Below, one piece after another: positions 1-64,000 of a stretch of 64,000 bases of DNA. Position 1 is the stretch's first letter. The number at the start of each line of letters is the position of its first letter. The stretch is from a phage. The notes under the pieces are model-generated. The model did not search any database. It saw nothing but the letters and a program-made list of their open reading frames with translations, and was not told where the DNA came from. A program made the position numbers and the translations under genes. The stretch lies in assembly GCA_019234695.1 (NCBI GenBank), contig GCA_019234695.1_3937.1. One strand, written 5' to 3'.

Positions 1-113
1 AAAAAAAGCTTCTACAATCCAAACAAACAGATGCTTGAAAGTAACTTTGCAGTATCTACAAGTATCGTCCATGACAGAAGCTTTATCCTTTACAAAAATA
101 TGAGAGGTGAGTC

Positions 114-290
114 ATGCAAGCATATTGGGTAGAAATTTTACTGTCACTTGGTAGTGTAGCAGTCTTTGTTTATCTTCTTTGTAAGTACTTTGCAGAACAC
201 AAGAAGTGTGACTACTGTAACGGAGAAGGGTATACAAGAGCAGGTTGTTGCCCTATGTGTGGTGGTTCTGGTAAAATGTTTAATAAGTAA
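114..290 (+). CDS. small membrane-anchored Cys4 zinc-ribbon protein (58 aa, below ORF-track cutoff)
   Basis: ATG at 114 after GAGAGGTGAG RBS; reads without stop to TAA at 288-290; hydrophobic N-terminus then CDYC...CPMC. Confidence 0.35.
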   Translation: MQAYWVEILLSLGSVAVFVYLLCKYFAEHKKCDYCNGEGYTRAGCCPMCGGSGKMFNK

Positions 291-318
291 TTTAACAGTA
301 AACTAAGAGGAAAGTATT

Positions 319-2685
319 ATGCGCATGGTAAATGACCACGCAGAAGTGATTAAGAGTTCAACTTCTTTAGAGACGTCTCAAGCACAGATTACAATGACAC
401 CTGAGATGTTCAGCCTTTTGAGTTCTGGTGTGTATACCTTTAAAGAAAGGGCAGTGATTCGTGAACTGTCATGTAACGCAGTAGATGCTCAGAAAGAAGC
501 TGGAAAAGAGAACATCCCGTTCCATGTGCATTTACCTACTCGTTTTGAGCCTTACTTTGAAGTTCGTGATTTTGGAACTGGATTGACTCATGATAAAGTT
601 ATGAGTTTGTACCTAAACTACGGGGCTTCTACGAAGAATGACTCTAATGACTACATTGGTGCAATGGGTATCGGCTCAAAATCACCATTTGCAATTGCTC
701 AGTCATTCACAGTGTCTAGCTATGTTGATGGTGTTGTTAATAAGTACTCTGTTTATCTTGAGAATGGTATCCCTCAAGTAACTAAGCTGACCACTAACCC
801 AACAAAAGAACCTAATGGTTTAGCTGTACGTGTGGCAGTTGCTGACCACCGTATCTCAAAGTTCTTTGAAGAAGCTGGAAATGTGTACTCATACTTCACT
901 GTAAAACCAGAAAGTAATATTGAGTACGACGATGTATTAGCAGACATGAACGTCATTGCCCGTGAAGAAGGTGTTTACGATGCCATGATTCATAAGCAAA
1001 GCTGGCGTTCTAGTGGTAACAGGACAGAGTTTAATGTGGTGATGGGTAATATTGCCTATCCAGTGAACATGGAAGCATTACTTGGTGATGATTTCTTCAA
1101 AGTCTTGCCAGAGTTTTTCCGTAGGAGCGTAGACCTTGTAAACATCTACATGCCTATTGGTTCAGTTGCTATAGCAGCTTCTCGTGAAGCATTGCAGATG
1201 AATGATACGACAAAAAATGTTATCATTGAGGCTACTAAAAAGATAACTGAAGCCATTACAAAGGATGTTATCAAGAAAGTTAATAGCCAACCTACACTCA
1301 TGGATGCTGCACAGGCTTATGCTGAGTTACGTTTGAACTCACGAGAGATGTTTAATGCTGTGTGTCCAAAGCTAGAGTGGGGAGGCGTTAAGCTTGATTC
1401 TCTGGAAGAAGAATTGCTAAACATTCGTCGTGGGATTATCTACGCAGAAGACGGCTCAGTCATTTATGAACGTGACGGTAAAGGCAATATTAAGGTTGAT
1501 AGGAACGGGAACAATATCCCTAAAGTAGATTATCTTTATAACCCAGTTGCTTATGTCAAGTTCAACTCTTTAGAGAGTAAGATTCGTGCAACAGCACTTT
1601 CCTACACTCAAGAGGCAAGTATGTTCAATATCTTTGGTGCAATGCGTAAAAGCCAAATTGAACAGTTTTTGTTCGTGATTAATGACCGTCGCAATAAAAA
1701 CGGCACTGAGAAGACTGTAGGACGAAACCAAATCTTGCGTGGTGCATGTCGAGACTACGCTAACGAATCAAGCCTGTTCCACAGATACAATGGTATTGTG
1801 TTTGTATTCTCGACTGAAAAAGAGTTAGATGATTTAATCAATCTACACAAACTTGATAAAAGCTTGTTAAAGATTGTGAAGATGTCTGATAAGGAACACC
1901 ACTATCAGCGTAAAGAAGCTGTAAGGGGTGTTGTAAAACTCTGGAAAGCTGTTCCAGCAGAAACTAAAGCTTCATACAAAGAGGTGTCAGAAGACTTAGA
2001 CACAATTGAAGAGCCTCAGCTTTATATTAAGGCAGTAGGTGACACAGTTGATGGTAGATGTTTTTGCTCATCTCCAGAGGATGTAGCTAAGTCAGTTGCT
2101 AATGTTACAGGCAAGACAGTCTATGTTTTCCGAAAAGCAAATTGGAAAAAGATACCAGAAGACTGGATTGAAGTAGATGAGAAGCTCTTGAACGACAGCT
2201 TAACTGATGTTCATTGGATTAACCATAACAGGTATATGACACGCATCTACATGGATGGTGTCCTCGACCTTACAAGCAGTTGGATTATTGCCAGAAACTT
2301 TACGTTCAATAACAGGAAGATTTCTCGCGGGTATTGTTATTCAAGGGATACTATTAAGACAATCTTCTTAGAAGGGAATGAAGATGCTGTTGAGGCAATG
2401 TTCGGTAAGATTCAGTATGTGGCTGCACCGTTTGCATACACTTACACTATCAGTGTTCTTCAGGATTTGAAGTCATGCCTTGATAATGACACAAAACTGT
2501 ACAAAAAGATTAAAAAAGCAGGTGACCGCATGGTTATCAAGCTGACAAACTATCTTTCAAAAAGAAAACAAGAAAACTTCTTGCTTTCACACTTAGATTG
2601 GAATAAAGTATCACCTATCGAAGTGAGTAAGTTTTTAGGCTTTAATGTGAAATGTGTTCCAGAAGGTACAACAATTTACGATTAA
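319..2685 (+). CDS. rIIA: rIIA protein (GHKL/HATPase-like N-terminus)
   Basis: 788 aa; N-terminal motifs AVIRELSCNAVDA, FEVRDFGTGL, GAMGIGSKSPF colinear with T4 rIIA; RBS AGAGGA. Confidence 0.85.
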   Translation: MRMVNDHAEVIKSSTSLETSQAQITMTPEMFSLLSSGVYTFKERAVIRELSCNAVDAQKEAGKENIPFHVHLPTRFEPYFEVRDFGTGLTHDKVMSLYLNYGASTKNDSNDYIGAMGIGSKSPFAIAQSFTVSSYVDGVVNKYSVYLENGIPQVTKLTTNPTKEPNGLAVRVAVADHRISKFFEEAGNVYSYFTVKPESNIEYDDVLADMNVIAREEGVYDAMIHKQSWRSSGNRTEFNVVMGNIAYPVNMEALLGDDFFKVLPEFFRRSVDLVNIYMPIGSVAIAASREALQMNDTTKNVIIEATKKITEAITKDVIKKVNSQPTLMDAAQAYAELRLNSREMFNAVCPKLEWGGVKLDSLEEELLNIRRGIIYAEDGSVIYERDGKGNIKVDRNGNNIPKVDYLYNPVAYVKFNSLESKIRATALSYTQEASMFNIFGAMRKSQIEQFLFVINDRRNKNGTEKTVGRNQILRGACRDYANESSLFHRYNGIVFVFSTEKELDDLINLHKLDKSLLKIVKMSDKEHHYQRKEAVRGVVKLWKAVPAETKASYKEVSEDLDTIEEPQLYIKAVGDTVDGRCFCSSPEDVAKSVANVTGKTVYVFRKANWKKIPEDWIEVDEKLLNDSLTDVHWINHNRYMTRIYMDGVLDLTSSWIIARNFTFNNRKISRGYCYSRDTIKTIFLEGNEDAVEAMFGKIQYVAAPFAYTYTISVLQDLKSCLDNDTKLYKKIKKAGDRMVIKLTNYLSKRKQENFLLSHLDWNKVSPIEVSKFLGFNVKCVPEGTTIYD

Positions 2686-2690
2686 AGTGT

Positions 2691-2719
2691 TTGACAAGGG
2701 GCTTTGAAGCCCCTTAGAA
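2691..2719 (+). promoter_or_regulatory. sigma70-like promoter with stem-loop in spacer
   Basis: TTGACA-17-TAGAAT; spacer is hairpin AAGGGGC-TTTGAA-GCCCCTT; upstream of rIIB. Confidence 0.4.
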
Positions 2720-2764
2720 TATCCTCACAAAATGATTTATTAACTAACAAGAGAGAGTAATAAG

Positions 2765-3874
2765 ATGACTACTAAAACTAAAGCACAGATTGACGCAGAA
2801 ATTTACAAACTGGTTAAAGAAGGTAAGCTGACTAAAACAGCTATTGCACAGAAATTTAATACTTCAACCCGTTCAGTCGGTCGTGCTGTAGAGCGTCATG
2901 AAGCAACCTTAAAAGGGAATAAGAAGGCAACTTCTACACCAGCTACGAAGTCTTTGAAACAAGTTGCTAAGACTTTTAAAAAGAAAGCTGGCAAACCAGT
3001 TGAAAAGGTTGTTAAAGATGCTGTACAGAAAGCTCCAGTAAATAAACTGCATGAAGCTATGCAGAAAGATGACAAGATTGAGTACATGATTACTGGTGAC
3101 TCTGTAATTATGACTTACGGTTCAGAGTCTGAAATTGTTGAGTCTACTCATCCGAACTATCAAGAGATTGTAGTTCATGTTGTGAAAGGTGAGTTTAAGA
3201 AAGCCTTTGAACTGATGAACATTCGTAAGTCTATCGAAAACTTCACTCAGGGTGCTATCACAATCAAAGGTGACAAACTATTCTACGGTGCTGTTGAGAT
3301 GCGTTCTACTCTGGTTGACCGTATTCTTCACATGATGAAGACTGGAGATAAAGGTTTTGAACGCCTTGTAATGTTCTTTGAAAAACTGATGGAAAACCCA
3401 TCTAAAGACTCTGTAGAACAACTTTGGGGCTTCGTATCTCACCTTGATGTTGAAATTGATGAAGAAGGCTACATCATTGGTTGGAAGAAAGTCTCTACTC
3501 GTGAAGGTAAGCTGGTTGACTCCCACACCTACAAAGTTCCTAACGATTTGGGTAACATTGTAGAGATGCCACGTTGGATGGTTGATAATAACCGTAACGT
3601 GACTTGCTCTCAAGGTCTTCATGTTGGTGCTTGGGATTATGTTCGTTGTTTCTCAGGTGATACAATTCTGAAGGTTCGTGTCCATCCACGAGATGTTGTA
3701 TCTGTTCCAACTGATTACAACGATATGAAGATGCGCTCATCTCGTTATGAAGTTGCAGCAATCGTTGATAATCAACGTAAAGTGTTGAAAGCATGGGATG
3801 GCAAGACTGAAGCTTTACATGTCATCGTTGGTACTGCTGGTGAACTCATCTCTCAGCGTAAACGTGAAATCTAA
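2765..3874 (+). CDS. rIIB: rIIB protein
   Basis: 369 aa; C-terminal half colinear with T4 rIIB (LFYGAVEMRSTLVDRIL, GLHVGAWDY, DVVSVP); directly downstream of rIIA. Confidence 0.85.
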   Translation: MTTKTKAQIDAEIYKLVKEGKLTKTAIAQKFNTSTRSVGRAVERHEATLKGNKKATSTPATKSLKQVAKTFKKKAGKPVEKVVKDAVQKAPVNKLHEAMQKDDKIEYMITGDSVIMTYGSESEIVESTHPNYQEIVVHVVKGEFKKAFELMNIRKSIENFTQGAITIKGDKLFYGAVEMRSTLVDRILHMMKTGDKGFERLVMFFEKLMENPSKDSVEQLWGFVSHLDVEIDEEGYIIGWKKVSTREGKLVDSHTYKVPNDLGNIVEMPRWMVDNNRNVTCSQGLHVGAWDYVRCFSGDTILKVRVHPRDVVSVPTDYNDMKMRSSRYEVAAIVDNQRKVLKAWDGKTEALHVIVGTAGELISQRKREI

Positions 3875-3887
3875 TAAGTAATTTCTT

Positions 3888-3914
3888 AAAAGGCTGCTTC
3901 GGCGGCCTTTTTTA
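3888..3914 (+). terminator. intrinsic terminator after rIIB
   Basis: AGGCTGC-TTCG-GCGGCCT followed by TTTTTT. Confidence 0.65.
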
Positions 3915-3943
3915 TTTGTATTTTGTGCAGAGTGCTGTATAAT
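3915..3943 (+). promoter_or_regulatory. promoter-like element
   Basis: TATAAT at 3938-3943 with weak -35; shares TTGTGCAG motif with 8.1 kb repeats. Confidence 0.35.
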
Positions 3944-3974
3944 TGTTGTCACGATAAACTAAACAGGAGAACCA

Positions 3975-4523
3975 ATGAAGAAATTGATTCTAGGTTTGTG
4001 CTTAATGTTTACAGCACACTTATCTTATGCAGTTGACTGCCCAGAGCTATCAATTAGCCAAAAAGTAAACATGTTAAAAGCTTACCAGTATGGTGAGAAT
4101 AACATGGGTAAAGGTTGGGGTATCACTCTAGCTGCTATAGCCTTACAAGAGTCAGAGTTAGGTCTGAAGGTAGAGAATAAAAAGACACATGATTATGGTA
4201 TTTTCCAGAATCACTTGAAGACTGTTGTAAAGCGTAACAACATTAGTCCTAATGTGGCTAAAAAGAAACTCTTAAAAGACTTTGACTATGCTGCAAAGGA
4301 AACGCACAAAGAACTTGAGTTTTGGACAAAGGTGCATGGTCAGCCAAAGTCAAAGAAGACTTTACAAAAAGTTTTAGCATCATATAATGCTGGGTATTCG
4401 TACAGAATCCCTAAAGCTAAGAAATACTCTCAAGATGTCTATAACAATATGAAAGTTATCGCTCAATGTGAATTTGCAACAAACATTTCTAAGGTAAACC
4501 ATGAAAAAATTAAGAAAGTCTGA
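3975..4523 (+). CDS. secreted lytic transglycosylase-like protein (SLT domain)
   Basis: N-terminal signal peptide MKKLILGLCLMFTAHLSYA; SLT-type motifs ALQESELG, YGIFQ, SYNAG. Confidence 0.55.
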   Translation: MKKLILGLCLMFTAHLSYAVDCPELSISQKVNMLKAYQYGENNMGKGWGITLAAIALQESELGLKVENKKTHDYGIFQNHLKTVVKRNNISPNVAKKKLLKDFDYAAKETHKELEFWTKVHGQPKSKKTLQKVLASYNAGYSYRIPKAKKYSQDVYNNMKVIAQCEFATNISKVNHEKIKKV

Positions 4524-5196
4524 TGAAGTCCTGTGCCACGCTTATGACTTGCATCCTCATGAGTTAGGTCTTGATTCCTGTGTATGGACTCCAGAACAGT
4601 GCAGAGATTTTGAAGACACTGCAAGAGAGGTTGTATGTTCACTTGAAGAGTTCCACACATCAGAACCCATTGTGAACGTTGTGGACAAAGAGACTGGACA
4701 AACTATAGGTGTAAGGCGTGATAGTTTAGTAATAGTCAATAAAGACCTTGTAGAAAAAGGTAACCTCATCTTAGCAGATATTGATGGTGTTCTTACAAAT
4801 TTTAATCACGAAGATTGCTCAACGGAATTGACTGATGGGTCATTCTCACAGTACACTAATCTTCTTGATTCTGTAAGAGCAAAACCAACATATGTTTTCA
4901 ACATTATTGATGCAATTGCAAATCATGCAGCAGTTGGACTCTTGACAGCAAGAGGTGAATCTCAGAGAGTACCTACTGAGATGTTTTTAAGGCATTACAT
5001 AGAGCATGATTACATGCTTTTTATGCGTGGTTTTGGAACTAACTCTATAAGTGCAGAAAGTTTGAAAGTGAGGATGATTCAGTCTTGCATTCTTCCTTAC
5101 TTTAATATAGTATGCTTTATAGAAGATACAGAGAAGAATGTTCAGAAGGTAAACAGAATCCTTCCACACATTAAAACCATGTTAGTTAAACATTGA
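4501..5196 (+). CDS. HAD-like hydrolase/phosphatase candidate
   Basis: ORF track; DxDG motif LADIDGVLTNF typical of HAD motif I; start overlaps preceding gene, exact start uncertain. Confidence 0.35.
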   Translation: MKKLRKSDEVLCHAYDLHPHELGLDSCVWTPEQCRDFEDTAREVVCSLEEFHTSEPIVNVVDKETGQTIGVRRDSLVIVNKDLVEKGNLILADIDGVLTNFNHEDCSTELTDGSFSQYTNLLDSVRAKPTYVFNIIDAIANHAAVGLLTARGESQRVPTEMFLRHYIEHDYMLFMRGFGTNSISAESLKVRMIQSCILPYFNIVCFIEDTEKNVQKVNRILPHIKTMLVKH

Positions 5197-5672
5197 GAGA
5201 AGAACTTATGAACAATATCATTACGGTAGCACTGGACGATACGGCAAACAAATCTGAAGTAGTTCGTAAAATGATTCAAGGTAACTTTGAAGGTAAAATT
5301 TTCCGTGCTGTTAATGTAAAAGCTGATGGCAGTATTCGTGAATACCGTGCATTGTTGAATGTTAAAAAGCACGTAAAAGGTGCTGGTTCAACGACTGCAC
5401 ACAAAGAAAACCTGATGACTATCTATGATATGGGTAAGGCTTCAGAGTTAGGTGCTGAAGGTATCGTTAAAGAAGGTGCTCCGTATCGCTCTTTCAATCT
5501 GGAAACTACTCTTATGCTTTCCTTTACGAGTGGTTCTAAAACAATCACTTATCTCTTTACTGATGCTGCAACGGTATCTGCTATTAAGGATAGCACTGTC
5601 AAAGCTGGCGTAGTTGCTGCTGCAAAAGCTTCTTCGATGGCTGCAAATATCCTTGCTAAAGTCCTCGGTTAA
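5193..5672 (+). CDS. hypothetical protein
   Basis: ORF track; followed by GGCTCC-TTCG-GGAGCC-TTTTT terminator; true start may be the internal ATG at 5208. Confidence 0.5.
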   Translation: MREELMNNIITVALDDTANKSEVVRKMIQGNFEGKIFRAVNVKADGSIREYRALLNVKKHVKGAGSTTAHKENLMTIYDMGKASELGAEGIVKEGAPYRSFNLETTLMLSFTSGSKTITYLFTDAATVSAIKDSTVKAGVVAAAKASSMAANILAKVLG

Positions 5673-5683
5673 GGTTAAGATAC

Positions 5684-5706
5684 AGGCTCCTTCGGGAGCC
5701 TTTTTC
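5684..5706 (+). terminator. intrinsic terminator
   Basis: GGCTCC-TTCG-GGAGCC followed by TTTTT. Confidence 0.7.
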
Positions 5707-5724
5707 ATTTCAGGAGATTGTTAA

Positions 5725-6072
5725 ATGACATTTAAAGAGTTCTGTCAAGCTACTTTCATAATTGTTTTCTTAGTTGGGGCAGGTGTCTGGGGAGGATACT
5801 CTTACAGAGACTACCAAGTTGCTGAAACTGAGCTAAACAACCAGAAGCTAATAAGTGTTGCTAAAGATGCTTATCAGGAAGGATTAGCTACACTGAGCAC
5901 CAATTACAAAAATGATTTGAAAGACGTGCTTGCTAAGAATAAGCACACAAAAGAGGTACTGACATATGAAAAGACTAAGCCAGAGTTTTATAATGTTTGT
6001 GTTACTGATAACTATGTCAGGGTGTTCAACGAACAAAGTGAACAGTACATTCAAAAACTCCCAAGTAAGTGA
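5725..6072 (+). CDS. i-spanin candidate (N-terminal TM, helical periplasmic domain)
   Basis: 115 aa; single N-terminal TM FIIVFLVGAGVWGGY; 3-prime end overlapped out of frame by a lipoprotein ORF. Confidence 0.45.
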   Translation: MTFKEFCQATFIIVFLVGAGVWGGYSYRDYQVAETELNNQKLISVAKDAYQEGLATLSTNYKNDLKDVLAKNKHTKEVLTYEKTKPEFYNVCVTDNYVRVFNEQSEQYIQKLPSK

Positions 6073-6235
6073 GAGTGATAAGTACACTCAAGAAGAGTCA
6101 AGATTCACTGTCAAAGGTAATACTGGTAGTGATGTGGCAGCAGCCCTTGAGTTTTATCGTGATGGTTTTTACCAGTGCACAATCAAAGCTAATAACCTTA
6201 TTGACATGATTTTATTAGGGAATAAGCAGCAATGA
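5966..6235 (+). CDS. o-spanin candidate (small lipoprotein)
   Basis: signal peptide ending ITMSGC (imperfect lipobox); overlaps 5725..6072 by ~107 nt in another frame; start may be the internal ATG near 5993. Confidence 0.4.
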   Translation: MKRLSQSFIMFVLLITMSGCSTNKVNSTFKNSQVSESDKYTQEESRFTVKGNTGSDVAAALEFYRDGFYQCTIKANNLIDMILLGNKQQ

Positions 6236-6501
6236 CAGAGAATCAAGACACTTTCTATGTAGAAGGTTACTTACTGTTGCCACGACCAAAAGAAACTTAT
6301 ATGCGAATCGATTTCTTACCAACCATTATGGATAATGTGATGTGTCATATCTTTATGCAAGGTGTCACAGCACAGCTTAAGCATGTTGGTAAAGATTGCA
6401 AAATAAAGGTTGACACTCATCCAGAAATCAAAGAGAATCACTACACATGGTTCTTACCAGATTCTAAAGAAATCTTAGCAGTTCTTAAAACGAGGAAGTA
6501 A
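6232..6501 (+). CDS. hypothetical protein
   Basis: ORF track; start/stop overlap with neighbours. Confidence 0.45.
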   Translation: MTENQDTFYVEGYLLLPRPKETYMRIDFLPTIMDNVMCHIFMQGVTAQLKHVGKDCKIKVDTHPEIKENHYTWFLPDSKEILAVLKTRK

Positions 6502-6503
6502 CT

Positions 6504-6830
6504 ATGCAGATTAATGGAAGAGACTTTGTAGCCGTTTACTACGAGAAAGATAAAGAAGTTGGCGTAGCACAAGTGTCTTATGGCAATGGTAAGTGGCTAT
6601 ATGGAACAATCGCAGTAGTTGGAACAAGAAGTGATACAAAAACTTTTAAAGATTGTGTTGACCTTCTTGAAGAATCCATTCAGAATCATTGGTGTCTGAT
6701 ATGGATGACTGACAATGAAGTGATAGAACGCTTCAAAAAGATTGATATCAACATTGATAGTATTGAGCATGTTGATTTATATGAGCTAACTGAGAAGGTA
6801 AACTATGAGAGTAATTCTAGCCAGAGATAA
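6504..6830 (+). CDS. hypothetical protein
   Basis: ORF track; tightly packed in same operon. Confidence 0.45.
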   Translation: MQINGRDFVAVYYEKDKEVGVAQVSYGNGKWLYGTIAVVGTRSDTKTFKDCVDLLEESIQNHWCLIWMTDNEVIERFKKIDINIDSIEHVDLYELTEKVNYESNSSQR

Positions 6831-7032
6831 AAAGACACGGAAACTCATCCGGTCAGCAGTATTCATTGGAAGAAATGAAGTCATCCCGTTTACAGCAAAC
6901 GATGTGATAGCCTACAGGAAAAACTTAGTATTTAGTGATTGCTTGCGTGGCTTCATCTCCCAACCGTTGGAAGACTTTAAAAGCCGTTGTGGTAAAGGTA
7001 TCATCATTCAAGAGGCAATTATCAATGGCTGA
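6805..7032 (+). CDS. hypothetical protein
   Basis: ORF track. Confidence 0.4.
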   Translation: MRVILARDKKTRKLIRSAVFIGRNEVIPFTANDVIAYRKNLVFSDCLRGFISQPLEDFKSRCGKGIIIQEAIING

Positions 7033-7225
7033 CTTCTGCAAAGACTGTTCTATAGAAATGTTTGGACGTGATACAGGTGACTTAAAAGGTCTTATCACTG
7101 AGGATGACTTTAAAGCTGGCTACGCAATGCCAGTAATCTGTGAAGGTTGTGGGTGCATCTGGGTAGACCACGAAGGACAGCGTGTAAAACCTTCAGAAGA
7201 TAAAGAATCTTGGGAGAGATGTTAA
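7025..7225 (+). CDS. small Cys-rich zinc-binding protein
   Basis: internal ATG at 7025 (MADFCKDCS...) after AGAGG RBS, trimmed from ORF 6935..7225; CxxC and CEGCGC motifs. Confidence 0.4.
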   Translation: MADFCKDCSIEMFGRDTGDLKGLITEDDFKAGYAMPVICEGCGCIWVDHEGQRVKPSEDKESWERC

Positions 7226-8005
7226 ATGGGTATTGTAAAAGTTGTGAAAGGTAACTTACTAGCTGCCTTCAAAAACACAGACATTGAGTTAATTGCTCAT
7301 GGTTGCAACTGCCGTAACCTCATGGGTGCCGGAATCGCTCAAAAAATTGCTAAGATTTTCCCAAAAGCTGAAGAAGCTGACCGGAAATTCCATAAAAAGT
7401 TTGGCTACAGCGCTCATGATATCGGATACCAGATGGTTGGTGAGGTGTCACATGCTCGAACGGAGTATGGTTACATTTTTAACCTGTATACACAGTTAGA
7501 TGTTGGGAAGTGTGCATCATACCGATACTTAGTGGAGTCACTAGAAAAACTCCGTAAATTTTGCTGGATGCACAACATTCGTAAGATTGGTTTACCCATG
7601 ATTGGTGCAGGTATCGGTGGTTTAGACGCACAAGCTGTGAAAAGCCTCATTAATAGCGTTATGTACAACGTTGATGTGTACCTATACGTCTATGATGAAG
7701 CAATGGCAACTGTAGTTACCCCTAAGTATGCCACCTCAGCACCACAATTCTATGATGGTGTCGTGCTAAGTGACGGTAAGTCTAACCATGTTACCCTCTA
7801 TCAGCTTGTTGATGGTAAGGTCGAGGCTAGTTACCCTCTGGTTAGTGAGATGGGTATGTGTAATAGTGAAATGTTCTCAATTGACCCGTTTGGTAGATAC
7901 GAAGGGGTGTTCTTTGATAACTACCCAGCAGCATACATCTACACAACAAATCAGGATGAAGTTCACTACTTGCTGTATTCTAAAAAGTTCAAATTCATAA
8001 ACTGA
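7226..8005 (+). CDS. macro-domain protein, TARG1/OARD1-like ADP-ribose hydrolase fold, with ~100 aa C-terminal extension
   Basis: IAHGCNCRNLMGAGIAQKIAKIFP and IGLPMIGAGIGGLDAQAVKSLI resemble TARG1 motifs LAHCISEDCRMGAGIA and MPRIGCGLDRL (recalled from memory). Confidence 0.65.
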   Translation: MGIVKVVKGNLLAAFKNTDIELIAHGCNCRNLMGAGIAQKIAKIFPKAEEADRKFHKKFGYSAHDIGYQMVGEVSHARTEYGYIFNLYTQLDVGKCASYRYLVESLEKLRKFCWMHNIRKIGLPMIGAGIGGLDAQAVKSLINSVMYNVDVYLYVYDEAMATVVTPKYATSAPQFYDGVVLSDGKSNHVTLYQLVDGKVEASYPLVSEMGMCNSEMFSIDPFGRYEGVFFDNYPAAYIYTTNQDEVHYLLYSKKFKFIN

Positions 8006-8035
8006 TTAGTGCTTCACAGCACCTATAATTAATCT

Positions 8036-8085
8036 AAAAAGGCCGCCTAACCCATTGAAAAATTTAAGGTAAGGCGGCCTTTTTC
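8036..8085. terminator. large-loop hairpin with A-tract/T-tract flanks
   Basis: AAAAAGGCCGCC ... GGCGGCCTTTTT with ~24-nt loop after macro-domain gene. Confidence 0.45.
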
Positions 8086-8228
8086 ATTTTCAATTTGTGC
8101 AGGTAGCTGTATAGGTCTGCACAGGTGTCTCAAAAAATCTCATCGCCGGATAGAAAAATCATTTTCAAAACGTGCAGACCCCGCTCAGGTCGGGCAAGAA
8201 AAATCATTTTAGAATTGTGCAGGTAGGT
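8081..8228. repeat. three direct repeats (~28 bp) sharing TCATTTT..TGTGCAG core
   Basis: copies at 8081-8106, 8155-8180, 8201-8228; first copy inside palindrome TGTGCAG..CTGCACA; C-rich tract at 8250-8282. Confidence 0.5.
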
Positions 8229-8401
8229 TTTTATGGGGAGCCAGACCAACCCCTCCCCCCCTCTTACTCCACCTCTCCCCAAAAGTCAAGAGAAAAATTT
8301 GTAGCGGGTTGAAAAATAATTCTTGATTTGTGTTCTGTTTTGTGGTAGTCGTGCGCGCACGTTCATTTCCCAACCTTACAAAAAATATTTAATAAAAACC
8401 G

Positions 8402-8430
8402 TTGACACGACAAACAAGTTTACGTACTAT
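8402..8430 (+). promoter_or_regulatory. sigma70-like early promoter
   Basis: TTGACA-17-TACTAT. Confidence 0.55.
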
Positions 8431-8479
8431 TTGCATCAGACGGGCAAGCAAGCCCACTTCCTAAACTGGAGAATCGAAA

Positions 8480-8686
8480 ATGCTTTATAGTCGTGAATTG
8501 ATGGTTACAACTAACGTTAACACAAAGGTAAAACGTTTTTACATGCAAGTATGTGGCGCATGGTCTAGAATATCAGAGGCTGACTATTGCAACTATGTAG
8601 AAACAGCTATAAACTCTAATTGCTACCTTACAAGAAATACAAGAAAGTACATAAGACAGACAGCAGTTTATTACTACGATGTCTAA
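8480..8686 (+). CDS. hypothetical small protein
   Basis: ORF track; conserved leader CTAAACTGGAGA..AAAATG; upstream TTGACA-17-TACTAT promoter. Confidence 0.5.
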   Translation: MLYSRELMVTTNVNTKVKRFYMQVCGAWSRISEADYCNYVETAINSNCYLTRNTRKYIRQTAVYYYDV

Positions 8687-8687
8687 T

Positions 8688-8777
8688 AAAGTACTTTACA
8701 AGGGGCTTAAAAGCTGATATCTTAAGCCCCAGATAAAGAGCTTTACCAAATCAACCCTTAAACTAGGAGATTCAAAA
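8688..8777 (+). repeat. cassette A copy 1 (stem-loop plus conserved leader)
   Basis: GTACTTTACAAGGGGCTTAAAAG...CTTAAGCCCCAGATAAAGAGCTTTACC...AAACTAGGAGATTCAAAAATG. Confidence 0.7.
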
Positions 8778-9161
8778 ATGGCATATCGTGCACCTAAATT
8801 CATCAACAAAGACAATTTCCGCAATGCACTGGAAAAATCACTTGATGAGAATTTTAAAGGTAACGTTATTGTTGTTCACTCGTTTAATTTTAAGTATGAT
8901 ATTAACGGGAATAAAATCAACCATTACACGGCGACAATGCTAGATGGTACTCTTTCAAGTGAAAAAGCCATTTTACATGCACTTGCTGGACGTGGTAAAA
9001 ACCTGATAAGATGCGATAAGAGACGTTATCAGGGTGGCGCATATGGTTACGATGATGCTGTTTATCATCTTGAAAATATGGGCTATCAAGTAGAAAAAGA
9101 TGGAGTGTCTCAAATAATCGGTAGTGATGGTTACGTAACTATCTTCAAAATTAACAAATAA
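8778..9161 (+). CDS. hypothetical protein
   Basis: ORF track; conserved leader AAACTAGGAGATTCAAAAATG. Confidence 0.55.
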   Translation: MAYRAPKFINKDNFRNALEKSLDENFKGNVIVVHSFNFKYDINGNKINHYTATMLDGTLSSEKAILHALAGRGKNLIRCDKRRYQGGAYGYDDAVYHLENMGYQVEKDGVSQIIGSDGYVTIFKINK

Positions 9162-9246
9162 AGTACTTTACAAGGGGCTTATAGTTCGATAAAGTAAGCC
9201 CCAGATAAAGAACTTTACCACTCAATCCTAAATTGGAGATTCAAAA
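9160..9246 (+). repeat. cassette A copy 2
   Basis: same element; stem GGGGCTTA / TAAGCCCC. Confidence 0.7.
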
Positions 9247-9480
9247 ATGGCTACTATCAAAAACGTTGTAATTCCTGTAAAAACTCGTGATGACGCTCGC
9301 ATCATGGCGAAAAAGTTAGGCGGGAAAGTGGTTGACAACGGAAAACAATCTGCTGTAAGATGGGGTGTGAGGGCTGATAAACAGTTGAAGTTAAAAAATT
9401 CACCAATAAATCTTTTTACATGTGTAAACACTATCGGAAAGACAAATGTATACACGATTTACAAGGGGCTTAAAAGTTGA
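9247..9480 (+). CDS. hypothetical small protein
   Basis: ORF track; conserved leader; 3-prime end runs into cassette A hairpin. Confidence 0.5.
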   Translation: MATIKNVVIPVKTRDDARIMAKKLGGKVVDNGKQSAVRWGVRADKQLKLKNSPINLFTCVNTIGKTNVYTIYKGLKS

Positions 9481-9536
9481 TACCTTAAGCCCCAGATAAA
9501 GAGCTTTACCACTAATCCTAAACTGGAGATTCAAAA
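9455..9536 (+). repeat. cassette A copy 3
   Basis: same element; overlaps 3-prime end of ORF 9247..9480. Confidence 0.7.
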
Positions 9537-9833
9537 ATGAAATTATCAAATAAAGTTCGTGAAAATCTAAGCAAATTACTCAACAAAATTGATTTCATTG
9601 AAACATCAAGAAATAGCCATGATGTTATGGAATGGTTACACGGCAAAATAAAAGGTCGTCGTGTAGTGATTTGCTTATGGAATAGTTGCAGGGAGTATAA
9701 AAAACCTGTATTGCAAGTCAATATCTATGATGATACTTTTAAAAGCCCTGTAAAGTCTAAAAGCGATTTATTAGAATCCTATGAGATAACTGTAAATGGC
9801 AAAGTATCACGTAAAGAGGAAACACCATGTTAA
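9537..9833 (+). CDS. hypothetical protein
   Basis: ORF track; conserved leader. Confidence 0.5.
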   Translation: MKLSNKVRENLSKLLNKIDFIETSRNSHDVMEWLHGKIKGRRVVICLWNSCREYKKPVLQVNIYDDTFKSPVKSKSDLLESYEITVNGKVSRKEETPC

Positions 9834-10159
9834 TGACTGGTATCACTGCAATCATTGCCATTTTCGCGCTATATAAGGCATATAAAGCCTATAATCTAGC
9901 AAATAAGGCAATCACACAGCAGGTTAGCAATAACCTTGTAATGAGCTTTCTAGAGCGGTTGAGCGATGAACAATTAAAGCGGTTAGAAATGAGCTTTAGA
10001 TTCAGGGCGAGAACTTATCAAATCAGCGACATTTTCAAAGATGATTTTCAATTAGTCGATGATTATAATTCTCTGATAAATGCTTTAAATATTAGTGACT
10101 TAAAAGACTATCATACTGTAATTGTTCAAGAGTTGAGCAAACGAAAACAAAACTGTTGA
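9827..10159 (+). CDS. hypothetical protein (N-terminal TM)
   Basis: ORF track; GAGGA RBS; hydrophobic N-terminus. Confidence 0.45.
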   Translation: MLMTGITAIIAIFALYKAYKAYNLANKAITQQVSNNLVMSFLERLSDEQLKRLEMSFRFRARTYQISDIFKDDFQLVDDYNSLINALNISDLKDYHTVIVQELSKRKQNC

Positions 10160-10184
10160 CACTGGTTTTTAGATAGATTAAATT
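10156..10184 (+). promoter_or_regulatory. cassette B promoter (copy 1)
   Basis: TTGACA-17-TAAATT, then hairpin and conserved RBS. Confidence 0.55.
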
Positions 10185-10248
10185 ACACATCAACGGGGAG
10201 GCAATAAACACCCCACTAAATAAAGTCCTTAAACTAGGAGATTCTAAA

Positions 10249-10653
10249 ATGGCTATTAATAATCGTGAGTTGTCAATCTTAAAAGCACGTTTAACCGTTA
10301 ATCGAATCAATGTTATCACGTCATCAGCACCGGATGAAACATTGCACAACATTATCGGGAAGATTCAAAGTGTTATCTTAGACGTTGAAAACGTAAAAAA
10401 CTCATTGTCTGACGTTGCAGCAGGCATCACGCTAGACGGTGCACAATATGAAATGGCTGACATGTTAGGCAAATCAAAGGTAATGAATAAAGAGCTTGAT
10501 TTAAAAATGTTTCGTTTTGCTGTTAAAGTGTGGCTATCTGTTGAGTATGACGCAAATTTTGCAATCGCTGACTTTTTCGCAACATGGTTGCAACGTAATT
10601 TGACAAATCATGATTTTCGCGATGTCTGTGATGCAATTTATGCAGAACTTTAA
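10249..10653 (+). CDS. hypothetical protein
   Basis: ORF track; cassette B promoter and conserved leader upstream. Confidence 0.55.
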   Translation: MAINNRELSILKARLTVNRINVITSSAPDETLHNIIGKIQSVILDVENVKNSLSDVAAGITLDGAQYEMADMLGKSKVMNKELDLKMFRFAVKVWLSVEYDANFAIADFFATWLQRNLTNHDFRDVCDAIYAEL

Positions 10654-10661
10654 AAATTTTA

Positions 10662-10690
10662 TTGACACTGATTTTTAGATAGATTAAATT
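10662..10690 (+). promoter_or_regulatory. cassette B promoter (copy 2)
   Basis: TTGACA-17-TAAATT, then hairpin GGGGAGGGAATGACCTTCCCC and conserved RBS. Confidence 0.55.
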
Positions 10691-10754
10691 ACACATCAAC
10701 GGGGAGGGAATGACCTTCCCCACTAAGTAAAGTCCTTAAACTAGGAGATTCAAA

Positions 10755-10952
10755 ATGGCTATTATCAACGGTTTAACCATTGAAACCACGCACATCAAAG
10801 ACATTAAAGTTGGTGATATAGTTCTTTCCCACGGCGTAGAAAAAACAGTCACTGCAAAGGATATCAAAGATGATTCTTTCATGGGTAGAACTCTCTTCGG
10901 TGATTCTTATTGCTTAGGTTATCTTGCAGTTTTAAAAGTTGTCAAAAATTAA
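10755..10952 (+). CDS. hypothetical small protein
   Basis: ORF track; cassette B upstream. Confidence 0.5.
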   Translation: MAIINGLTIETTHIKDIKVGDIVLSHGVEKTVTAKDIKDDSFMGRTLFGDSYCLGYLAVLKVVKN

Positions 10953-10957
10953 CTGAT

Positions 10958-11046
10958 AAAGTACTTTACAAGGGGCTTAAAAGTTCGATAAAGTAAGCCC
11001 CAGATAAAGAGCTTTACCACTAAATCCTTAAACTAGGAGATTCAAA
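10958..11046 (+). repeat. cassette A copy 4
   Basis: same element upstream of ORF 11047. Confidence 0.7.
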
Positions 11047-11589
11047 ATGAAATGCTTTCACGGTACTACTCAAGAAAACTTTATCAACCTGATTAATAAC
11101 GGTGATAAACCATCAGGTGTATGGAATTGTTCGGATATGGACGGCAATTTTTACGTGTACCCAGAAAATAAACTCTATGGTGATGATGAGGAAGAGATAG
11201 CATCGGAAGGTATCCAGCAAGCTCTAGGAAATGCCACTATCACGGCAGCTTTTCAGATGAAAACTCAAAATATTGTTATCTTAGAACTTGACATTCCAGA
11301 GGATGAGCTAAATGATGATTATTCTTGTGATAACATGTCAAATATAGCAAGCTTTACAGAGTACTTTGATGTAAATTGGATTAAAAAGGTCTATACAACA
11401 GAGTTCAACGCTATGTATTCACCTTTTTGTCTCCCTTCACTGGATAACCCAAATTTAAATTATCTTGATGAAACATTGGAGCTACTTGCTAAAAGTATCC
11501 AACAATCCGACAGTATTCAGGTTTTTTGTGACATCATGGATACACTGACAGAAAACATTGTAGAGAGTGATTTAAAGGTCTTTTTCTAA
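11047..11589 (+). CDS. hypothetical protein
   Basis: ORF track; cassette A and conserved leader upstream. Confidence 0.55.
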   Translation: MKCFHGTTQENFINLINNGDKPSGVWNCSDMDGNFYVYPENKLYGDDEEEIASEGIQQALGNATITAAFQMKTQNIVILELDIPEDELNDDYSCDNMSNIASFTEYFDVNWIKKVYTTEFNAMYSPFCLPSLDNPNLNYLDETLELLAKSIQQSDSIQVFCDIMDTLTENIVESDLKVFF

Positions 11590-11655
11590 AAACCTATACA
11601 TTCACCTTATAAACACTGATTAACCCCTTACAGGGGCTTTTAGAGGGCTTAAATC

Positions 11656-11889
11656 ATGCTTACAACCATTTATCTCATCCTTTCTATCTGTAGCGGTCAT
11701 TCATGTGACTTTAAAGGGCTTGAAGAGTTTACAGGAAGTAAAGAAAATGCTATTCAGGTTTGCCAGATAGCAAGACAAGACTATCCCGCCAGTGATGATA
11801 TACAATGCTACTTTAAGACAGAAGATGAAGAAGGAATCTATTTCGACAGTGTTGATGGTCAATATGAAATTATCATTGAAAAAGACTAG
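11656..11889 (+). CDS. hypothetical small protein
   Basis: ORF track. Confidence 0.4.
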   Translation: MLTTIYLILSICSGHSCDFKGLEEFTGSKENAIQVCQIARQDYPASDDIQCYFKTEDEEGIYFDSVDGQYEIIIEKD

Positions 11890-11915
11890 ACAAGCCTGAT
11901 AAAAGTCTGTAAATT
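11887..11915 (+). promoter_or_regulatory. cassette B promoter (copy 3)
   Basis: TAGACA-17-TAAATT, then conserved hairpin and RBS. Confidence 0.45.
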
Positions 11916-11979
11916 ACACATCAACGGGGAGGGAATGACCTTCCCCACTAAATAAAGTCCTAAACTGGAGATTCTAAAA

Positions 11980-12321
11980 ATGGCTTATGTAACCGTAATT
12001 ACTGATAAAGAGAATTCATCTTGGTCAACTCAGGTTAGTGACAAGATGTCACCTATGCAGTGCCTAAAATACTTTGAGCAGTGGAATAAAGGCGAGGATG
12101 TAAGCCCATTTCAAGTGATGCAGGTTATCCATGTAGATAACGAAGGGAATAAAACGGTTTTAAATAGTGAGTACTACGCAAGCCGTTTTGAAACTAGAAG
12201 TAAAACAATGAAGCTTTTACGTGAATCCGGTTATGCCCATATCGCCGCGCTAATCTGGGATGACCTGCTAAAAAGTCAGCGTATCAGCTATGTAAAACCT
12301 GAAAAAATATTCATCAGTTAA
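11980..12321 (+). CDS. hypothetical protein
   Basis: ORF track; cassette B upstream. Confidence 0.55.
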   Translation: MAYVTVITDKENSSWSTQVSDKMSPMQCLKYFEQWNKGEDVSPFQVMQVIHVDNEGNKTVLNSEYYASRFETRSKTMKLLRESGYAHIAALIWDDLLKSQRISYVKPEKIFIS

Positions 12322-12352
12322 TCAATAACTTATAAAAAACTTTTAAAAAGTG

Positions 12353-12381
12353 TTGACAATACCCCTTGACAATAGTACATT
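12353..12381 (+). promoter_or_regulatory. promoter-like element (tandem TTGACA boxes)
   Basis: TTGACA-17-TACATT; second TTGACA at 12366. Confidence 0.35.
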
Positions 12382-12449
12382 TGTTCGAGGGGGTTTATCT
12401 AAAAGGGATTCACTTAAAAGATTCTTTATAGATAAACTTAAAAAATTGC

Positions 12450-12478
12450 TTGCAATCATCTTCCAAAAACTTTATAGT
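12450..12478 (+). promoter_or_regulatory. sigma70-like promoter
   Basis: TTGCAA-17-TATAGT upstream of 12521 ORF. Confidence 0.5.
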
Positions 12479-12520
12479 TTATCTCAAGCAATAATGCTTT
12501 CCTAAACTGGAGATTCAAAA

Positions 12521-13051
12521 ATGAACAAGTTCAAAGCTATCAACTACATTCGCTCAAATAGTGTCATGTCTAAGCCTGTTAAGGATACCTACGAATTCCG
12601 TTGCAATGGTGAACACTTTGCTACCATCACCAAATCAAATAACGGGGCTTATTATATCCATCGTCGTAATGTTTCTACGGTTGTAGTTTCTAACTTTATG
12701 CAAGCTGTAGCGGAACTCCTCCCGCTCTTCTTAGAAAAGTATGCCGTACAGTGTGAAAGTGTTCGTGAATGCACTAAAACAGTGTTAAACGGTTATCGTA
12801 TGGCTTACGAGCGCTCTTTAAAGAATCTCAATAAATACTACAAAGCACCGGAAGGCACTTCATCCACAGCCTACGGGGTAGGGGGCTTCAATGTCAGCCT
12901 TTACGAAGTGGAAGAAATCGAGCTTTATGACCATCGCCCAAATGGTTACGCTAAGACACTGGGAGATGGGTTAATGCTGAATATCAAGAACTTAGAAAAA
13001 ACTTTAAGAGAAATTGAAAAAGATATTGACGAGACAATCAAAAGTCTGTAA
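12521..13051 (+). CDS. hypothetical protein
   Basis: ORF track; TTGCAA-17-TATAGT promoter and conserved leader upstream. Confidence 0.55.
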   Translation: MNKFKAINYIRSNSVMSKPVKDTYEFRCNGEHFATITKSNNGAYYIHRRNVSTVVVSNFMQAVAELLPLFLEKYAVQCESVRECTKTVLNGYRMAYERSLKNLNKYYKAPEGTSSTAYGVGGFNVSLYEVEEIELYDHRPNGYAKTLGDGLMLNIKNLEKTLREIEKDIDETIKSL

Positions 13052-13054
13052 ATT
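13026..13054 (+). promoter_or_regulatory. cassette B promoter (copy 4)
   Basis: TTGACG-17-TAAATT, then conserved hairpin and RBS. Confidence 0.5.
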
Positions 13055-13116
13055 ATCAATCAACGGGGAGGGAATAACCTTCCCCACTAAGTAAAGTCCT
13101 AAACTGGAGATTCAAA

Positions 13117-13380
13117 ATGGAACACGTAGAACTGACCACACTCTTACAAATCGCAACCGACAAGGAAGACGTAGCATTATTTCACCGTATAGAGAGTGAT
13201 TTGTTCAATGGTGAAATCATCAAAGAATCTTACGAAGTTGTCGGATTCAAAGATGGTAAAGCATTTGGCTTTTTTGACCTCGACAAAAGCAAAGCGGTTA
13301 CAAAGTACGATGTTCTATCTTGTGAGATTCTTACAAAATACAACGAAAAAAGGCTTGCAACATACGCCAACATGCAGTAA
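13117..13380 (+). CDS. hypothetical protein
   Basis: ORF track; cassette B upstream. Confidence 0.55.
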   Translation: MEHVELTTLLQIATDKEDVALFHRIESDLFNGEIIKESYEVVGFKDGKAFGFFDLDKSKAVTKYDVLSCEILTKYNEKRLATYANMQ

Positions 13381-13383
13381 ATT
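13355..13383 (+). promoter_or_regulatory. cassette B promoter (copy 5)
   Basis: TTGCAA-17-TAAATT, then conserved hairpin and RBS. Confidence 0.5.
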
Positions 13384-13445
13384 ACTAATCAACGGGGAGG
13401 GATGACCTCCCTACTAAATAAAACCTTAAACTAGGAGATTCTAAA

Positions 13446-13694
13446 ATGGCTACTATCCGCGCAACTGTTAACGAATTCGGCTTTTGCTCTCTGGATGTTA
13501 AATTTGACCTTGTAGGTACTGACAACGCCTTTGAGATGGTGAAAGGTCTTATCAGTCAGACCATCAAAGACTATAACCCTTCTGATGAGTTCTGGAAAGA
13601 AACAAAACAGGAAGTTCTCAAAGATGGTTATTCTTATCACTATTGGGGTGAAAAAATTGTCTCCCTATACTACGACAAAGATGGCACTAACTAA
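13446..13694 (+). CDS. hypothetical protein
   Basis: ORF track; cassette B upstream; followed by stem-loops. Confidence 0.55.
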   Translation: MATIRATVNEFGFCSLDVKFDLVGTDNAFEMVKGLISQTIKDYNPSDEFWKETKQEVLKDGYSYHYWGEKIVSLYYDKDGTN

Positions 13695-13704
13695 TCGACG
13701 CAAC

Positions 13705-13757
13705 GGGGCTAAATAGCCCCAGATACCTTAAAAGCTCCTTCTCATAGGGGCTTTTTT
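13705..13757 (+). terminator. stem-loops and T-tract after last small ORF
   Basis: GGGGCTAAATAGCCCC hairpin, then CATAGGGGCTTTTTT. Confidence 0.4.
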
Positions 13758-13759
13758 AC

Positions 13760-15290
13760 GTCTATAAAGAGACTCTATACAATCTCTTTCCTTCCCTTTC
13801 CAGAATCTATCCCACTGATTCGATAGAATCTATCTCGTACCTTAAAAGCAATAACTCTATAGCTTACTCTATAGCCCCTTATCAAATCAACTTAAATAAA
13901 AGCCAATAACCCCAGAAAGGGGATGGCCCATTTAAACGCTCTATAAAGCCCTATAACAGCCTTATCAACCTAACTTAAGGGATTGCATTACCTAACCATT
14001 AAAAGCCCTTTATAAAGCTTCCTAGAGGCTTAAAAGAATCTTATAAGGGTGTAAGCTTTATCATCTCGTTAGCTATCTTGTGAATAACTCAATAGCCCTT
14101 GATAGTCTCTAAAAAGTATGTTATAGGGGCTGTTAAGTTACTTTGAAGTTACGTAAAAGAGGCTATAAAGTTACGTAAATGCTAGCCCCCTTAACATTTT
14201 CTTAACAATTTCTTAACAAACCCTACATAGTTATGCTTGTTAGAGACTTATTAGCCCCTTGTTAAATCTCTGTTAAGACCACGTAAAAGCCTTGTAAGAG
14301 TCTTTAGCATAGCCTTTAAAGCCTCTGTAAAGCTCTATAAAGAGGTATCTGTACAGTTGGGGTGTAATTACTAGGAAGAGGCTTAAAAGGGCTTACAAGG
14401 AGCTATAGAGAGCTTTTAAGAGGTATGTTTAGAGAATCACTAAGAAAGAGAGGGAACGATAAGAAAAGAGATAGTGACCTTGTTAATAGCTTGTTAAAAA
14501 GATTAAACACTTGTTAGGAACTTGTTAATTATCCCTACAAAATAACTCTTTAAAATTAACTTGTTAGCTCTTGTTAGTCATCTGTTAAGCCTCTGTAAAG
14601 ACTATGTATCAACTGTTAAGAAACTGTTAAGCCCTTGTTAGTTCTGTTAAGAATCTGTTAAGACCTTTGAAGAGTTGTTAAGAAGATGTGAGAACTGTTA
14701 AGAGATTGTTAAGGATATTTTAAAATTTTGCAAAGTACTTGTAAGGGAGCTGTTAAGGGCTACCAAGCAGATATACATCTTCTACAGATATTTTTCAGTT
14801 CCTTCAAAGACCCTAAAAAATGACTTGATAGTCCTATTTTATAAAAATTTTAAAAATCTGAATAATTACCTAGACAGTCTTTTAAAAAATACAGGTAGAA
14901 ACAGGCTTATAAGATACCTTGTTAGTACCGTGTTAGACCTTGTGAGATAAGGTCTGTAAAGATATTCCTGTTAAGTTTGTTAAAACAGTCTATATAGAGG
15001 CTTAGTAATACCTAGTGAACACCTATAGAGAGTATCATAGCTGACATAGAGATTAAGGGGTGTATAGAGGCTTCTAAGAGCGTATAGAGAGATGGTTAAG
15101 GTGATTGTATAGGTTGTTAAGAAGGCTTGTTAGAAGAGTGTTTAGAGGGCTTATTAAAGGGCTAGTTAGAAGGCTTATACAGGGGGGCTATTAAGACCAC
15201 TAGATAGTTACTAAGATACTATATAGTACTATATAACTATATAGAGAGTAAGACTAAGGAGGTTGTTAAGAAGGATAGATATTTTGTTCA
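13760..15290. repeat. ORF-free iteron-rich region (degenerate CTGTTAAG / CTTGTTAG repeats; TATAGAG and TATAAAG motifs)
   Basis: no ORF of 60 aa or more on either strand across ~1.68 kb; about 35 copies of TGTTA(A/G), densest at 14470-14720. Confidence 0.7.
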
Positions 15291-15377
15291 CATATGCTGG
15301 TGACCCAGAGGTTGGGACAACCGATAAAATTTTATAAAAATTAAAAAGCCCCCGATTAAGGAGGCTCTTAAGATATT

Positions 15378-16001
15378 TTAAATCAGTGTTTCCAGAACTG
15401 TTTTAAGGGATGACTTAGTTGTCTGATAAAAATGAGTGAATCCGTTGTTGTTATCGAATATCTGCATCATGATATCATCTCCCTTGATTGGGTATACTCG
15501 GATATCATAGTGAAAACCATTAAAGACACAAGACCCATTACAGAATGCACTAAAGTCATCCACTGAGATATACTCTTCATGTCCTGTGATTTTTATACAA
15601 ACACCTTTACTCGGTCTCTTAGGGTTGATATCTTCCATCACAGACATACTCTGTCCACCAAGAGACACCATAGTGACCACTTTACGGTTCTTCTGTCTAA
15701 AGTACATCTTAACTTTCTGCAAAGTGTCTTCATAGAACGGATAAGACCTTTCTACAAAGATTCCTTCAAGTGGCTCTTTACCATTTTCAACTTCTCTGGT
15801 ATGTCGTACTGCAAAGATAATTTGTTGGAACCAGTCAAGATTTTCTTCGGAGAGTGCTTCTCGAACATCACTCCAGTCAAGGACTAAGTAGTTACCTTCA
15901 ACTTCTTTTAAGTTATCTTTTTCCATATCTATCACACCATTATCGTAAAACTTGATATTCTGGTACTGCGAATTTATTACTATTGTTCTTGATGAGGTCA
16001 T
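15378..16001 (-). CDS. hypothetical protein
   Basis: ORF track; first gene of leftward block; start may be an internal ATG. Confidence 0.5.
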   Translation of the reverse strand: MTSSRTIVINSQYQNIKFYDNGVIDMEKDNLKEVEGNYLVLDWSDVREALSEENLDWFQQIIFAVRHTREVENGKEPLEGIFVERSYPFYEDTLQKVKMYFRQKNRKVVTMVSLGGQSMSVMEDINPKRPSKGVCIKITGHEEYISVDDFSAFCNGSCVFNGFHYDIRVYPIKGDDIMMQIFDNNNGFTHFYQTTKSSLKTVLETLI

Positions 16002-16404
16002 CCCCTGAAACTAAAAATGTAATACCACATAAGTGTCTGTAACGACTATCATACTCGAATATCTTAAACAGATATTTACCATCATGATAAACCTGTTGCA
16101 CTTCACCTTCTGCAACAATCTCGCCTGTAATAAAATTTTTTAGTTTATACACATTACCAACTTTAGGTACTGTTTTCATCTCAGGCTCTTTTAGTGCTAC
16201 ACCTATTTTTGCATCACCGAGTAAATGAGAACTCTCAAAAGCTACGTGTTTCATATAAGCTTCTGAGCATTCCCAAATAAAACAATGTACAAGAACCTTA
16301 GCAGCATGTCTTGAGCAGTTCAACTTATCACAAATTTCTGTGTACATCTCATCTTTAGTAGAATTGTCAAGCATTGCTCTTTGCACTACTTCTTTAATTT
16401 TCAT
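15940..16404 (-). CDS. hypothetical protein
   Basis: ORF track; operon packing. Confidence 0.5.
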   Translation of the reverse strand: MKIKEVVQRAMLDNSTKDEMYTEICDKLNCSRHAAKVLVHCFIWECSEAYMKHVAFESSHLLGDAKIGVALKEPEMKTVPKVGNVYKLKNFITGEIVAEGEVQQVYHDGKYLFKIFEYDSRYRHLCGITFLVSGDDLIKNNSNKFAVPEYQVLR

Positions 16405-16816
16405 AAGCTCTCCGAATAACCCTATTAAGCATCTCTAAAGTCAGCTTTCCAGACTCTAAATGTGGCATAACAAGCTTTAAAGCTTTTTCAACATCATGCA
16501 CAATATCAATTATACCTTCCTCATAGGCTTCTACGAGGATATCTTTTACACCGATATAGCCTTCATTGATAATGATTTGCATATCAAAATCTTCTGATTG
16601 CTTGTTTAACTTACCTCTCCAATACCCATCAGCATTAAAAGATATCACTTCACACTCTTTAAAATCCATACCATCTGCATGGAATGGAGTAATTATTGTG
16701 CATTGGATTGGGTACTCTACACCAGTGGTGTCAACATCAAAGACCTTCACAGAAGTAAGTGGTTTCTTTGTTTTAGAGCAGTAAACTGTCAACCTTTTAC
16801 CAATAAGCTCTTTCAT
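16394..16816 (-). CDS. hypothetical protein
   Basis: ORF track; operon packing. Confidence 0.5.
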   Translation of the reverse strand: MKELIGKRLTVYCSKTKKPLTSVKVFDVDTTGVEYPIQCTIITPFHADGMDFKECEVISFNADGYWRGKLNKQSEDFDMQIIINEGYIGVKDILVEAYEEGIIDIVHDVEKALKLVMPHLESGKLTLEMLNRVIRRAYEN

Positions 16817-16868
16817 TTCGCTACCTTCTAAGTTTCTACAAAGGGGCTATCAAGTAACCCCTAAGTTA

Positions 16869-17093
16869 TTACTCAGACTTTTCAGTCTTCTTATCGGATT
16901 TCTTACTAGTCTTCTTCTCAGCTTTCTGCTCAGGTTCCTTCTCAGGAGTTGCCTTGATAACCATATCAAGAAGCTCTGATAAGTCACTCTTCAGCAAAGT
17001 AACAGGCTGCTCGTTGTAGAAGTTTTTGTCAAGATAAACTTTAAACTCTTCTATAGAAGGAAATCCAAAAATTGGTACAGGTGTCTTAATCAT
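16869..17093 (-). CDS. hypothetical small protein with Lys/Glu-rich tail
   Basis: ORF track. Confidence 0.4.
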   Translation of the reverse strand: MIKTPVPIFGFPSIEEFKVYLDKNFYNEQPVTLLKSDLSELLDMVIKATPEKEPEQKAEKKTSKKSDKKTEKSE

Positions 17094-17169
17094 TACTTAG
17101 TCTCTCCATAGGCATCTTTTAAGATTGCCTTGTTAATCATTTCAGCGATTGCAAAACGAACACATACAG

Positions 17170-17703
17170 CTATAATTGTAGGTTGCATTCTTTACTTACC
17201 TCTTCAAGTTTAACCTCAGAGTCCTTAAGTCGTTTCTTATGAACTCTGAACCTCATTAGTGAGATGATGATACCAGCTAAAGGAACAGCATACAAGTACC
17301 AAACATCATGTACCTTTGCAGTAATCTGTGTAATGGTCAAGTCTTGAGCTATGCAGCTAATTGCTGATACTGTCAGTAACATTGCTAAGAAGAACGCCAG
17401 TACCATAACAATACTTAGGCAGCCTCTGGCATGGTGTTCATGCTTAATACATTTGTTCTTTTCGTCAACAACCCTGTTGTAGTCGTTTGTAAAGTCTCTG
17501 TAGAAAGCTTTCAAGTATTCTTGATTGTAGCCTTCAAAGCAACCTGTACCATACCAATAATCACCACCAAAATGTGCTATGATACCAGTATCTCCATTTG
17601 GTTTGGTTACTCTTAAAGAAGTATGATGACGAGTATCCTGATAATCTATCTTATATCTCTCTTCAAAAATCATTTTCCAACCCCTCTCAATCGTTTGTTC
17701 CAT
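17170..17703 (-). CDS. hypothetical membrane protein
   Basis: ORF track; two C-terminal hydrophobic segments. Confidence 0.5.
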   Translation of the reverse strand: MEQTIERGWKMIFEERYKIDYQDTRHHTSLRVTKPNGDTGIIAHFGGDYWYGTGCFEGYNQEYLKAFYRDFTNDYNRVVDEKNKCIKHEHHARGCLSIVMVLAFFLAMLLTVSAISCIAQDLTITQITAKVHDVWYLYAVPLAGIIISLMRFRVHKKRLKDSEVKLEEVSKECNLQL

Positions 17704-17888
17704 TCAAGGTCAACAAATCTTTGCAGGACTTTCCCTCTAGGTGTTACACCTTTTAAATCTGCATCGTAACAATGGTAAAAGTCACCTTCAGCATGTTTAC
17801 CATAGCATTTTCTGATATTCTGGCTTCTGCGATACTGTTCTAACAAGGACAGTTTGTAGTAATCTTCAACTGTAGTTAGTTTTTTCAT
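17670..17888 (-). CDS. hypothetical small protein
   Basis: ORF track. Confidence 0.4.
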   Translation of the reverse strand: MKKLTTVEDYYKLSLLEQYRRSQNIRKCYGKHAEGDFYHCYDADLKGVTPRGKVLQRFVDLEWNKRLRGVGK

Positions 17889-18430
17889 TCTTTCACCATA
17901 GCATTTCTGAACTGACGTTGTGTTTCTCTTGTAATTTCGTTTGGAGTAAACCCTGCTTTTAGCATATCTCTGAAAAGAATTTCTAAATGGTTCCTCTCAA
18001 TGATGTGAATGGCATTCTGAATAGCTGTTTTGCGCTCCTTCAGGTCACTACTAATCTCTTCGCACTTACTGGTAAGTTCTGTGTCAACTTTCTTATAGAC
18101 TGGCATAACATGTGCGTAGCAACCTTTATTAGTCTCCATGAAAAATTTAAAAGATTCTTCAGAGTCCTTTAGAGCAATCCCTATAAAGTTCTTGTAAGCA
18201 CCTGTGAAAGATAAGGACTCAATCTCAGCAGTTGAGTATACAGTCCCTGCACACAGCCTTGCAGAAGTACTAAATGTGTGGTTTGGTGTCATGTCAAAAT
18301 CTAAGTTCTTCAGTGGCCTGAAATAAACAATACCGTTGTGTGAGATATGTGTTACAACAGCCTCAACATTCTTTGACGGATTCTGTTTAACGTACAAAAT
18401 TATTTTATCTTTTTCTTTCACTGTAGCCAT
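17885..18430 (-). CDS. hypothetical protein
   Basis: ORF track; 4-nt overlap with downstream gene. Confidence 0.5.
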   Translation of the reverse strand: MATVKEKDKIILYVKQNPSKNVEAVVTHISHNGIVYFRPLKNLDFDMTPNHTFSTSARLCAGTVYSTAEIESLSFTGAYKNFIGIALKDSEESFKFFMETNKGCYAHVMPVYKKVDTELTSKCEEISSDLKERKTAIQNAIHIIERNHLEILFRDMLKAGFTPNEITRETQRQFRNAMVKE

Positions 18431-18502
18431 ATCTATTCTCCAGAAACTAAAAAGGGAACTACCTCTCGATAGCTCCCATCATAATTAATGTTGTATACTC
18501 AG

Positions 18503-19084
18503 TCAAGAGTATTTTTTAGGCAGTAATGCACTACGCTTGTTACTTTCCTCACTCAGTAGTGCGATAAATTCATCACCTTTGCCTTTCCACGGGCTAAATG
18601 TAGGGATGTGTTCTCTGATAGCCTCAATCACTGTCTTCAGTGCGTTATTCTTTAACCACCAATCAGATACTGCCGATGCTACAACATAGTAAGCACCATC
18701 ATCTGTGAAGATTGGCTCAGAGATACATGGTGAAATCATAGTGGTAATGATAGAGCCATTATTCATGTAGTATGTTCTTTTTTCAACCTTGTCAAGAAGC
18801 TTATGAAGGTCTGCAAAGAGACTTACCACCTCTTTATGGTCAATATCTTTTTCAAGACTTGCTCTGTACTTTAATAGTGCAGCATCAACCTCTTTATCAT
18901 TGAATTTGAAGTACTGGACTTCTTCATTCACACATACGCTGATATTGTTGGTGTTTATCGTCAATTTGCACAGTTTGACTGGAGAGTTGATGTTGGTCTG
19001 AAAAAGTGCTACACAGCCCTCTACATTCCCGAAATGCTTGACTAATGTAACTTCTGGTTGAATATGCTCATGTTCTTCTGACAT
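18503..19084 (-). CDS. hypothetical protein
   Basis: ORF track. Confidence 0.5.
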   Translation of the reverse strand: MSEEHEHIQPEVTLVKHFGNVEGCVALFQTNINSPVKLCKLTINTNNISVCVNEEVQYFKFNDKEVDAALLKYRASLEKDIDHKEVVSLFADLHKLLDKVEKRTYYMNNGSIITTMISPCISEPIFTDDGAYYVVASAVSDWWLKNNALKTVIEAIREHIPTFSPWKGKGDEFIALLSEESNKRSALLPKKYS

Positions 19085-19428
19085 TATAGTTTCCTCATTA
19101 AATACTTTTTAAGTTGTGTGTTAGGTTTCTCAAAAACTTCTATAGAAGATATCTTGACAGACTCACCACGCATTCCTGTATGTTTGAATATATAGTACTC
19201 TAACATCCCTATGTACTTTGCTGGTAAGTCATGTTTGACATATACCGTTACAGAATCTTCAAATTCAACAACCTTTGTACCATCTTTGTAGTTAAACTCT
19301 TTAGGATGGTTATAGTTGTCAATGTCATACATTAAAAAGAGTCTTTTCCGTTGTAAGTCAAGCTTATTGGTTAAAGACTCTTTGATATCTGAGAAGTTTT
19401 TGTACACTGTGACATGGAGCTTACTCAT
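19084..19428 (-). CDS. hypothetical protein
   Basis: ORF track; start-stop overlap. Confidence 0.5.
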   Translation of the reverse strand: MSKLHVTVYKNFSDIKESLTNKLDLQRKRLFLMYDIDNYNHPKEFNYKDGTKVVEFEDSVTVYVKHDLPAKYIGMLEYYIFKHTGMRGESVKISSIEVFEKPNTQLKKYLMRKL

Positions 19429-19714
19429 CGTTAAACTCTCTGACGAAGAAATAGTTGACTTTATTATTACCTACCATAAGGTCAAAGCAGGTATTCTCAA
19501 AAGGTTTGTTGTAGGCATCGTATGAAGTGTACGTATCAGCTACTTGTTTAGTATTGAGCTTTTTACTTGATGGGTTTAAGAGGCCACCATACAGCTTCTT
19601 GATAGCCTCTTCTACAACAGACCAGATAATTTCGTCAGTAATTTCTTCGTACAGGTCAAGTTCACGCTCTAGTGAGAAGTCACAAATAGGGAAAACAACC
19701 TGTACTTTACTCAT
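19421..19714 (-). CDS. hypothetical protein
   Basis: ORF track. Confidence 0.45.
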   Translation of the reverse strand: MSKVQVVFPICDFSLERELDLYEEITDEIIWSVVEEAIKKLYGGLLNPSSKKLNTKQVADTYTSYDAYNKPFENTCFDLMVGNNKVNYFFVREFNDE

Positions 19715-20112
19715 TAACGAATAACCTGTGAGACTTGAATTGCTTCGGTTACTGACAAGTCACCTACTTTCTCTTCTTTGATAAAGGTGAAGGTAAGTTC
19801 AACAGGTTCTTGCTTTTCTTGCTCAACTGGAATGCCATTAAGCTCATCACGGATTGATTGAGTTGTCCAGTCTTCTCCACCATCTGGATAATGGATGGCG
19901 TAAAGAGGGAACTCCATATCATACCAGCCAAATACAGGACAGCCATCTGCATCATCTCGCATCCTACGTAGTGTGCTACCTGAGCCTGTAAAACGAAGGC
20001 TGATATTACCATTACACTCAAAGATTACTGCATCAGCAAGACCAGCGTCTTCACGGCCATCATGCCCAAACGTGTCAACTTTTACTTGAATATCTCTAAC
20101 ATCTTTATTCAT
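19714..20112 (-). CDS. hypothetical protein
   Basis: ORF track. Confidence 0.5.
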   Translation of the reverse strand: MNKDVRDIQVKVDTFGHDGREDAGLADAVIFECNGNISLRFTGSGSTLRRMRDDADGCPVFGWYDMEFPLYAIHYPDGGEDWTTQSIRDELNGIPVEQEKQEPVELTFTFIKEEKVGDLSVTEAIQVSQVIR

Positions 20113-20503
20113 AAAAACCTCTCTCTGCTTGTTCGATTTTTGCTCTTAAAGCTTCGCAATGCTGTAGATGGTAGTTAGCTTCTTGTTCATGTGTTGCTAA
20201 CTGCCTTTCCAGAACAGTTTTATAGTAACCTGCAAGTTGCTCTTTTGTCAATGGGTGCTCTGAAATAATATCAAGTCCACTTTCACCAAGAGGGTTGAAT
20301 TGTCCATGTTCGTTGACATTGTAAGTCTCAAACTTGAACAGGCCATTGTTCACAGACTCAATAGGTGACAGCTCAACAAGCTCTACAGTAAACCGTGTAT
20401 ATACCTTGTCACCTCTTGAAACCACATTGTTCCCGACAATGCGTACAAGCGAGCCATTACGAGTGTACTTAAAAGTTCCAAAGTCACTAGCCCAAAGTTT
20501 CAT
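20105..20503 (-). CDS. hypothetical protein
   Basis: ORF track; AGGAG RBS after the endolysin terminator. Confidence 0.5.
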   Translation of the reverse strand: MKLWASDFGTFKYTRNGSLVRIVGNNVVSRGDKVYTRFTVELVELSPIESVNNGLFKFETYNVNEHGQFNPLGESGLDIISEHPLTKEQLAGYYKTVLERQLATHEQEANYHLQHCEALRAKIEQAERGFYE

Positions 20504-20523
20504 AGTTTTCTCCTTAGAAAATA

Positions 20524-20546
20524 AAAAAGGCTCCCGAAGGAGCCTA
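20524..20546 (-). terminator. intrinsic terminator downstream of endolysin (minus strand)
   Basis: minus strand reads GGCTCC-TTCG-GGAGCC-TTTTTT. Confidence 0.65.
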
Positions 20547-20554
20547 TGAAGATA

Positions 20555-21019
20555 TTACTTTGGGTATACACTGTCAAGATAAATGTCAGCTTCCATTCTA
20601 CGTCTGTTTTTCAGACCGTTTGAAGTGACCTTCTTACCTTTGACTGTAACCTTGTTCCACCACTGCATAGCTTCTGCACAACCTACCTTATTACCAGCAT
20701 TGTGGCGCTTGATAAATGTGGAATCCTGCATAGCTGTGATACCGATGTTGTATGTTTCACTTACAAGTGCATCGAACTCATTCTGAGTAGTTGGAACCTT
20801 GATAGCTTTGTTCACTGCTGCAACAAACTTCTCAACATCCGCGAGAAGATACTGTTCAGCTTGTTCAGCGGTGATTTTCATTCCCATCTTAACAGGTTTT
20901 CCGTCAATACGAATTGTACCATACCCGATTGTTGGGATTCCGGCAGAGTCTTCGTAAGCCTCTAACTCAAGACCTTCGAAGAACTTAATAGCGTCTAAAC
21001 CTTTTCTTGAGAGTTGCAT
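20555..21019 (-). CDS. endolysin, GH24 lysozyme (T4 e / lambda R type)
   Basis: 154 aa; FEGLELEAYEDSAGIPTIGYG catalytic-region motif; followed by hairpin plus T-tract on minus strand. Confidence 0.85.
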   Translation of the reverse strand: MQLSRKGLDAIKFFEGLELEAYEDSAGIPTIGYGTIRIDGKPVKMGMKITAEQAEQYLLADVEKFVAAVNKAIKVPTTQNEFDALVSETYNIGITAMQDSTFIKRHNAGNKVGCAEAMQWWNKVTVKGKKVTSNGLKNRRRMEADIYLDSVYPK

Positions 21020-21903
21020 TACGCCTCCCCTGCTGGGTTAACTGTAACTGTTGCTGCATTGGATGTTACAGAGCCACCTGCACCAGTAACTACACAGGTG
21101 TAGCTTCCTGCATCAGCAGCGGTTGCACCTTCTTTGGTGTAAGTTGCAGTAGTTGCATCGAGGATGTCTTCCTCACCTTTCTTCCATTGGTAACCTGTCG
21201 CACCTGTTGCCACAACATTCAGTGTTAAGGTCTCACCTTCAGTGATTTCTTGATTGGTTGGTTGCTGAGTGATTACTGGAAGTGCATTCACAGTCACTGT
21301 TGCTGCATCTGAGGTAACACTTGTTCCACCCTCTCCAGATACAACGCAAGTGTATGAACCAGCATCAGAAGGTGCTACTGACTGTTTTGTGTAAGTTGCA
21401 GAATTGGCACTAGGGATATCCTCACCATCCTTCTTCCACTGATATCCAGTGGCGTTAGTTGCTAGAATGCTTAGAGTAAGTGTGCCACCCTCATTGACTG
21501 TTTGACCTGTTGGTTGCTGAGTAATTGCTGGTGGCTTAATAGCATCCTTCAGCTTAGCATTCAACATTGAGAACGGCTTAACTCTTGCCAACCATTCACA
21601 GTAAATAGTGTCAACATCTTTACCATTGATGATTGCATACTGCAAATCCATGAAGAAATCAGCAGTTCTCATCTGTGCACCAACACTGTAAAGGAGTTCA
21701 TCACTAAAAGGAACTTTGTAGTCTGGTTTGTAATCAAACTTCTCAACTTCTGCAATATCAGCTTCAGGCCAATATGAGCTATAGGTGAGTGGTAAAATAG
21801 CCTCTTGATATGTTCTAAAATCATATCTCTTACCAGCTTTTACGTTTGCAATGAAGCCCTTCACAAACTCTTTAAAGTCTGGGTAAGTCTTTGCTTTAAT
21901 CAT
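21019..21903 (-). CDS. protein with two tandem Ig-like domains
   Basis: two repeats of ...TQQPT.Q...EG.TLTL...ATGATGYQWKK.GEDI...ATYTK...AGSYTCVV.G.GG; N-terminal domain paralogous to 21900..22271. Confidence 0.55.
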   Translation of the reverse strand: MIKAKTYPDFKEFVKGFIANVKAGKRYDFRTYQEAILPLTYSSYWPEADIAEVEKFDYKPDYKVPFSDELLYSVGAQMRTADFFMDLQYAIINGKDVDTIYCEWLARVKPFSMLNAKLKDAIKPPAITQQPTGQTVNEGGTLTLSILATNATGYQWKKDGEDIPSANSATYTKQSVAPSDAGSYTCVVSGEGGTSVTSDAATVTVNALPVITQQPTNQEITEGETLTLNVVATGATGYQWKKGEEDILDATTATYTKEGATAADAGSYTCVVTGAGGSVTSNAATVTVNPAGEA

Positions 21904-22271
21904 TTATTTTCAGCCTCTAAATGTGCGTTTAGTCTAAAATAACCTTTGTGATTCGGAGATACATCACCAACAACAATACCTTTAACCTTATAACCTTTAC
22001 CAATTACATACTGGATATCCATAAGGAATCTTCCAAGACCAACAATATGGAACATTGGATATAATAGATTCTCAGAGTCTGGAATATTGATTTCGGGTTT
22101 GTAGGTGCATTGTTCGATTGTTGGTGTAATATCTTCTTCAGGCCATTTACTGAGTCTCCATGTCAAAGGTGTTGGGATAACATCATTAATGTTGTACCTT
22201 TCACCATTTTGCACGGAATTGATATAGGATTGTAGGAAGCAATAAAAGTCTTTTGCACTCTTAGCTTTCAT
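21900..22271 (-). CDS. hypothetical protein, paralog of N-terminal domain of the Ig-like protein
   Basis: shared pattern (FxxFxxxYIxxVxxGxRY..., MDLQYxIxxGK) with 21019..21903 N-terminus. Confidence 0.5.
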   Translation of the reverse strand: MKAKSAKDFYCFLQSYINSVQNGERYNINDVIPTPLTWRLSKWPEEDITPTIEQCTYKPEINIPDSENLLYPMFHIVGLGRFLMDIQYVIGKGYKVKGIVVGDVSPNHKGYFRLNAHLEAENK

Positions 22272-22318
22272 TAAATATCCTTATAAATAGTTAAAGGGGC
22301 ATCAGCCCCTATTCACAC

Positions 22319-22909
22319 TTAAGCTTTGGTCTTAAGTAGGTTCTTAAGTTTTTTAAGATTCATACTCTCATCAAACTTAAAACCAAATCCATTGACATAA
22401 TCAATGAACTCGGATTTCTTACTGAGTGACAATGCGTAACTCATATCAAAGTTCTTACTTGTTTCTGCGTCTGGACTAGAGTTCACATCAAATGAAATTT
22501 CTGTAGGCTCTTGCTTACTTTTTCTCATATTATCAACCAACAAACATGTATAGTTTGCTGGATAGAAATTTACACTACCATCAACGTAGCTGTACTTATT
22601 ATTATGGATAAGGTTGGAAAATACCTTAAGGAATGTTTCTGAGTCGTGGCAAACAAGTTTGAATTGGCTGCTCTCTCCAAGCGCAACTAATGAGTACGGG
22701 CTTTCACTATCAAAGTCATAATTTGGATTCGATGACGTTACTGTTACACGCATCAAGTTATTAGCAATAGTCTTCTGTTTAAAAGAATTTGGAACATAGT
22801 GAAGACCTCTATCACACTGATTAACTAATTCTTTCAATAGGTCATTTGCATATGGTGAGTTAATTGATACAGAGCCATCACTATTGTAATTAAAACTTAC
22901 TGTTAACAT
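22319..22909 (-). CDS. hypothetical protein
   Basis: ORF track. Confidence 0.5.
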   Translation of the reverse strand: MLTVSFNYNSDGSVSINSPYANDLLKELVNQCDRGLHYVPNSFKQKTIANNLMRVTVTSSNPNYDFDSESPYSLVALGESSQFKLVCHDSETFLKVFSNLIHNNKYSYVDGSVNFYPANYTCLLVDNMRKSKQEPTEISFDVNSSPDAETSKNFDMSYALSLSKKSEFIDYVNGFGFKFDESMNLKKLKNLLKTKA

Positions 22910-23136
22910 TTTTCAGTTCTCCTGCGATTTATAATTTTGCTGCAATAGAGAAACGAAGTAAACTCACTGGAAGAAACCATTAAGTGTTGTTCACTAGATT
23001 GAGCCATTGCCCTGAAATACATTCCAGTCAAAGCATCATAGTGACTATTCTTTCCAATTGAGGTTATATAGCCATGACTCTTTGCAGTTTGATATAAATC
23101 TATAATATCTGCGATTTCTAATTGGGAACTACACAT
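22903..23136 (-). CDS. hypothetical small protein
   Basis: ORF track. Confidence 0.4.
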   Translation of the reverse strand: MCSSQLEIADIIDLYQTAKSHGYITSIGKNSHYDALTGMYFRAMAQSSEQHLMVSSSEFTSFLYCSKIINRRRTEKC

Positions 23137-23300
23137 AGATAATCCTCTTGTCTTCTGTAATTTTGAAAGAACAGGTACAGACCAATTTCAGAGGATGAAT
23201 AGTAGATTGACTCTACCCTTTTTGATTCCTTACAGTGATTGGTATTCTTACCTTTCTTCGGTTTATTTGATTTTCTCATTAAGTCTCCTTTGTAGAACAA
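23118..23300 (-). CDS. hypothetical small basic protein
   Basis: ORF track; first gene of leftward operon. Confidence 0.3.
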   Translation of the reverse strand: MFYKGDLMRKSNKPKKGKNTNHCKESKRVESIYYSSSEIGLYLFFQNYRRQEDYLCVVPN

Positions 23301-23528
23301 GGCAGACCTACAGCTTTAAGTAAGATGGTACAGTAATCCATACAACAAGTCAAGAACTATTGCAAGTTAAAAAAGTTGTTGACAAAGTACTTGACAAGGT
23401 GTAGGCTTATAAATACTTAGAAGATAACTTAAAAGGTTCCTCTAAAAAGGCTATTTAAACAGATATCTTTCTGGATATCTATCTTTTATCTTAAAAGCCT
23501 TTTAAGAGGTCTTATAAGAGGCATACCA

Positions 23529-23900
23529 ATGAAAAACAGAACAAACAAAGGCCAGTTTAAAAAAGGCCAGTCTGGAAACCCATCTGGAAGACCAAAAGGC
23601 TCTCGTAACAAAAGCTCACTTGTAAAAGCTCAACTGACCATTGATAATTCTGCTGAGTTTGCTGCAAAGTTGTTTGAAGCAATTGTTACAAGGGATGCTG
23701 CTAAGCTTGCAGAGTTCGGGTTAAACACAGACGACGTAACCATCAAGAGCATGATTGAGGTCGGTAAAACTATCATGACTCACTCAGCAGGTGAGATGAA
23801 AGCCATTGCAGCAGACACTAAGAAGACTCCTGATAACGGTGGTCAGTCTCAGACAGATAACAAACCAACGTTCTCTGCTGTTGCAACCCTCAAAAAATAA
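23529..23900 (+). CDS. hypothetical protein with GNPSGRPKG motif
   Basis: ORF track; AAGAGG RBS; N-terminal KGQSGNPSGRPKGSRNK basic motif. Confidence 0.5.
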   Translation: MKNRTNKGQFKKGQSGNPSGRPKGSRNKSSLVKAQLTIDNSAEFAAKLFEAIVTRDAAKLAEFGLNTDDVTIKSMIEVGKTIMTHSAGEMKAIAADTKKTPDNGGQSQTDNKPTFSAVATLKK

Positions 23901-23912
23901 TTTTAAAAGATG

Positions 23913-23942
23913 TTGACAGACTCTACAAAGTTGCTCTAAAGT
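23913..23942 (+). promoter_or_regulatory. promoter embedded in inverted repeat, upstream of Ro60-like gene
   Basis: TTGACA-18-TAAAGT; flanked by inverted repeat TGACAGACT / AGTCTGTCA. Confidence 0.4.
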
Positions 23943-23981
23943 CTGTCACATCAAACAACAAATGAGAGAAGAGAGTAAAAT

Positions 23982-25397
23982 ATGAGCGAATTATTTAAAC
24001 ATGCGAACCTTCATGCAGGTCGAACTGAAAATGGTGCTGTAAACCATACTTCATCAATGTCTGCTCTTGTAGACTTTTACAAAGCTGCTGGTTCAAGCCG
24101 TAGCAACGTAGAAATCTTACCAGACCTGTTCTACAAAGCTTTGCGTGAGGATGTTGATGTTGCAGTTCGTATTTTGCTTCATATGCGAGATGTACGAGAA
24201 GGTATGGGTGAGCGTAAAGCCTTCAGAACTGTTTTGCTTCAAGCAATTGAAGATAAAGTTTTAGAGCCTACACAGGTTCTTCGCATTATGGATAAGATTG
24301 CAGAACTTGGTCGTTTTGATGACTTCAAAATCTTCGTGGGTACTTGTTTCGAGACAGATGCCTTCAAACATTTAGAAGCAGCATTACTAGACCCTGCAAC
24401 AGCAGGTTTGGCGGCTAAGTGGTTACCACGAGTCAAACCACGTCATAAGCAGTTTGTAAAACGTTTCTGCAAGTTTGCCAACTTGAGTGAGAAAGAGTAC
24501 CGCACACTGTTGTCTGCACTATCTGATACAGTTGAGCAAAAAATCTCTGCTAATGAGTTTGGTAAGATTGACTACAGTAAGATTCCTTCACTTGCTGCTG
24601 CACGTTACCAAAAACTGTTTAACCGTAAAGATGGAGAGCGTTACAAAGCTTACATCGAGTCCTTATCAAAAGGTGAGACTAAGATTAGCGCTGGTGCTGT
24701 TTACCCATACGATGTGATTAAATCCGTCAAGCATGGTAATGCAGATGTTGCTAATGAGCAGTGGAAAGCACTACCAAACTGGATGGCAGAAGGTGAAAAC
24801 ATCTTGTGTATGTCTGATGTATCAAGTTCAATGTCTTGGGTGAATTTTGGCTCCATTACTGCTCTGGATATTGGTGTATCACTTGCCTTGTATGTAGCAG
24901 AACGCAATACAGGTTGCTTTAAGAATGAGTTGATGGTTTATTCAACAAACCCTCACTTCATCGAACTGAGTGGTGATTTACGAAACCGTCATCGTCAGGT
25001 GATGCGACACGTTGAATATGGCTCAACTAACTTACAAGCAGCTTTTGACCGCATTCTTGAGACAGGCAAAAGAAACAACTTGACTCAGAAAGATATGCCA
25101 AGTAAGCTTATCATCTTCTCCGATATGGAGTTTAATCAGGTTGATGGGGCTAACGGTCGTACAAACTTTGAAGCAATTCAGAGTAAGTACAAAAAAGCTG
25201 GATATGAGATGCCACAACTGGTATTCTGGTACTTAGCAAACCGTAATGGTACTTGCGAAGTATCTGTTAAGGATAACGGTGTAGCAATGGTATCAGGGTT
25301 CTCTCCAGCCACTTTAAAAGCTCTGCTTGGTGGTGAGAAGTTTGACCCAATCAGTGTAATGCTCAAAGCAGTAATGATTGACCGTTATATCTGGTAA
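23982..25397 (+). CDS. Ro60-like protein (helical N-terminal domain plus vWA/MIDAS domain)
   Basis: 471 aa; SDVSSSM (DxSxS MIDAS), LIIFSDMEFN and GFSPATLKAL align by eye with human Ro60 vWA segments DVSASM, FIVFTDNETF, GFDTGAL (recalled). Confidence 0.5.
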   Translation: MSELFKHANLHAGRTENGAVNHTSSMSALVDFYKAAGSSRSNVEILPDLFYKALREDVDVAVRILLHMRDVREGMGERKAFRTVLLQAIEDKVLEPTQVLRIMDKIAELGRFDDFKIFVGTCFETDAFKHLEAALLDPATAGLAAKWLPRVKPRHKQFVKRFCKFANLSEKEYRTLLSALSDTVEQKISANEFGKIDYSKIPSLAAARYQKLFNRKDGERYKAYIESLSKGETKISAGAVYPYDVIKSVKHGNADVANEQWKALPNWMAEGENILCMSDVSSSMSWVNFGSITALDIGVSLALYVAERNTGCFKNELMVYSTNPHFIELSGDLRNRHRQVMRHVEYGSTNLQAAFDRILETGKRNNLTQKDMPSKLIIFSDMEFNQVDGANGRTNFEAIQSKYKKAGYEMPQLVFWYLANRNGTCEVSVKDNGVAMVSGFSPATLKALLGGEKFDPISVMLKAVMIDRYIW

Positions 25398-25415
25398 AAA
25401 GTTTTAAAAAGGGTA

Positions 25416-25444
25416 TTGACAATGTGTTTAATACCCTTTAATAT
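25416..25444 (+). promoter_or_regulatory. sigma70-like promoter upstream of tRNA cluster
   Basis: TTGACA-17-TAATAT; -35 flanked by inverted repeat GGGTATT / AATACCC. Confidence 0.55.
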
Positions 25445-25506
25445 GTTCTACATAGAAACGAAATGAGAGCTTTTCTAAGATACTGAAAAATATTTTAAAA
25501 AAGTTC

Positions 25507-25536
25507 TTGACAACCACTAAAAAATAATGTTAAAGT
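25507..25536 (+). promoter_or_regulatory. second promoter upstream of tRNA cluster
   Basis: TTGACA-18-TAAAGT with inverted repeat AACCACT / AGTGGTT; ~25 nt upstream of first tRNA. Confidence 0.4.
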
Positions 25537-25560
25537 GGTTACATAGAGTTTGAAAAGTTT

Positions 25561-25637
25561 ATCTCTGTTTAGCTCAGCTTGGTAGAGCGTTCCGTTTGGG
25601 GCGGTAAGGCCGGAGGTTCAAGTCCTCCAACAGAGAC
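25561..25637 (+). tRNA. tRNA-Pro (anticodon TGG)
   Basis: manual cloverleaf; acceptor CTCTGTT/AACAGAG, T-arm GGAGG-TTCAAGT-CCTCC, CCA encoded. Confidence 0.65.
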
Positions 25638-25644
25638 CAAATTA

Positions 25645-25722
25645 ATGTTCCAGTGGACAAAATGGTAAAGTCACCACTCTTTCAAAGTGGATATTTGAGG
25701 GTTCAAATCCCTTCTGGAACGC
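25645..25722 (+). tRNA. tRNA-Glu (TTC)
   Basis: manual fold; anticodon arm CCACT-CTTTCAA-AGTGG; T-loop TTCAAAT. Confidence 0.7.
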
Positions 25723-25728
25723 CAGTTT

Positions 25729-25802
25729 TGACAGAAGACCAATTACAGCAAACTTAATCTTATTCATCTGAAGGTAAATCGGACAAAGAAGAGATTTGGT
25801 CT
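25729..25802 (+). ncRNA. structured hairpin RNA E1 (Y RNA-like family)
   Basis: 5-prime ACAGAAGACCAATTACAGCAA pairs with 3-prime TTGGTCTGG; between tRNA-Glu and tRNA-Met. Confidence 0.45.
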
Positions 25803-25813
25803 GGTCATTAAGA

Positions 25814-25890
25814 ATTGCGGGTATAGAGAAAGGGCGTCTCACATGTCTCATTAGCATGGTATCGGCAGGTTCGACTCCTGCACCCGCCTC
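25814..25890 (+). tRNA. tRNA-Met (CAT), atypical
   Basis: anticodon arm CATGT-CTCATTA-GCATG; 1-72 mismatch and 3-nt connector before D-stem. Confidence 0.5.
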
Positions 25891-25895
25891 CAAAT

Positions 25896-25960
25896 TTACA
25901 GAAGACCGTTTACAGCAATATTTATTAAATTTTTAGCGGAAAAATTGAAAGATACGGTCT
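25896..25960 (+). ncRNA. structured hairpin RNA E2 (Y RNA-like family)
   Basis: 5-prime ACAGAAGACCGTTTACAGCAA pairs with 3-prime ACGGTCTGG; compensatory change relative to E1/E3. Confidence 0.45.
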
Positions 25961-25973
25961 GGTAATACTAAAC

Positions 25974-26050
25974 ATGGTTAGGAAGCACATAAGGTATGTG
26001 CGGTCGCCTGTTAAGCGAATGGCACAGGGTTCGAATCCCTGACTAACCGC
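25974..26050 (+). tRNA. tRNA-Asn (GTT)
   Basis: anticodon loop CTGTTAA; D-stem GCAC/GTGC; T-arm CAGGG-TTCGAAT-CCCTG. Confidence 0.7.
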
Positions 26051-26119
26051 CAAATTTAGGAGAGAAGCGATTGCTCACCGATTTGTAAGGTTCAAGTCCT
26101 TAGCCTGAATAGAAATCAA

Positions 26120-26207
26120 ATGTGTCGTTATCCCGTAGATGGTAGCGGTGGGGACTGTAAATCCCTTGTCATTGAGACTCGGTAGGTTCGACTCCTACAC
26201 GGCACAC
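26120..26207 (+). tRNA. tRNA-Tyr (GTA), long variable arm
   Basis: 88 nt; anticodon loop CTGTAAA; T-arm GTAGG-TTCGACT-CCTAC. Confidence 0.7.
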
Positions 26208-26213
26208 CAAATA

Positions 26214-26291
26214 AAGGTTATGTAGTTTAATCTGGTTAAAATACTCCCCTGTCACGGGAGATGATGAGGGTTCAAATCCCTTCATAACCGC
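26214..26291 (+). tRNA. tRNA-Asp (GTC)
   Basis: perfect acceptor GGTTATG/CATAACC; anticodon arm CTCCC-CTGTCAC-GGGAG. Confidence 0.8.
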
Positions 26292-26352
26292 CAATTTTGA
26301 GAGGGCTATTTAGCCCCTCCCTTAAAGAGTTCTTACGAGTATTCTTTAAAGG

Positions 26353-26426
26353 AGCAGAAGACCAAATACAGCAAGCATGTATGAAATTTCAAACCAATTC
26401 AATTTTGAAAATTTAAAACTTGGTCT
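26353..26426 (+). ncRNA. structured hairpin RNA E3 (Y RNA-like family)
   Basis: 5-prime CAGAAGACCAAATACAGCAA pairs with 3-prime TTGGTCTGG. Confidence 0.45.
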
Positions 26427-26438
26427 GGCTCAACAAAT

Positions 26439-26571
26439 TTACAGAAGACCGTTTACAGCAAAACTTAAACAATCTATTTCTCCGGTAAAGAAAAGGCGAG
26501 GGTTCGATTCCTTCACTCGGCAGATGTCGAGTTGGTGTAATGGTAGCACTTAAGATGATAAACAACGGTCT
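26439..26571 (+). ncRNA. candidate Y RNA (YrlA-like) with permuted tRNA-like module
   Basis: terminal stem AGACCGTT / AACGGTCT; internal order T-arm (GAGGG-TTCGATT-CCTTC), ACTCGGC, 4-nt loop, GTCGAGT, D-arm (GTGTAATGGTAGCAC). Confidence 0.5.
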
Positions 26572-26573
26572 GG

Positions 26574-26716
26574 TAATTATCTTTGTAGATAAGTTATTAA
26601 GCTTACCTGTGAGTATGCGACCACAAAGGGTGAATGGGTAAATTCTAGATTTAAACCCAAAAAGGCACATCGCTACAGACCTTAAGCAAGTCTGGGTAGC
26701 TTATCTACAAAGATAA
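26574..26716 (+). ncRNA. long hairpin element with 18-bp terminal inverted repeat
   Basis: ATTATCTTTGTAGATAAG (26574-26591) is the exact reverse complement of CTTATCTACAAAGATAAT (26699-26716); ~107 nt interior with sub-hairpins. Confidence 0.4.
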
Positions 26717-26720
26717 TTTA

Positions 26721-26796
26721 ATGGAAGTGTAGCAGAATGGTGATGCGGCAGACTTTTAATCTGACAGGCGATGGGTTCGAATCCCTCCACTTCTAC
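26721..26796 (+). tRNA. tRNA-Lys (TTT), weak T-stem
   Basis: anticodon loop CTTTTAA; acceptor GGAAGTG/CACTTCT; T-stem has two mismatches. Confidence 0.55.
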
Positions 26797-26800
26797 CAAT

Positions 26801-26877
26801 ATGGTTCAGTCGCAGATAAGGTAATGCAAGGGTCTCATAAGCCCTATGAATGTGGGTTCGATTCCCATCTGAACCTC
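26801..26877 (+). tRNA. tRNA-Met (CAT)
   Basis: perfect acceptor GGTTCAG/CTGAACC; anticodon arm AGGGT-CTCATAA-GCCCT. Confidence 0.7.
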
Positions 26878-26878
26878 C

Positions 26879-26954
26879 AAGCTGGTATAGTTAAGAAGGT
26901 TATAACACTCCCCTGATAAGGGAACATCGGTGGTTCGATTCCACCTACCAGTAC
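26879..26954 (+). tRNA. tRNA-Ile (GAT)
   Basis: anticodon loop CTGATAA; T-arm GGTGG-TTCGATT-CCACC. Confidence 0.75.
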
Positions 26955-26969
26955 CAATTTCAATAAAGT

Positions 26970-26998
26970 TGTTGACATTGAGATGTGACTACTTTATA
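26970..26998 (+). promoter_or_regulatory. internal sigma70-like promoter within tRNA cluster
   Basis: TTGACA-17-TATAGT after tRNA-Ile; precedes ~200 nt tRNA-free structured segment. Confidence 0.55.
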
Positions 26999-27200
26999 GT
27001 AACCTTAGTTTTCGTTGCGTAGCGTCTATTTTGCAAATTTAAAATAAATGCAAACGACAATGTTTTTCTGGCAGTAGCTTGATAGGCTAAACACCAGTGA
27101 GGTCTTCCAATCCCTCATCAAAGAATTTGGCGTACTCGCCCACGGTATGATTAATAAGGTGGGCATCTTTAAGGGCTTTCTAAGAGAGTCTTTAAAGATA

Positions 27201-27277
27201 ATGCACCCTTAGTTCAATTGGATAGAGCAACGGTCTTCTAAATCGTTAGTTACAGGTTCGAATCCTGTAGGGTGTAC
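27201..27277 (+). tRNA. tRNA-Arg (TCT)
   Basis: anticodon arm ACGGT-CTTCTAA-ATCGT; T-arm ACAGG-TTCGAAT-CCTGT. Confidence 0.8.
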
Positions 27278-27419
27278 CAAATAGTTAGCAGATTACTTAG
27301 ACGGCCTTAGCGGGTCTTCCTGTAGGGAGGTGGTCTGTATCTCATGTTTTCCAGAACATGTAAATAATCTGAGAAGGAGCTTGACAGTGTTGAGATAACA
27401 GGGTAAGCTTCGAATTATA

Positions 27420-27502
27420 ATATGGGACGATGTTAAGACTCTAAGGCATGAGCAACGGCCTCCAAAACCGTTTCAAAGGGGTTCAACTCCTCCGTCCCAT
27501 GC
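27420..27502 (+). tRNA. tRNA-Trp (CCA)-like, atypical
   Basis: perfect acceptor ATGGGAC/GTCCCAT; anticodon loop CTCCAAA; ~7 extra nt between acceptor and D-arm. Confidence 0.45.
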
Positions 27503-27515
27503 CAAAGTCTTATTA

Positions 27516-27603
27516 GGGGTAGGTAGCGGCTAATGGTAGCCAAACTGTCTTGAAAACAGTTGCCACTGTAGAGATACGGTGAGGGTTCGACTCCTTTACT
27601 TAC
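27516..27603 (+). tRNA. tRNA-Ser (TGA), long variable arm
   Basis: anticodon arm ACTGT-CTTGAAA-ACAGT; 20-nt variable arm; CCA not encoded. Confidence 0.75.
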
Positions 27604-27757
27604 CGCCTAATAAGATTTACTCCGTCCATGCTTGTTCGCATTGTCGGTTTATCCCTCGTGTATTGTCGTACACTGTCAAAGCACCTAGTAGGTGTCACGG
27701 AGAAGAGATAATATCAAGCTCTCCAAAGGTTCTAGTCACCGGATTAAACAAGACTAT

Positions 27758-27780
27758 GCAAAGACCTATTTAGGTCTTTT
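27758..27780 (+). terminator. terminator-like hairpin inside tRNA cluster
   Basis: AGACCTA-TT-TAGGTCT followed by TTTTT. Confidence 0.45.
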
Positions 27781-27859
27781 TAGAGGGCTTCTAAGGTTAT
27801 TAGTCGCTTGTTGTGGAACCTTGTTGCTTAGGTTCTTAGAAGTTCTCTAAAAAGATTTA

Positions 27860-27937
27860 ATGGGAGATTGACGGTAATTGGTAAACCTACCATCCTTAGA
27901 AGTTGGTGTTTGAGGGTTCGAATCCCTTGTCTCCTAC
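27860..27937 (+). tRNA. tRNA with anticodon TAG (Leu by anticodon), short variable arm
   Basis: acceptor GGGAGAT/GTCTCCT; anticodon loop CTTAGAA; discriminator A; 5-nt variable region. Confidence 0.5.
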
Positions 27938-27944
27938 CAAATTA

Positions 27945-28020
27945 ATGCAGGTGTAGCAAAATGGTTATGCGGCTGACTCTTAATCAGTAAGACGATGGGT
28001 TCAATTCCCTCCACCTGTAC
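27945..28020 (+). tRNA. tRNA-Lys (CTT), weak T-stem
   Basis: paralog of 26721..26796; anticodon arm GCTGA-CTCTTAA-TCAGT. Confidence 0.55.
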
Positions 28021-28026
28021 CAAACA

Positions 28027-28102
28027 TTGGGGATGTAGTTTACATGGTTAAAACATAAGTTTTGCAAACTTAAGTACAGGGTTCAATTCCCTGCTTCTCC
28101 AC
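28027..28102 (+). tRNA. tRNA-Ala (TGC)
   Basis: anticodon arm TAAGT-TTTGCAA-ACTTA; T-arm CAGGG-TTCAATT-CCCTG. Confidence 0.7.
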
Positions 28103-28108
28103 CAATTA

Positions 28109-28183
28109 GTGCATCCATAGTTTAAACGGGAAAATTACAGTCTTCCAAACTGAGGTTGAGGGTTCGATTCCCTCTGGATGCTC
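28109..28183 (+). tRNA. tRNA-Gly (TCC)
   Basis: perfect acceptor GCATCCA/TGGATGC; anticodon loop CTTCCAA; 75 nt. Confidence 0.7.
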
Positions 28184-28189
28184 CAAACA

Positions 28190-28266
28190 ATGCTGCTTTC
28201 GTATAATTGGCTATTACACATCCCTTGTAAGGATGGAAATGCAGGTTCGAGTCCTGTGAGCAGCAC
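28190..28266 (+). tRNA. tRNA-Thr (TGT)
   Basis: anticodon arm CATCC-CTTGTAA-GGATG; T-arm GCAGG-TTCGAGT-CCTGT. Confidence 0.8.
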
Positions 28267-28269
28267 CAA

Positions 28270-28357
28270 TTCAGAGGTCAAGTGAAAGACCGCTTTGAGT
28301 CAACTGAAGACCGTAACAAATACCACGGAGTTGAGTTAGCGGCACAACTTCAGACCT
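28270..28357 (+). ncRNA. structured hairpin RNA E5 (divergent member)
   Basis: outer stem CAGAGGTC / GACCTCTG; internal CTGAAGACCGTAACAAA resembles the E-family 5-prime motif. Confidence 0.35.
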
Positions 28358-28362
28358 CTTTC

Positions 28363-28437
28363 ATACTCGCTTAGTTTATATGGTAAAACATCACCCTTAC
28401 AAGATGAAGAAAAAGGTTCAAGTCCTTTAGTGAGTAC
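28363..28437 (+). tRNA. tRNA-Val (TAC)
   Basis: anticodon loop CTTACAA; T-arm AAAGG-TTCAAGT-CCTTT. Confidence 0.7.
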
Positions 28438-28438
28438 C

Positions 28439-28516
28439 ATGTTCCAGTATCCCAATTGGCAGAGGATGCAAGCTCAAACCTTGTATTAGTGACGGTTCGA
28501 ATCCGTCTTGGAACAC
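28439..28516 (+). tRNA. tRNA with anticodon CAA (Leu by anticodon), short variable arm
   Basis: acceptor GTTCCAG/TTGGAAC; anticodon arm GCAAG-CTCAAAC-CTTGT; discriminator A. Confidence 0.5.
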
Positions 28517-28521
28517 CAATT

Positions 28522-28597
28522 TTGCAGGATTAGTTCAAATGGAAAGAGCAACAGTCTACGAAGCTGTTAATAGGGGTTCGAATCCCTTATCCTGCGC
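28522..28597 (+). tRNA. tRNA-Arg (ACG)
   Basis: perfect acceptor GCAGGAT/ATCCTGC; anticodon loop CTACGAA. Confidence 0.8.
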
Positions 28598-28616
28598 CAG
28601 ATAAAAAGGTGATACT

Positions 28617-28859
28617 ATGCAAACATTAACAGTAGTTGAACATGAAAACTGTGAGAGTATTGAGTTTGTCAGGGTCATTGGTGTTGAACACCACATTTTC
28701 TTAAAAGTGGGATACTTATGCGACCCCGCTAGAGTAGAAAGATTTATACGTGATTGTTTTGGTGGTAGACATCTGAAGAGTGTTATTTTTGAGACAGTTT
28801 TACCAGAAGGTTTAGAAACGAATAATAACATTTACCTCCTTACGAGGATTAGACAATGA
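28617..28859 (+). CDS. hypothetical small protein embedded in tRNA cluster
   Basis: ORF track; AAAGGTG RBS-like upstream. Confidence 0.4.
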   Translation: MQTLTVVEHENCESIEFVRVIGVEHHIFLKVGYLCDPARVERFIRDCFGGRHLKSVIFETVLPEGLETNNNIYLLTRIRQ

Positions 28860-29413
28860 GATACTTAAAGTATGCTTCATGGATTTTCTTAGCTTTGTTA
28901 GAGCCATTTGCAGCAATCTTAGCAGTTATCTTAGCACCTTTTGTAGTTCCATTCTACAGTGAGAAGAAAGGACACTTACCTTTCGGGTTCAGATGGATGG
29001 AGACATATGACAACCCAATTGATGGTGATGAAGGTCACGTTAAAAGATGGGCTAATATTAGATGGATTGGTAAACTAGGTGTCTACATGCAAAGAGTCGG
29101 ATGGCTCTGGAGAAACAAAGCTTATAACTTCTCTTACCATGTATTAGGAAGAGATGTAAGAGATGTTACTAAGTGGAAAGGTAATATCAACGTAAGTTCT
29201 AACCCTGAAGATAATCAGACTGGTTATCTCCTAATGTGGAACAGTAATGCTTGGGGATTATTCGCTTTTATCCCATCAATTAAAGTCTTCGGTAAACAGT
29301 TTTACTGGAGAATTTATGTTGGATGGAAACTTAAAAGTGTTGTCCCAGAAGAAAGAGCATTCTCAAGGGAAAGAGTTATGTTGGCATTCTTTATTCATCC
29401 ACTGAGAAAGTAA
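28856..29413 (+). CDS. hypothetical membrane protein embedded in tRNA cluster
   Basis: ORF track; hydrophobic N-terminus; 4-nt start/stop overlap with upstream ORF. Confidence 0.5.
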   Translation: MRYLKYASWIFLALLEPFAAILAVILAPFVVPFYSEKKGHLPFGFRWMETYDNPIDGDEGHVKRWANIRWIGKLGVYMQRVGWLWRNKAYNFSYHVLGRDVRDVTKWKGNINVSSNPEDNQTGYLLMWNSNAWGLFAFIPSIKVFGKQFYWRIYVGWKLKSVVPEERAFSRERVMLAFFIHPLRK

Positions 29414-29420
29414 AGATTTA

Positions 29421-29496
29421 AAGGGGATTAGTTTACAAGGTTAAAACCTCGGTCTTTGAAATCGAAGAAGTTGGTTCAATTCCAACATCCCCCGCC
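29421..29496 (+). tRNA. tRNA-Gln (TTG)
   Basis: anticodon arm TCGGT-CTTTGAA-ATCGA; T-arm GTTGG-TTCAATT-CCAAC; weak 1-72 pair. Confidence 0.65.
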
Positions 29497-29498
29497 AA

Positions 29499-29577
29499 TG
29501 CTCCATTACTCCAATTGGCAGAGAGGCCAGACTTAAAATCTGTGTTATGTATCGGTTCGAATCCGATATGGAGTACC
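29499..29577 (+). tRNA. tRNA with anticodon TAA (Leu by anticodon), short variable arm
   Basis: acceptor GCTCCAT/ATGGAGT; anticodon loop CTTAAAA; 7-nt variable region; discriminator A. Confidence 0.5.
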
Positions 29578-29582
29578 AAATT

Positions 29583-29658
29583 TAGCGGTATAGCATAACT
29601 GGCAATGCAGCAGTCTCTGAAGCTGTCCTATTAAGGTTCAAATCCTTATGCCGCTGCC
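29583..29658 (+). tRNA. tRNA-Gln (CTG)
   Basis: D-stem GCAT/ATGC; anticodon loop CTCTGAA; T-arm TAAGG-TTCAAAT-CCTTA. Confidence 0.6.
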
Positions 29659-29689
29659 ACTTCTAAGGATTCTTACGAGAGTCCTTAAA

Positions 29690-29765
29690 TGTGGCCTTAT
29701 CATAAATGGTAATGCCCCATGCTGTGAACATGGTCTATACGGGTTCAAATCCCGTAGGTCACCCC
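29690..29765 (+). tRNA. tRNA-His (GTG)
   Basis: perfect anticodon arm CCATG-CTGTGAA-CATGG; T-arm ACGGG-TTCAAAT-CCCGT. Confidence 0.75.
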
Positions 29766-29771
29766 AATTTA

Positions 29772-29847
29772 TAGTCCAAGTAGCTTATATGGTTAAAGCG
29801 CGTGTCTGAAAAACATGAGAAGAGGGTTCAAATCCCACTGGACTACC
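29772..29847 (+). tRNA. tRNA-Phe (GAA)
   Basis: anticodon loop CTGAAAA; D-stem GCTT/AAGC; acceptor register ambiguous by 1 nt. Confidence 0.65.
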
Positions 29848-29864
29848 AATTTCAAAGGTGCTTA

Positions 29865-30599
29865 ATGAAAGAGATGACAGAACAAGGTAAGGAGATTTTC
29901 AATCTCTTAAAAACCGGTAAAGGGTTTTCTAACCCCCTTATTACTGGTGCAGCAGTTCTCGGTGGAACCGTAGCTGCCTCTACATCACTTGTAAGCTCTA
30001 TTAGCTCTGTATCAGACCCTACAGTAAAGGATAAGCTTGTTGCTGCTGGACTTACAACAGTTCTGCTTAACAGCTTTACCACGAGTCTGACAAGCACTAC
30101 ATCAACTACCAAAACACTAACAGATTACGGTCAAAAGTCCATTGATGAGTTTTCATCACGTATGCAGGTAGCAAAAGGTTACTCTAATGTTATGGGTGCA
30201 GCAGGTGAACAAGTTGGCTGTACACCATTTAGTGGTATTATGGGTGTTGCTACAGAGTATGGTCAAAAAACTATTGATACGATTAACAGTGCACTAGATA
30301 GTGTTAATGGTGTGTTAAGTGACTTACAAGATGCTATTGACAAAGGTCTTGATACTATTTCTGATTTAGCTGAGCAAGCTGTTAGTAAGATTAATGAAGG
30401 TATTTCAAAAATTACAGCTTATGCAGATGAAGTTGTGCAGATGATTGAAGAAGAAGCTGCTCTTATTGCAGAGTACCTTAAAACGAATATCAATGGGTTC
30501 TTAGCAGGTATCTTACCAGACTGGTTTGATGATGCTTGTAAAACTGGTGTAATTGACACTATTGCAACACCAGAAATGAAGAACGCATTACAGAAATAA
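29865..30599 (+). CDS. hypothetical Ser/Thr/Ala-rich protein embedded in tRNA cluster
   Basis: ORF 29802..30599 trimmed to internal ATG at 29865 because upstream part overlaps tRNA-Phe. Confidence 0.5.
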   Translation: MKEMTEQGKEIFNLLKTGKGFSNPLITGAAVLGGTVAASTSLVSSISSVSDPTVKDKLVAAGLTTVLLNSFTTSLTSTTSTTKTLTDYGQKSIDEFSSRMQVAKGYSNVMGAAGEQVGCTPFSGIMGVATEYGQKTIDTINSALDSVNGVLSDLQDAIDKGLDTISDLAEQAVSKINEGISKITAYADEVVQMIEEEAALIAEYLKTNINGFLAGILPDWFDDACKTGVIDTIATPEMKNALQK

Positions 30600-30601
30600 A
30601 T

Positions 30602-30694
30602 GGAAGATTAACCCTAAAAGGTAAGGGAGCAGTTTGCTAAACTGCCAGTAGCTGAGAAATCGGTGTACCAGTTCAAGTCTGGTATCTTCCTCCA
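30602..30694 (+). tRNA. tRNA-Ser (GCT), long variable arm
   Basis: 93 nt; perfect acceptor GGAAGAT/ATCTTCC; perfect anticodon arm GCAGT-TTGCTAA-ACTGC. Confidence 0.8.
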
Positions 30695-30698
30695 ATTT

Positions 30699-30774
30699 GA
30701 ATCCGTGACAGAAACGGCTATGTGCCTGTCTGCAAAACAGGTTTATAAGGGTTCGAGTCCCTTCGGATTCTCCA
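30699..30774 (+). tRNA. tRNA-Cys (GCA)
   Basis: perfect acceptor GAATCCG/CGGATTC; perfect anticodon arm CCTGT-CTGCAAA-ACAGG. Confidence 0.8.
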
Positions 30775-30811
30775 AGTTATTTTACTCTCTCTCAATTAAA
30801 ATAATAATAAT

Positions 30812-30871
30812 GCCCTGCTATAAGTATTCTTCCTTTCGCTACCGAAGAGTATTTTTAGACAGGGCTTTTTT
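30812..30871 (+). terminator. compound hairpin terminator after tRNA-Cys
   Basis: GCCCTG ... CAGGGC with nested hairpin, then TTTTTT. Confidence 0.5.
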
Positions 30872-30926
30872 ACAGAGTTATACTTTATAGGAAGACTTAT
30901 ACAGTATGTCTCTGACGTACATTGTG

Positions 30927-30951
30927 GTTTCTCCTTGACGGTCTCTGTGCC
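30927..30951 (+). terminator. intrinsic terminator
   Basis: GACGG-TCTCTGTG-CCGTC followed by TTTTTT. Confidence 0.55.
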
Positions 30952-30996
30952 GTCTTTTTTAAGGGGAAACATGATTAACTATTTGGAGAAAACATA

Positions 30997-31197
30997 ATGA
31001 GCGAGACCGTTTATAAAGAACTTTATGAAGCTAATAAAAAGCTAGAATTTATGCAGAATACTATCATGGCAATTGCAGACAGATTGTCTGTAGCAACAGG
31101 TATTGATATTAAAGAAGCATCTATGGATGCACTTCTTGATGCTGTTGATGCAAAGTTCGAAGTTAAGAAAGAAGAGACTGCTACAGACTCTGAATAA
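30997..31197 (+). CDS. hypothetical small acidic protein upstream of terminase
   Basis: ORF track; 66 aa; too small to call a small terminase confidently. Confidence 0.4.
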   Translation: MSETVYKELYEANKKLEFMQNTIMAIADRLSVATGIDIKEASMDALLDAVDAKFEVKKEETATDSE

Positions 31198-31218
31198 TTC
31201 TATTTGCGGAGGTGCTTA

Positions 31219-32820
31219 ATGGACTTAAATGCTGTTAAGCAGAAGCGAGTGGAAGATGTTAGGAAAGTCCTAGCTGGAGAGTTGGGGCTTTCTGATGAAG
31301 TAAAAGAAATTATTAAATCATTCGGTAAAGACCCCTCTAAATTCCTTCCAACTCAAATTCTGACTTTATTAAGATACACACCAGACCAAGTTCGCCTTAT
31401 CTTTAAATTGATGACTGATAAGAATTATGTAGCCCCTCAGCCGGGTTCTCAAGAGGTCTTTTTAAATACTAATGCTGACTTGGTTCTCTATGGTGGTGCT
31501 GCGGGTGCTGGTAAGACTGCTGCATTGTTAATGGACTCTTTAAGGTTTATTGATGACCCTAATTATAATGCTGTATATTTCCGTCGAAATACAACACAGC
31601 TACAAGGTGGTTTGTGGCCTGCTGCAAAGAAACTATTTGGTAAGTTTGGTGGGGTTCCTCACGAGCAGAAGATGACTATCACATTCCCTTCTGGGGCAAC
31701 TATCAAGTTTACCTATCTAGAGCTTGAAAAGCACGCTGAAGGTCATCAGGGTATTGAGTATTCAGCTATTTACTTTGACGAAGGTACTCACTTCTCTGCT
31801 TCACAGATTTCATACCTACAGACTCGTCTACGTTCTGGGGCTGAAGGTGATTCATACATGAAGATTTCTATGAACCCAGACAGAGACCACTTTATTTACG
31901 ATTGGGTAGAACCATTCTTAGATGAAGAAGGTTACCCAGACCCTGAAAAGTGTGGTCGTATTCGTTGGTATGTAATGAATGATGGTGTTATGGTTTCTGA
32001 TTGGGAGAGAGACAAGATTCTTGAAATGTTTCCTCTTGAGATTCCTCAAACATATACATTCATCTCTGGTACGATTGATGATAACCCAATTCTTGACTTC
32101 TTAGAACCTAAATATCGTGGTAAGTTGGAAAACAACACCCCTGTAAACGTTGCAAGACTTCGTTTCGGTAACTGGAAGGCTCGTGCAGAAGGTTCAAACT
32201 ATTGGCAAAGACAATGGTGTGAAATTGTTGATTCACTCCCAGAAGATGTATTCGATGTCAGAGCATGGGACTTAGCAGCAACTTTACCATCTGAGATTAA
32301 CCCTAACCCAGACTGGACAGCAGGTGTTAAGATGGGTAAATCTAAAAAAGACGGTTGCTATTATATCATTGATGTAGTAAGATTTAGAGATAGACCCTCT
32401 GGAGTCGAAACACAAATTAATTTGACTGCTGAAAGTGACGGTAAGCGAACTGGTATTTTTATCCCTCAAGACCCAGGCGCTGCTGGTAAATCCTACGCAA
32501 CATCCCTCATCAGGAAACTTGCCGAGAAAGGTTATCGAGCAAGAGCTAAACCAACAAATAAAGACAAAGTTACCCGATTTGCGGGGTTTTCTGCTGCTTC
32601 TGAAGCTGGACTTGTAAAAGTCTTGAGAGGTAGTTGGAACGAAGCTTACTTTCAAGAACTTGAAGGTTTTTGTGGTGATGGTAAAACTAAAGATGACCAA
32701 GTGGATGCTACCAGTGATGCTTTCAACAGTCTTAACGAAGTTAAATTATTCAAGCCACCATCAATGGGTGCTCACACAGACTTAGTGAGAGGAAACCCAT
32801 ATGAGGGGCTTAGACGTTGA
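31219..32820 (+). CDS. terminase large subunit
   Basis: Walker A-like LVLYGGAAGAGKTAAL; size and position before portal; start moved to ATG 31219 after GGAGGTG RBS. Confidence 0.8.
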   Translation: MDLNAVKQKRVEDVRKVLAGELGLSDEVKEIIKSFGKDPSKFLPTQILTLLRYTPDQVRLIFKLMTDKNYVAPQPGSQEVFLNTNADLVLYGGAAGAGKTAALLMDSLRFIDDPNYNAVYFRRNTTQLQGGLWPAAKKLFGKFGGVPHEQKMTITFPSGATIKFTYLELEKHAEGHQGIEYSAIYFDEGTHFSASQISYLQTRLRSGAEGDSYMKISMNPDRDHFIYDWVEPFLDEEGYPDPEKCGRIRWYVMNDGVMVSDWERDKILEMFPLEIPQTYTFISGTIDDNPILDFLEPKYRGKLENNTPVNVARLRFGNWKARAEGSNYWQRQWCEIVDSLPEDVFDVRAWDLAATLPSEINPNPDWTAGVKMGKSKKDGCYYIIDVVRFRDRPSGVETQINLTAESDGKRTGIFIPQDPGAAGKSYATSLIRKLAEKGYRARAKPTNKDKVTRFAGFSAASEAGLVKVLRGSWNEAYFQELEGFCGDGKTKDDQVDATSDAFNSLNEVKLFKPPSMGAHTDLVRGNPYEGLRR

Positions 32821-32836
32821 TAGCTAGGTGAGAAGA

Positions 32837-34303
32837 ATGGCAGATATTACAGAAACACAAGAAAGCTTACCACCATTTAGAATGGGTGAAGTAGGTTCTT
32901 TGGGTCTGAAGGTTAAGAATGGAAGAATCTATGAAGAACCTCGTCAGGCACTAAGGTTCCCTGAAAGTATTAAAACTTTCCAATTAATGATGCGTGACCC
33001 TGCTGTAGCAGCATCTGTAAATATTATTAAGATGTTTGTCAGAAAAGTCAACTGGAGATTCGTACCTCCAAAGGGAAAAGAGCAAGACCCTAAAATGCTT
33101 GAAAGAGCAGACTTCTTTAATTCTTTAATGGATGACATGGAGCATGATTGGGCAGATTTTATTAATTCTGTAATGTCATTCTGCACTTATGGGTTCTGTG
33201 TTAACGAGAAAGTTTATAAGAAGCGTCAGGGTAAAAAAGGAAAGTACCAGTCTAAATTTGATGATGGTCTAATTGGATGGGCTAAATTACCAATCAGAAA
33301 CCAATCAACACTTGATAAGTGGTATTTTGACGAAGACTTTAGAAAAGTTACAGGTGTTAGGCAGAATCTGAGAAATGTTTCACATATTGCTGGAGCAATT
33401 AATCTCGGAGAAAGACCACTAACAAGAAAACTTCCACGAGCTAAATTCATGCTGTTCAAGTATGACGATGAATATGGAAATCCAGAAGGTCGTTCACCAT
33501 TACTTAATGCTTATGTACCGTGGAAGTATAAAGTACAGATTGAAGAGTATGAAGCTGTTGGTGTTTCAAGAGACTTGGTAGGTATGCCAAAGATTGGTTT
33601 ACCACCAGATTATCTGGATGAAAATGCAGAACCTGAAAAGAAAGCTTTCGTACAATACTGCAAAACTGTTGTCAACGATATGATTGCTAATGACAGAGCA
33701 GGTTTAATCTGGCCTAGATATATCGACCCAGATACTAAAGAGGATATTTTCGAGTTCTCATTAGTTTCTAGACAGGGTGCTAAAGCATACGATACAGGTT
33801 CTATTATTGACAGATATTCCAAGCAGATTATGATGGCATTTATGTCAGATGTTCTTGCTATGGGTCAGTCAAAATACGGTTCATTCTCTCTTGCAGATTC
33901 TAAGACAAGCTTACTAGCGATGTCGGTAGATATTCTGCTGAAGCAAATTAAGAACGTAATTAACCGTGACTTAGTTGCACAGACTTATGCTCTTAATATG
34001 TGGGACGATGAAGAACATGTACAAATTACATATGATGATATCGAAACTCCAGACCTTGAAGCAATTGGTTCTTATATCCAGAAGACTGTTGCAGTAGGTG
34101 CTTTGGAAGTTGACAAAGAGCTATCTAACAAGCTTAGAGAGCATATTGGTCTTCCTCCTGCTGATGAGTCTCAGCCAGTATCTGAAAAGCTTTCTCCAAA
34201 TAGCCAAAGCCGTTCAGGAGATGGTTATAAGACCGCTGGAGAAGGTACTGCAAAGACACCTTCAGCGAAAGACCCAAGCACAGCAAATAAGGCAAATAAA
34301 TAA
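32837..34303 (+). CDS. portal protein
   Basis: ~490 aa immediately downstream of large terminase; start moved to ATG 32837 after AGGTGAG RBS. Confidence 0.65.
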   Translation: MADITETQESLPPFRMGEVGSLGLKVKNGRIYEEPRQALRFPESIKTFQLMMRDPAVAASVNIIKMFVRKVNWRFVPPKGKEQDPKMLERADFFNSLMDDMEHDWADFINSVMSFCTYGFCVNEKVYKKRQGKKGKYQSKFDDGLIGWAKLPIRNQSTLDKWYFDEDFRKVTGVRQNLRNVSHIAGAINLGERPLTRKLPRAKFMLFKYDDEYGNPEGRSPLLNAYVPWKYKVQIEEYEAVGVSRDLVGMPKIGLPPDYLDENAEPEKKAFVQYCKTVVNDMIANDRAGLIWPRYIDPDTKEDIFEFSLVSRQGAKAYDTGSIIDRYSKQIMMAFMSDVLAMGQSKYGSFSLADSKTSLLAMSVDILLKQIKNVINRDLVAQTYALNMWDDEEHVQITYDDIETPDLEAIGSYIQKTVAVGALEVDKELSNKLREHIGLPPADESQPVSEKLSPNSQSRSGDGYKTAGEGTAKTPSAKDPSTANKANK

Positions 34304-34803
34304 TGGCTGAAGTTATCTCTATTTCAAATGCTACACGAGTGCATTCGTATAGGGGTGTTCTTATTATCACTGACAAATTATCTGTAGAGGCTGGCTCAAG
34401 GGTCAGCCTTTCAGGTTATGTAAGTGATGGTGGAACCTCTGACGTTTTCACTATTTGCAGGTTACTTGATGCACCAATGAGTGGAAAACCGTTTATTTTA
34501 GGAAATTGTAGTGAAATTGTTAAAATTCCATTTGACAGTTCATGCCTTTTGGGTGTAAAGTTATATAACTGCGAGAATAAACGTATCAATGTTAATAGCA
34601 TTGAAGCCGCTTTCATTACCCTCGACACTGCATTTCAATCTCCAATGACAGTTAATAAAGAAACAAACAGACTTGAGTACATTTTTTCACAAAATGATTA
34701 CAAAGTACTTGTCAAAGGTAAAGTATATGATATGATTGTAAATGTGGTAGATGAATCTGGTAACCATTCAACAGTCCTTAAACAAAAAGTAAGGTTTAAT
34801 TAA
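34303..34803 (+). CDS. hypothetical head-module protein
   Basis: ORF track; start overlaps portal stop. Confidence 0.45.
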   Translation: MAEVISISNATRVHSYRGVLIITDKLSVEAGSRVSLSGYVSDGGTSDVFTICRLLDAPMSGKPFILGNCSEIVKIPFDSSCLLGVKLYNCENKRINVNSIEAAFITLDTAFQSPMTVNKETNRLEYIFSQNDYKVLVKGKVYDMIVNVVDESGNHSTVLKQKVRFN

Positions 34804-35135
34804 TGGGAACATTAACTATTGATGGTAAGAATAAAATCCTCGCCACGCTAACCCCAACGACTATTATTTTACACAATGTAGACCCAACGGCAGACCCTAC
34901 AGCAAATAAGGTTACTCAGCCAGTGGCTATTTATTTTTCTGAACCGGATAATGGCTTAATTGCCTCAGAAGATACAGTTAATATTACTGTTCCAGCTTCT
35001 GCAACGGTCTCACACTATAGCTTGTGGGATGCTAACGATAAATGCGTGGCAACTGGTGCTCTTAGCAAACCTCAATTCTTTGCTGAAGAAGGTATCTATG
35101 TTATCTCTTCAGTCTCTGTAGATTTAAACAAATAG
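34803..35135 (+). CDS. hypothetical head-module protein
   Basis: ORF track; start/stop overlap. Confidence 0.45.
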   Translation: MGTLTIDGKNKILATLTPTTIILHNVDPTADPTANKVTQPVAIYFSEPDNGLIASEDTVNITVPASATVSHYSLWDANDKCVATGALSKPQFFAEEGIYVISSVSVDLNK

Positions 35136-35146
35136 GGTGAGTAAAA

Positions 35147-36493
35147 ATGAGTTCGAATATCTTCAGACTTGCTGATAGATTATTCAACCAACCTTTACTA
35201 GCCACTGAATCATTAGCTCACTCAGCAGCAACTTATGTGAATAACAGATTGCTGGGTGATGTCCAAGCGGCAGTAAACTTTGATAAACCCAAAGGTGACG
35301 CAAGAAGTCTTTTAAAAGTAAAAGATGACATTGCTATTATCCCTATTATGGGTGGTTTAACTCATCGTATGACGTTCATTGATGCAATGTGTACAGGTGG
35401 ATTAAGCTCTTATGAGGGTTTACGTAGAGGCTTTGACGAAGCTTTAGCAGATGAGTCAATCAAGACTATTGTTCTGCATATTGATTCTGGTGGTGGTGAA
35501 GCTTCAGGTTGCTTTGAATTAGCACGTCACATTATGGCTTCAAGAGGCCAAAAGAAAATTATTGCTTATGTAGATGAGTTCGCTTGTTCCGCTGCATACG
35601 CTCTTGCATCTTCTGCTGAAGAAATTATTGCATCACCAGATGCAGATGTTGGTTCTATTGGTGTAATCATGGTTCATCAGGAATTAACTAAGGCATTTGA
35701 AAAGAATGGCGTAACAATTAACGTCATCAAAGCTGGTGAGTTTAAAGGTATGGGTTCACCATTCCAAGCACTCTCAGAAGAAAGCAAAGAAAGACTTCAA
35801 AAGAGAATTAATGATACCTACGCAACCTTTACAGGTTTTGTAGCCGAATCTCGTAATCTCTCTGAAGAAGCTGTAAAGAATACTGAGGCGAATGTTTATT
35901 CTGCTCAGGAAGCTCTTGAACTTGGTTTAATTAACTCAATCATGTCTCAAGATGATTTCTTAAATTACTTACAAGGTTCTGAAGAGGCTCCTGTAAGTTT
36001 AAACGTTAACAATTCAGGTGAAGAAATGACTGAACAAGAAAAGCAAGAACTAGAGGCTTTGCGTCTTCAGGTTGCTCAAATGAAAGCCAAAGAACAGGAA
36101 GCTGCTTTGTCAGATTTGACTAATAAGATTTCTGCTTCTGCTGAAGCTTTTGGGTTTGATGCAAAAGAAGCTGCAACGACTATTTTAGGTGCTGGTCTTG
36201 ACAACCCTCTGAGTGTTCTGTTTATGAATGCTATGGAAGGTGCTAACCAGAAACTTAATGAAACTATCGCGTCCCATGCTTCTGCAATGGAAGAAAAAGA
36301 ATCAGAAATTACCAAGCTGAAAGAAACTGCTGGTGCTGTTCTTGAACATTCCAACGCTATGGAAGAAGTGGGTAATGACGGCGAAGCTGATTTGGTTGAA
36401 GAAGAAAAAGAACCAGCTAAGAATGCTTCCGAAGACACCGCTGAACAACGCAAACTGGCTCTCCAGAATGCTCTAAAATCTCTTATCAAATAA
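35147..36493 (+). CDS. prohead protease (S49/ClpP-like) fused to Ala/Glu-rich scaffold-like C-terminal domain
   Basis: 448 aa; peptidase-like core with GSIG; C-terminal ~150 aa coiled-coil-like; position between portal and capsid genes. Confidence 0.65.
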   Translation: MSSNIFRLADRLFNQPLLATESLAHSAATYVNNRLLGDVQAAVNFDKPKGDARSLLKVKDDIAIIPIMGGLTHRMTFIDAMCTGGLSSYEGLRRGFDEALADESIKTIVLHIDSGGGEASGCFELARHIMASRGQKKIIAYVDEFACSAAYALASSAEEIIASPDADVGSIGVIMVHQELTKAFEKNGVTINVIKAGEFKGMGSPFQALSEESKERLQKRINDTYATFTGFVAESRNLSEEAVKNTEANVYSAQEALELGLINSIMSQDDFLNYLQGSEEAPVSLNVNNSGEEMTEQEKQELEALRLQVAQMKAKEQEAALSDLTNKISASAEAFGFDAKEAATTILGAGLDNPLSVLFMNAMEGANQKLNETIASHASAMEEKESEITKLKETAGAVLEHSNAMEEVGNDGEADLVEEEKEPAKNASEDTAEQRKLALQNALKSLIK

Positions 36494-36504
36494 GGAACAC
36501 AATA

Positions 36505-36882
36505 ATGGCATATCAAGGTTTTACTAAGTTAGGTAACAGAGAACCTCTGAATGATATCATTCTTTGGGAACAGATTACCCCAACAGGCCACTCTCGTAAA
36601 GAGTACACTCCAGTTGCTTCAACAGAATACCGTGTAGGTGAAGTTCTGAAAGCAGATGGTACTAAGGTACAAGCTGGAGAAGAAGCCCAAGCAGACTCTG
36701 TATGTATCGTTAATTTCTACGCAGACCTGCAACTGTCTTATCATGGTCAGTTGAAAGTGGTAGGTATCCACCGTGATGCAGAACTGAAAGACCTGCTTAC
36801 TCTTGAAGCGAGCGTTGATGCTGCTGCCGTCAAGACAGCTCTGGCTGCTAAAGGTATTGATTTCGTACCAACTGGCCTGTAA
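36505..36882 (+). CDS. head decoration protein (lambda gpD-like)
   Basis: 125 aa, immediately upstream of major capsid gene; lambda-like order C/Nu3-D-E. Confidence 0.5.
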   Translation: MAYQGFTKLGNREPLNDIILWEQITPTGHSRKEYTPVASTEYRVGEVLKADGTKVQAGEEAQADSVCIVNFYADLQLSYHGQLKVVGIHRDAELKDLLTLEASVDAAAVKTALAAKGIDFVPTGL

Positions 36883-36915
36883 TAACAATAATAAGACATT
36901 CTGGAGAATTTTACA

Positions 36916-38022
36916 ATGTTGACTAATTCTGAAAAAAGCAGATTTTTCCTTGCTGACCTTACTGGTGAAGTCCAGTCTATCCCAAATACTTATGGGTATA
37001 TTTCCAACTTAGGTCTGTTCCGTTCAGCACCAATCACCCAAACTACTTTCCTTATGGACTTGACTGATTGGGATGTTAGCTTGCTTGATGCGGTAGACCG
37101 CGATAGCCGTAAAGCAGAGACTAGCGCACCTGAGCGTGTTCGTCAAATCAGCTTCCCAATGATGTACTTCAAAGAAGTTGAAAGCATTACTCCTGATGAG
37201 ATTCAGGGTGTACGTCAGCCAGGAACTGCAAACGAACTGACTACTGAAGCTGTAGTACGTGCTAAGAAGCTGATGAAGATTCGTACCAAGTTCGATATTA
37301 CTCGTGAGTTCCTGTTTATGCAAGCTCTGAAGGGTAAAGTTGTTGATGCTCGTGGTACTCTGTATGCTGACCTGTACAAGCAGTTCGACGTTGAGAAGAA
37401 GACTGTTTACTTCGACCTTGACAACCCTAATGCTGACATTGACGCTGCTATTGAAGAACTGCGTATGCACATGGAAGACGAAGCTAAGACTGGCACTGTA
37501 ATCAACGGTGAAGAAATTCACGTAGTTGTTGACCGCTTATTCTTCAGCAAACTGGTTAAACACCCTAAGATTCGTGACGCTTATCTTGCACAGCAGACTC
37601 CGCTGGCTTGGCAACAGATTACTGGTTCTCTGAGAACTGGTGGTACTGACGGCGTTCAGGCTCACATGAACACTTTCTACTACGGTGGTGTTAAGTTTGT
37701 CCAGTACAACGGTAAGTTCAAAGACAAGCGTGGTAAGGTTCACACTCTGGTGAGCATTGATAGTGTAGCAGCAACTGTTGGTGTAGGTCATGCTTTCCCT
37801 AACGTTTCTATGCTGGGTGAAGCTAACAACATCTTCGAAGTGGCATATGGTCCATGCCCTAAGATGGGTTATGCAAATACACTTGGTCAGGAACTGTACG
37901 TATTCGAATACGAAAAAGACCGTGACGAAGGTATTGACTTTGAAGCTCACTCTTACATGCTGCCATACTGCACACGTCCTCAGTTGCTGGTAGACGTTCG
38001 TTCTGACGCTAAACCAGACTAA
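36916..38022 (+). CDS. major capsid protein (lambda gpE-like)
   Basis: 368 aa following decoration gene; strong GGAG-containing RBS region. Confidence 0.6.
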   Translation: MLTNSEKSRFFLADLTGEVQSIPNTYGYISNLGLFRSAPITQTTFLMDLTDWDVSLLDAVDRDSRKAETSAPERVRQISFPMMYFKEVESITPDEIQGVRQPGTANELTTEAVVRAKKLMKIRTKFDITREFLFMQALKGKVVDARGTLYADLYKQFDVEKKTVYFDLDNPNADIDAAIEELRMHMEDEAKTGTVINGEEIHVVVDRLFFSKLVKHPKIRDAYLAQQTPLAWQQITGSLRTGGTDGVQAHMNTFYYGGVKFVQYNGKFKDKRGKVHTLVSIDSVAATVGVGHAFPNVSMLGEANNIFEVAYGPCPKMGYANTLGQELYVFEYEKDRDEGIDFEAHSYMLPYCTRPQLLVDVRSDAKPD

Positions 38023-38043
38023 TATTCTTAAGGAGGGTTATGA

Positions 38044-38493
38044 ATGTGCTATACAGGCGACCCAGCCAATAACCCTCTTGATAGAGTAAGAATCCTCTGC
38101 ACAGACACCAATAATGATGAAATTCTTATTGAGCAGTCTGTGCTAGAGTGGTTCTATCTAGAATCTGGAAAGGATGAAAAGAAAGCAGCCATCAAAGCTC
38201 TTAAATATTTACTCTTTCAAGTAGCCAAGATGGGAGATGAGAAGGTTGGTGGTGTTTATTTACGTAACTCTTCCAGATTCAAATCTCTGAAAGCTGTTTA
38301 TGACGACCTTGTTAAAAGCTCTGTTTCAGGACTACCCTATGCAGGTGGTATTAATCAGTGCGACATTGATATGCGTCGTCAAAATCCTTGCTCTGTCAAG
38401 AAATACACAGAATATGGTGATGCTGCCAGATACGAAGGCAGAGATTACTGCAACCGTGTTAATGGCGTATTTATTATCGAGCGAGATGAATAA
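38044..38493 (+). CDS. head completion/connector candidate
   Basis: ORF track; AGGAGGG RBS. Confidence 0.4.
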   Translation: MCYTGDPANNPLDRVRILCTDTNNDEILIEQSVLEWFYLESGKDEKKAAIKALKYLLFQVAKMGDEKVGGVYLRNSSRFKSLKAVYDDLVKSSVSGLPYAGGINQCDIDMRRQNPCSVKKYTEYGDAARYEGRDYCNRVNGVFIIERDE

Positions 38494-38975
38494 TGGTTAA
38501 AAGGGTTATTCACCCCGCTAGAGCAAAATTAGTCGGGGCTATGAAGAACTTGCAAACGGCTAATGCTCAAGTTGGGTATTTTCAAGAACAAGGTCAACAT
38601 AGCTCTGGTTTTTCTTATCCTGCTTTAATGTATTTACAAGAAGTTATTGGGGTTCCTTCAGCTTCTGGTAAAGTATATCGTAGGTTGTTTGAAATCACTA
38701 TGATGCTAAACAGACAGACCTTGTTAGAGCAGACTAAGAAGAATCTCTATAAGCAACTTAGCAGTCTCAACACAGACCCTTCAAATACTTTAGAAGCATT
38801 TGCAAAGAATGCTCAGAAGGCAATTAAAAGGGGTTTTGGTAATTCTGCTATCCTCCCTCCTAACGCACCTTCCACAGTCAAGAAAAAAGGCTTTAACGCA
38901 CCTCTTGTTGAGACAGGTGACTTAAGAGATAACCTTGCTTATAAAATTTCTACTAAGAAGGGTATTAAGAAATGA
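38493..38975 (+). CDS. head-tail connector candidate
   Basis: ORF track; overlapping start/stop. Confidence 0.4.
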   Translation: MVKRVIHPARAKLVGAMKNLQTANAQVGYFQEQGQHSSGFSYPALMYLQEVIGVPSASGKVYRRLFEITMMLNRQTLLEQTKKNLYKQLSSLNTDPSNTLEAFAKNAQKAIKRGFGNSAILPPNAPSTVKKKGFNAPLVETGDLRDNLAYKISTKKGIKK

Positions 38976-39373
38976 GACTCTTAAACAGACACAGCTTTGT
39001 AGTAAAGCGTAAAGTCTCTGAAGACGGTTATTACAATGATGATGGTGATTGGGTAGCTTCACAAGATATTGTAGAGGTTAACTGCAAAGGTAATATCCAG
39101 CCATATATCAAAGGTTCTGTAAAGAACGGTACACAGATTGCTTTACCGGAAGGTATCAGGCTTACCGATACAAGAATCCTGTATACTACATATAAACTTA
39201 GAACTTCAGATGATGTAGAGTGGAATGAGTCTGACATTGTTATGATTGATGGTCATGAGTATGAAGTATTTATGACTATGGATTGGTCACAGCAATTAGC
39301 CCATACGTCCCATTATGAATATATCATTATTAGAAGGGATAAAATGAATGCAGTTAGAAACAGCAGAACTTGA
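38972..39373 (+). CDS. head-tail connector candidate
   Basis: ORF track. Confidence 0.4.
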   Translation: MRLLNRHSFVVKRKVSEDGYYNDDGDWVASQDIVEVNCKGNIQPYIKGSVKNGTQIALPEGIRLTDTRILYTTYKLRTSDDVEWNESDIVMIDGHEYEVFMTMDWSQQLAHTSHYEYIIIRRDKMNAVRNSRT

Positions 39374-39947
39374 AAAAGGTCTAGTTAGAACCTTAGTGGA
39401 TGTTATTGGTCACAGACTAGCTCGTGATAAAAATAATAGACCAAATGTAATTAGAGCTTACCCTTCTGATAACTCAAATGACAAAGGTTTAAAACCTGAC
39501 CAGCCATTTATTACCGTATATTGTCAAGATGCTGCAACACCTTATGGTTGGGTTCTTGATAAGTTTGTTGAGGATGATGTAGTTTGCTACAGAATTGCTT
39601 TTCAGATTCCAGTATTAATTACGGTAAATGGTAAAGGTGCTCACAGTATTATGCTTGAGCTTAAACAACGATTAGAGATGAGTTCAGTCAGAGATTTAAT
39701 TCTTGAAGAGACAGGAGCTACAGTTTTAGACACTGGAGCTATCCCGAATGACTATACCTATCTCAATACAGATTTCGAAAATTCTGCGCCTCTTGTTGTA
39801 ACTCTTGTAAAAAATTCAGTCCTGAAAGATGAACGTGGGGGAATTATTGAACGTGTCATTGTTGATGGTGAATTAGTTTACGAAGAAGGACAAGAGCCAC
39901 CAGAATATACTATCCATCTAGATGTAGACTCCAAAGGGGTAAAATAA
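39348..39947 (+). CDS. tail completion candidate
   Basis: ORF track; precedes sheath gene. Confidence 0.4.
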   Translation: MQLETAELEKGLVRTLVDVIGHRLARDKNNRPNVIRAYPSDNSNDKGLKPDQPFITVYCQDAATPYGWVLDKFVEDDVVCYRIAFQIPVLITVNGKGAHSIMLELKQRLEMSSVRDLILEETGATVLDTGAIPNDYTYLNTDFENSAPLVVTLVKNSVLKDERGGIIERVIVDGELVYEEGQEPPEYTIHLDVDSKGVK

Positions 39948-41300
39948 ATGTGGAATCCAATTGTTAATGTAGATATTACATTGAACACCGCAGGAACTAC
40001 AAGAGAAGGTTTTGGGCTACCACTATTTTTAGCTTCAACAGATAACTTTGAAGAAAGAGTCCGTGGTTACACTTCCTTAACTGAAGTTGCTGAAGATTTC
40101 GATGAAAACTCTGCTGCATATAAGGCTGCTAAACAACTTTGGAGTCAGACTCCTAAAGTAACTCAGCTTTATATTGGTAGACGTGCTATGCAGTACACTG
40201 TATCAATTCCTGATGAGGTTACTGAGAGCACCGACTATTCTTTAACTGTAGCTGTGAGCGGTGGAGTTTCTCAGCCATTCCAGTACACTTCACAGTCAGA
40301 AGATACTGCTGAGAAGGTGCTACAGCAGCTTAAAACTCAGATTGAAGCAGAGCCTTCTGTAAAAGACCTTGTTACCGTCAATGTAACTGGTGCTGGTGGT
40401 TCAGCAACAATGGTAATCACCAAAGCGGGTGACAATGACTTCGTGAAGGTTACCACTACAGCACAAACAGTGTCAATTGCAAGTACAACTGCTGACACAG
40501 CATCGACTGCTCTGGCAGCTATTGAGGCTTATTCAACTGACTGGTATTTCATTGCAGCAGAAGATAGAACTCAACAGTTTGTCTTAGCAATGGCTTCTGA
40601 GATTCAAGCTCGTAAGAAGATTTTCTTTACAGCTAACTCTGATGTAACAGCCCTACAAGGTACAGAATTAGCCAGTGCAAATGATGTTCCAGCACAGCTT
40701 GCTAAGAGTCAGTACACTCGTACCGTTTGCTTGTGGCATCACACAGCAGCAGAAGACTATCCAGAAATGGCATACATTGCTTATGGCGCTCCGTATGATG
40801 CAGGTTCGATTGCTTGGGGTAACGCACAGTTAACTGGCGTAGCTGCTTCTCTACAGCCATCTAATCAGAGACCTCTGACAAGTATTCAGAAGTCAGCTTT
40901 AGATGCACGTCGCTGTAACTTTATTGACCTTGATGGTGGTGTTCCAGTGGTTCGTAGAGGGATTACTTCTGGTGGGGAATGGATTGATATCATCCGTGGT
41001 GTTGACTGGTTAGAATCAGACCTGAAAACTTCTCTGAGAGACTTGCTAATTAACCAGAAGGGTGGTAAGATTACTTATGATGATACTGGTATTACCCGTA
41101 TTCGTCAAGTCATTGAAACCTCTCTGCAAAGAGCAGTCAACAGAAACTTCCTGTCATCTTACACAGTTAATGTTCCTAAAGCCTCTCAAGTTGCTTTAGC
41201 AGACAAGAAAGCTCGTATCCTGAAAGACGTTACCTTCTCAGGTATCTTAGCAGGGGCTATCTTGGATGTTGACTTGAAAGGTACAGTGGCTTACGAATAA
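39948..41300 (+). CDS. tail sheath protein
   Basis: 450 aa followed by 148 aa tube-size gene, two chaperone-size ORFs and tape measure (myovirus order). Confidence 0.55.
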   Translation: MWNPIVNVDITLNTAGTTREGFGLPLFLASTDNFEERVRGYTSLTEVAEDFDENSAAYKAAKQLWSQTPKVTQLYIGRRAMQYTVSIPDEVTESTDYSLTVAVSGGVSQPFQYTSQSEDTAEKVLQQLKTQIEAEPSVKDLVTVNVTGAGGSATMVITKAGDNDFVKVTTTAQTVSIASTTADTASTALAAIEAYSTDWYFIAAEDRTQQFVLAMASEIQARKKIFFTANSDVTALQGTELASANDVPAQLAKSQYTRTVCLWHHTAAEDYPEMAYIAYGAPYDAGSIAWGNAQLTGVAASLQPSNQRPLTSIQKSALDARRCNFIDLDGGVPVVRRGITSGGEWIDIIRGVDWLESDLKTSLRDLLINQKGGKITYDDTGITRIRQVIETSLQRAVNRNFLSSYTVNVPKASQVALADKKARILKDVTFSGILAGAILDVDLKGTVAYE

Positions 41301-41315
41301 TAGAGGTAAATTGGA

Positions 41316-41762
41316 ATGGCTATGTATCAGCAATATTCCCCTAAAGACGTTGTGTGTAGCTGGAATGGTATTGCCATTGAAGGCTTTGCCCCAGACTCAT
41401 TCTTACGTCTACAGAGAACATCACCACTTGTGACACCAGTTGTAGGTGCGGGTGGTCAAGTTGCTCTGACAAGAAATGCAGACAAGACAGGTACTATTGA
41501 GATTGAGTTAATGCAGACTTCTCTCTCTAATCAGATGCTTTCTGCAATTCAAGCTAAACAAGACAATATGGAACTTGAAGAAGATATCTCTTCTAACTTC
41601 GTAATCTACGACCCATCAGGCTCTGTTCTGGCAACTGGTATTAATGCTTGGTTGCAGGAATTACCGCAGATTGAACTTGGTCGTGACCAGAACTCTAAAA
41701 CTTGGATTTTTGGTTGTGAGAAGCTAGACTACACTTCTACAATTCCAGCGTCAAGTGTTTAA
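41316..41762 (+). CDS. tail tube protein
   Basis: 148 aa directly after sheath; followed by terminator hairpin. Confidence 0.5.
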   Translation: MAMYQQYSPKDVVCSWNGIAIEGFAPDSFLRLQRTSPLVTPVVGAGGQVALTRNADKTGTIEIELMQTSLSNQMLSAIQAKQDNMELEEDISSNFVIYDPSGSVLATGINAWLQELPQIELGRDQNSKTWIFGCEKLDYTSTIPASSV

Positions 41763-41774
41763 TAAATCCTATAA

Positions 41775-41806
41775 GGGGGAGACTTTAAAAGGTCTTCCCC
41801 TTTTTT
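41775..41806 (+). terminator. intrinsic terminator after tail tube gene
   Basis: GGGGGAGAC-TTTAAAAG-GTCTTCCCC followed by TTTTTTG. Confidence 0.65.
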
Positions 41807-41835
41807 GTTTCTTTTAAAAGTATTAAGGAATCACA

Positions 41836-42234
41836 ATGAAAACAGAATCTAGAGTAATTAATGGTAAGAAAGTAAATATCGTTCTGCTTGGGGCAAGAGA
41901 TGGTATTAAGATGTCTATGAAGTTGGGTAAAATTGTTGTTCCAACCTTTGCACAGATGCTGTCAAGTCTGACTGATAAAGGCAAGAAAGAAGCTCCAATG
42001 GTTCCATTTAAAGAACTTGTTGAAGCTTGTTTTGACAGAATTGAAGAAATTAACCTTGAAGAAATGGCTACATTACTATTTCAAGGGGCAACTGTCGATG
42101 ACTTCCCACTTAATATTGATACGTACTTCCAAGCAAACTACGGTGAGTTTATTGATTACTTAGCATTTGCGCTGGAGGCAAACTTCGGAAGTTTTTTCGA
42201 AGCAAGCATTTTCAAAAGCCTAACTTCTCAGTAA
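41836..42234 (+). CDS. tail assembly chaperone candidate
   Basis: position upstream of tape measure. Confidence 0.4.
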   Translation: MKTESRVINGKKVNIVLLGARDGIKMSMKLGKIVVPTFAQMLSSLTDKGKKEAPMVPFKELVEACFDRIEEINLEEMATLLFQGATVDDFPLNIDTYFQANYGEFIDYLAFALEANFGSFFEASIFKSLTSQ

Positions 42235-42236
42235 AC

Positions 42237-42475
42237 ATGGGTAACACTCTACAGACACCACTAACTGATGCTGCTGTAGAGGCAACCTATGAAGAAGCAG
42301 ACGAGATGAAATTTGTGCTTGCTATTTATGGTATGGAAGGGTGTAAAGAAACACTTGACCAACTCTTTGCTATGACATTCTCTGATTTATTATCATTGAG
42401 ACAATTTCTTGAGATTCAGAGGTCGTATAAAGAGGAAATTGCTTACAACGAACTTAGAAGAGCAGGAAAAATGTA

Positions 42476-42476
<1 letters not shown>
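42237..42476 (+). CDS. tail assembly chaperone candidate (second ORF)
   Basis: 79 aa between chaperone and tape measure. Confidence 0.35.
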
Positions 42477-47860
<5,384 letters not shown>

Positions 47861-47861
<1 letters not shown>

Positions 47862-49330
47862 TGGCAGGATTAACTACAACAGGATTACAAACTCTAAGAT
47901 ATCAGGAAATTTTTGATAATATCAAATCAAGACTTCTTAGAGATATTTCACCAAACCTTGACGTTTCTGAAGATAGCCAATTAGGTCTCTTCCTAGCTTC
48001 AATTGCAAGGTCTTTAGCAGATACACATGAGATTCTATCAGAAATCTATGACGGCGGGACAATTGACAAGGCTGAAGGATTTAACCTTGATGATATTACA
48101 GCTTTGAATGCTGTATACAGATATGTTGCTCAGGCAACAAGGGGTCAGGTTGAGTTTACTGGAACAACTGGTGCTACCATCTCTTCAACAACAAGATTGA
48201 GAAGTACTGCTGGAAATATCTTTTATCCAGTTAACAATATTACCCTTACCCCATCATATTGTGTTGAAGCTGTTCTTGAAGTTAACTCTTTACGAACTTA
48301 TGCAGATTATGTTATTATTATTGATAACGTTATTTTCTCGTATAAACCAACCTCATCAGACACAATTACCACACTACTAACTAAATTAGCAGAGGCTATT
48401 AATGGTGGTATTGTAGCAAAAGCAGAAGTTATCAATGATGGAGCCTCATTAAGAATCTATAAAGATGAGGGTGATATTATTGCAAGAACAAACCCTATGG
48501 TTGTTACTGCGACAACGTTTCTGACATTTACAAAGATTACAACTATCTCAGATGTAGTAGCTGAAGAGGTTGGTGCTATTCCTGCTTTAGCTGGGACTCT
48601 TATTGAGATTGAAACCACTGTTGATGGCCTTGACAGCATCTATAACAGGTATGACTTAACAACTGGTAGAAACGAAGAAACTGACACAGAACTTAGACAG
48701 AGATATTTAGAATCCTTAGCAGTTACTGGTGTAGGGACTTTGGATGCAATTGTAGCTGCTGTTAAAAGAGTTCAAGGGGTCTCAGATGCTTCAGGTGTTG
48801 AAAATGATACTGAAGAGACGAACTCAGAAGGTCTTCCACCAAAATCTTTTAAGATTGTCGTAGTTGGTGGTCAAAATGATAATGTTGCTCAAGCAATCTG
48901 GGATACAAAACCTGCTGGTATTAGGGCTTATGGCTCGATTTTTGGCACAGCCTATGATTTAGGTGGTTTAGCACATAATATTTATTTTAGCAGACCAACA
49001 CCAAAATACGCATTTGTTAAAGTCTCTTACTCTTTATATGACGAAGAAAGCTTGACAATCCCTGAAGAGGATATCAGAGACAGTATTGTACAAGGTATTA
49101 ATGCCTACGGAAGAACTCTTAAGGTTGGTAATGACGTTATCCCTAACAGAATTTATGGGTACATCTATGACGTAATCAAAGGTATTGAGATTAATGAGGT
49201 GAAAGTAGCATTATCAAACAGCCAATCAGTTCCACCTAGTGACGGACAATATACTACAGCAAGAATTACTGTTGACGGTGACCAATATACTGTTTGGGAA
49301 AGTAGCCAGTATACCATCACTAAGGAGTAA
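47861..49330 (+). CDS. baseplate J-like protein candidate
   Basis: 489 aa; gene order. Confidence 0.4.
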
Positions 49331-49332
49331 TA

Positions 49333-50187
49333 ATGTTTGAAAAGATTGATAGTGTTTATTATAAAACACTTGATGAAAGGACTGTAACACAGTTTAAAGA
49401 TAAATTTATCTATACAAGTATCTTGAAAGCAATCACTGATGAGCTACAAACACTAGAGGATGTTTGCTGGCAGATGCACACAGAGAGAAATATCAGGACG
49501 TCAGTAGGTCAACAACTTGATAATATTGGCTCACTGATTAAAGTTCCTAGACCTTTAGGTGCTGATGATGAAACATACAGAGCTATGCTTTATATCCAAA
49601 TCTTCCTAAGACGCTCTGACACCACCCCAACATTCTTGCAAAAAGCAATTATGACGCTATACGGTGCAACTTTCTCTCAGATTTTTGAGCATATTACTCC
49701 TAAGACTGGTGGTATCGTTATCCGTATCAACACTAGAAAAAGCGTTCTAGATGCTGCATATACACTATCAAAGATTTCTGCAACAACTACTGGCTCCGCT
49801 GTTATCTTAAGAGATGTTACTTTAAATGGAACTGCTTGGACTCCTGTAGAGGTTGCTGATTCATCACTTGCTATTGTTGATGATAAAGAGAACTGGTTTG
49901 TAACTGATGCTAACAGAGGTCTTGTCACAAATAACACTGGCGGCTCTCTGGAGTCCAACTTAGTAGGTAGTCTTGCAGATGCTGATGTTATTGATGGTTA
50001 CTTTAGGGTTGACAGAACAGCAAACTCACAGAGTGATGATTATATGACTGTAGATAGGTCCAATAATAGTGGCTATTTCATCGTTGGTAAAGAAGCTATT
50101 GCAGGTGGTGCATATGGAATCATGGCTGAGGTTGCACAAATTGTCAAAGGCAGAAAAGATAAATCACAACAAGAAGGAAATTCTTAA
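49333..50187 (+). CDS. baseplate/tail-fibre attachment protein candidate
   Basis: 284 aa between baseplate genes and tail fibres. Confidence 0.35.
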
Positions 50188-50489
50188 TGGCAGTTTTAAA
50201 TTGGTCTACAAATGAAGTAGATACTGATGGTAACCAGTTAAAAGTTTTACCACCACCGGAAGTTCAAGAGACAGGTCTTTTAAAGGGTGAACCTATGGGT
50301 AGACAGTGGTTCAACTATATTATCAACTACCTGCTTAATAAAGTAAACGGCACTGTTGGTGAAGTTCGCTCATATGCAACTGAGCAACCAGATTTAGTGG
50401 CTAATGGCTGGAATCTGATTAAATCTGAGACAGGGACTGCATCAACAAGTACAGGAAACCTTTACACATATGAATATGTAGGAGCTTAA
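50187..50489 (+). CDS. hypothetical tail protein
   Basis: ORF track; overlapping start/stop. Confidence 0.4.
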
Positions 50490-50491
50490 TA

Positions 50492-51667
50492 ATGGCAGTA
50501 GGTGAAATTCAAATTAGTGCCTTGCCACAAGCGGCCTTACCAGTTGATTTAAGTGATATCTTCCACCTTAAGCAAGGTGTTGAGGATAAAAGATGTACGC
50601 TTGAACAGTTGTTAGCACCTCACGCATCTCTGAGGAATAATCCTCATGGTGTAACCAAATCGCAAGTGGGTCTTGATAATGTTATTAACTCTCTCCAATT
50701 AGTTGCAGCCAATAACTTGTCAGACATTGTGAATGTTGCTGAGGCAAGAGCAAATCTACAAATTATGTCGTCAGAGGAAGTGAATAACTTAATTCAGCAG
50801 CATGTTGACGACAAAAGTAACCCACACAATACAACGAAAGCGCAGGTCGGTTTAAGTAATGTTCAGAACTGGACAACATCTAATCTGTACAATGAAGATG
50901 CTGATAAGTATGCTACCGCGAAAGCAGTTAATAATTTATACAAAGCTATCCAAGCGTCATATCCAGTAGGGACTATTCATCTATCTGTTAACTCTGCTAA
51001 CCCATCCACTTACTTGCTTTGTGGAGGTACTTGGGAGTTAGTTTCTAAAGGTAGAGCACTAGTTGGTTATGATACAGATTCTAGACCTGTTGGTTCAACG
51101 TTTGGTTCTCAGACTGTAGCATTAACAAATAATAATTTACCAGCACATACTCACTCTATCTATCTAACAGGTGGTGGTCATACACACTCTGCAAGTGTAT
51201 CTATCTCTAGTTTTGATTATGGTTCAAAAAGTACATCAACTTTTGATTACGGTACAAAAACGACTAATAGTGCTGGTGCTCACACTCACACGTTTAGTGG
51301 CACAACAAGTAATGCTGGTAACCACAACCATAGAGTCCCTATGAGGGGTAATGATAGGGGTGGCACAAACGCTATTACTGCATCTGCTGATGCTGGTGTT
51401 GGTAATGCTATGTATACTGATTTAGCTGGTGCTCACACCCATAGCTTCTCAGGTACAACTGCATCATCTGGTGCTCATAGCCATACTGTCGCAATTGGTG
51501 CTCACAGCCACACTGTTAATATTGGTTCGCACAGTCATACAGGTACTGTTACTGTTTCTAGCTCTGAGCATACACACTCAGGGACATCTGGTTCTGTTGG
51601 TGGTGGTCAAGCTTTCAGTGTTGAGCAGCCATCTTTTGTAGTGTATGTGTGGCAGAGAACAGCTTAA
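50492..51667 (+). CDS. tail fibre protein with His-X-His repeat C-terminal domain
   Basis: NPHG..K.QVGL.NV repeats near N-terminus; C-terminal GAHTHSFSGTT, GAHSHTVAIGAHSHTVNIGSHSHTG; tail ...WQRTA shared with next gene. Confidence 0.65.
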   Translation: MAVGEIQISALPQAALPVDLSDIFHLKQGVEDKRCTLEQLLAPHASLRNNPHGVTKSQVGLDNVINSLQLVAANNLSDIVNVAEARANLQIMSSEEVNNLIQQHVDDKSNPHNTTKAQVGLSNVQNWTTSNLYNEDADKYATAKAVNNLYKAIQASYPVGTIHLSVNSANPSTYLLCGGTWELVSKGRALVGYDTDSRPVGSTFGSQTVALTNNNLPAHTHSIYLTGGGHTHSASVSISSFDYGSKSTSTFDYGTKTTNSAGAHTHTFSGTTSNAGNHNHRVPMRGNDRGGTNAITASADAGVGNAMYTDLAGAHTHSFSGTTASSGAHSHTVAIGAHSHTVNIGSHSHTGTVTVSSSEHTHSGTSGSVGGGQAFSVEQPSFVVYVWQRTA

Positions 51668-51713
51668 TTTCTTTACAGGGGCTATAAAGCCCCTTTTAAG
51701 AGGAAAATTCATA

Positions 51714-54263
51714 ATGGCAGATTACAAATTGAGTCAATTAAACTCAATCGACACAATTCGTTCAGAAGACCTATTGCACATCAGAGTTAAGAAAAGACCT
51801 GAAATGTTGGGTGACGAAGACCGTAGAATGACCTATCAAGACTTCTTAGCTTCCTTCAAACTAGAAAGGTTTGTTCAGATTGCTGGGAGTACTATGGTTG
51901 GGGATTTAGGTATTGTCAAGTTACTTTACGGTGGTAAGGCAGTATTTGACCCAACAGGCTCTTCTGAGATTACTATTGGGGATATTTTAAAGACTTTTAA
52001 AATTAACTCAAATGGGCTTAAACTCACTATTGCAGATGCCACAAGGTCGGCAACTGTTTATCATACTTTGAATAAACCAAGCCCTAATGAACTTGGTATG
52101 AGAACTAATGAAGAGAATGATGCAAGATATGCAAGGCTTGCTGTTACAAACACATTCTCTGGAACTCAGAACATTCAAGGTGATGCTAACTTACTTCGTC
52201 TTAGAAACCAGAATGCAAATAATGCGCAATATATTGAGGGTGTGAACTTAGATGGTTCAGCTAGATGGTGGGTTGGTATTGGTAGTAATGGCTCTGATGA
52301 AGTAAAACTGTACAATAACAAATACAACTCAGCTTTGACTATTGCAAGCAATATCTCTGTTAATAAGTCTTTAGCAATCACTGGACAAGTTCAACCTTCA
52401 GATTTCTCTAACTTAGATGCTAGATACTTCACTCAGACAGTTGCTAATCAGAGATTTGCACAGTTAGCTGGCAATAATACTTTTACAGGTGCTAACACAT
52501 TTAGGACTATGAGTGTTATTTCAAATGCTGCTGCTATCACACTGCAATGTGCATCAGCAAACGAATCCCTGTATCTACTTGCAAAAGATTATGAAGGTGG
52601 AAACTTATGGTATCTTGGTAAAGGTAGTTCAGGTGCTGGTGTAACTATCTACAACTATACCACTAACACCTCTTTGGTCTTAGATGCTGCTGGAGTATCA
52701 GCAAATAAAAATGTCAGAATCACTGGACAAGTTCAACCTTCAGATTGGGCTAACATTGACTCTAGATATATTCCGGCAGCAACATTAAGTACAATTGCAA
52801 GAACTAATGCAAGGAATACTTTTAATGGTGTACAGACAGTTGTTACGGATAATGAAGGTCTGATTGTTAAAAACTCTACTCAGAATAGACCATTATATAT
52901 TCGTGGTGTGGACACTACTAATGTATCAAGATGGTGGATTGGTGTTGGTGGTGCTGATACGAATGATGTTACCCTAAATAACAGTTATTCTGGAACCCAA
53001 TTGGTTCTCGGAAATACAACATCATACATTAACAAAACATTGACTATTGCTGGACAAGTTCAACCTTCAGATTTCTCTAACTTAGATGCTAGATACTTTA
53101 CGCAAAGTGCTAGTGATAGCAGATACCTAAGAATCAGAAGTACTAGTTTTAATTTAGGAAACGGTGAAAAGTGGGCTAAAATCGCTACTGTTGTAATGCC
53201 ACAATCAACATCTACGGCAGTCATTGAGGTTTTTGGAGGTGCTGGTTTTAATGCGAATAACCCATACCAAGCAGGTAAGTGTGAAATTGTTTTACGAACG
53301 TCAAATAATAATCCAAAGGATTTAAATGCTGTAGCTTGGAGAACAGCAGATAATGCCCTCATCACGGATATTGGTTATATTAACACTTCTGGTGACACTT
53401 ATGATATTTACTGTAAGGTTGGTGGCTACCAAAATTCTACGGTATCTAGGGTTCAATCTTCTAGTAATGCAAGTGTACAGTTGTTTGAAGTACCGCAAAC
53501 ATTTGATGATGCTCCACAAGGTATTGTGAAGGGTACACTTGCAAGGTACTACACAAGTTTGCAAAAACCAACCCCTTCAGATATTGGTGCATACACTAAA
53601 GCAGAGACTGACCAGAAAATTGCAGAAGCAATTAGTGACTCTACAGACCTGAATAAAATCTATCCAGTAGGTATTGTGACGTGGTTTAACAGTAATGTCA
53701 ACCCAAACACAGCACTTCCTGGGTTAACTTGGACGTACCTGAATAATGGTGTTGGTAGAACTATTAGAATTGCAGCAGCAAACGGTTCAGATGTTGCTAC
53801 AACTGGTGGTTCAGACTCTGTAACGTTGTCTGTTGGTAACTTACCTTCACACACGCACAGCTTCTCTGCTACTACTTCATCATTTGACTATGGTACTAAG
53901 ACTTCTAGCACAACTGGTAACCACAACCACAACAGAGGTACTATGGAGATTACTGGTTCATTTGGTTACTTCAGAAGTGACGCTAGTAGCTTCTACACAG
54001 CAAGTGGTGCATTCTACCTCGGTAGTCAGGCAGGTTCTAAAGGGTATACTGGTAACAACTTTACTAATGGTATCCCTGTCAACTTCAACGCATCAAGAAA
54101 CTGGTCTGGTGTAACGAATACAACAGGTAACCACAGCCACACTGTTGGTATTGGTGCTCACAGCCACACAGTTAGCGGTAACACAGGTGGTACTGGTTCT
54201 GGTTCAGCATTTAGTGTTACTAACCAGTTCTATAAGTTAATGGCTTGGGTAAGAACTGCTTAA
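51714..54263 (+). CDS. large tail fibre protein with triplicated internal repeat and His-X-His C-terminus
   Basis: start moved to ATG 51714 (MADYKLSQ) after AAGAGGA RBS; three copies of ITGQVQPSDFSNLDARYFTQ; C-terminal GNHSHTVGIGAHSHTVSG ... WVRTA. Confidence 0.65.
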   Translation: MADYKLSQLNSIDTIRSEDLLHIRVKKRPEMLGDEDRRMTYQDFLASFKLERFVQIAGSTMVGDLGIVKLLYGGKAVFDPTGSSEITIGDILKTFKINSNGLKLTIADATRSATVYHTLNKPSPNELGMRTNEENDARYARLAVTNTFSGTQNIQGDANLLRLRNQNANNAQYIEGVNLDGSARWWVGIGSNGSDEVKLYNNKYNSALTIASNISVNKSLAITGQVQPSDFSNLDARYFTQTVANQRFAQLAGNNTFTGANTFRTMSVISNAAAITLQCASANESLYLLAKDYEGGNLWYLGKGSSGAGVTIYNYTTNTSLVLDAAGVSANKNVRITGQVQPSDWANIDSRYIPAATLSTIARTNARNTFNGVQTVVTDNEGLIVKNSTQNRPLYIRGVDTTNVSRWWIGVGGADTNDVTLNNSYSGTQLVLGNTTSYINKTLTIAGQVQPSDFSNLDARYFTQSASDSRYLRIRSTSFNLGNGEKWAKIATVVMPQSTSTAVIEVFGGAGFNANNPYQAGKCEIVLRTSNNNPKDLNAVAWRTADNALITDIGYINTSGDTYDIYCKVGGYQNSTVSRVQSSSNASVQLFEVPQTFDDAPQGIVKGTLARYYTSLQKPTPSDIGAYTKAETDQKIAEAISDSTDLNKIYPVGIVTWFNSNVNPNTALPGLTWTYLNNGVGRTIRIAAANGSDVATTGGSDSVTLSVGNLPSHTHSFSATTSSFDYGTKTSSTTGNHNHNRGTMEITGSFGYFRSDASSFYTASGAFYLGSQAGSKGYTGNNFTNGIPVNFNASRNWSGVTNTTGNHSHTVGIGAHSHTVSGNTGGTGSGSAFSVTNQFYKLMAWVRTA

Positions 54264-54342
54264 TCACTTGTTGACTGATTGTTAAGATGGTGTTAATATT
54301 CTTTATGGGTATTCTCACCATCTTGGCTGATGAGGTGATTAA

Positions 54343-54537
54343 ATGCCTACAATCCTAGCAATTCTTCTAAAAAATCTAGGTAGCTTCTTCTGGAAACTCA
54401 TTTTATCCCTTCTAAGTGAATACATGATTGAGAAAGTGTTCTTTAAGCTTGCAAGATACCTTGCGAGTAAAACAGATACACCTATTGATGATGAGTTCGT
54501 AGATAACTTAGAAAAAGCTTTTAAGGGGGAGAAATAA
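54343..54537 (+). CDS. small membrane protein (possible lysis-associated)
   Basis: 64 aa with hydrophobic N-terminus; function not established. Confidence 0.35.
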   Translation: MPTILAILLKNLGSFFWKLILSLLSEYMIEKVFFKLARYLASKTDTPIDDEFVDNLEKAFKGEK

Positions 54538-54909
54538 ATGAAGTGGCTAGAGGAAGCTTTTAAAAATAATATTGGTGCAATTGTAGTTGGTATTTTTAGT
54601 GTTATTGGGATGTATACCACTATGCAAGTCTCAAGTGGTAAGCAGGAAGTGTCTGTCACAACAAAGTTACAGCAGCTAGATAATTATTCCAAAAGTAACT
54701 ATTCAGCTATTCGTGATTTACAGTCTGACATGAGATTGATTCAGCTAGGGATGGAGAACCAGAAAGTTCAGTTAGAGAATGTTAAGGGTGAAAACGCAAA
54801 ACTTACCAAAACCCTTGATAAATTCTCTGACAGTGTGAACAATCTGGCTCAATCAGTATCAGCCTTGCAAGCTATTACTGAAAAGAACACAAAGAATACT
54901 GAAAAATAA
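54538..54909 (+). CDS. small membrane-anchored coiled-coil protein
   Basis: N-terminal TM IGAIVVGIFSVIGMY then helical region; followed by bidirectional terminator. Confidence 0.45.
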   Translation: MKWLEEAFKNNIGAIVVGIFSVIGMYTTMQVSSGKQEVSVTTKLQQLDNYSKSNYSAIRDLQSDMRLIQLGMENQKVQLENVKGENAKLTKTLDKFSDSVNNLAQSVSALQAITEKNTKNTEK

Positions 54910-54915
54910 AATTTA

Positions 54916-54943
54916 AGGCTCCCGTAAAAAGGAGCCTTTTTTG
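54916..54943. terminator. bidirectional terminator between convergent blocks
   Basis: GGCTCC-CGTAAAAA-GGAGCC followed by TTTTTT. Confidence 0.65.
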
Positions 54944-54946
54944 TTT

Positions 54947-55846
54947 TTACTTACCTACTGACAGAGGTGCTTCAATCTTTCCTGCATGTTGGTAGTTGTA
55001 AATGCCACCAATAAAATCACTTGCAGTAAGGTGTTTTAGGTCACTTAGTGTGTTAAGTGGTACACCAATCTCAAAAGTAGGTGCATGGAACTCTTCATTG
55101 TTCATCAGTTCATAAACCTGCTTCATATGGTTCTGATAAATCTGGGTATCCCCAAAGACACCTATCAAGTACCGTGGAGTGTATCCAGTCATCTTGCAAA
55201 GAACTTCTAAGATGAAGCCATAAGACGCAATGTTAAATGGAAGCCCTAAAAAGGTGTCTACAGAACGTTGATACCATTGCAAGTCAACTTCACCTTCGTT
55301 AGTGATATAAATCTGAAACAGAACATGACAAGGTGCTAAAGCCATTGAGTTTGCTGCGATATCTGCTGCATTCCAAGCATTAACAAGCATGTATCGGTCT
55401 GTGATATCACCATTCATCTTCGTTACTAAGGTCTCTAGCTGGTCTACAACACAACCGTTATGCCCTTCAAAGTTTCTCCACTGAACTCCATAGATTCTCC
55501 CACCTGCATCCTCTAACCAATCTTGTTCAGAAGAATAATTAGAGCTTAACCAACGTTTAAAATCATCTGACCAGATAGTCCAGCGTTCTCCGTCATTTTC
55601 ATCCCAAGTACGGTAACGAAGTTCACCCAGCTTATTCTCACCATTCAGGAACCATAAAGCCTCCCCAATAACTTGCCGTGTAAACACCTGTTTAGATGTT
55701 AAGAGCGGGAAACCAGTCCTCATATCAAAACGAAACTGAGGTGGAGCAAAAGCAGAGATAACATCTCCAGTTCGTGTAGTACGCAGTTCACCAACGGATA
55801 AAACATGGTTCAGGATATTTTTGTAACTTGTATCTGCTTGTGACAT
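54947..55846 (-). CDS. thyA: thymidylate synthase (ThyA family)
   Basis: FPLLTSKQVFTRQVIGEALWFLNGENK and active-site-like ALAPCHVLFQIY match ThyA motifs; adjacent to DHFR. Confidence 0.75.
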   Translation of the reverse strand: MSQADTSYKNILNHVLSVGELRTTRTGDVISAFAPPQFRFDMRTGFPLLTSKQVFTRQVIGEALWFLNGENKLGELRYRTWDENDGERWTIWSDDFKRWLSSNYSSEQDWLEDAGGRIYGVQWRNFEGHNGCVVDQLETLVTKMNGDITDRYMLVNAWNAADIAANSMALAPCHVLFQIYITNEGEVDLQWYQRSVDTFLGLPFNIASYGFILEVLCKMTGYTPRYLIGVFGDTQIYQNHMKQVYELMNNEEFHAPTFEIGVPLNTLSDLKHLTASDFIGGIYNYQHAGKIEAPLSVGK

Positions 55847-55847
55847 A

Positions 55848-56393
55848 TCAAAAGTGTCCTTTTACTTGTGGAACATAAATTTCAAAAGTTGCTTTACCAT
55901 CCTCTGATGGTTTTGACTGTACCTTTGTAAACACACGGTTATCATACAGCTTCTCAAAGAAGTTTTCAAAAGGTAAATGCACAGTGGCCTCTTCAGTAAC
56001 TTTATGGAAAACAGTATGGAACACCACACTAGCATATGGTAAAGCATTGACAAGGATACCTGCACCACCAATTACAAAGACATCTTCATCAATAGAGCTA
56101 TCAAGATACTTCAAAAATGCTCCAAATGACTCTTTACTGGCTTTAGCATACATTACATCATCTTTGCCAAAGTCTATGCCTAAGTATGGTACAGAATTTG
56201 TTAAGATGAGGTTTGCACGTTCTGGTAAAGGTTTACTACCCAGAGTCTTAAAAGTCTCATTACCCATGACTACTAAGTTATTTTTAGTGAGTCTCTTAAA
56301 CTCTTGCATGTCCTGTTTATGTCGAGGCCACGGCATACCAGTCGGTGTACCAAATTCACCGTTTTCACCACTTGCAAATATTAGCTTAATCAT
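55848..56393 (-). CDS. frd: dihydrofolate reductase
   Basis: MIKLIFASGENGEFG...MPW...LVVMGNETF DHFR N-terminal signature; 2-nt spacing to thyA. Confidence 0.8.
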   Translation of the reverse strand: MIKLIFASGENGEFGTPTGMPWPRHKQDMQEFKRLTKNNLVVMGNETFKTLGSKPLPERANLILTNSVPYLGIDFGKDDVMYAKASKESFGAFLKYLDSSIDEDVFVIGGAGILVNALPYASVVFHTVFHKVTEEATVHLPFENFFEKLYDNRVFTKVQSKPSEDGKATFEIYVPQVKGHF

Positions 56394-56650
56394 TTTGTAA
56401 ACCCTTTCTTAATGAACCAGTTGATAACATTCTTCACAGCTTTATTGCTGTGGTAGATTAAGTGTGGTGTAGGTTGGTATGAACCATAGGCCCAGAATGA
56501 TAGATGCTCACCACAACCAACACATGTAGTACTTTCTTCAGCTATATGGCCATTAACAATCACATGAACTTCACCTTGTAAGTCTGTACACCCACAATGT
56601 GGACATCGGATAGGTGTTCCGTCAGGCTCATAGCAGTGTTCAATTTTCAT
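56390..56650 (-). CDS. small zinc-ribbon protein
   Basis: CPHCGC ... CVGCGEH. Confidence 0.45.
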   Translation of the reverse strand: MKIEHCYEPDGTPIRCPHCGCTDLQGEVHVIVNGHIAEESTTCVGCGEHLSFWAYGSYQPTPHLIYHSNKAVKNVINWFIKKGFTK

Positions 56651-57166
56651 TTATTTAACCTCAAAAACTGGTTCAAGAACCAATATAAAGTCTACACAGT
56701 CATCTTCTTCATCCAGAATACCATCAAAGTTCTTAGGAACGAAGTCGAAGAGGCTCATCACAAAACAGTCAGAAGTAACCCTGATAGTTCCTCCAATGTT
56801 CTCTACAGTCAATACTGTACGACTTTCTTTCACCTCCCGAAGAAGATTACTCACAAAGTCATCTAAGAAGTACTTCATCAGCGACTTGAAACCTTTAGGG
56901 TAATCTGTACCAGAGTATGTTTCAATCTGAGGGACAAGCTTAACATTTATGCTAGTCTTTGTTAAGAATGCACTAGAGAACATACTGTCAGGTAGTTTAC
57001 AAACAATCTTTCCAGTACCTTCATGTTCAATCTCAACAAAACCAGCTTCATCGCCACATGTAACTATTTTAAAAGACGCTTCATTCTCACCCTGTGAAGC
57101 CATAAACTTTTTAAGCATCACTTTAAGGAAGTCTGCATGAGCATCTTGTAAGTAGATATCAATCAT
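56651..57166 (-). CDS. hypothetical protein
   Basis: ORF track. Confidence 0.5.
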   Translation of the reverse strand: MIDIYLQDAHADFLKVMLKKFMASQGENEASFKIVTCGDEAGFVEIEHEGTGKIVCKLPDSMFSSAFLTKTSINVKLVPQIETYSGTDYPKGFKSLMKYFLDDFVSNLLREVKESRTVLTVENIGGTIRVTSDCFVMSLFDFVPKNFDGILDEEDDCVDFILVLEPVFEVK

Positions 57167-57179
57167 AGTTAATCACCTA

Positions 57180-57539
57180 TTAAGGGAACAAACACTTAAT
57201 GTCATCGTTTTTGAAAACGAAACTTGTATAGTTGTGACCGTCAACATCCAGCCAAACAGCCTGAACATCTACACCATCAAGATTGTGGTAAAGTTCTTTG
57301 ATGAAGTGGTCTTTCACAATCTGGCTGCTAGTTGTTTCCAGCTTAATATTTGAGATTGCTGAACCTACAGCCATATAACCCATGACACGTTTCTTCTCAG
57401 TATGCTTAATCTTACCATCTTTGTAAGCCATAATGAGATTGGAAAGAATTTTTACACCGTAGTACTTTTCAAGGTGAGTAGGTGCACCATAAAAGCCTAA
57501 TGCGAAGTTTTCAGAGTGGATAATGTTTTCACGTTTCAT
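57180..57539 (-). CDS. hypothetical protein
   Basis: ORF track. Confidence 0.5.
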   Translation of the reverse strand: MKRENIIHSENFALGFYGAPTHLEKYYGVKILSNLIMAYKDGKIKHTEKKRVMGYMAVGSAISNIKLETTSSQIVKDHFIKELYHNLDGVDVQAVWLDVDGHNYTSFVFKNDDIKCLFP

Positions 57540-57540
57540 A

Positions 57541-57870
57541 TTAATCTGCCAACCTTAAATTGAAATTAACACCAAATTTTTCACACACTTCCAACATATA
57601 CTCAAGAGAGACATTCCCAGTGAGGTGGATTATGTTGGATACACGAGCTTGAGAGATACCACAAATTTTAGCGACTTGCTCTTGAGAAAGACCTCTGGAT
57701 TTAATCTCTCTCTTAAAACGATGTGCAACGAAGTCTCTCATTTCGTCTACATCCATTGGACAAATATAACTCTCCATTTCAGCCTCTCTATCAGCCTCCC
57801 AATCATCTTGTGGAGCATAAGGGTCAAAAACCTCATTCATCTTTCTTCTTCCGTTTACGTGGAGTATCAA
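57541..57870 (-). CDS. HTH (XRE-like) DNA-binding protein
   Basis: LSQEQVAKICGISQARVSNI helix-turn-helix signature. Confidence 0.5.
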   Translation of the reverse strand: MILHVNGRRKMNEVFDPYAPQDDWEADREAEMESYICPMDVDEMRDFVAHRFKREIKSRGLSQEQVAKICGISQARVSNIIHLTGNVSLEYMLEVCEKFGVNFNLRLAD

Positions 57871-58045
57871 TTAATGAGTCTATGTTTGTAGCTCTGACCT
57901 TTTCACGTTCATCATTAAGATAATCATCAAGAGCCTTTTCAATCTGTGAATCATCTTGACAGATGACTGTAAAGACTGTAAAGCCGTCTGTATCGTCAAT
58001 TATCTTACCATAACCGCTTCTGGGATGTAACTTTTTAAGAGCCAT
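57833..58045 (-). CDS. hypothetical small protein
   Basis: ORF track. Confidence 0.35.
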   Translation of the reverse strand: MALKKLHPRSGYGKIIDDTDGFTVFTVICQDDSQIEKALDDYLNDEREKVRATNIDSLIDTPRKRKKKDE

Positions 58046-58046
58046 A

Positions 58047-58430
58047 TCAAATACCTGTGCAGCTTCTGTTTTCTAAGAAATACTCAACACCATACATAGC
58101 TTTTTGCATCAAATCTTCTTTAAACTGGATACGGTGGCTGAGCATCGCCTGTACATCAATATCATCATGGTGCTTCTCTTTAATATTTGCAGATTGCAGG
58201 AAATACTCTGCAAGAACGCGATATTGATAGTCAGTCACCTTATCAGTCATCTCTGTCAAAGACTCTTCAGAGATTGGTTTCAGTAGCTCACCATTAGCTA
58301 GAGCAACACCTTTTACAATCTGACAAGTATCCTCTGGGACACCTGATAAGTTCACATTTGGCAGTTCTGTTGCATTGACTGGTAAATTCATTGCCATAAC
58401 CATTGCAGCAGCTAATAAAATCTTTTTCAT
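58047..58430 (-). CDS. secreted/periplasmic hypothetical protein
   Basis: signal peptide MKKILLAAAMVMAMNLPVNA. Confidence 0.5.
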   Translation of the reverse strand: MKKILLAAAMVMAMNLPVNATELPNVNLSGVPEDTCQIVKGVALANGELLKPISEESLTEMTDKVTDYQYRVLAEYFLQSANIKEKHHDDIDVQAMLSHRIQFKEDLMQKAMYGVEYFLENRSCTGI

Positions 58431-58544
58431 AATGACCTCAAAGTTATATTAAATTTTGTATTACATTGAGTATAAAAATAAGCTATAACACCTGACTTGT
58501 CAACAGATTTTATAGCTTATTTGGCAGATTTTTTATAAGGCTAC

Positions 58545-58930
58545 TGCCATCCTTCCATACCTTACTTTACCACACCTAACCATACCTAACCAAACTATAC
58601 CATACAATACCTTGTTAAAAGACCCTTTTAAAGACCTTTTAAAAAGGTAAGTCTCATTTTAATGTAGCTGAGACTAACTACCCATACATTACCTTACCAT
58701 ACCAGACCTCACCCTACCTTAACTTACCTTACTCTATCCTACCAAACACCACTTAAAAACCCTCTTAGAAGACTCTTAAGTGATGTAATCGGATTTTTAT
58801 GTAGCTCCGATTAACTACCCATACCAAGCCTAACCTGACCGCACCAAACCTTACAACACCACACCATACCTGACCATACCAAACCTCATTAAAAGACCCT
58901 CTTAAAGACCTTTTAAAAAGGAGCCTCCGA
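58545..58930. repeat. G-depleted (C/A/T-rich) tracts with conserved-loop hairpins, region 1
   Basis: plus strand nearly lacks G over long CCATACC-type runs; hairpins at ~58660-58687 and ~58787-58814 share loop TTTWATGTAGC. Confidence 0.6.
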
Positions 58931-58941
58931 AGAGGCTACCT
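58914..58941 (-). terminator. terminator-like hairpin downstream of 58949..59389 (minus strand)
   Basis: minus strand reads AGCCTCTTCGGAGGCT then CCTTTTT. Confidence 0.45.
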
Positions 58942-58948
58942 AGTCAAC

Positions 58949-59389
58949 TTAGAAAGGTTTTCTACGTTGCTTGTTAATGTTAGCTTTCATAGCAGCTAAA
59001 TGGTTTTGCTGTTCAATCAGTCGTGAGCGTTCTTGATGGCTAAGTGCCATAGTGTTCACATTCTCAATTGCTTGAGTGGCTTGCTTTAAAGCGCGACCAA
59101 TCTTACCAGACATTTTACGTTTTGCAATAGTTGCTTGATGCTTAGGTTCAACCACACGATAACCAACACCCATTGAAGCAACCAGATAAATCTTCTCTTC
59201 TTTAAGAAGCTTCTCAATAAACTTCTCAAGTCGGTTTAGACGTGTAAGCGCATAAGCCTTCATTTCATCTTCGTACTTAACAATGTCACCTTGATAAGTT
59301 GGCTTCACAATACCTAAGAAGGTGTCCATCTCAGAGTGTGATACAGTGTCACCGTAACTAAACTTTGCTGCTAATGCTTTTGTATTCAT
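58949..59389 (-). CDS. hypothetical protein
   Basis: ORF track; followed on minus strand by hairpin plus T-tract. Confidence 0.5.
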   Translation of the reverse strand: MNTKALAAKFSYGDTVSHSEMDTFLGIVKPTYQGDIVKYEDEMKAYALTRLNRLEKFIEKLLKEEKIYLVASMGVGYRVVEPKHQATIAKRKMSGKIGRALKQATQAIENVNTMALSHQERSRLIEQQNHLAAMKANINKQRRKPF

Positions 59390-59391
59390 AA

Positions 59392-59997
<606 letters not shown>

Positions 59998-60074
59998 TTA
60001 GTTGATTGTTAAGTTGTTTGTAAAGAACCCTCAACAGAAGACTCTTTAGAAACTTGGTAGATTTTTAACGTGGC

Positions 60075-60360
60075 TACTACCATCCACCCATACCATACCG
60101 AACCTTACCTTACCAAACCAGACCGCGCCTTACCAAACCAGACCAAACATTACTTTACCCTACCTCATTAAAAAACCCTCTTAAAGACCTTTTAAAAAGG
60201 TAAGTCTCATTTTAATGTAGATGAGACTAACTACCCATACTGTACCGCACCTGACCCGACCTGACCAGACCTAGCATTACCGTGCCACACCGTACCGAAC
60301 AGAACACTACCATACCTCACATCACTTAAAAACCATCTTAGAAGACTCTTAAGTGATGCT
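60075..60360. repeat. G-depleted tracts with conserved-loop hairpin, region 2
   Basis: 60165-60240 near-identical to 58615-58687; CACTTAAAAACC.TCTTAGAAGACTCTTAAGTG at 60322-60358 matches 58749-58787. Confidence 0.6.
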
Positions 60361-60573
60361 GGTGAGTACCCGTTGGTTTATGCTGCTCAGTATACTCACC
60401 AAATTTTCTATGTCAACAACTTTTTATAAAAAAGTTCTGATAGCTATATGTGTCACGAAACAAAAGATTGTAAACAAGACACCCATTGCAAAAGATGTGT
60501 CCAAAAGCTTACTTGCAACGTATGACAATACAAAGACAACCAGTATAAACAGAATGACTGTACTGAACATAGT

Positions 60574-61674
60574 TTATTCATAATCCCTAATAACTAGCCC
60601 GACAGGGAACTGTAAAGAACCCTTACGAGTCATCTTCTGGAACTGTACCGTTAAAGGCTTCCCGATAAACTCTTCAGGATGCTCAGCAAGATACTGTTTC
60701 TTCTCGTGTGTAGTTTTCCATGAAACATCTACAAAGACGTTAGGAAGAGTCTCTACAACGAACTTACCATGACCACGTTTATCAGTCTTTACACCAGTCA
60801 CTTTAAACTCTTCAGTGTGCATCTTCTTGTGCTTAATCAAGAAGTATGAACGGTGACCGCACTCATAGAATGAGTTTTCAGAGATTGAACGGTACATTGC
60901 ACCTTCAAACTTAGCTTCAACCCACTTATCATGAGCTTCATCAAACTCTTCCCAAGAGTTAACACGGCGAGACTTGACAGGAACAACTTTACAGCCATCT
61001 CTAAAGTCATTCAATGGTGAAGTCTCAATAATATCTCTACGCTCAGGCCACGTCTTAGTACTGTCACAGATATCGTACCAGTAGAACTGGAGTAGATGTC
61101 GGTCTGGATTGTCAGCATTCTTAATCATAGACACAATATCTTCTAAGTCCCAACCGTGAGCATAAATCTCACCATCAAAGTCTTCGACTTGTGGGTGCAA
61201 TTTAAGCAACAAAAGCAAATCTGGGATTAGTTCTGCTGGGACGTTGTAAACAGTATTCTCACGAGAGTAAGCCGTGAAACTAACTGAGTCATTATTTCTT
61301 GAAATTCTACAACGGACACCATCAAGTTTTGGTTGAGCATCAGCAGGAAATATCAAATACTTTGCATGACTAACCTTTGCAGCATCATGAGCAAGCTGTA
61401 CACCTACCTTCTCAGTATTCTGTGCAGACTCTTTCGTGTAAGCATAACCTTTACGGTCAACTTGCTTTTTATACTTAGCAGCAACTTCAAAGAGAGCTTG
61501 CTGTTCAGCATTACGTTCATTCTTTTTACCGATGTTTTTAGGTTCTGCTGTATACTCTTCAAACATCATCTTGCCATTTTCTTTACCATAGGTTGTAATA
61601 ACTTTGTTACCTATAGCACCGCATGACCAGATGTTGAAGGAACCGTCTTTATTTTGTTTGTACAGTGTTGTCAT
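60574..61674 (-). CDS. ATP-dependent DNA ligase
   Basis: KxDGxR adenylation motif PKLDGVRC; start moved to ATG (MTTLYKQ) after AGAGGA RBS. Confidence 0.7.
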   Translation of the reverse strand: MTTLYKQNKDGSFNIWSCGAIGNKVITTYGKENGKMMFEEYTAEPKNIGKKNERNAEQQALFEVAAKYKKQVDRKGYAYTKESAQNTEKVGVQLAHDAAKVSHAKYLIFPADAQPKLDGVRCRISRNNDSVSFTAYSRENTVYNVPAELIPDLLLLLKLHPQVEDFDGEIYAHGWDLEDIVSMIKNADNPDRHLLQFYWYDICDSTKTWPERRDIIETSPLNDFRDGCKVVPVKSRRVNSWEEFDEAHDKWVEAKFEGAMYRSISENSFYECGHRSYFLIKHKKMHTEEFKVTGVKTDKRGHGKFVVETLPNVFVDVSWKTTHEKKQYLAEHPEEFIGKPLTVQFQKMTRKGSLQFPVGLVIRDYE

Positions 61675-61675
61675 T

Positions 61676-61867
61676 TTATTCCTCTGAGTGATACCAAGTA
61701 TTGCAAGCATTACATGCGTAAAGTTCTAAGTCATTTTTATCTGGTTTATGGAAACAGTTTGCTCCGCAGTGGCAACGAAACGGCTTTCCACCAACTGTCA
61801 GGATGAAGGATTGAACCTTTCCATCTGGAGTTCGTATAGCATTTTTATACTTATCTTCTTTGTTCAT
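61676..61867 (-). CDS. small zinc-ribbon protein
   Basis: CHCGANC ... CNACNTW. Confidence 0.4.
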   Translation of the reverse strand: MNKEDKYKNAIRTPDGKVQSFILTVGGKPFRCHCGANCFHKPDKNDLELYACNACNTWYHSEE

Positions 61868-62022
61868 TTATCTCTTACCTTTGTCAGATTTCATATATGA
61901 CATGTTACTACGCCTTTTAATGAAATGCACAACGCATTTTGGTGTATCTTTTGCATCTTTAATGTACAGCCTTTCGAAACTGTGTACTGTGAAGATTGCA
62001 TCTGTCATTGTTTGCTTGGATT

Positions 62023-62232
62023 TCATTTTCTTTTACCACCAATCTCTACGTCAATAACTTGAACATCGCCAGCAACATCAAACTTATGAATGATGCTTTC
62101 CACAGTGTAAGTCCAACCCTCGATGCGAACCAACTCACCTTCTCGTGGGACGATTGGGTTACGTTGAGCTACGGTTGTAGTGGAGTGAACAACATCATAA
62201 CAATAGATATAGTTTACTAGGACTTCCATCGT
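62023..62232 (-). CDS. hypothetical small protein
   Basis: ORF 62023..62328 trimmed to ATG (MEVLV) after GAGG RBS to avoid overlap. Confidence 0.35.
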   Translation of the reverse strand, partial: TMEVLVNYIYCYDVVHSTTTVAQRNPIVPREGELVRIEGWTYTVESIIHKFDVAGDVQVIDVEIGGKRK

Positions 62233-62239
62233 GAAAACC

Positions 62240-62497
62240 TCACTCAATAACCGTAGTGTGTGATTGACCATTTTTCCCATAACTATAAGATGTTGTTGTT
62301 TGAGAGTTTGGACATCTGACAACAACAATATCTCTGCTTATGGCATCACCATGTAACTTATAGACTTTGCAATCTTGCATCTCTGGTGGGAGGCTATAAG
62401 AAGCGTTTTTGTCCTCGTAAGAGGGGTTGCAGCCAGATAGAAAAATTACTCCAAGTGCAACCATTACTTTCACACAACTCTTAACCTTATTGTTCAC
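62240..62497 (-). CDS. lipoprotein
   Basis: signal peptide with lipobox LSGC. Confidence 0.55.
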   Translation of the reverse strand: MNNKVKSCVKVMVALGVIFLSGCNPSYEDKNASYSLPPEMQDCKVYKLHGDAISRDIVVVRCPNSQTTTSYSYGKNGQSHTTVIE

Positions 62498-62629
62498 GAT
62501 AGTCTACCTCTCTGTATGTTTTTAAATAGTGGGTAATGAGTTCTGGTAATTCACTACGTTTAACGTTTGAACGAAGAAGTGTCCAGTCAAAACCTTTACC
62601 AACCCTTCCCCAGAGACTGTACATTTTCT

Positions 62630-62863
62630 TCATAGCAACTCCAGAATATCAATACGTTCACCTTTAAGTACTCCAGTACGGTCTTTTGCAATCTTACCGT
62701 CAACGATAAGGATGTGTGTAGACCTTAAAGCGTCGTTGTTAAAGGTTTTTACGAACTTGCTAGGCATGACTACAATGGACATCTCCTGAATTAACTCTGG
62801 AGTGTAGCAGTTATCATGAAGTTGCTGAATAACGTCTGCAAGTGTCATTTTTGATGTCTCCAA
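62630..62863 (-). CDS. hypothetical small protein
   Basis: ORF track. Confidence 0.4.
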   Translation of the reverse strand: METSKMTLADVIQQLHDNCYTPELIQEMSIVVMPSKFVKTFNNDALRSTHILIVDGKIAKDRTGVLKGERIDILELL

Positions 62864-63054
62864 TATTCAATATCTACAAGTTCTTGTGCAATGCTTTTCA
62901 GATTACCTTTCAAGAAAACCTTCTCAGAACCTGAAAGAGATGAATTGTCAATCAACCTGTTTATTCTCTCAAACAACTTCTGCTTACGATTCTTGATAGT
63001 TTCCTTTGAAGCACCTTTCATCATTGCTGCATGGGTTCTTCCACGGTGGCTCAT
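62845..63054 (-). CDS. hypothetical small basic protein
   Basis: ORF track. Confidence 0.35.
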   Translation of the reverse strand: MSHRGRTHAAMMKGASKETIKNRKQKLFERINRLIDNSSLSGSEKVFLKGNLKSIAQELVDIEYWRHQK

Positions 63055-63115
63055 AAGCCCTCCTATATAAGATATTGTATAAGGTACTCTTCCATGAGTA
63101 CCTTGTCAATACTAA

Positions 63116-64000
63116 TTAGTGCACTTCAAGCCAGCTTTTACCAACCTTACCAGTACCTGTTACAAGTGTTTCTTTCTTAAGACCTAAATTCTTAGAAGCT
63201 TGTCCATAATACCAGTCAGTAACTGCTTTCACTTCTGCCGTCATACTTTCTGGACATTCCCAGCTTGTTTCATCGTGATATGCGCAGAGCAAACGAGCAC
63301 CAATAGCTGGTTTACGACCATTTAACTTCATCAAACCTTCGTCAATCATACGACGACAAGCAAGGTTAATTGCCTCATTTTGAATCTGAGCCTCTGAACC
63401 CATCAAAAGATAGTTCAACAGTTTGTGTGGAGATTTACACCACAACCAAGCTCCAGCAACCTTTACAAATCCCCCTTTAGAGATTGCAGCGGTCTTACCA
63501 AAAACCTCTTCAAGTGCCTTTTTAGTCGCTTTGTAGTCAGCTTCCAAGTCATCTAGCAACTTCTTAATTTTAGGCAAACGAATAAAGTAAGTCTGTTTAG
63601 TCAGTGCACCTTCCTGAGTAGTTGCAGCTTTAATTGTCTTAGCAAACTTCTCATCACCTGCACCGAACAGCAGTGCATAGATACCATTCTTAGCTTTCTT
63701 ACGACCTTTGCTAATCTCATGAAGAAGATTCTCATCCTGAGTAGCTCGACAAGTCAAGATATCCTGCTCATCATTCAAGCTAAAGTAAATACTGTTCAGT
63801 GTATGTGCATCAGTCCCTGAATAGACAACGTACAGGTCATTCTCAGAGTCATAGCGAAGGTACTTATCAATCTCTGGGTTTAGGTACTCATCAAAATGTT
63901 TGCAGTAATAGCGTCCATCTTCTTGACGAATAAACTCAATCTCTTCTTTACCTTGCGTTACCGCTTTGGTGAAGTCTTTGTCACCCATAAAGTTACAAAG
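63116..64000 (-). CDS. family-A DNA polymerase, C-terminal part (N-terminus beyond window edge)
   Basis: motif B-like RKKAKNGIYALLFGAG, motif C-like LLCAYHDE, C-terminal VTGTGKVGKSWLEVH resembling Klenow end; frame stays open to position 64000. Confidence 0.6.
   Translation of the reverse strand, partial: LCNFMGDKDFTKAVTQGKEEIEFIRQEDGRYYCKHFDEYLNPEIDKYLRYDSENDLYVVYSGTDAHTLNSIYFSLNDEQDILTCRATQDENLLHEISKGRKKAKNGIYALLFGAGDEKFAKTIKAATTQEGALTKQTYFIRLPKIKKLLDDLEADYKATKKALEEVFGKTAAISKGGFVKVAGAWLWCKSPHKLLNYLLMGSEAQIQNEAINLACRRMIDEGLMKLNGRKPAIGARLLCAYHDETSWECPESMTAEVKAVTDWYYGQASKNLGLKKETLVTGTGKVGKSWLEVH

What the first reader, a model, noticed from the sequence alone, without database searches (positions are those of the whole stretch)
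25561..30774. tRNA cluster of 27 genes covering all 20 amino acids
Manual folding gives 27 tRNA genes: Pro, Glu, Met x2, Asn, Tyr, Asp, Lys x2, Ile, Arg x2, Trp, Ser x2, Leu-type x3, Ala, Gly, Thr, Val, Gln x2, His, Phe, Cys. That is at least one isoacceptor for every amino acid, driven by at least three sigma70-like promoters. Such a complete set suggests partial independence from the host tRNA pool or adaptation to several hosts.
Basis: seen in the sequence. Interest (0 to 1): 0.45.

Follow-up and report, generated by a model that had tools for sequence, protein, structure and literature searches.

The report
Felix O1-type phage tRNA array
This is the already-published tRNA gene block of a Felix O1-like enterobacterial phage: 26 ordinary tRNA genes plus one conserved, oddly shaped tryptophan tRNA-like gene that prediction software misses, interleaved with small structured RNAs that probably partner with the Ro60-like protein encoded next door.

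Summary
The window is a Felixounavirus (96-97% identical to published E. coli phages). ARAGORN finds 26 tRNA genes at 25563-30774, all on the + strand. RefSeq annotates the same 26 in a close relative, and the literature gives 22-26 tRNAs covering 19 amino acids for this phage group.

The 27th gene (Trp, 27422-27504) is rejected by ARAGORN and by Rfam's tRNA model. It is nevertheless a real, conserved RNA:
- It occurs in 236 phage records and is never annotated as a tRNA.
- 8 of its 20 base pairs show compensatory changes.
- The CCA anticodon, G73 and 3' CCA are invariant.

Its shape is non-canonical: an 8-bp acceptor stem, a 4-bp T stem, a 9-nt acceptor-D linker and a 31·39 mismatch. The other 23 relatives carry a different tRNA-Trp at the same position.

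So "27 genes, 20 amino acids" is plausible but unproven. The cluster itself is already known.

Also found: an initiator-like Met tRNA, three Leu tRNAs without a long variable arm, and four Y-RNA-like modules in the spacers. One of these is a YrlA-style tRNA mimic. They lie about 0.3-1.2 kb downstream of a Ro60-like gene.

The parts
23982..25397 (+). Ro60-like (TROVE+vWA fold) RNA-binding protein gene directly upstream of the array
   Evidence: Pfam DUF2828+DUF7788. PHROG 850 'RNA-binding protein'. AF2 model pLDDT 88.8. The top 11 Foldseek PDB hits are all Ro60/TROVE, E 1e-8 to 1e-6.
25416..25444 (+). sigma70-like promoter P1 (TTGACA-17-TAATAT)
   Evidence: conserved in Moogle
25507..25536 (+). 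sigma70-like promoter P2 (TTGACA-18-TAAAGT, with TG)
   Evidence: conserved in Moogle
25563..25639 (+). tRNA-Pro (UGG)
   Evidence: ARAGORN; Rfam 57.7 bits
25647..25724 (+). tRNA-Glu (UUC)
25729..25807 (+). Y-RNA-like module R1 (4-bp helix / AGA:G loop / AGACCAA:UUGGUCU helix / UUACAGCAA)
   Evidence: 42.2 bits
25816..25892 (+). tRNA-Met (CAU) no. 1, initiator-like (U1·C72 mismatch); weak scorer
   Evidence: ARAGORN. No Rfam tRNA hit. The 1·72 mismatch is conserved in 4 lineages.
25896..25965 (+). Y-RNA-like module R2
   Evidence: 58.7 bits
25976..26052 (+). tRNA-Asn (GUU)
26122..26209 (+). tRNA-Tyr (GUA), long variable arm
   Evidence: ARAGORN; Rfam gives only tRNA-Sec at 29.6 bits
26216..26293 (+). 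tRNA-Asp (GUC)
26352..26431 (+). Y-RNA-like module R3
26439..26576 (+). Y-RNA-like module R4 with a permuted tRNA-like domain (T arm, closed acceptor-like stem, D arm at 26498-26549): YrlA-type topology
   Evidence: 170 bits; homologues in other phage groups at 30-65 bits
26723..26798 (+). tRNA-Lys (UUU)
26803..26879 (+). tRNA-Met (CAU) no. 2, elongator-like (G1-C72)
26881..26956 (+). tRNA-Ile (GAU)
26972..27000 (+). sigma70-like promoter P3 (TTGACA-17-TATAGT, 11 of 12)
   Evidence: conserved in Moogle
27203..27279 (+). tRNA-Arg (UCU)
27422..27504 (+). non-canonical tRNA-Trp-like gene (anticodon CCA, G73, encoded CCA; 8-bp acceptor, 9-nt linker GAUGUUAAG, 3-bp D stem, C31·A39 mismatch, 4-bp T stem)
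   Evidence: Not called by ARAGORN or Rfam. Present in 236 phage records. Covariation. Covariance model scores 111.5 bits.
27518..27607 (+). tRNA-Ser (UGA); the only gene without an encoded CCA (ends GCC, then T)
27862..27939 (+). tRNA-Leu (UAG), short variable loop, A73
27947..28022 (+). tRNA-Lys (CUU)
28029..28104 (+). tRNA-Ala (UGC)
28111..28185 (+). tRNA-Gly (UCC)
28192..28268 (+). tRNA-Thr (UGU)
28365..28439 (+). tRNA-Val (UAC)
28441..28518 (+). tRNA-Leu (CAA), short variable loop, A73
28524..28599 (+). tRNA-Arg (ACG)
28617..28859 (+). embedded ORF, 80 aa, unknown function
   Evidence: PHROG 14202; annotated as hypothetical in TP1
28856..29413 (+). embedded ORF, 185 aa, DUF7338
29422..29497 (+). 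tRNA-Gln (UUG)
29500..29578 (+). tRNA-Leu (UAA), short variable loop, A73
29584..29659 (+). tRNA-Gln (CUG)
29691..29766 (+). tRNA-His (GUG)
29773..29848 (+). tRNA-Phe (GAA)
29865..30599 (+). embedded ORF, 244 aa, DUF7217
30602..30694 (+). tRNA-Ser (GCU)
30699..30774 (+). tRNA-Cys (GCA)
30812..30871 (+). long hairpin (GCCCTG...CAGGGC) followed by TTTTTT: terminator-like end of the array
   Evidence: Read directly from the sequence. A second terminator-like site at 30937-30954 is listed.

Best explanation
Shown: this is the tRNA gene array of a Felix O1-like myovirus (Felixounavirus). It holds 26 canonical tRNA genes and one conserved, structurally non-canonical tRNA-Trp-like gene. All lie on one strand within 5.2 kb, between a Ro60-like gene and the terminase genes. 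Every gene except Ser(UGA) encodes its own CCA end. Inferred from consensus and conservation: host RNA polymerase transcribes the array from at least three sigma70-type promoters as polycistronic precursors. Inferred from general knowledge: host RNase P and 3'-end nucleases cut these precursors into tRNAs. Shown: the anticodons form a near-minimal complete decoding set. It has one U34 tRNA per family box, I34 for CGN, G34 for NNY, an initiator-like and an elongator-like Met tRNA, and CCA for Trp. The exactly matching codons are those the 39%-GC phage uses more than E. coli does: AGA 9x, CUA 3.5x, CCA 2.7x, and UUA, ACA and UCA about 2x. Inferred: the array supplements the host tRNA pool during infection, and late in infection may largely replace it, keeping translation of phage genes efficient. 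The spacers carry four copies of a Y-RNA-like module, which probably bind the neighbouring Ro60-like protein.
For: Identity as an array: ARAGORN finds 26 genes and Rfam 24. The region is 96-97% identical to published Felixounavirus genomes, whose annotation lists the same 26 genes. Published descriptions: Felix O1 with 22 tRNAs (PMC3185647) and Sf14 with 26 tRNAs for 19 amino acids (PMC12482277). Trp-like gene: RNAalifold independently predicts the cloverleaf I had drawn by hand. 99.5% of cells are paired, against 36-54% when partners are slid. 8 of 20 pairs show double changes, and the anticodon CCA, G73 and 3' CCA are invariant. Allele A (236 records) and a different ARAGORN-called tRNA-Trp, allele B (23 records), occupy the same position. 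Their per-genus counts add up exactly to the number of cluster-bearing records for Escherichia, Shigella, Citrobacter, Felixounavirus and Enterobacteria. Promoters. Codon usage and coverage. Initiator-like Met. Function: the Sf14 study favours reliance on phage tRNAs late in infection.
Against: No expression, processing or aminoacylation data were available. The Trp-like gene fails every automated tRNA test. Its 9-nt linker, 8/4 stems and 31·39 mismatch might prevent charging or ribosome use. In Bas63 the tRNA genes were mostly non-essential on laboratory hosts. The abundant NNU codons (GGU, GCU, ACU, GUU and others) have no exactly matching phage tRNA and depend on U34 wobble or on host tRNAs. 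UCC reading GGU in particular is an assumption. According to the Sf14 paper, half of the tRNAs score best for a different isotype in tRNAscan-SE isotype models.
Confidence: 0.75

Rival explanations
1. Only 26 decoding tRNAs (19 amino acids) are present. On this reading the Trp-like element is not used in translation. It would be a tRNA mimic, for example a ligand of the Ro60-like protein, a decoy for a host factor, or a processing or regulatory element.
For: All predictors reject it. It has an invariant single-stranded 9-mer, GAUGUUAAG, that a protein could bind. It lies in an array that demonstrably holds other tRNA mimics such as R4, next to a Ro60-like gene. The PhageMaP authors speculated that some annotated 'tRNAs' are Y RNAs.
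Against: The acceptor end is free, with G73 and CCA. The CCA anticodon is invariant and flanked by U33 and A37, while four anticodon-stem pairs and loop positions 32 and 38 vary. The window copy has A1-U72, as E. coli tRNA-Trp does (own knowledge of TrpRS identity elements). It is exchanged allele-for-allele with a predictor-accepted tRNA-Trp in 23 relatives. It lacks the closing module shared by R1-R4.
Confidence: 0.25
2. The main selective value of the array is counter-defence. The phage copies would replace host tRNAs cleaved by anticodon nucleases (the PrrC, RloC, VapC, PARIS and retron-PtuAB types), as reported for T5 and for mycobacteriophages.
For: This role is established for other phage tRNA arrays (own knowledge, cited in general terms). 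The neighbouring Ro60-like gene counters the ppl defence system in Bas63, so the region has a defence-related context.
Against: The Sf14 analysis of the same 26 tRNAs found no anticodon-loop mutation pattern that fits nuclease escape, and it excluded this hypothesis. The Lys(UUU) anticodon loop reads CUUUUAA, the same as I recall for E. coli (sequence; the comparison is from memory).
Confidence: 0.2
3. The array exists to let one phage infect several hosts with different tRNA pools.
For: The same array occurs in phages of Escherichia, Salmonella, Shigella and Citrobacter.
Against: Those hosts have very similar codon usage and tRNA sets (own knowledge). The Sf14 study tested host-range expansion and excluded it. 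Conservation across phages says nothing about the range of any one phage.
Confidence: 0.1

Closest known systems
tRNA clusters of Felix O1, wV8, E. coli O157 typing phage 1 and Shigella phage Sf14 (Ounavirinae)
   Same: Same genes in the same order, with 94-97% nucleotide identity. The same 26 anticodons are tabulated for Sf14. The flanks are the same: an 'RNA-binding protein' gene upstream and terminase downstream.
   Different: Nothing substantial differs in the 26 genes. Published counts (22, 23, 26 tRNAs; '19 amino acids') omit the Trp-like gene at 27422-27504. The window has a 69-nt tRNA-fragment insertion between Asn and Tyr that TP1 lacks.
Phage T4 tRNA region (eight tRNAs, two small stable RNAs of unknown function, and the segB homing endonuclease) and phage T5 tRNA clusters (from own knowledge)
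   Same: tRNA genes are clustered and co-transcribed, with small structured non-tRNA RNAs in the same precursors. Homing-endonuclease genes create alternative alleles within the array.
   Different: The Felix-type array is much larger and near-complete. Its Leu tRNAs lack the long variable arm. Its spacer RNAs share a defined module and lie next to a Ro60-like gene.
tRNA-Sec and 'allo-tRNAs' with 8/5, 9/4 or 8/4 acceptor/T-stem geometry (own knowledge: Mukai et al. 2017)
   Same: The Trp-like gene has an 8-bp acceptor stem and a 4-bp T stem, 12 stacked pairs in total as in a 7/5 tRNA. Its only Rfam match is tRNA-Sec, and that match is weak.
   Different: The anticodon is CCA, not UCA. There is no long variable arm and no 6-bp D stem. 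Instead it has a conserved 9-nt acceptor-D linker and a conserved 31·39 mismatch.
YrlA-type bacterial and phage Y RNAs bound by Ro60/Rsr (Chen et al. 2014, PMC4201824; Thermus phage phiLo Yrl1/2, PMC12135203)
   Same: R4 has the YrlA order of elements: terminal stem, V, T arm, closed acceptor-like stem, D arm. It lies about 1 kb from a Ro60-fold gene and occurs together with shorter Y-like RNAs.
   Different: The conserved motif is GAAG..(W)UWCMGCAA beside the stem, not GNCGAAN0-1G/CGAA. Rfam gives no match. The partner protein belongs to DUF2828, not to an annotated TROVE family. Binding is untested.

Membership tests
Canonical bacterial-type tRNA (Rfam RF00005 / ARAGORN cloverleaf): the 26 genes | Detected by independent tRNA predictors with a standard cloverleaf | tested here: met
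   ARAGORN 26 of 26. Rfam at gathering score 24 of 26. Met no. 1 and Tyr are supported by ARAGORN only.
Canonical bacterial-type tRNA: the Trp-like gene 27422-27504 | 7-bp acceptor stem, 2-nt linker (positions 8-9), 5-bp T stem, fully paired 5-bp anticodon stem, and detection by predictors | tested here: not met
   It has an 8-bp acceptor stem, a 9-nt linker, a 4-bp T stem and a conserved 31·39 mismatch. ARAGORN and RF00005 do not call it.
Canonical bacterial-type tRNA: the Trp-like gene 27422-27504 | Four-arm cloverleaf maintained by selection, 7-nt anticodon loop with U33 and a purine at 37, T loop UUCRANY, GG in the D loop, discriminator base plus CCA | tested here: met
   Alignment A1: 8 of 20 pairs have compensatory changes and 99.5% of cells are paired. 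Loop is C/U-U-CCA-A-A/C, T loop TTCRAMT, D loop contains GG, end is G73-CCA.
tRNA-Trp identity for E. coli TrpRS (own knowledge: anticodon CCA, G73, A1-U72, G2-C71, G3-C70) | Anticodon CCA and discriminator G73 | tested here: met
   Invariant in 11 distinct sequences from 5 phage groups.
tRNA-Trp identity for E. coli TrpRS | A1-U72, G2-C71 and G3-C70 in the acceptor stem | tested here: inconclusive
   The window has A1-U72, U2-A71 and G3-C70. Relatives have G1·U72 or G1-C72.
tRNA-Trp identity for E. coli TrpRS | Aminoacylation with tryptophan | not testable with these tools
   Needs in vitro charging or acid-gel Northern blots.
Bacterial initiator tRNA (own knowledge: RajBhandary rules): Met no. 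1, 25816-25892 | No Watson-Crick pair at 1:72 | tested here: met
   U1·C72 in the window; A·A, A·C and U·U in P778, Arno18 and contig L215. Met no. 2 has G1-C72.
Bacterial initiator tRNA: Met no. 1 | Three consecutive G:C pairs (29-31:39-41) in the anticodon stem | tested here: not met
   The window stem is CAUGU/GCAUG; relatives have two G:C pairs next to the loop. Loop position 37 is U, which is unusual.
Bacterial class II tRNA-Leu: the three Leu-anticodon genes | Long variable arm | tested here: not met
   They are 78-79 nt including CCA, with variable loops of about 4-7 nt.
Bacterial class II tRNA-Leu | A73, plus a 3-bp D stem with an AAUUGGNAGA-type D loop | tested here: met
   In the near-identical Sf14 genes, tRNAscan-SE isotype models score Leu highest.
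YrlA-type Y RNA: module R4 | Encoded next to a Ro60 orthologue | tested here: met
   About 1 kb downstream of ORF 23982-25397, whose model matches Ro60 structures over its full length. The same arrangement occurs in three other phage groups.
YrlA-type Y RNA: module R4 | 5'/3' terminal stem plus V, T, closed acceptor-like stem and D in that order | tested here: met
   RNAalifold and single-sequence minimum-energy folds agree. The acceptor-like stem covaries among three variants.
YrlA-type Y RNA: module R4 | Conserved GNCGAAN0-1G / CGAA Ro-binding motif, and a match to known Y RNA models | tested here: not met
   A different conserved motif is present (AGAAGACC..UUACAGCAA). There is no Rfam match at E<=10.
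YrlA-type Y RNA: module R4 | Binding to the Ro60-like protein | not testable with these tools
   Needs RIP-seq or EMSA.

The most novel reading that the evidence does not exclude
Felix O1-like phages would carry a genuinely complete minimal decoding set. In that case their tryptophan tRNA is a functional tRNA with a cloverleaf not described before: 8/4 stems, a conserved 9-nt acceptor-D linker and a 31·39 mismatch. All standard predictors miss it, and it is unannotated in 236 sequenced phages. In addition, the array's spacers would encode a previously undescribed family of Y-RNA-like RNAs. This family includes a YrlA-style tRNA mimic and is conserved next to DUF2828 Ro60-like genes in several unrelated phage groups. 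These RNAs would be the missing RNA partners of the Ro60-like anti-defence protein (Bas63 gp130).
Probability: 0.4. Interest if true: 0.65.

Novelty: already known. Interest (0 to 1): 0.4.

Why it matters
The cluster itself adds nothing new. It has been published for Felix O1, wV8 and Sf14, and is annotated in hundreds of genomes.

Two things would matter if confirmed.

First, the literature's "19 amino acids, no Trp" may be an artefact of predictor blindness. A functional non-canonical tRNA-Trp would make this a complete minimal decoding set and would widen the range of tRNA shapes known to work in E. coli. That bears on phage independence from host tRNAs and on tRNA engineering.

Second, the Y-RNA-like modules give a concrete, testable candidate for the RNA partner of the Ro60-like protein that counters the ppl defence system. 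The PhageMaP authors only speculated that such RNAs exist.

Tried and rejected
- **ARAGORN rescue of Trp.** Running ARAGORN at 80% and 70% thresholds and in intron mode did not recover the Trp gene. It only added obvious false positives.
- **14-mer scan.** An exact 14-mer scan of IMG/VR for the Trp-like linker gave mostly chance hits. BLAST filtering kept only Felix-like contigs.
- **Trp-like as tRNA-Sec.** Rejected. The match is weak (23 bits), the anticodon is CCA, and there is no long variable arm.
- **Alternative D stem ATGT/GCAT in the Trp-like gene.** Rejected because it is not conserved in P778.
- **CAU tRNAs as tRNA-Ile2.** There is no support. Published isotype scores are low for Ile2, and AUA makes up only 5% of Ile codons.
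- **Weak tmRNA and permuted-tmRNA hits at 26898-27202.** These score 15-29 bits, below threshold. ARAGORN finds no tmRNA.
- **R modules pairing across the intervening tRNA, or lying on the minus strand.** Rejected. The covarying dinucleotides match only within each element, and the outer helix forms only on the + strand (4 bp against 0-1 bp on the minus strand).
- **Ro60 relationship by sequence.** Sequence searches of the PDB with the protein and with its family profile found nothing. Only the fold comparison showed the relationship.
- **Y RNA or YrlA match in Rfam.** None.
- **Supplementary tables of Chen et al. 2014.** Not held, so I could not check whether Felix-like phages were in their list.

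Full report
**Source of the window.** Megablast of 25500-30800 against GenBank phages gives 347 records. 232 of them cover at least 80% of the query, and the best are 96-97% identical. All of these are Felix O1-like myoviruses (Ounavirinae, genus Felixounavirus) of Escherichia, Salmonella and Shigella. The finding therefore lies in a well-sequenced phage lineage.

**Check of the observation.**
- ARAGORN finds 26 tRNA genes at 25563-30774, all on the + strand, and none elsewhere in the 64-kb window.
- Rfam's tRNA model confirms 24 at gathering score. Met 25816-25892 gets no tRNA hit, and Tyr 26122-26209 gets only 29.6 bits to tRNA-Sec.
- RefSeq annotation of E. coli O157 typing phage 1 lists the same 26 genes in the same order, with no Trp.
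- The Felix O1 paper reports 22 tRNAs (PMC3185647).
- A 2025 paper on the related phage Sf14 tabulates the same 26 anticodons and states "19 different amino acids" (PMC12482277).
- All genes except Ser(UGA) encode their CCA end.

**The 27th gene (Trp).** The only CCA-anticodon element is 27422-27504. ARAGORN does not call it, even at 70% threshold or with introns allowed. Rfam gives only a 23-bit, E=0.41 match to tRNA-Sec.

The element is not noise:
- BLAST finds it in 236 phage records (Felixounavirus, Mooglevirus, Suspvirus, Yersinia phage P778 and Pectobacterium phages). In no listed record is it annotated as a tRNA.
- Eleven distinct sequences were aligned. RNAalifold predicts the same structure I had drawn by hand:
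  - an 8-bp acceptor stem;
  - a nearly invariant 9-nt linker, GAUGUUAAG;
  - a 3-bp D stem with GG in its loop;
  - a 5-bp anticodon stem formed by positions 26-30 and 40-44, with a conserved 31·39 mismatch closing the loop C/U-U-CCA-A-A/C;
  - a 5-nt variable loop;
  - a 4-bp T stem with a TTCRAMT loop;
  - G73 and CCA.
- 99.5% of cells are paired, against 36-54% when partners are slid. 8 of 20 pairs show changes on both sides, against none in any slid control.
- A covariance model built from it scores 92-111 bits on the orthologues. It scores at most 40 bits on ordinary tRNAs, and each genome has one copy.
- Its 3' two-thirds is 71% identical to the neighbouring tRNA-Arg(UCU). This suggests an origin by duplication followed by an anticodon shift (inference).

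**A second Trp allele.** 23 relatives, including wV8, typing phages 8, 11, 12 and 15, and phiSUSP1, carry a different gene at exactly this position. It is a 71-nt tRNA-Trp(CCA) that ARAGORN accepts, followed by a small ORF with sub-threshold HNH matches.

The per-genus counts of the two alleles add up exactly to the counts of cluster-bearing records:

| Genus or label | Allele A | Allele B | Cluster-bearing records |
|---|---|---|---|
| Escherichia | 108 | 12 | 120 |
| Shigella | 20 | 2 | 22 |
| Felixounavirus | 12 | 2 | 14 |
| Citrobacter | 11 | 0 | 11 |
| Enterobacteria | 9 | 0 | 9 |

This fits every genome having one allele or the other at the site, though the check was on totals, not genome by genome. 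Together with the invariant anticodon, G73 and the free CCA end, this is the main argument that the window's element serves as tRNA-Trp. Charging is untested. I put the functional-tRNA reading at about 0.7.

**Other features of the tRNA set.**
- *Met no. 1* has no Watson-Crick pair at 1:72. This is conserved with four different mismatches in four lineages (U·C, A·A, A·C, U·U). A 1:72 mismatch is the hallmark of bacterial initiator tRNA (established knowledge). The three G:C pairs of the initiator anticodon stem are absent, however.
- *Met no. 2* has G1-C72. "Met x2" is therefore probably one initiator-like and one elongator tRNA.
- *The three Leu-anticodon tRNAs* are 78-79 nt long with short variable loops, A73 and a Leu-type 3-bp D stem and loop. 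They lack the long variable arm that defines bacterial tRNA-Leu. Published tRNAscan isotype scores for the near-identical Sf14 genes still favour Leu.

**Decoding capacity.** Codon counts came from 66 ORFs in the window. The comparison set was 60 E. coli K-12 genes. The exact-match codons of the phage tRNAs are over-used by the phage:

| Codon | Over-use relative to E. coli |
|---|---|
| AGA | 9.4x |
| CUA | 3.5x |
| CCA | 2.7x |
| UUA | 2.2x |
| ACA | 2.2x |
| UCA | 2.1x |
| GCA | 1.8x |
| GUA | 1.6x |
| AAG | 1.5x |

The equally favoured NNU codons have no exactly matching phage tRNA. The 27 anticodons form a minimal-set pattern: one U34 tRNA per family box, ACG for CGN and G34 for NNY. They would read 52 of 61 codons (95.9% of usage) under standard wobble. 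Under four-way U34 wobble they would read 59 of 61 (99.6%), missing only AUA and CGG.

**Expression signals.**
- Three strong sigma70-type sites precede tRNA groups: 25416, 25507 and 26972, matching 10-11 of 12 consensus positions.
- Sites of this quality are enriched on the + strand of the region. Four are observed against 1.13 +/- 1.08 in dinucleotide shuffles, and 10 of 300 shuffles reach four.
- The three sites are positionally conserved in phage Moogle.
- A weaker TTGACA-17-TAAGCT site at 27383 would start transcription 2-4 nt before the Trp-like gene. This was read from the sequence. One relative's record annotates a promoter overlapping the Trp-like region.
- A long hairpin followed by a T-run at 30812-30871 ends the array.

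**Surroundings: a Ro60-like gene.** ORF 23982-25397 is annotated "RNA-binding protein" in relatives and matches Pfam DUF2828+DUF7788. Its AlphaFold model has pLDDT 88.8. The model matches Ro60/TROVE structures over its full length: the top 11 PDB hits have E 1e-8 to 1e-6 and include the Thermus phage phiLo Ro60. A preprint on the Felixounavirus Bas63 had already noted this fold for gp130. It showed that gp130 counters the ppl defence system, found the tRNA genes mostly non-essential on laboratory hosts, and speculated that some "tRNAs" are Y RNAs.

**Y-RNA-like modules in the spacers.** Four tRNA spacers hold copies of one module, R1-R4 at 25729-25807, 25896-25965, 26352-26431 and 26439-26576. 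The module consists of:
- a 4-bp outer helix;
- an invariant AGA:G internal loop;
- a 7-bp helix, AGACCNN:NNGGUCU;
- the motif UUACAGCAA.

In 30 distinct copies from Felix-like contigs, all 11 pairs are 100% paired and 5 of them covary. Pairing stops beyond the fourth outer pair. The outer helix forms only on the + strand.

R4 encloses a T arm, a closed acceptor-like stem and a D arm. This is the element order described for bacterial YrlA Y RNAs (PMC4201824). The closed stem covaries among three variants. Rfam has no match.

Homologues of the Ro60-like protein at 46-51% identity, in unrelated 140-250 kb phage contigs, also lie next to tRNA clusters. The 600-700 nt between gene and first tRNA in two of these contigs hold tandem modules of the same design: helix, then WUWCMGCAA, then the complementary strand. 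A covariance model built from R4 hits them full-length at 53-65 bits, and hits P778 at 30-33 bits. This is a followed-up side observation, not part of the original finding.

**Verdict.** The 27th gene is real and conserved but non-canonical, and its function is unproven. The interpretation (partial independence from the host tRNA pool) is reasonable and has already been argued in print. Multi-host adaptation is not supported. The cluster is already known. The possibly new points are the unannotated non-canonical tRNA-Trp gene and the Y-RNA-like module family.

Noticed in passing
window 23982-25397 (+): The gene directly upstream of the array has a Ro60 (TROVE+vWA) fold, although Pfam knows it only as DUF2828+DUF7788. 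Its Bas63 orthologue gp130 is reported to counter the ppl defence system.
   Followed up: yes
window 25729-25807, 25896-25965, 26352-26431, 26439-26576 (+): Four copies of a structured module lie in tRNA spacers: a 4-bp helix, an AGA:G loop, the helix AGACCNN:NNGGUCU, and UUACAGCAA. Both helices covary. The fourth copy holds a permuted tRNA-like domain (T arm, closed acceptor-like stem, D arm) like YrlA Y RNAs. Rfam gives no match.
   Followed up: yes
L218:7525-8120, L215:7580-7870, L002:755-1975, L217:367 and 5972: Unrelated phages that encode a homologue of the Ro60-like protein carry tandem modules of the same design (helix, WUWCMGCAA, complementary strand). The modules lie between that gene and their tRNA clusters, or among the tRNA genes themselves. 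Several have T/closed-stem/D domains. A covariance model from the window's R4 hits them at 30-65 bits.
   Followed up: partly
window 26573-26720 (+): A 148-nt element is closed by a perfect stem of about 24 bp, with three inner hairpins. It lies between R4 and tRNA-Lys. Its folding z-score is -6.2. It could be an RNase III-type processing site or another small RNA.
   Followed up: partly
window 28269-28364 (+): The Thr-Val spacer folds into a closed structure (AGAGGUC...GACCUCU, z = -4.0). It contains GAAGACCGUAACAAAUAC, which resembles the 5' motif of the R modules.
   Followed up: no
window 27280-27421 (+): The spacer between Arg(UCU) and the Trp-like gene is strongly structured (z = -3.0). 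It contains a TTGACA -35-like hexamer at 27383.
   Followed up: no
window 26053-26121 (+): A 69-nt insertion between tRNA-Asn and tRNA-Tyr carries a T-arm-like remnant (UAAGGUUCAAGUCCUUA). In typing phage 1 the two genes are only 9 nt apart. This looks like a decayed tRNA gene.
   Followed up: partly
L004:1156-1503 and 1647-2136; window 27422-27504: 23 relatives have an alternative cassette at the Trp position: a 71-nt tRNA-Trp plus a small ORF with weak HNH matches. A further HNH-like ORF follows the Arg(UCU) position. This is homing-endonuclease-type mosaicism inside the array, reminiscent of T4 segB.
   Followed up: partly
window 27862-27939, 28441-28518, 29500-29578 (+): All three Leu-anticodon tRNAs lack the long variable arm that defines bacterial tRNA-Leu. 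They keep A73 and a Leu-type D arm.
   Followed up: partly
window 25816-25892 (+): The first CAU tRNA has a 1:72 mismatch that is conserved, with different bases, in four phage lineages. This is an initiator-like feature. It also has a conserved U at position 37, and Rfam's tRNA model does not detect it.
   Followed up: partly
L002:3233-3345 (+): Yersinia phage P778 has an uncalled 113-nt tRNA-like element between Arg(UCU) and its Trp-like gene: GGUCUG, then a long insert, then a T arm, then CAGACC. Its terminal helix has the same sequence as the R-module helix but in the normal tRNA order.
   Followed up: no

What the first reader, a model, noticed from the sequence alone, without database searches (positions are those of the whole stretch)
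25729..26571. Four-member hairpin RNA family with compensatory base changes in the closing stem
E1 (25729-25802), E2 (25896-25960), E3 (26353-26426) and E4 (26439-26571) each begin with (A)CAGAAGACC.. and end with ..GGTCTGG. The helix next to the conserved core covaries: E1 and E3 pair AGACCAA with TTGGTCT, while E2 and E4 pair AGACCGT(T) with (A)ACGGTCT. Compensatory double changes that keep pairing are classic evidence for a selected RNA secondary structure rather than a DNA-level repeat. The 5-prime strand has unpaired A residues giving a bulged helix.
Basis: seen in the sequence. Interest (0 to 1): 0.7.

Follow-up and report, generated by a model that had tools for sequence, protein, structure and literature searches.

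The report
Y-RNA-like partners of phage Ro60-like protein
Four small structured RNAs among the tRNA genes of a Felix O1-type phage belong to a widespread, unannotated RNA family that lies beside a phage gene for a Ro60-like ring protein; one copy mimics a tRNA, and all carry the signature of the 'Class I' RNAs of social amoebae.

The parts
23982..25397 (+). Gene for a 471-aa Ro60-like protein (DUF2828 N-terminal helical domain plus DUF7788 vWA domain with a DVSGSM MIDAS motif). It is the proposed protein partner of E1-E4.
25416..25536 (+). Two sigma-70-like promoters (25416-25444 and 25507-25536) just after the Ro60-like gene. They are the likely start of the transcript that carries tRNA-Pro, tRNA-Glu, E1 and the rest.
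   Evidence: Consensus scan scores of 10/12 for each. These are consensus matches only, not a demonstration of promoter activity.
25729..25807 (+). E1, a short-form RNA. Outer helix 25729-25732/25804-25807; loop AGA/G; inner helix 25736-25742/25796-25802; 11-nt motif AAUUACAGCAA at 25741-25751.
   Evidence: CM R1 score 45.2 bits, E 1.5e-6. Rfam RF01414 score 19.7 bits over the full model.
25896..25965 (+). E2, a short-form RNA. Inner helix 25903-25909/25954-25960; motif GUUUACAGCAA at 25908-25918.
   Evidence: R1 score 48.6 bits, E 2.6e-7. RF01414 score 20.1 bits.
26352..26431 (+). E3, a short-form RNA. Outer helix GAGC/GCUC; inner helix 26359-26365/26420-26426; motif AAAUACAGCAA at 26364-26374.
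   Evidence: R1 score 43.1 bits, E 4.5e-6.
26439..26576 (+). E4, a long-form RNA. It has the same closing module (inner helix 26446-26453/26564-26571; motif at 26451-26461) around a circularly permuted tRNA-like domain.
   Evidence: The MFE fold gives a five-helix junction. The descriptor scan finds it. Rfam tRNA gives a partial match at 26465-26515. Pair counts on orthologs support the helices.
26477..26493 (+). E4 variable-arm-like hairpin (UUUCU / AGAAA with a 7-nt loop).
   Evidence: 88% of cells are paired; the hairpin is replaced by a different one in L018 and L019.
26498..26514 (+). E4 T-arm (GAGGG UUCGAUU CCUUC).
   Evidence: 98% of cells paired.
26515..26532 (+). E4 acceptor-like 7-bp stem closed by the loop AGAU (ACUCGGC / GUCGAGU).
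   Evidence: 100% of cells are paired across three sequence versions, and 3 pairs show double changes. One version carries GCCA after the 3' strand.
26535..26549 (+). E4 D-arm (GUGU AAUGGUA GCAC).
   Evidence: The arm is invariant, so the pair counts neither support nor contradict it.

Best explanation
E1-E4 are small non-coding RNAs transcribed with the phage tRNA array from promoters just downstream of the Ro60-like gene. They are presumably released by the host tRNA-processing nucleases, because they lie 3-10 nt from the neighbouring tRNAs. All four share one module: an outer helix, a purine-rich asymmetric internal loop, an inner helix that starts A-G and ends C-U-G, and a single-stranded (U)UACAGCAA. 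I propose this module is the docking site for the phage's own Ro60-like ring protein (DUF2828+vWA). This would parallel the way Y RNAs dock on Ro60/Rsr through a conserved bulged terminal stem. The variable interior would be the effector end. In E4 it is a tRNA mimic with T-arm, D-arm, a capped acceptor stem and a variable arm, as in bacterial YrlA. It could recruit tRNA-recognising enzymes or a nuclease to the complex, or gate the ring. By analogy with Ro60/Y RNA/PNPase complexes and with the rsr-yrlBA-rtcBA operon, the complex would act on structured RNAs (tRNA or rRNA) during infection, in quality control, turnover or repair of RNAs damaged by host defences. Four things are shown here: the RNA structure and its conservation, the strand-specific physical linkage to the gene across very distant phages, joint presence and absence within one phage subfamily, and the Ro60 fold of the protein model. 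Three things are inferred: the binding itself, the processing, and the biological role.
For: Structure. Both helices covary within the window, in Mooglevirus and in P778. In the 37-sequence alignment 98% of cells are paired, 6 of 7 pairs have double changes, and the covariation score is 0.94 against 0.22 in shuffles, with 0 of 500 shuffles reaching it.

Linkage. CM R1 gave 127 matches at E<=0.1 in 1.34 Mb, all on the gene's strand. In 65 distant loci (protein 39-46% identical) there were 62 matches at E<=0.01, spread over 45 loci. Of these, 44 lie within 1 kb of the gene, a zone that makes up 14.6% of the sequence, and many lie within 5-60 nt. Tandem copies abut the gene in Listeria phage LMSP-25, Staphylococcus phage 6ec and Campylobacter phage CJLB-7. 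Three copies lie just downstream of the gene in mycobacteriophage Faith1, seen by eye; R1 scores on them are weak.

Controls. The tRNA clusters of T5, T2 and AlexBoehm, and a 14-kb stretch around the SB18 tRNA cluster, gave no match better than 14.7 bits. At whole-genome level, Felixounavirus JohannRWettstein has the gene and 3 matches, while its subfamily relative Kolesnikvirus SB18 has neither.

tRNA-like long forms with the same closing module recur in P778, S13, KVP40 and several metagenomic phages. The Faith1 long form aligns to Rfam YrlA over the whole model. The Listeria neighbourhood includes RtcB. In Listeria phage CKA15 the homologous protein is expressed and found in virions, and very abundant unannotated RNAs map near the tRNAs upstream of it (PMC12282133).
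Against: There is no direct evidence of binding or of expression for this phage. The Rsr/Ro60-binding motif of known bacterial Y RNAs (GNCGAAN0-1G, or CGAA) is absent from E1-E4. No Rfam Y-RNA model matches E1-E4. The protein does not match Pfam TROVE by sequence. About 30% of the distant DUF2828 loci had no significant short-form match, although several of these have long forms. Thirteen matches lie more than 3 kb from the gene, mostly beside tRNA or tmRNA genes, so linkage to the tRNA module rather than to the protein explains part of the signal. The CM seeds were chosen with a pairing filter, so the percentage paired is partly circular.
Confidence: 0.7

Rival explanations
1. The elements are trans-acting RNAs that work without the Ro60-like protein. 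They could be base-pairing sRNAs that use the single-stranded UUACAGCAA as a seed, or decoys or sponges for a host factor such as an RNase, PNPase or a tRNA-targeting defence nuclease. In that case the adjacency to DUF2828 only reflects a shared 'RNA module' of the genome.
For: The most conserved part is an unpaired 9-mer, as in sRNA seeds. The elements lie in tRNA clusters, and 13 of the distant matches lie more than 3 kb from the gene, mostly next to tRNA or tmRNA genes. E4 mimics a tRNA, which would suit a decoy for anticodon nucleases. Dictyostelium Class I RNA binds an RRM protein directly (PMC7919456).
Against: The same 9-mer is kept in phages of Proteobacteria, Firmicutes, Campylobacter and Actinobacteria. 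A seed target would therefore have to be universal, and none was identified. Placement within 5-60 nt of the DUF2828 gene on the same strand in many loci, and joint loss in Kolesnikvirus, are not expected without a functional tie. The elements are absent from the sampled tRNA clusters of T5, T2 and AlexBoehm, which show no DUF2828 homolog in the stretches fetched.
Confidence: 0.15
2. The elements are cis-acting punctuation of the polycistronic tRNA precursor. They would be processing hairpins for RNase III, RNase E or RNase P, or folding insulators between tRNAs, with no function after excision.
For: They sit 3-10 nt from the flanking tRNAs, are tRNA-sized (70-80 nt), and their ends pair like an acceptor stem.
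Against: In Staphylococcus phage 6ec, Listeria LMSP-25 and mycobacteriophage Faith1 they form tandem arrays next to the gene with no tRNA between them. A conserved single-stranded motif and a conserved tRNA-like domain are not needed for punctuation. Only 4 of about 25 tRNA junctions in this cluster have them. Other phage tRNA clusters lack them.
Confidence: 0.08
3. The elements are ligands for the host's own Ro60 ortholog (Rsr), that is, phage-encoded YrlA/YrlB mimics that hijack host Rsr.
For: Felix O1-type phages infect Salmonella, which from my own knowledge carries rsr-yrlBA-rtcBA. E4 has the YrlA architecture.
Against: The Rsr-binding motif is absent. The elements are retained unchanged in phages isolated on E. 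coli K-12, which from my own knowledge lacks rsr. The phage carries its own Ro60-like gene right next to them.
Confidence: 0.04
4. The elements are DNA-level features: decayed tRNA pseudogenes, recombination or homing-endonuclease sites, or miniature inverted repeats.
For: They are inverted repeats in a region known for homing-endonuclease traffic (insertions split the match in some relatives). E4 contains tRNA-derived sequence.
Against: Strand asymmetry is complete, at 127 to 0. The G.U-type substitutions would be mismatches in DNA. Pairing is maintained by double changes while the loops diverge freely. The conserved motif lies outside the repeat arms.
Confidence: 0.02

Closest known systems
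Bacterial and phage Y RNAs, especially YrlA (Rfam RF02553; Chen et al. 2014, PMC4201824) and Yrl1/Yrl2 of Thermus phage phiLo (PMC12135203)
   Same: They are encoded next to a Ro60-fold gene on the same strand, often in several copies. The 5' and 3' ends pair into a stem interrupted by a bulge or internal loop next to a conserved sequence. The design is modular. The long form has the YrlA order: 5' strand, V region, T-arm, capped acceptor-like stem, D-arm, 3' strand. Some copies carry NCCA after the acceptor 3' strand, as in M. smegmatis YrlA, which is cut by RNase P and receives CCA. The Faith1 long form aligns to the YrlA model end to end.
   Different: The conserved motif is (U)UACAGCAA plus AG...CUG, not GNCGAAN0-1G or CGAA. 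No match reaches Rfam's YrlA threshold: 21.7 bits against a cut-off of 69 in Faith1, and nothing in the window. The partner protein belongs to Pfam DUF2828/DUF7788, not TROVE. Here the RNAs are embedded in a tRNA array.
Dictyostelid Class I RNAs (Rfam RF01414; Aspegren 2004, Avesson 2011, Kjellin 2021, PMC7919456)
   Same: The hairpins are about 60 nt long. A short terminal stem is conserved in structure but not in sequence. An 11-nt unpaired motif (CCUUACAGCAA in D. discoideum) lies directly after the 5' stem strand. The invariant positions C6, C9, A10 and A11 are also invariant in the phage family. The 5' G of the stem and the 3' C-U-G are conserved (AAG...CUGU in Dictyostelia, A-AG...CUG in phages). 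The loop is variable and A-rich. Rare long members carry an inserted structured domain.
   Different: Rfam scores stay below the gathering cut-off of 41.5 bits: 19.7 and 20.1 in the window, and up to 28.8 in L050. Phage copies usually have an extra outer helix and an internal loop. The promoter context (DUSE) and the organism differ. The known direct binder in Dictyostelium is an RRM protein (Rnp1A), and no Ro60-like partner has been reported. Whether Dictyostelium has a DUF2828 protein could not be tested here.
Small stable RNAs of the phage T4 tRNA cluster (species 1 and 2, rnaC/rnaD). This comparison rests on my own knowledge and was not tested.
   Same: They are non-tRNA stable RNAs cotranscribed with and processed from a phage tRNA precursor, and their function is unknown.
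   Different: The T2 tRNA region gave no R1 match. T-even phages show no DUF2828 homolog in the stretch fetched.

Membership tests
Y RNA / YrlA (Rfam RF02553) | Encoded adjacent to a Ro60 (TROVE) ortholog | tested here: inconclusive
Y RNA / YrlA (Rfam RF02553) | Ro60/Rsr-binding motif GNCGAAN0-1G (CGAA) in the 5' strand of the terminal stem | tested here: not met
   A regular-expression search finds no such motif in E1-E4. The equivalent place holds CAGAAG and UUACAGCAA.
Y RNA / YrlA (Rfam RF02553) | tRNA-like domain in the order V, T-arm, capped acceptor-like stem, D-arm | tested here: met
   Met for E4 only. E1-E3 lack the domain, as the shorter YrlB-type RNAs do.
Y RNA / YrlA (Rfam RF02553) | Score at or above Rfam's gathering threshold (69 bits) | tested here: not met
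   There is no YrlA match in the window at E<=10. The homologous long form in Faith1 scores 21.7 bits.
Y RNA / YrlA (Rfam RF02553) | Physical binding to the Ro60 protein | not testable with these tools
   This needs EMSA, RIP or a structure.
Dictyostelid Class I RNA (Rfam RF01414) | Short (about 6 bp) stem joining the 5' and 3' ends, conserved in structure but not in sequence | tested here: met
   The stem is 7-8 bp and 6 of 7 pairs show double changes. Covariation is also seen among E1-E4.
Dictyostelid Class I RNA (Rfam RF01414) | 11-nt unpaired motif next to the 5' stem strand, with U3, C6, C9, A10 and A11 nearly invariant | tested here: met
   E1 has AAUUACAGCAA, and E2 and E4 have GUUUACAGCAA. 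E3 has AAAUACAGCAA, with A at position 3. C6, A7, G8, C9, A10 and A11 are invariant in 37 phage sequences.
Dictyostelid Class I RNA (Rfam RF01414) | Conserved termini AAG...CUGU | tested here: inconclusive
   The sequence A-AG...CUG-G/A is present and conserved. In phages it is internal to a longer hairpin, and the real RNA ends are unknown.
Dictyostelid Class I RNA (Rfam RF01414) | Score at or above Rfam's gathering threshold (41.5 bits) | tested here: not met
   Scores are 19.7 and 20.1 bits in the window, 26.4 in L064 and 28.8 in L050 at E 0.0019. A CM built from 26 D. discoideum sequences placed 10 of its 14 best matches on the phage elements.
Dictyostelid Class I RNA (Rfam RF01414) | DUSE promoter about 60 nt upstream; dictyostelid host | tested here: not met
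   This is a phage genome with sigma-70-like promoters.
Ro60 / TROVE protein family (for the neighbouring gene) | HEAT-like helical ring plus a C-terminal vWA domain with a MIDAS motif | tested here: met
Ro60 / TROVE protein family (for the neighbouring gene) | Sequence match to Pfam TROVE or to solved Ro60 chains | tested here: not met
   There is no TROVE hit. phmmer and profile searches of PDB sequences found no Ro60.
tRNA (for E4) | Continuous cloverleaf with an open acceptor end and an anticodon loop | tested here: not met
   ARAGORN and Rfam call no tRNA there. The order is permuted, the acceptor stem is capped, and the anticodon stem opens into the E stem.

The most novel reading that the evidence does not exclude
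The phage RNAs and the Class I RNAs of social amoebae may be one ancient RNA family, whose hallmark (AG-stem, UUACAGCAA, CUG) is the recognition element for DUF2828-type Ro60-like proteins. Pfam describes that protein family as found in eukaryotes and viruses. If so, Class I RNAs are not a dictyostelid invention tied to multicellularity. They would be the Y-RNA equivalents of a second, unrecognised Ro-like ribonucleoprotein shared by phages and eukaryotes, with interchangeable effector inserts (a tRNA mimic in phages). The uncharacterised Class I pull-down protein DDB_G0281243, or another amoebal DUF2828 protein, would be the missing partner.
Probability: 0.4. Interest if true: 0.9.

Novelty: new variant of a known kind. 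Interest (0 to 1): 0.8.

Why it matters
Ro60/Y-RNA particles are known from animals, from some bacteria and from a few phages with TROVE-type proteins. This work links a large second group of phage 'Ro-like' proteins (DUF2828, present in 710 of 50,697 phage records) to a defined candidate RNA ligand for the first time. These phages include widely used or well-studied types such as Felix O1-like, KVP40-like and Listeria P100/A511-like phages. The RNA has a clear sequence and structure signature and includes tRNA-mimicking versions.

The elements are unannotated in public records, or are overwritten by spurious small ORFs. Recognising them would correct annotations. They may also account for the very abundant unexplained transcripts reported in a Listeria phage.

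The finding gives a directly testable system, with one protein, four RNAs and a genetically tractable coliphage. That system can address what Ro-like particles do during infection, whether in tRNA or rRNA surveillance, in repair, or in countering tRNA-cleaving defences.

The match to Class I RNAs would, if homologous, overturn the view that those RNAs are unique to Dictyostelia. It would also suggest their long-sought function.

Tried and rejected
1. Known RNA families. Rfam at gathering and at permissive thresholds gave nothing on E1-E4 apart from sub-threshold Class I hits and a partial tRNA hit. By eye I considered hammerhead, hairpin, twister and HDV-like (theta) ribozymes. No model supports any of them and the conserved cores are absent.

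2. E elements pairing across tRNAs. The 3' arm of one element could in principle pair with the 5' arm of the next. I rejected this because the covarying bases match only within an element (E1 AA/UU against E2 GU/AC).

3. A simple descriptor test. This measured the best contiguous helix against a shuffled downstream sequence. It gave only moderate enrichment, with helices of at least 7 bp in 47% against 22%, because many motif occurrences lie in coding sequence. I replaced it with the covariance-model search.

4. A Dictyostelium DUF2828 protein. The AFDB Foldseek library was unavailable. DDB_G0281243 appears in no other held paper and in none of the supplements. Peptide-motif searches of the truncated proteome supplements found only unrelated proteins. 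Avesson 2011 is not held.

5. The phage list of Chen et al. 2014. Its supplement is not held, so I cannot say whether some tRNA-like long forms, for example in mycobacteriophages, were already counted as YrlA.

6. A reverse census, from RNA motif to the presence of the gene, across IMG/VR. I judged it unworkable with exact-pattern scans: I expected thousands of chance matches and a cap on the loci returned.

7. The roughly 250-nt long forms. They gave no Rfam identity and no significant folding z-score.
Full report
**What the window is.** The region 25400-27000 is 98.6% identical to Felixounavirus genomes (Felix O1-like myoviruses of Escherichia and Salmonella), and 238 phage records cover at least 80% of it. 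ARAGORN finds 26 tRNA genes on the + strand between 25563 and 30774. The four elements lie in the first kilobase of this array: E1 between tRNA-Glu and tRNA-Met, E2 between tRNA-Met and tRNA-Asn, and E3 and E4 between tRNA-Asp and tRNA-Lys.

- CAGAAGACC occurs exactly at 25732, 25899, 26355 and 26442, and GGTCTGG at 25798, 25956, 26422 and 26567.
- The longer pattern AGAAGACCNNNTACAGCAA matches all four sites without mismatch. With up to 3 mismatches allowed there are 6 matches against about 1 expected from shuffles.
- RNAfold gives the same closing architecture for every copy. It consists of a 4-bp outer helix, an internal loop of AGA opposite G, a 7-8-bp inner helix AGACCNN/NNGGUCU, and then an unpaired (U)UACAGCAA.
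- The outer helix is UGAC/GUCA in E1, UUAC/GUAA in E2 and E4, and GAGC/GCUC in E3.
- Both helices covary among the four copies.
- With the outer helix included, the elements span 25729-25807, 25896-25965, 26352-26431 and 26439-26576.

**E4 contains a permuted tRNA-like domain.** Inside the same closing module, the MFE fold of E4 shows a five-helix junction. Its parts are:
- a short helix CUUAA/UUAAG that continues the stem;
- a hairpin in the position of a long variable arm (26477-26493);
- a canonical T-arm, GAGGG-UUCGAUU-CCUUC (26498-26514);
- a 7-bp acceptor-like stem capped by AGAU (26515-26532);
- a D-arm, GUGU-AAUGGUA-GCAC (26535-26549).

Rfam's tRNA model aligns to part of this region, but no tRNA is called. 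Ten distinct E4 orthologs from Felixounavirus and Mooglevirus keep every helix. The acceptor-like stem is 100% paired in three different sequence versions: ACUCGGC/GUCGAGU, ACACGUU/GGCGUGU and ACCCUUC/GAAGGGU. Three of its pairs show double changes. The third version is followed by GCCA, like a real tRNA 3' end. The order V region, T-arm, capped acceptor stem, D-arm between paired 5' and 3' ends is the architecture described for bacterial YrlA Y RNAs (PMC4201824).

**The neighbouring gene has a Ro60 fold.**
- The ORF 23982-25397 ends 166 nt before the first tRNA. It matches Pfam DUF2828 and DUF7788 and PHROG 850 'RNA-binding protein'.
- It has no sequence match to solved structures.
- A model built from 34 diverse homologs (pLDDT 87.6, pTM 0.88) matches Ro60 over both domains. 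The 11 best Foldseek PDB hits are all Ro60, Rsr or phage phiLo Ro60, with TM up to 0.67.
- tblastn finds homologs in 710 phage records. These include KVP40-like vibriophages, Campylobacter, Listeria, Staphylococcus, Enterococcus and Bacillus phages, and mycobacteriophages, where the gene is annotated 'Ro-like RNA binding protein'.

**The RNA family follows the gene.**
- I fetched 80 IMG/VR loci that encode relatives of the protein at 39-99% identity. A simple descriptor, a helix followed by U(W)WCAGCAA and closed downstream, showed a recurring hairpin.
- Its form is (A)A-AGR-NNNN-(N)UWCAGCAA ... NNNN-YCU-G. It often carries an extra outer helix and an A-rich/G(A) internal loop, as in the window.
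- In a 37-sequence alignment from the window and 25 loci, the invariant positions are the G of the second stem pair and its partner C, U4, and C6-A11 of the motif. The G after the stem is nearly invariant. The other stem pairs vary freely while staying paired.
- The covariance model R1 found 127 matches at E<=0.1 in 1.34 Mb, all on the strand of the gene.
- In the 65 distant loci there were 62 matches at E<=0.01, spread over 45 loci. Of these, 44 lie within 1 kb of the gene, a zone that is 14.6% of the sequence searched. Many lie within 5-60 nt of the gene.
- With filters off, the model found tandem copies directly beside the gene in Listeria phage LMSP-25, Staphylococcus phage 6ec and Campylobacter phage CJLB-7.
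- In mycobacteriophage Faith1, the 370-nt gap after the gene holds three copies by eye: GGACGC-UAACAGCAA...GCGUCC-AG, a tRNA-like long form, and GGUCAC-UAACAGCAA...GUGACC-AG. R1 scores there are weak.

**Controls.**
- The tRNA clusters of T5, T2 and the Vequintavirus AlexBoehm, and a 14-kb stretch around the SB18 tRNA cluster, gave nothing above 14.7 bits.
- Within the same subfamily, the whole genome of Felixounavirus JohannRWettstein has the gene (97% identity) and three matches of 38-49.7 bits, all in the tRNA cluster.
- The whole genome of Kolesnikvirus SB18 has a syntenic tRNA cluster. It has neither the gene (best tblastn E 0.23) nor any match (best 18.5 bits).

**Long forms elsewhere.** The same closing module encloses permuted tRNA-like domains in Yersinia phage P778, Cronobacter phage S13, KVP40 and several metagenomic phages. 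In several of these the acceptor 3' strand is followed by NCCA and a linker. This recalls M. smegmatis YrlA, which is cut by RNase P and receives CCA. The Faith1 long form aligns to Rfam YrlA across the whole model, but at only 21.7 bits against a threshold of 69. A further form of about 250 nt has a conserved core of unknown nature.

**Interpretation.**
- The evidence supports small RNAs that are cotranscribed with the tRNAs. Two sigma-70-like promoters lie at 25416-25444 and 25507-25536.
- The shared module is the candidate docking site of the adjacent Ro60-like protein, and the interior is a variable effector end. This is the logic of Y RNAs.
- The function is inferred. By analogy with Ro60/Y RNA/PNPase machines and with the bacterial rsr-yrl-rtcBA operon, the particle would act on structured RNAs during infection.
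- Context supports this reading. RtcB and an HD phosphohydrolase lie next to the gene in the Listeria phage. Many loci carry tRNAs and tmRNA nearby. Felixounaviruses encode a polynucleotide kinase.
- In Listeria phage CKA15 the homologous protein is found in virions, and very abundant unannotated transcripts map near the tRNAs within 2 kb upstream. The authors only speculate that these are Y RNAs (PMC12282133).

**Why I do not file the elements as YrlA members.** The Rsr-binding motif GNCGAAN0-1G is absent. No Rfam Y-RNA model reaches threshold. The protein is not a TROVE member by sequence.

**An unexpected resemblance to Class I RNAs.**
- The only non-tRNA Rfam family that aligns end to end with E1 and E2 is RF01414, the Class I RNAs of Dictyostelium, at 19.7 and 20.1 bits. 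Related phage elements score 26.4 bits and 28.8 bits (E 0.0019 after correction for all 4227 families in that 421-nt stretch).
- The published definition of Class I RNAs matches the phage family feature by feature. It comprises a length of about 60 nt, a 6-bp terminal stem conserved in structure only, an unpaired 11-nt motif next to the 5' stem strand with U3, C6, C9, A10 and A11 nearly invariant, a fully conserved 5' G, the ends AAG...CUGU, and a variable loop (PMC7919456).
- The curated D. discoideum sequences read GUUGAC-CUUACAGCAA...GUCAAC-UG.
- A model built only from 26 of those sequences was searched over 1.13 Mb. It returned 14 matches at E<=1, and 10 of them lie exactly on phage elements defined by R1, all on the gene's strand. 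Those elements occupy well under 1% of the search space.
- Individually the scores are weak and below Rfam's cut-off, so I do not claim membership.
- Pfam describes DUF2828 as a eukaryotic and viral family; this is from my own knowledge, and papers in the library mention it in plants.
- One of the four proteins pulled down with a Class I RNA, DDB_G0281243, has no known function. I could not determine whether it, or any dictyostelid protein, is a DUF2828 member.

**Novelty and caveats.**
- Phage Ro60 homologs with Y-like RNAs are known: mycobacteriophages, CcrColossus, Bacillus phage G and phiLo.
- New here are the RNA family itself (a different motif, short and tRNA-like forms, embedded in tRNA arrays), its systematic linkage to the DUF2828 branch of Ro-like proteins, and the link to Class I RNAs.
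- I could not read the phage table of Chen et al. 2014, so some long forms may already have been listed there as YrlA.
- The elements are unannotated in curated Felixounavirus records. The stretch holding E3, E4 and the hairpin after E4 is instead covered by two small minus-strand ORFs.
- Binding, processing and function remain untested.

Noticed in passing
window 26577-26722 (+): A structured RNA of about 150 nt lies directly after E4 and before tRNA-Lys. It has a long closing stem (CUUUGUAGAUAAG.../...CUUAUCUACAAAG) and an internal hairpin. Against Mooglevirus-type orthologs, 10 of 43 predicted pairs keep pairing through double changes. It has no Rfam identity. Public records place a small minus-strand ORF over it.
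   Followed up: partly
window 26960-27202 (+): A strong sigma-70-like promoter (26972-27000, 11/12) is followed by a conserved non-coding stretch of about 190 nt inside the tRNA cluster. The stretch is also recognisable in Kolesnikvirus SB18 (L003 about 9090-9300). It gives weak tmRNA-type Rfam hits (RF04321 29.2 bits, E 0.004; RF00023 15.7 bits). It may be another small RNA.
   Followed up: no
window 26053-26121 (+): The gap between tRNA-Asn and tRNA-Tyr holds a degenerate tRNA-like remnant (a T-arm-like AAGGUUCAAGUCCUU) that is not called by ARAGORN or Rfam.
   Followed up: no
L006 (Cronobacter phage S13) 6896-7016 and 7026-7138: Two unpermuted tRNA-like genes lie just downstream of the DUF2828 gene and are annotated as odd 121-nt and 113-nt tRNAs. 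Each has a roughly 45-nt insert in place of the anticodon arm. The inserts share ACGCAAACUGAYAAGUUUGUAUUCAGCA, so the UAUUCAGCA hallmark sits inside an otherwise normal tRNA frame. A permuted long form follows at 7143-7299.
   Followed up: partly
L040 4790-5036, L050 9518-9766, L071 6115-6366, L029 9464-9724; variants in L023 (KVP40) 2348-2573 and 4589-4850, L061, L079, L086: A long form of about 250 nt has the same closing module and a conserved internal core (for example ...CAACUUCUCAUUGU.GGUGAAGAA...AGUAUAGUAGGCCGUCGAAG...AAAAAGAGAUAUAGCUGCCGAGCUGAAUAAUACGAAC). It has no Rfam match and no significant folding z-score, and its nature is unknown.
   Followed up: partly
L003 (Kolesnikvirus SB18) 7350-7525: The Kolesnikvirus lacks the Ro60-like gene and the E family. 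At a comparable place in its tRNA cluster it has a different 170-nt hairpin whose 5' strand reads GGUCUGG and whose 3' strand reads CCAGAGCC, with a bulged G. It is unexplained.
   Followed up: no
L088 (Listeria phage LMSP-25) 3351-9455: The DUF2828 gene there sits in an RNA-metabolism neighbourhood. Upstream lie tRNAs and a 'ribosome associated inhibitor A' gene. Downstream lie an HD phosphohydrolase, RtcB ('tRNA splicing ligase') and a 'tRNA amidotransferase'. This resembles the bacterial rsr-yrl-rtcBA arrangement. In the related phage CKA15 the protein was detected in purified virions (PMC12282133).
   Followed up: partly
Supplement 19 of PMC7919456 (D. discoideum DdR-66, DdR-67): The rare long Class I RNAs carry an insert (GGUGUAGAAUAGGUGGGAGAC...GUGAAAUACCACC). 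From memory it looks like a segment of large-subunit rRNA. If so, it would parallel the tRNA-mimicking insert of phage E4. This was not checked.
   Followed up: no
L095 (JohannRWettstein) 37748-37900 and 37912-38022; L089 (CJLB-7) 3903-4040: Public annotations place small hypothetical ORFs over these RNA elements. In the BASEL phage they are on the opposite strand, across the stretch that holds E3, E4 and the hairpin after E4. In the Campylobacter phage the ORF lies over the element just upstream of the DUF2828 gene. These are probably spurious gene calls.
   Followed up: partly

What the first reader, a model, noticed from the sequence alone, without database searches (positions are those of the whole stretch)
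26439..26571. Circularly permuted tRNA-like module inside element E4
Within E4 the order is T-arm (GAGGG-TTCGATT-CCTTC, 26496-26512), acceptor 3-prime strand ACTCGGC, a 4-nt loop, acceptor 5-prime strand GTCGAGT (26524-26530), then a D-arm (GTGTAATGGTAGCAC). The two acceptor strands pair over 7 bp including one G-U. The acceptor-like helix is closed by a loop and the molecule is opened where the anticodon stem would be, with that opening leading into the long E4 terminal stem. This is the topology reported for the tRNA-like domain of bacterial YrlA Y RNAs, and it would be missed by tRNAscan-SE as a tRNA.
Basis: partly seen in the sequence, partly recalled or inferred. Interest (0 to 1): 0.75.

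Follow-up and report, generated by a model that had tools for sequence, protein, structure and literature searches.

The report
Phage Y RNA that mimics tRNA
A 132-base element in the tRNA gene cluster of a Felix O1-type phage is a conserved, circularly permuted tRNA look-alike. It lies 1 kb downstream of a phage protein with the ring fold of the Ro60 autoantigen, so it is most likely a Y RNA of a widespread phage branch of the Ro/Y-RNA system that appears not to have been described.

Summary
At 26498-26549 (+) there is a T arm, a closed 7-bp acceptor-like hairpin with one G-U and a 4-nt loop, then UG and a D arm.

The module sits inside element E4 (26442-26573). E4 is closed by an 8-bp helix (AGACCGUU/AACGGUCU) that is followed by UACAGCAA.

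- **Not a decayed tRNA.** The fold is kept by compensatory changes across phage lineages: 95% of cells pair against 72% when shuffled (0/500), and all 7 acceptor pairs covary.
- **Recurrence.** The helix+CAGCAA module recurs beside homologues of this gene in very distant phages (mycobacteriophage Faith1, Listeria, Yersinia, KVP40, metagenomic contigs). It is 33-fold enriched near the gene and almost always on its strand.
- **Family in the window.** E1-E3 are short members of the same family.

It has no GNCGAA motif and no Rfam YrlA hit, its protein is DUF2828 rather than TROVE, and it is co-transcribed with tRNAs. Binding and function are inferred, not shown.

The parts
23982..25397 (+). Gene for a 471-aa Ro60-fold protein: helical-repeat ring plus a vWA domain with an intact MIDAS motif. 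It is the presumed protein partner.
25416..25536 (+). Two sigma-70-like promoters (25416-25444 and 25507-25536) ahead of tRNA-Pro. They are the presumed start of the transcript that carries E1-E4.
   Evidence: Both match 10/12 of the consensus. The next strong promoter is at 26972, with no + strand terminator between. These are consensus matches only.
25732..25804 (+). E1: short family member with terminal helix + UUACAGCAA and no tRNA-like domain.
   Evidence: It scores 26.7 bits with model R1, from the terminal module only. It is conserved in Sf14 and Mordin with a variable middle.
25899..25962 (+). E2: short family member.
   Evidence: It scores 35.2 bits with R1.
26355..26428 (+). E3: short family member. 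Its helix is AGACCAA/UUGGUCU.
   Evidence: Helix positions 6-7 differ from E2/E4 in a compensatory way (AA/UU against GU/AC).
26442..26573 (+). E4: the whole YrlA-type element.
   Evidence: R1 scores it 117 bits. It is conserved in 13 of 14 assessable Felix-like loci.
26446..26453 (+). E4 terminal helix, 5' strand (AGACCGUU).
   Evidence: MFE fold. The helix sequence covaries across distant phages.
26454..26461 (+). UACAGCAA, the conserved single-stranded motif. It is the proposed recognition site for the Ro-like protein.
   Evidence: CAGCAA is invariant in alignment A2. It is present in modules beside the gene in Faith1, Listeria, Yersinia, KVP40 and metagenomic phages.
26477..26493 (+). V hairpin (anticodon-arm look-alike): UUUCU-CCGGUAA-AGAAA.
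   Evidence: The loop is not conserved (CCGGUAA, CGGUAA, CUUAUAA, CUGGUAA, AGGGUAU).
26498..26514 (+). T arm: GAGGG-UUCGAUU-CCUUC.
   Evidence: Four of 5 pairs have double changes across the family.
26515..26532 (+). Closed acceptor-like hairpin: ACUCGGC-AGAU-GUCGAGU.
   Evidence: Seven of 7 pairs have compensatory double changes, and 97% of cells pair.
26533..26549 (+). UG linker (positions 8-9 of a tRNA) and D arm GUGU-AAUGGUA-GCAC.
   Evidence: The D arm is nearly identical in the distant contigs L083, L071 and L021.
26564..26571 (+). E4 terminal helix, 3' strand (AACGGUCU), preceded by an A-rich linker.

Best explanation
E4 is a phage-encoded Y RNA of the YrlA (tRNA-mimic) type.

**Shown:**
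- It is a conserved structured RNA gene. A terminal helix followed by UACAGCAA encloses a hairpin, a T arm, a loop-closed acceptor-like helix and a D arm, which is the circular permutation of a tRNA.
- It belongs to a family of helix+CAGCAA RNAs: E1-E4 in this window, and one to several copies in distant phages.
- That family is genomically tied, on the same strand, to a Ro60-fold protein gene of the DUF2828/DUF7788 family.

**Inferred:**
- E1-E4 are transcribed with nine tRNAs from the promoters at about 25416 and 25507. They are released when RNase P and the 3' processing enzymes excise the flanking tRNAs, and the terminal helix protects their ends.
- The helix+CAGCAA module docks on the phage Ro-like ring, as the conserved helix of Y RNAs docks on Ro60.
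- The T/D 'elbow' of E4 folds into a tRNA L-shape and acts as the effector module. It would recruit a tRNA-binding protein or a host exoribonuclease such as PNPase, so that the particle acts on structured RNAs, most plausibly tRNAs or their precursors, during infection.
- The short E1-E3 would be YrlB-like partners that occupy or gate the ring without carrying an effector domain.

The acceptor-like helix is most likely a closed loop. Its length (6-9 bp) and its loop (4-18 nt) vary among relatives. RNase P cleavage of the 7-bp Felix-type version, as seen for M. smegmatis YrlA, is possible but is not a conserved feature.
For: **Anatomy:**

**Covariation:**
- The acceptor helix is ACUCGGC/GUCGAGU in the window, ACACGU/GCGUGU in Sf14 and SUSP, and ACCCUUC/GAAGGGU in Mordin.
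- RNAalifold recovers the T, acceptor and D helices, and 15 of 20 pairs have double changes.
- 95.3% of cells pair, against 72.3% when shuffled (0/500) and 38-54% when slid.
- A subset chosen without any T/acceptor/D criterion gives 90% against 69% (0/2000).

**Protein:**
- Pfam DUF2828 + DUF7788; model pLDDT 89.6.
- It is 33% identical over its full length to mycobacteriophage 'Ro-like RNA binding protein'.

**Association:**
- In 66 distant loci, 30 carry a helix+ACAGCAA module within 1.5 kb on the gene's strand.
- The density is 0.19/kb near the gene against 0.006/kb elsewhere, with 1 antisense hit.
- All 93 covariance-model matches lie on the gene's strand.
- Untrained hits of 40-70 bits occur in L021, L071, L039 and KVP40.
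- There are three tandem modules directly upstream of the gene in Listeria phage LMSP-25, and further modules in Yersinia phage P778.

**Link to YrlA:** the Faith1 RNA of the same architecture is the only Rfam YrlA match in its locus (21.7 bits).

**Transcription context:**

**Published analogy:** Ro60, Y RNA and PNPase form complexes in D. radiodurans, Salmonella and Thermus phage phiLo (PMC4201824, PMC12135203).
Against: - No expression, end-mapping or binding data exist for this phage.
- The MFE z-score of E4 is only -1.5.
- E4 lacks the GNCGAAN0-1G motif thought to contact Ro60, and it gives no Rfam YrlA hit even at E<=10.
- The protein is not detected as TROVE by Pfam. A sequence profile of the family does not reach Ro60 in the PDB, so the relationship rests on predicted fold.
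- Only 30 of 66 distant loci showed the module under my strict pattern.
- One natural isolate, SP116, has lost E4, so it is not essential.
- The position equivalent to Y48 varies (C, A or U), and the 8-9 linker is UG rather than the UA conserved in YrlA.
- The effector is unknown even for canonical YrlA.
Confidence: 0.78

Rival explanations
1. E4 is a processing or stability element of the polycistronic tRNA transcript. In this reading the tRNA-like shape attracts RNase P or other tRNA-processing enzymes to punctuate the precursor, independently of the Ro-like protein.
For: It lies inside a tRNA operon with no promoter or terminator of its own. Its 7-bp acceptor-like helix stacked on a T arm is the RNase P determinant that makes M. 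smegmatis YrlA cleavable. KVP40 also keeps its copy inside a tRNA array.
Against: The same RNAs sit beside the Ro-like gene in phages where ARAGORN finds no tRNA gene in the fetched stretch or none adjacent to the RNA (L021 has 0 tRNAs in 17 kb; L083 has one tRNA about 4 kb from its RNAs; Faith1's RNAs lie in the gap after its Ro-like gene, although that locus was not scanned for tRNAs). The invariant CAGCAA and the short E1-E3 members have no role in such a model. Acceptor-helix length is not held at 7 bp.
Confidence: 0.08
2. E4 is a tRNA decoy that acts on its own. It would soak up a host tRNA-binding defence or modification factor through its elbow, and the neighbouring Ro-like gene would be unrelated.
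For: The T and D loops keep the tRNA elbow residues (U8, A14, G18-G19, U54-U55-C56, A58, G53-C61). The D arm GUGUAAUGGNAGCAC is conserved between very distant phages, which suggests sequence-specific recognition.
Against: This does not explain the terminal helix+CAGCAA shared with E1-E3, which have no elbow. It also does not explain the 33-fold, strand-specific association with the Ro-like gene. No anticodon loop is conserved, so anticodon nucleases are not the target.
Confidence: 0.06
3. E4 is a circularly permuted or two-piece tRNA gene. After cleavage in the AGAU loop and CCA addition it would yield a functional tRNA-Thr(GGU).
For: The hairpin at 26477-26493 has a 5-bp stem and a 7-nt loop with GGU at positions 34-36. 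The acceptor helix is 7 bp. One GenBank record (REP5) annotates a 131-nt tRNA-Thr(GGT) here. M. smegmatis YrlA is cleaved by RNase P and receives CCA.
Against: The loop has C33 instead of the near-universal U33 (established tRNA knowledge). The loop changes to a 6-nt CGGUAA in several phages, to CUUAUAA in Sf14 and to AGGGUAU in Mordin. The hairpin is absent or unrelated in distant members. No CCA or conserved discriminator follows the 3' strand. The break lies between the D and 'anticodon' arms and is bridged only by long linkers and a helix unrelated to tRNA. ARAGORN finds no tRNA or permuted tmRNA here.
Confidence: 0.03
4. E4 is a non-functional remnant of two adjacent tRNA genes: the 3' part of one and the 5' part of the next.
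For: Dimeric tRNAs give exactly this T - acceptor - acceptor - D order and are a known false-positive class for YrlA searches. The array is full of closely spaced tRNAs. T-loop recombination does occur here, as in SP116.
Against: The two acceptor strands pair with each other and covary through three entirely different sequences within Ounavirinae, and more beyond it. They are joined by a 4-nt loop with no CCA or spacer. Real tRNA pairs in the window score at most 27 bits against 117 for E4. The element is framed by the family's helix+CAGCAA module.
Confidence: 0.03

Closest known systems
YrlA, the bacterial Y RNA with a tRNA-like domain (Rfam RF02553; S. Typhimurium, M. smegmatis; Chen et al. 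2014; Wang et al. 2018)
   Same: The order of elements is the same: stem, V, T arm, loop-closed acceptor-like stem, two-nucleotide linker, D arm, stem. The tRNA elbow residues are kept. It is encoded within 4 kb of a Ro60-type gene on the same strand. It is accompanied by shorter Y RNAs, the YrlB analogues E1-E3. The 7-bp acceptor helix matches that of M. smegmatis YrlA.
   Different: There is no GNCGAAN0-1G motif; instead a helix is followed by (U)UACAGCAA. There is no Rfam match at E<=10. The D stem is GUGU/GCAC rather than the GCUC/GAGC conserved in YrlAs. The linker is UG, not UA. The partner protein is DUF2828/DUF7788, related to Ro60 only at the level of fold. The gene is embedded in, and apparently co-transcribed with, a phage tRNA array.
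Phage Ro60/Y-RNA pairs already described: mycobacteriophages such as ET08, CcrColossus, Bacillus phage G (Chen et al. 2014), and Thermus phage phiLo Yrl1/Yrl2 (PMC12135203)
   Same: These are phage-encoded ring proteins with adjacent small RNAs on the same strand. phiLo Ro60 is the second-best structural match of the window's protein.
   Different: Those proteins are annotated TROVE, and their RNAs were found through the CGAA/GNCGAA motif. The Felix O1 / KVP40 / Listeria / cluster-L mycobacteriophage branch uses a different motif. It was outside the TROVE-based search, which also discarded anything overlapping tandem tRNA genes.
Putative Y RNAs of Listeria phage CKA15 (mSystems 2025, PMC12282133)
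   Same: The protein is of the same family (an HHpred match to Rsr; Listeria phages carry a homologue at 28-29% identity). The authors speculated that abundant RNAs upstream might be Y RNAs.
   Different: No RNA was defined there. The region they give coordinates for maps onto a ROOL RNA. The three helix+ACAGCAA modules I find lie elsewhere, directly upstream of the gene.
Circularly permuted tRNA genes of Cyanidioschyzon merolae, and two-piece (permuted) tmRNA (own knowledge: Soma et al. 2007 for the tRNA genes; permuted ssrA of alpha-proteobacteria and cyanobacteria for the tmRNA)
   Same: In both, the gene order places the T arm and 3' acceptor strand before the 5' acceptor strand and D region.
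   Different: Those are processed to open acceptor ends with CCA and are aminoacylated. E4 has a short closed loop, no conserved anticodon, no tag reading frame and no ARAGORN call, and the Rfam tmRNA_permuted model does not hit it.

Membership tests
YrlA-type Y RNA (Chen et al. 2014; Rfam RF02553) | A tRNA-like domain in the order V - T arm - closed acceptor-like stem-loop - D arm, enclosed by a stem | tested here: met
   Shown by sequence and MFE fold, the pattern scan and the RNAalifold consensus with covariation.
YrlA-type Y RNA (Chen et al. 2014; Rfam RF02553) | Nucleotides for tRNA tertiary interactions: U8, A14, G18-G19, U54-U55-C56, A58, G53-C61, a pyrimidine at the end of the variable region, and a UA linker between the acceptor stem and the D arm | tested here: inconclusive
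   U8, A14, GG, UUCGA and G53-C61 are present. The linker is UG in the window (UA in Mordin and in distant members). The last variable-region base is C, A or U among close relatives. The 3D fold was not testable.
YrlA-type Y RNA (Chen et al. 2014; Rfam RF02553) | Encoded within about 4 kb of a Ro60 orthologue, on the same strand | tested here: met
YrlA-type Y RNA (Chen et al. 2014; Rfam RF02553) | A GNCGAAN0-1G motif near the 5' end (the presumed Ro60 contact) | tested here: not met
   No G-N-C-G-A-A occurs in 26442-26573 (read). The conserved 5' motif is UACAGCAA.
YrlA-type Y RNA (Chen et al. 2014; Rfam RF02553) | Reaches the Rfam gathering score (69 bits) for RF02553 | tested here: not met
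   There is no YrlA match at E<=10 in 26290-26725 or at E<=1 across the array. The Faith1 homologue reaches only 21.7 bits.
YrlA-type Y RNA (Chen et al. 2014; Rfam RF02553) | Bound by the Ro60 orthologue in vivo, and modified by TruB and DusA | not testable with these tools
   This needs immunoprecipitation and modification mapping.
Ro60 / TROVE protein family (for ORF 23982-25397) | A ring of helical repeats followed by a vWA domain with a MIDAS motif | tested here: met
Ro60 / TROVE protein family (for ORF 23982-25397) | Sequence-level match to the TROVE domain or to solved Ro60 proteins | tested here: not met
   Pfam lists DUF2828 and DUF7788 only. phmmer and a 38-sequence profile find no Ro60 in the PDB.
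Functional (permuted) tRNA gene | A conserved 7-nt anticodon loop with U33, an open acceptor end with discriminator and CCA, and detection by tRNA finders | tested here: not met
   The loop has C33 and its sequence and length vary. A closed 4-nt loop joins the acceptor strands. ARAGORN makes no call, and the Rfam tRNA score is 18.8 bits, below the threshold of 29.
Helix+CAGCAA RNAs linked to DUF2828 Ro-like genes (family delineated here) | A 6-9 bp terminal helix of free sequence, (U)(U/A)(A/U)CAGCAA immediately 3' of its 5' strand, an A-rich stretch before the 3' strand, and location near and co-oriented with the Ro-like gene | tested here: met
   E1-E4 all fit. The features are shared with modules in L021-L083, Faith1, LMSP-25, P778 and KVP40.

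The most novel reading that the evidence does not exclude
The DUF2828 Ro-like protein and the helix+CAGCAA RNAs form a previously unrecognised, very widespread phage ribonucleoprotein system. The gene is present in at least 710 sequenced phages, including Felix O1, KVP40, Listeria A511/P100-type phages, Staphylococcus, Campylobacter and Enterococcus phages, and cluster-L mycobacteriophages. Such a system would have its own protein-RNA recognition code. It would be dedicated to surveillance, repair or protection of the phage's tRNA pool, or to countering host tRNA-targeting defences. In it the tRNA-mimic member (E4) would act as the adaptor, or as a sensor or decoy. In the 7-bp Felix-type version, RNase P might open the acceptor loop to give a two-piece, CCA-tailed tRNA mimic.
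Probability: 0.25. Interest if true: 0.85.

Novelty: new variant of a known kind. Interest (0 to 1): 0.7.

Why it matters
Ro60 and Y RNAs are conserved from bacteria to humans. Their bacterial functions, and the binding partner of the tRNA-like YrlA domain, are still open questions.

This finding places a divergent Ro/Y-RNA pair in genetically tractable virulent phages of E. coli and Salmonella. The RNAs sit inside the phage tRNA operon, and in Listeria phages the same gene lies near an RtcB RNA ligase. That points to a link with tRNA metabolism during infection and makes the link testable.

It also shows that a large protein family filed as 'domain of unknown function' is Ro-like and has its own RNA signature, helix + CAGCAA. 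Current Rfam models and TROVE-based searches miss that signature, and hundreds of deposited phage genomes leave these RNAs unannotated or mis-annotated as small ORFs or as tRNA-Thr.

Tried and rejected
- **Rfam.** Gathering and permissive thresholds over the gap and the whole array found no family for E1-E5, only a sub-threshold tRNA match to the V and T arms.
- **Thermodynamic significance of E4.** It was not significant (z -1.5), so I relied on covariation.
- **Sequence searches of the protein against the PDB.** Both the single sequence and the profile found nothing. Only fold comparison links it to Ro60.
- **Literature.** There are no phage papers on DUF2828 and none linking Felix O1 to Ro60 or Y RNA. 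The Chen et al. supplements and the 2020 Annual Review are not held, so I could not check their phage lists.
- **CKA15 expression data.** I tried to use it as expression evidence for this RNA family. The region with published coordinates maps to a ROOL RNA, not to the modules, so I do not count it.
- **Neighbouring proteins.** They gave no RNA-repair link in this window (lysozyme, Ig-domain protein, DUF5681). DUF5681 is confined to Felix-like and Yersinia phages, so it is not a universal partner.
- **Complementarity to tRNA-Arg(UCU).** The E 5' arm is complementary to the tRNA-Arg(UCU) anticodon stem-loop at 11 of 12 positions. I treated this as unexplained, because helix sequences differ freely in other lineages.
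- **Pattern-scan hits in L039, L041 (9991), L050 and L080.** By eye L041 9991 reads as a tRNA 3' end (acceptor strand plus CCA) followed by the start of the next tRNA, though ARAGORN calls no tRNA at that position. I left all four out of the alignment as possible tRNA pairs.
Full report
**Source and setting.** The window is a Felix O1-type myovirus (genus Felixounavirus). The tRNA region is 94-97% identical to many E. coli and Salmonella phages. A 26-gene tRNA array occupies 25563-30774 on the + strand. The finding lies in the 429-nt gap between tRNA-Asp (26216-26293) and tRNA-Lys (26723-26798).

**Check of the observation.** The sequence contains the following elements in order:
- GAGGG-TTCGATT-CCTTC at 26498-26514
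- ACTCGGC at 26515-26521
- AGAT at 26522-26525
- GTCGAGT at 26526-26532
- TG at 26533-26534
- GTGT-AATGGTA-GCAC at 26535-26549

The minimum-energy fold of 26430-26580 draws these three hairpins. It adds a fourth hairpin upstream of the T arm (UUUCU-CCGGUAA-AGAAA, 26477-26493). All four are enclosed by an 8-bp helix, AGACCGUU (26446-26453) with AACGGUCU (26564-26571).

The fold energy is not unusual (z -1.5). However, a strict scan for 'T arm, then hairpin, then 2 nt, then D arm' hits the 64-kb window only here, on either strand. ARAGORN does not call it. The Rfam tRNA model reaches 18.8 bits, using the extra hairpin as an anticodon arm. One GenBank record (phage REP5) annotates a 131-nt 'tRNA-Thr GGT' over part of it, which I regard as an artefact of that hairpin.

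**A family of elements.** The array contains four elements with the same ends, CAGAAGACCnnwTACAGCAA ... nnGGTCTGG. They are E1 25732-25804, E2 25899-25962, E3 26355-26428 and E4 26442-26573. E1-E3 are 64-74 nt and have only a small variable middle. E4 alone carries the tRNA-like insert. Helix positions differ between the paralogues in a compensatory way (GU/AC in E2 and E4, AA/UU in E1 and E3).

**The neighbouring gene.** ORF 23982-25397 (+, 471 aa) ends 165 nt before the first tRNA and 1,045 nt before E4.
- Pfam gives DUF2828 and DUF7788. Some records call it 'RNA-binding protein' or 'vWFA protein'.
- Neither the sequence nor a profile of 38 homologues finds anything relevant in the PDB.
- An AlphaFold2 model (pLDDT 89.6) matches Ro60 over its full length. 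The 12 best Foldseek hits are all Ro60/TROVE structures, with E from 3e-8 to 3e-6.
- The MIDAS residues DxSxS..T..D are invariant in the family.
- tblastn finds the family in 710 phage records. These include cluster-L mycobacteriophages, where it is annotated 'Ro-like RNA binding protein' (33% identity, E 3e-76) and is also DUF2828 by Pfam. They also include KVP40-type Vibrio phages and Yersinia, Listeria, Staphylococcus, Campylobacter, Enterococcus and Bacillus phages.

**Conservation and covariation of E4.**
- Within Ounavirinae the T and D arms are nearly constant. The acceptor-like helix takes three unrelated sequences that all pair. These are ACUCGGC-AGAU-GUCGAGU in Felixounavirus, ACACGU-UACG-GCGUGU in Sf14 and the SUSP phages, and ACCCUUC-GCCAAACA-GAAGGGU in Mordin and Michonne.
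- The loop of the extra hairpin is not conserved (CCGGUAA, CGGUAA, CUUAUAA, CUGGUAA, AGGGUAU), so it is not an anticodon.
- I aligned fifteen RNAs of this type. Six came from distant phages: a mycobacteriophage and four metagenomic contigs whose proteins are 40-46% identical.
- RNAalifold on that alignment recovers the T arm, a 7-bp acceptor helix, the D arm and part of the terminal helix. Fifteen of 20 pairs show double compensatory changes.
- With that structure, 95.3% of cells pair. Shuffling gives 72.3% (0 of 500 shuffles reach the observed value on any measure), and sliding the partner by 1-3 columns gives 38-54%. All 7 acceptor pairs have double changes.
- Three of the distant sequences had been picked with a structural pattern. 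I therefore repeated the count on seven sequences chosen only by BLAST or by the terminal helix and motif. This gave 90% paired against 69% shuffled, with 0 of 2000 shuffles reaching the observed value.
- E4 is intact in 13 of 14 assessable Felix-like loci. In Salmonella phage SP116, recombination between the T loops of E4 and tRNA-Lys has deleted E4's 3' half, the next element and the tRNA.

**Link between the RNA family and the protein.**
- Downstream of the Ro-like gene of mycobacteriophage Faith1, the only Rfam match is YrlA (21.7 bits, below the threshold of 69). That RNA reads GGACUCC-UACAGCAAU ... T arm, closed acceptor, UA, D arm ... GGAGUCC.
- The same arrangement appears beside the gene in many distant contigs: a helix of free sequence, then (U)UACAGCAA, with or without a tRNA-like core.
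- In 66 loci with under 70% protein identity, 30 have at least one such module on the gene's strand within 1.5 kb. That is 36 hits in 191 kb near the gene against 4 in 691 kb elsewhere (33-fold), with a single hit on the opposite strand.
- I built a covariance model from the 15-sequence alignment. It scores E4 at 117 bits, E2 at 35 and E1 at 27. Adjacent tRNA pairs in the window reach at most 27 bits.
- All 93 matches in about 1 Mb lie on the gene's strand.
- Sequences that were not in the training set reach 40-70 bits. One lies 146 nt after the gene in L071. One in KVP40 sits inside its own tRNA array between tRNA-Gln and tRNA-Thr, with the variant motif UUCAGCAA.
- Listeria phage LMSP-25 has three tandem modules in the 400 nt before its Ro-like gene, with an RtcB ligase gene 1.3 kb downstream. 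Yersinia phage P778 has several modules after its gene.

**How it most likely works.**
- *Shown:* a conserved, covarying, circularly permuted tRNA-like RNA gene. It is one of a family of helix+CAGCAA RNAs that is genomically coupled to a Ro60-fold gene.
- *Inferred from context:* E1-E4 are transcribed with tRNA-Pro through tRNA-Ile from the promoter-like sites at 25416 and 25507. They are set free by the tRNA-processing enzymes.
- *Inferred by analogy:* the comparison systems are Ro60 with Y RNA (Stein et al. 2005 as cited; Chen et al. 2013 and 2014; phiLo Ro60). By that analogy the helix+CAGCAA module binds the phage ring protein, and the tRNA-like elbow of E4 recruits a tRNA-binding factor or an exoribonuclease such as PNPase. 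The particle would then act on structured RNAs, plausibly tRNAs, during infection. E1-E3 would be effector-less partners like YrlB.
- *Acceptor helix:* its length (6-9 bp) and its loop (4-18 nt) vary, so a closed loop is the likely general state. RNase P opening of the 7-bp Felix version, as in M. smegmatis YrlA, remains possible.
- *Confidence:* I put 0.78 on 'Y RNA partner of the Ro-like protein'. The existence of the structured RNA itself is close to certain.

**Rivals.**
- A remnant of two tRNA genes is excluded by the covariation, the 4-nt closing loop and the framing module.
- A functional permuted tRNA-Thr is contradicted by C33, by the variable loop and by the lack of CCA.
- A pure processing signal or a stand-alone decoy does not explain the shared module in E1-E3. 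Neither explains the strand-specific association with the Ro-like gene in phages that have no nearby tRNA array (L021, L083, Faith1).

**Comparison with what is known.** Functionally and architecturally E4 matches YrlA. As a member of the curated family it fails two tests: it has no GNCGAAN0-1G and no RF02553 score. Its protein partner is not a Pfam TROVE protein. Chen et al. searched only genomes annotated with TROVE proteins and discarded hits overlapping tandem tRNAs, so this branch was outside their survey. A 2025 study of Listeria phage CKA15 noted the HHpred match of the homologous protein to Rsr and guessed that abundant nearby RNAs might be Y RNAs. It did not define them, and the region it gives coordinates for corresponds to a ROOL RNA. 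In the library searched I found no paper linking Felix O1-type phages, KVP40 or DUF2828 to Y RNAs. The library is incomplete, so prior description elsewhere cannot be ruled out.

**Verdict.** The element is best described as a new variant of a known kind. It is a YrlA-like Y RNA with a different protein-recognition module. It is paired with a divergent Ro60-fold protein, embedded in a phage tRNA operon, and belongs to a family spread across hundreds of phages.

Noticed in passing
window 26575-26718 (+): A strongly structured element directly follows E4. A stem of about 24 bp closes four inner hairpins (MFE -49.2, z -5.0). The stem covaries in Sf14 and Mordin (UCUUUGUAGAUAAG against UCUUUGCAGUGAC). 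It has no Rfam match and is absent from some Felix-like phages. It may be an RNase III site that defines E4's 3' end, or a separate ncRNA.
   Followed up: partly
window 25732-25804, 25899-25962, 26355-26428 (+): E1-E3 are short RNAs with the same terminal helix + UACAGCAA as E4 but no tRNA-like core. They are conserved in Mooglevirus relatives with variable middles and are likely YrlB-like partners of the Ro-like protein.
   Followed up: partly
window 26442-26453 versus 27228-27238: The 5' arm of E2 and E4 (CAGAAGACCGTT) is the reverse complement of the anticodon stem and loop of the phage's own tRNA-Arg(UCU) (AACGGTCTTCT) at 11 of 12 positions. The 3' arm CAACGGTCT is identical to that tRNA segment. 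This could be ancestry, targeting or coincidence.
   Followed up: no
window 27424-27498 (+): A tRNA-like sequence has a GGGACG/CGTCCC acceptor and a T arm but an oversized anticodon loop containing CCA. ARAGORN does not call it, and the only Rfam match is a weak tRNA-Sec hit (23 bits). The array otherwise lacks tRNA-Trp.
   Followed up: no
window 26058-26121 (+): A lone T-arm-like hairpin (UAAGG-UUCAAGU-CCUUA) lies in the spacer between tRNA-Asn and tRNA-Tyr. It is conserved in Citrobacter phage Mordin.
   Followed up: no
window 26898-27202 (+): There are weak matches to permuted tmRNA (29.2 bits, threshold 47) and to tmRNA (15.7 bits) in the gap after tRNA-Ile, which also holds a near-consensus promoter at 26972. 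The matches are probably driven by the tRNA-Ile T arm.
   Followed up: no
L012 (Salmonella phage SP116) 10456-10560: Recombination between the T loop of E4 and the T loop of tRNA-Lys(UUU) has deleted E4's 3' half, the following structured element and most of the tRNA. This is a natural E4-minus isolate.
   Followed up: yes
L085 (Listeria phage LMSP-25) 1928-2479, 3121-3385, 6308-7519: A ROOL RNA (88.5 bits, E 1e-17), three tandem helix+ACAGCAA RNAs and an RtcB 'tRNA splicing ligase' all flank the Ro-like gene, next to a tRNA array. The ROOL position corresponds to the most transcribed region reported for phage CKA15. That paper also detected the Ro-like protein in purified virions.
   Followed up: partly
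L020 (Vibrio phage KVP40) 999-1054 and 1622-1740: KVP40 carries a short member and a tRNA-like member of the family (motif UUCAGCAA) inside its tRNA array, about 6 kb upstream of its Ro-like gene. The D arm of the long one looks degenerate.
   Followed up: partly
window 23529-23900 (+): A DUF5681 gene lies immediately upstream of the Ro-like gene. It is conserved in that position in Felix-like phages and in Yersinia phage P778, but not in more distant loci.
   Followed up: yes
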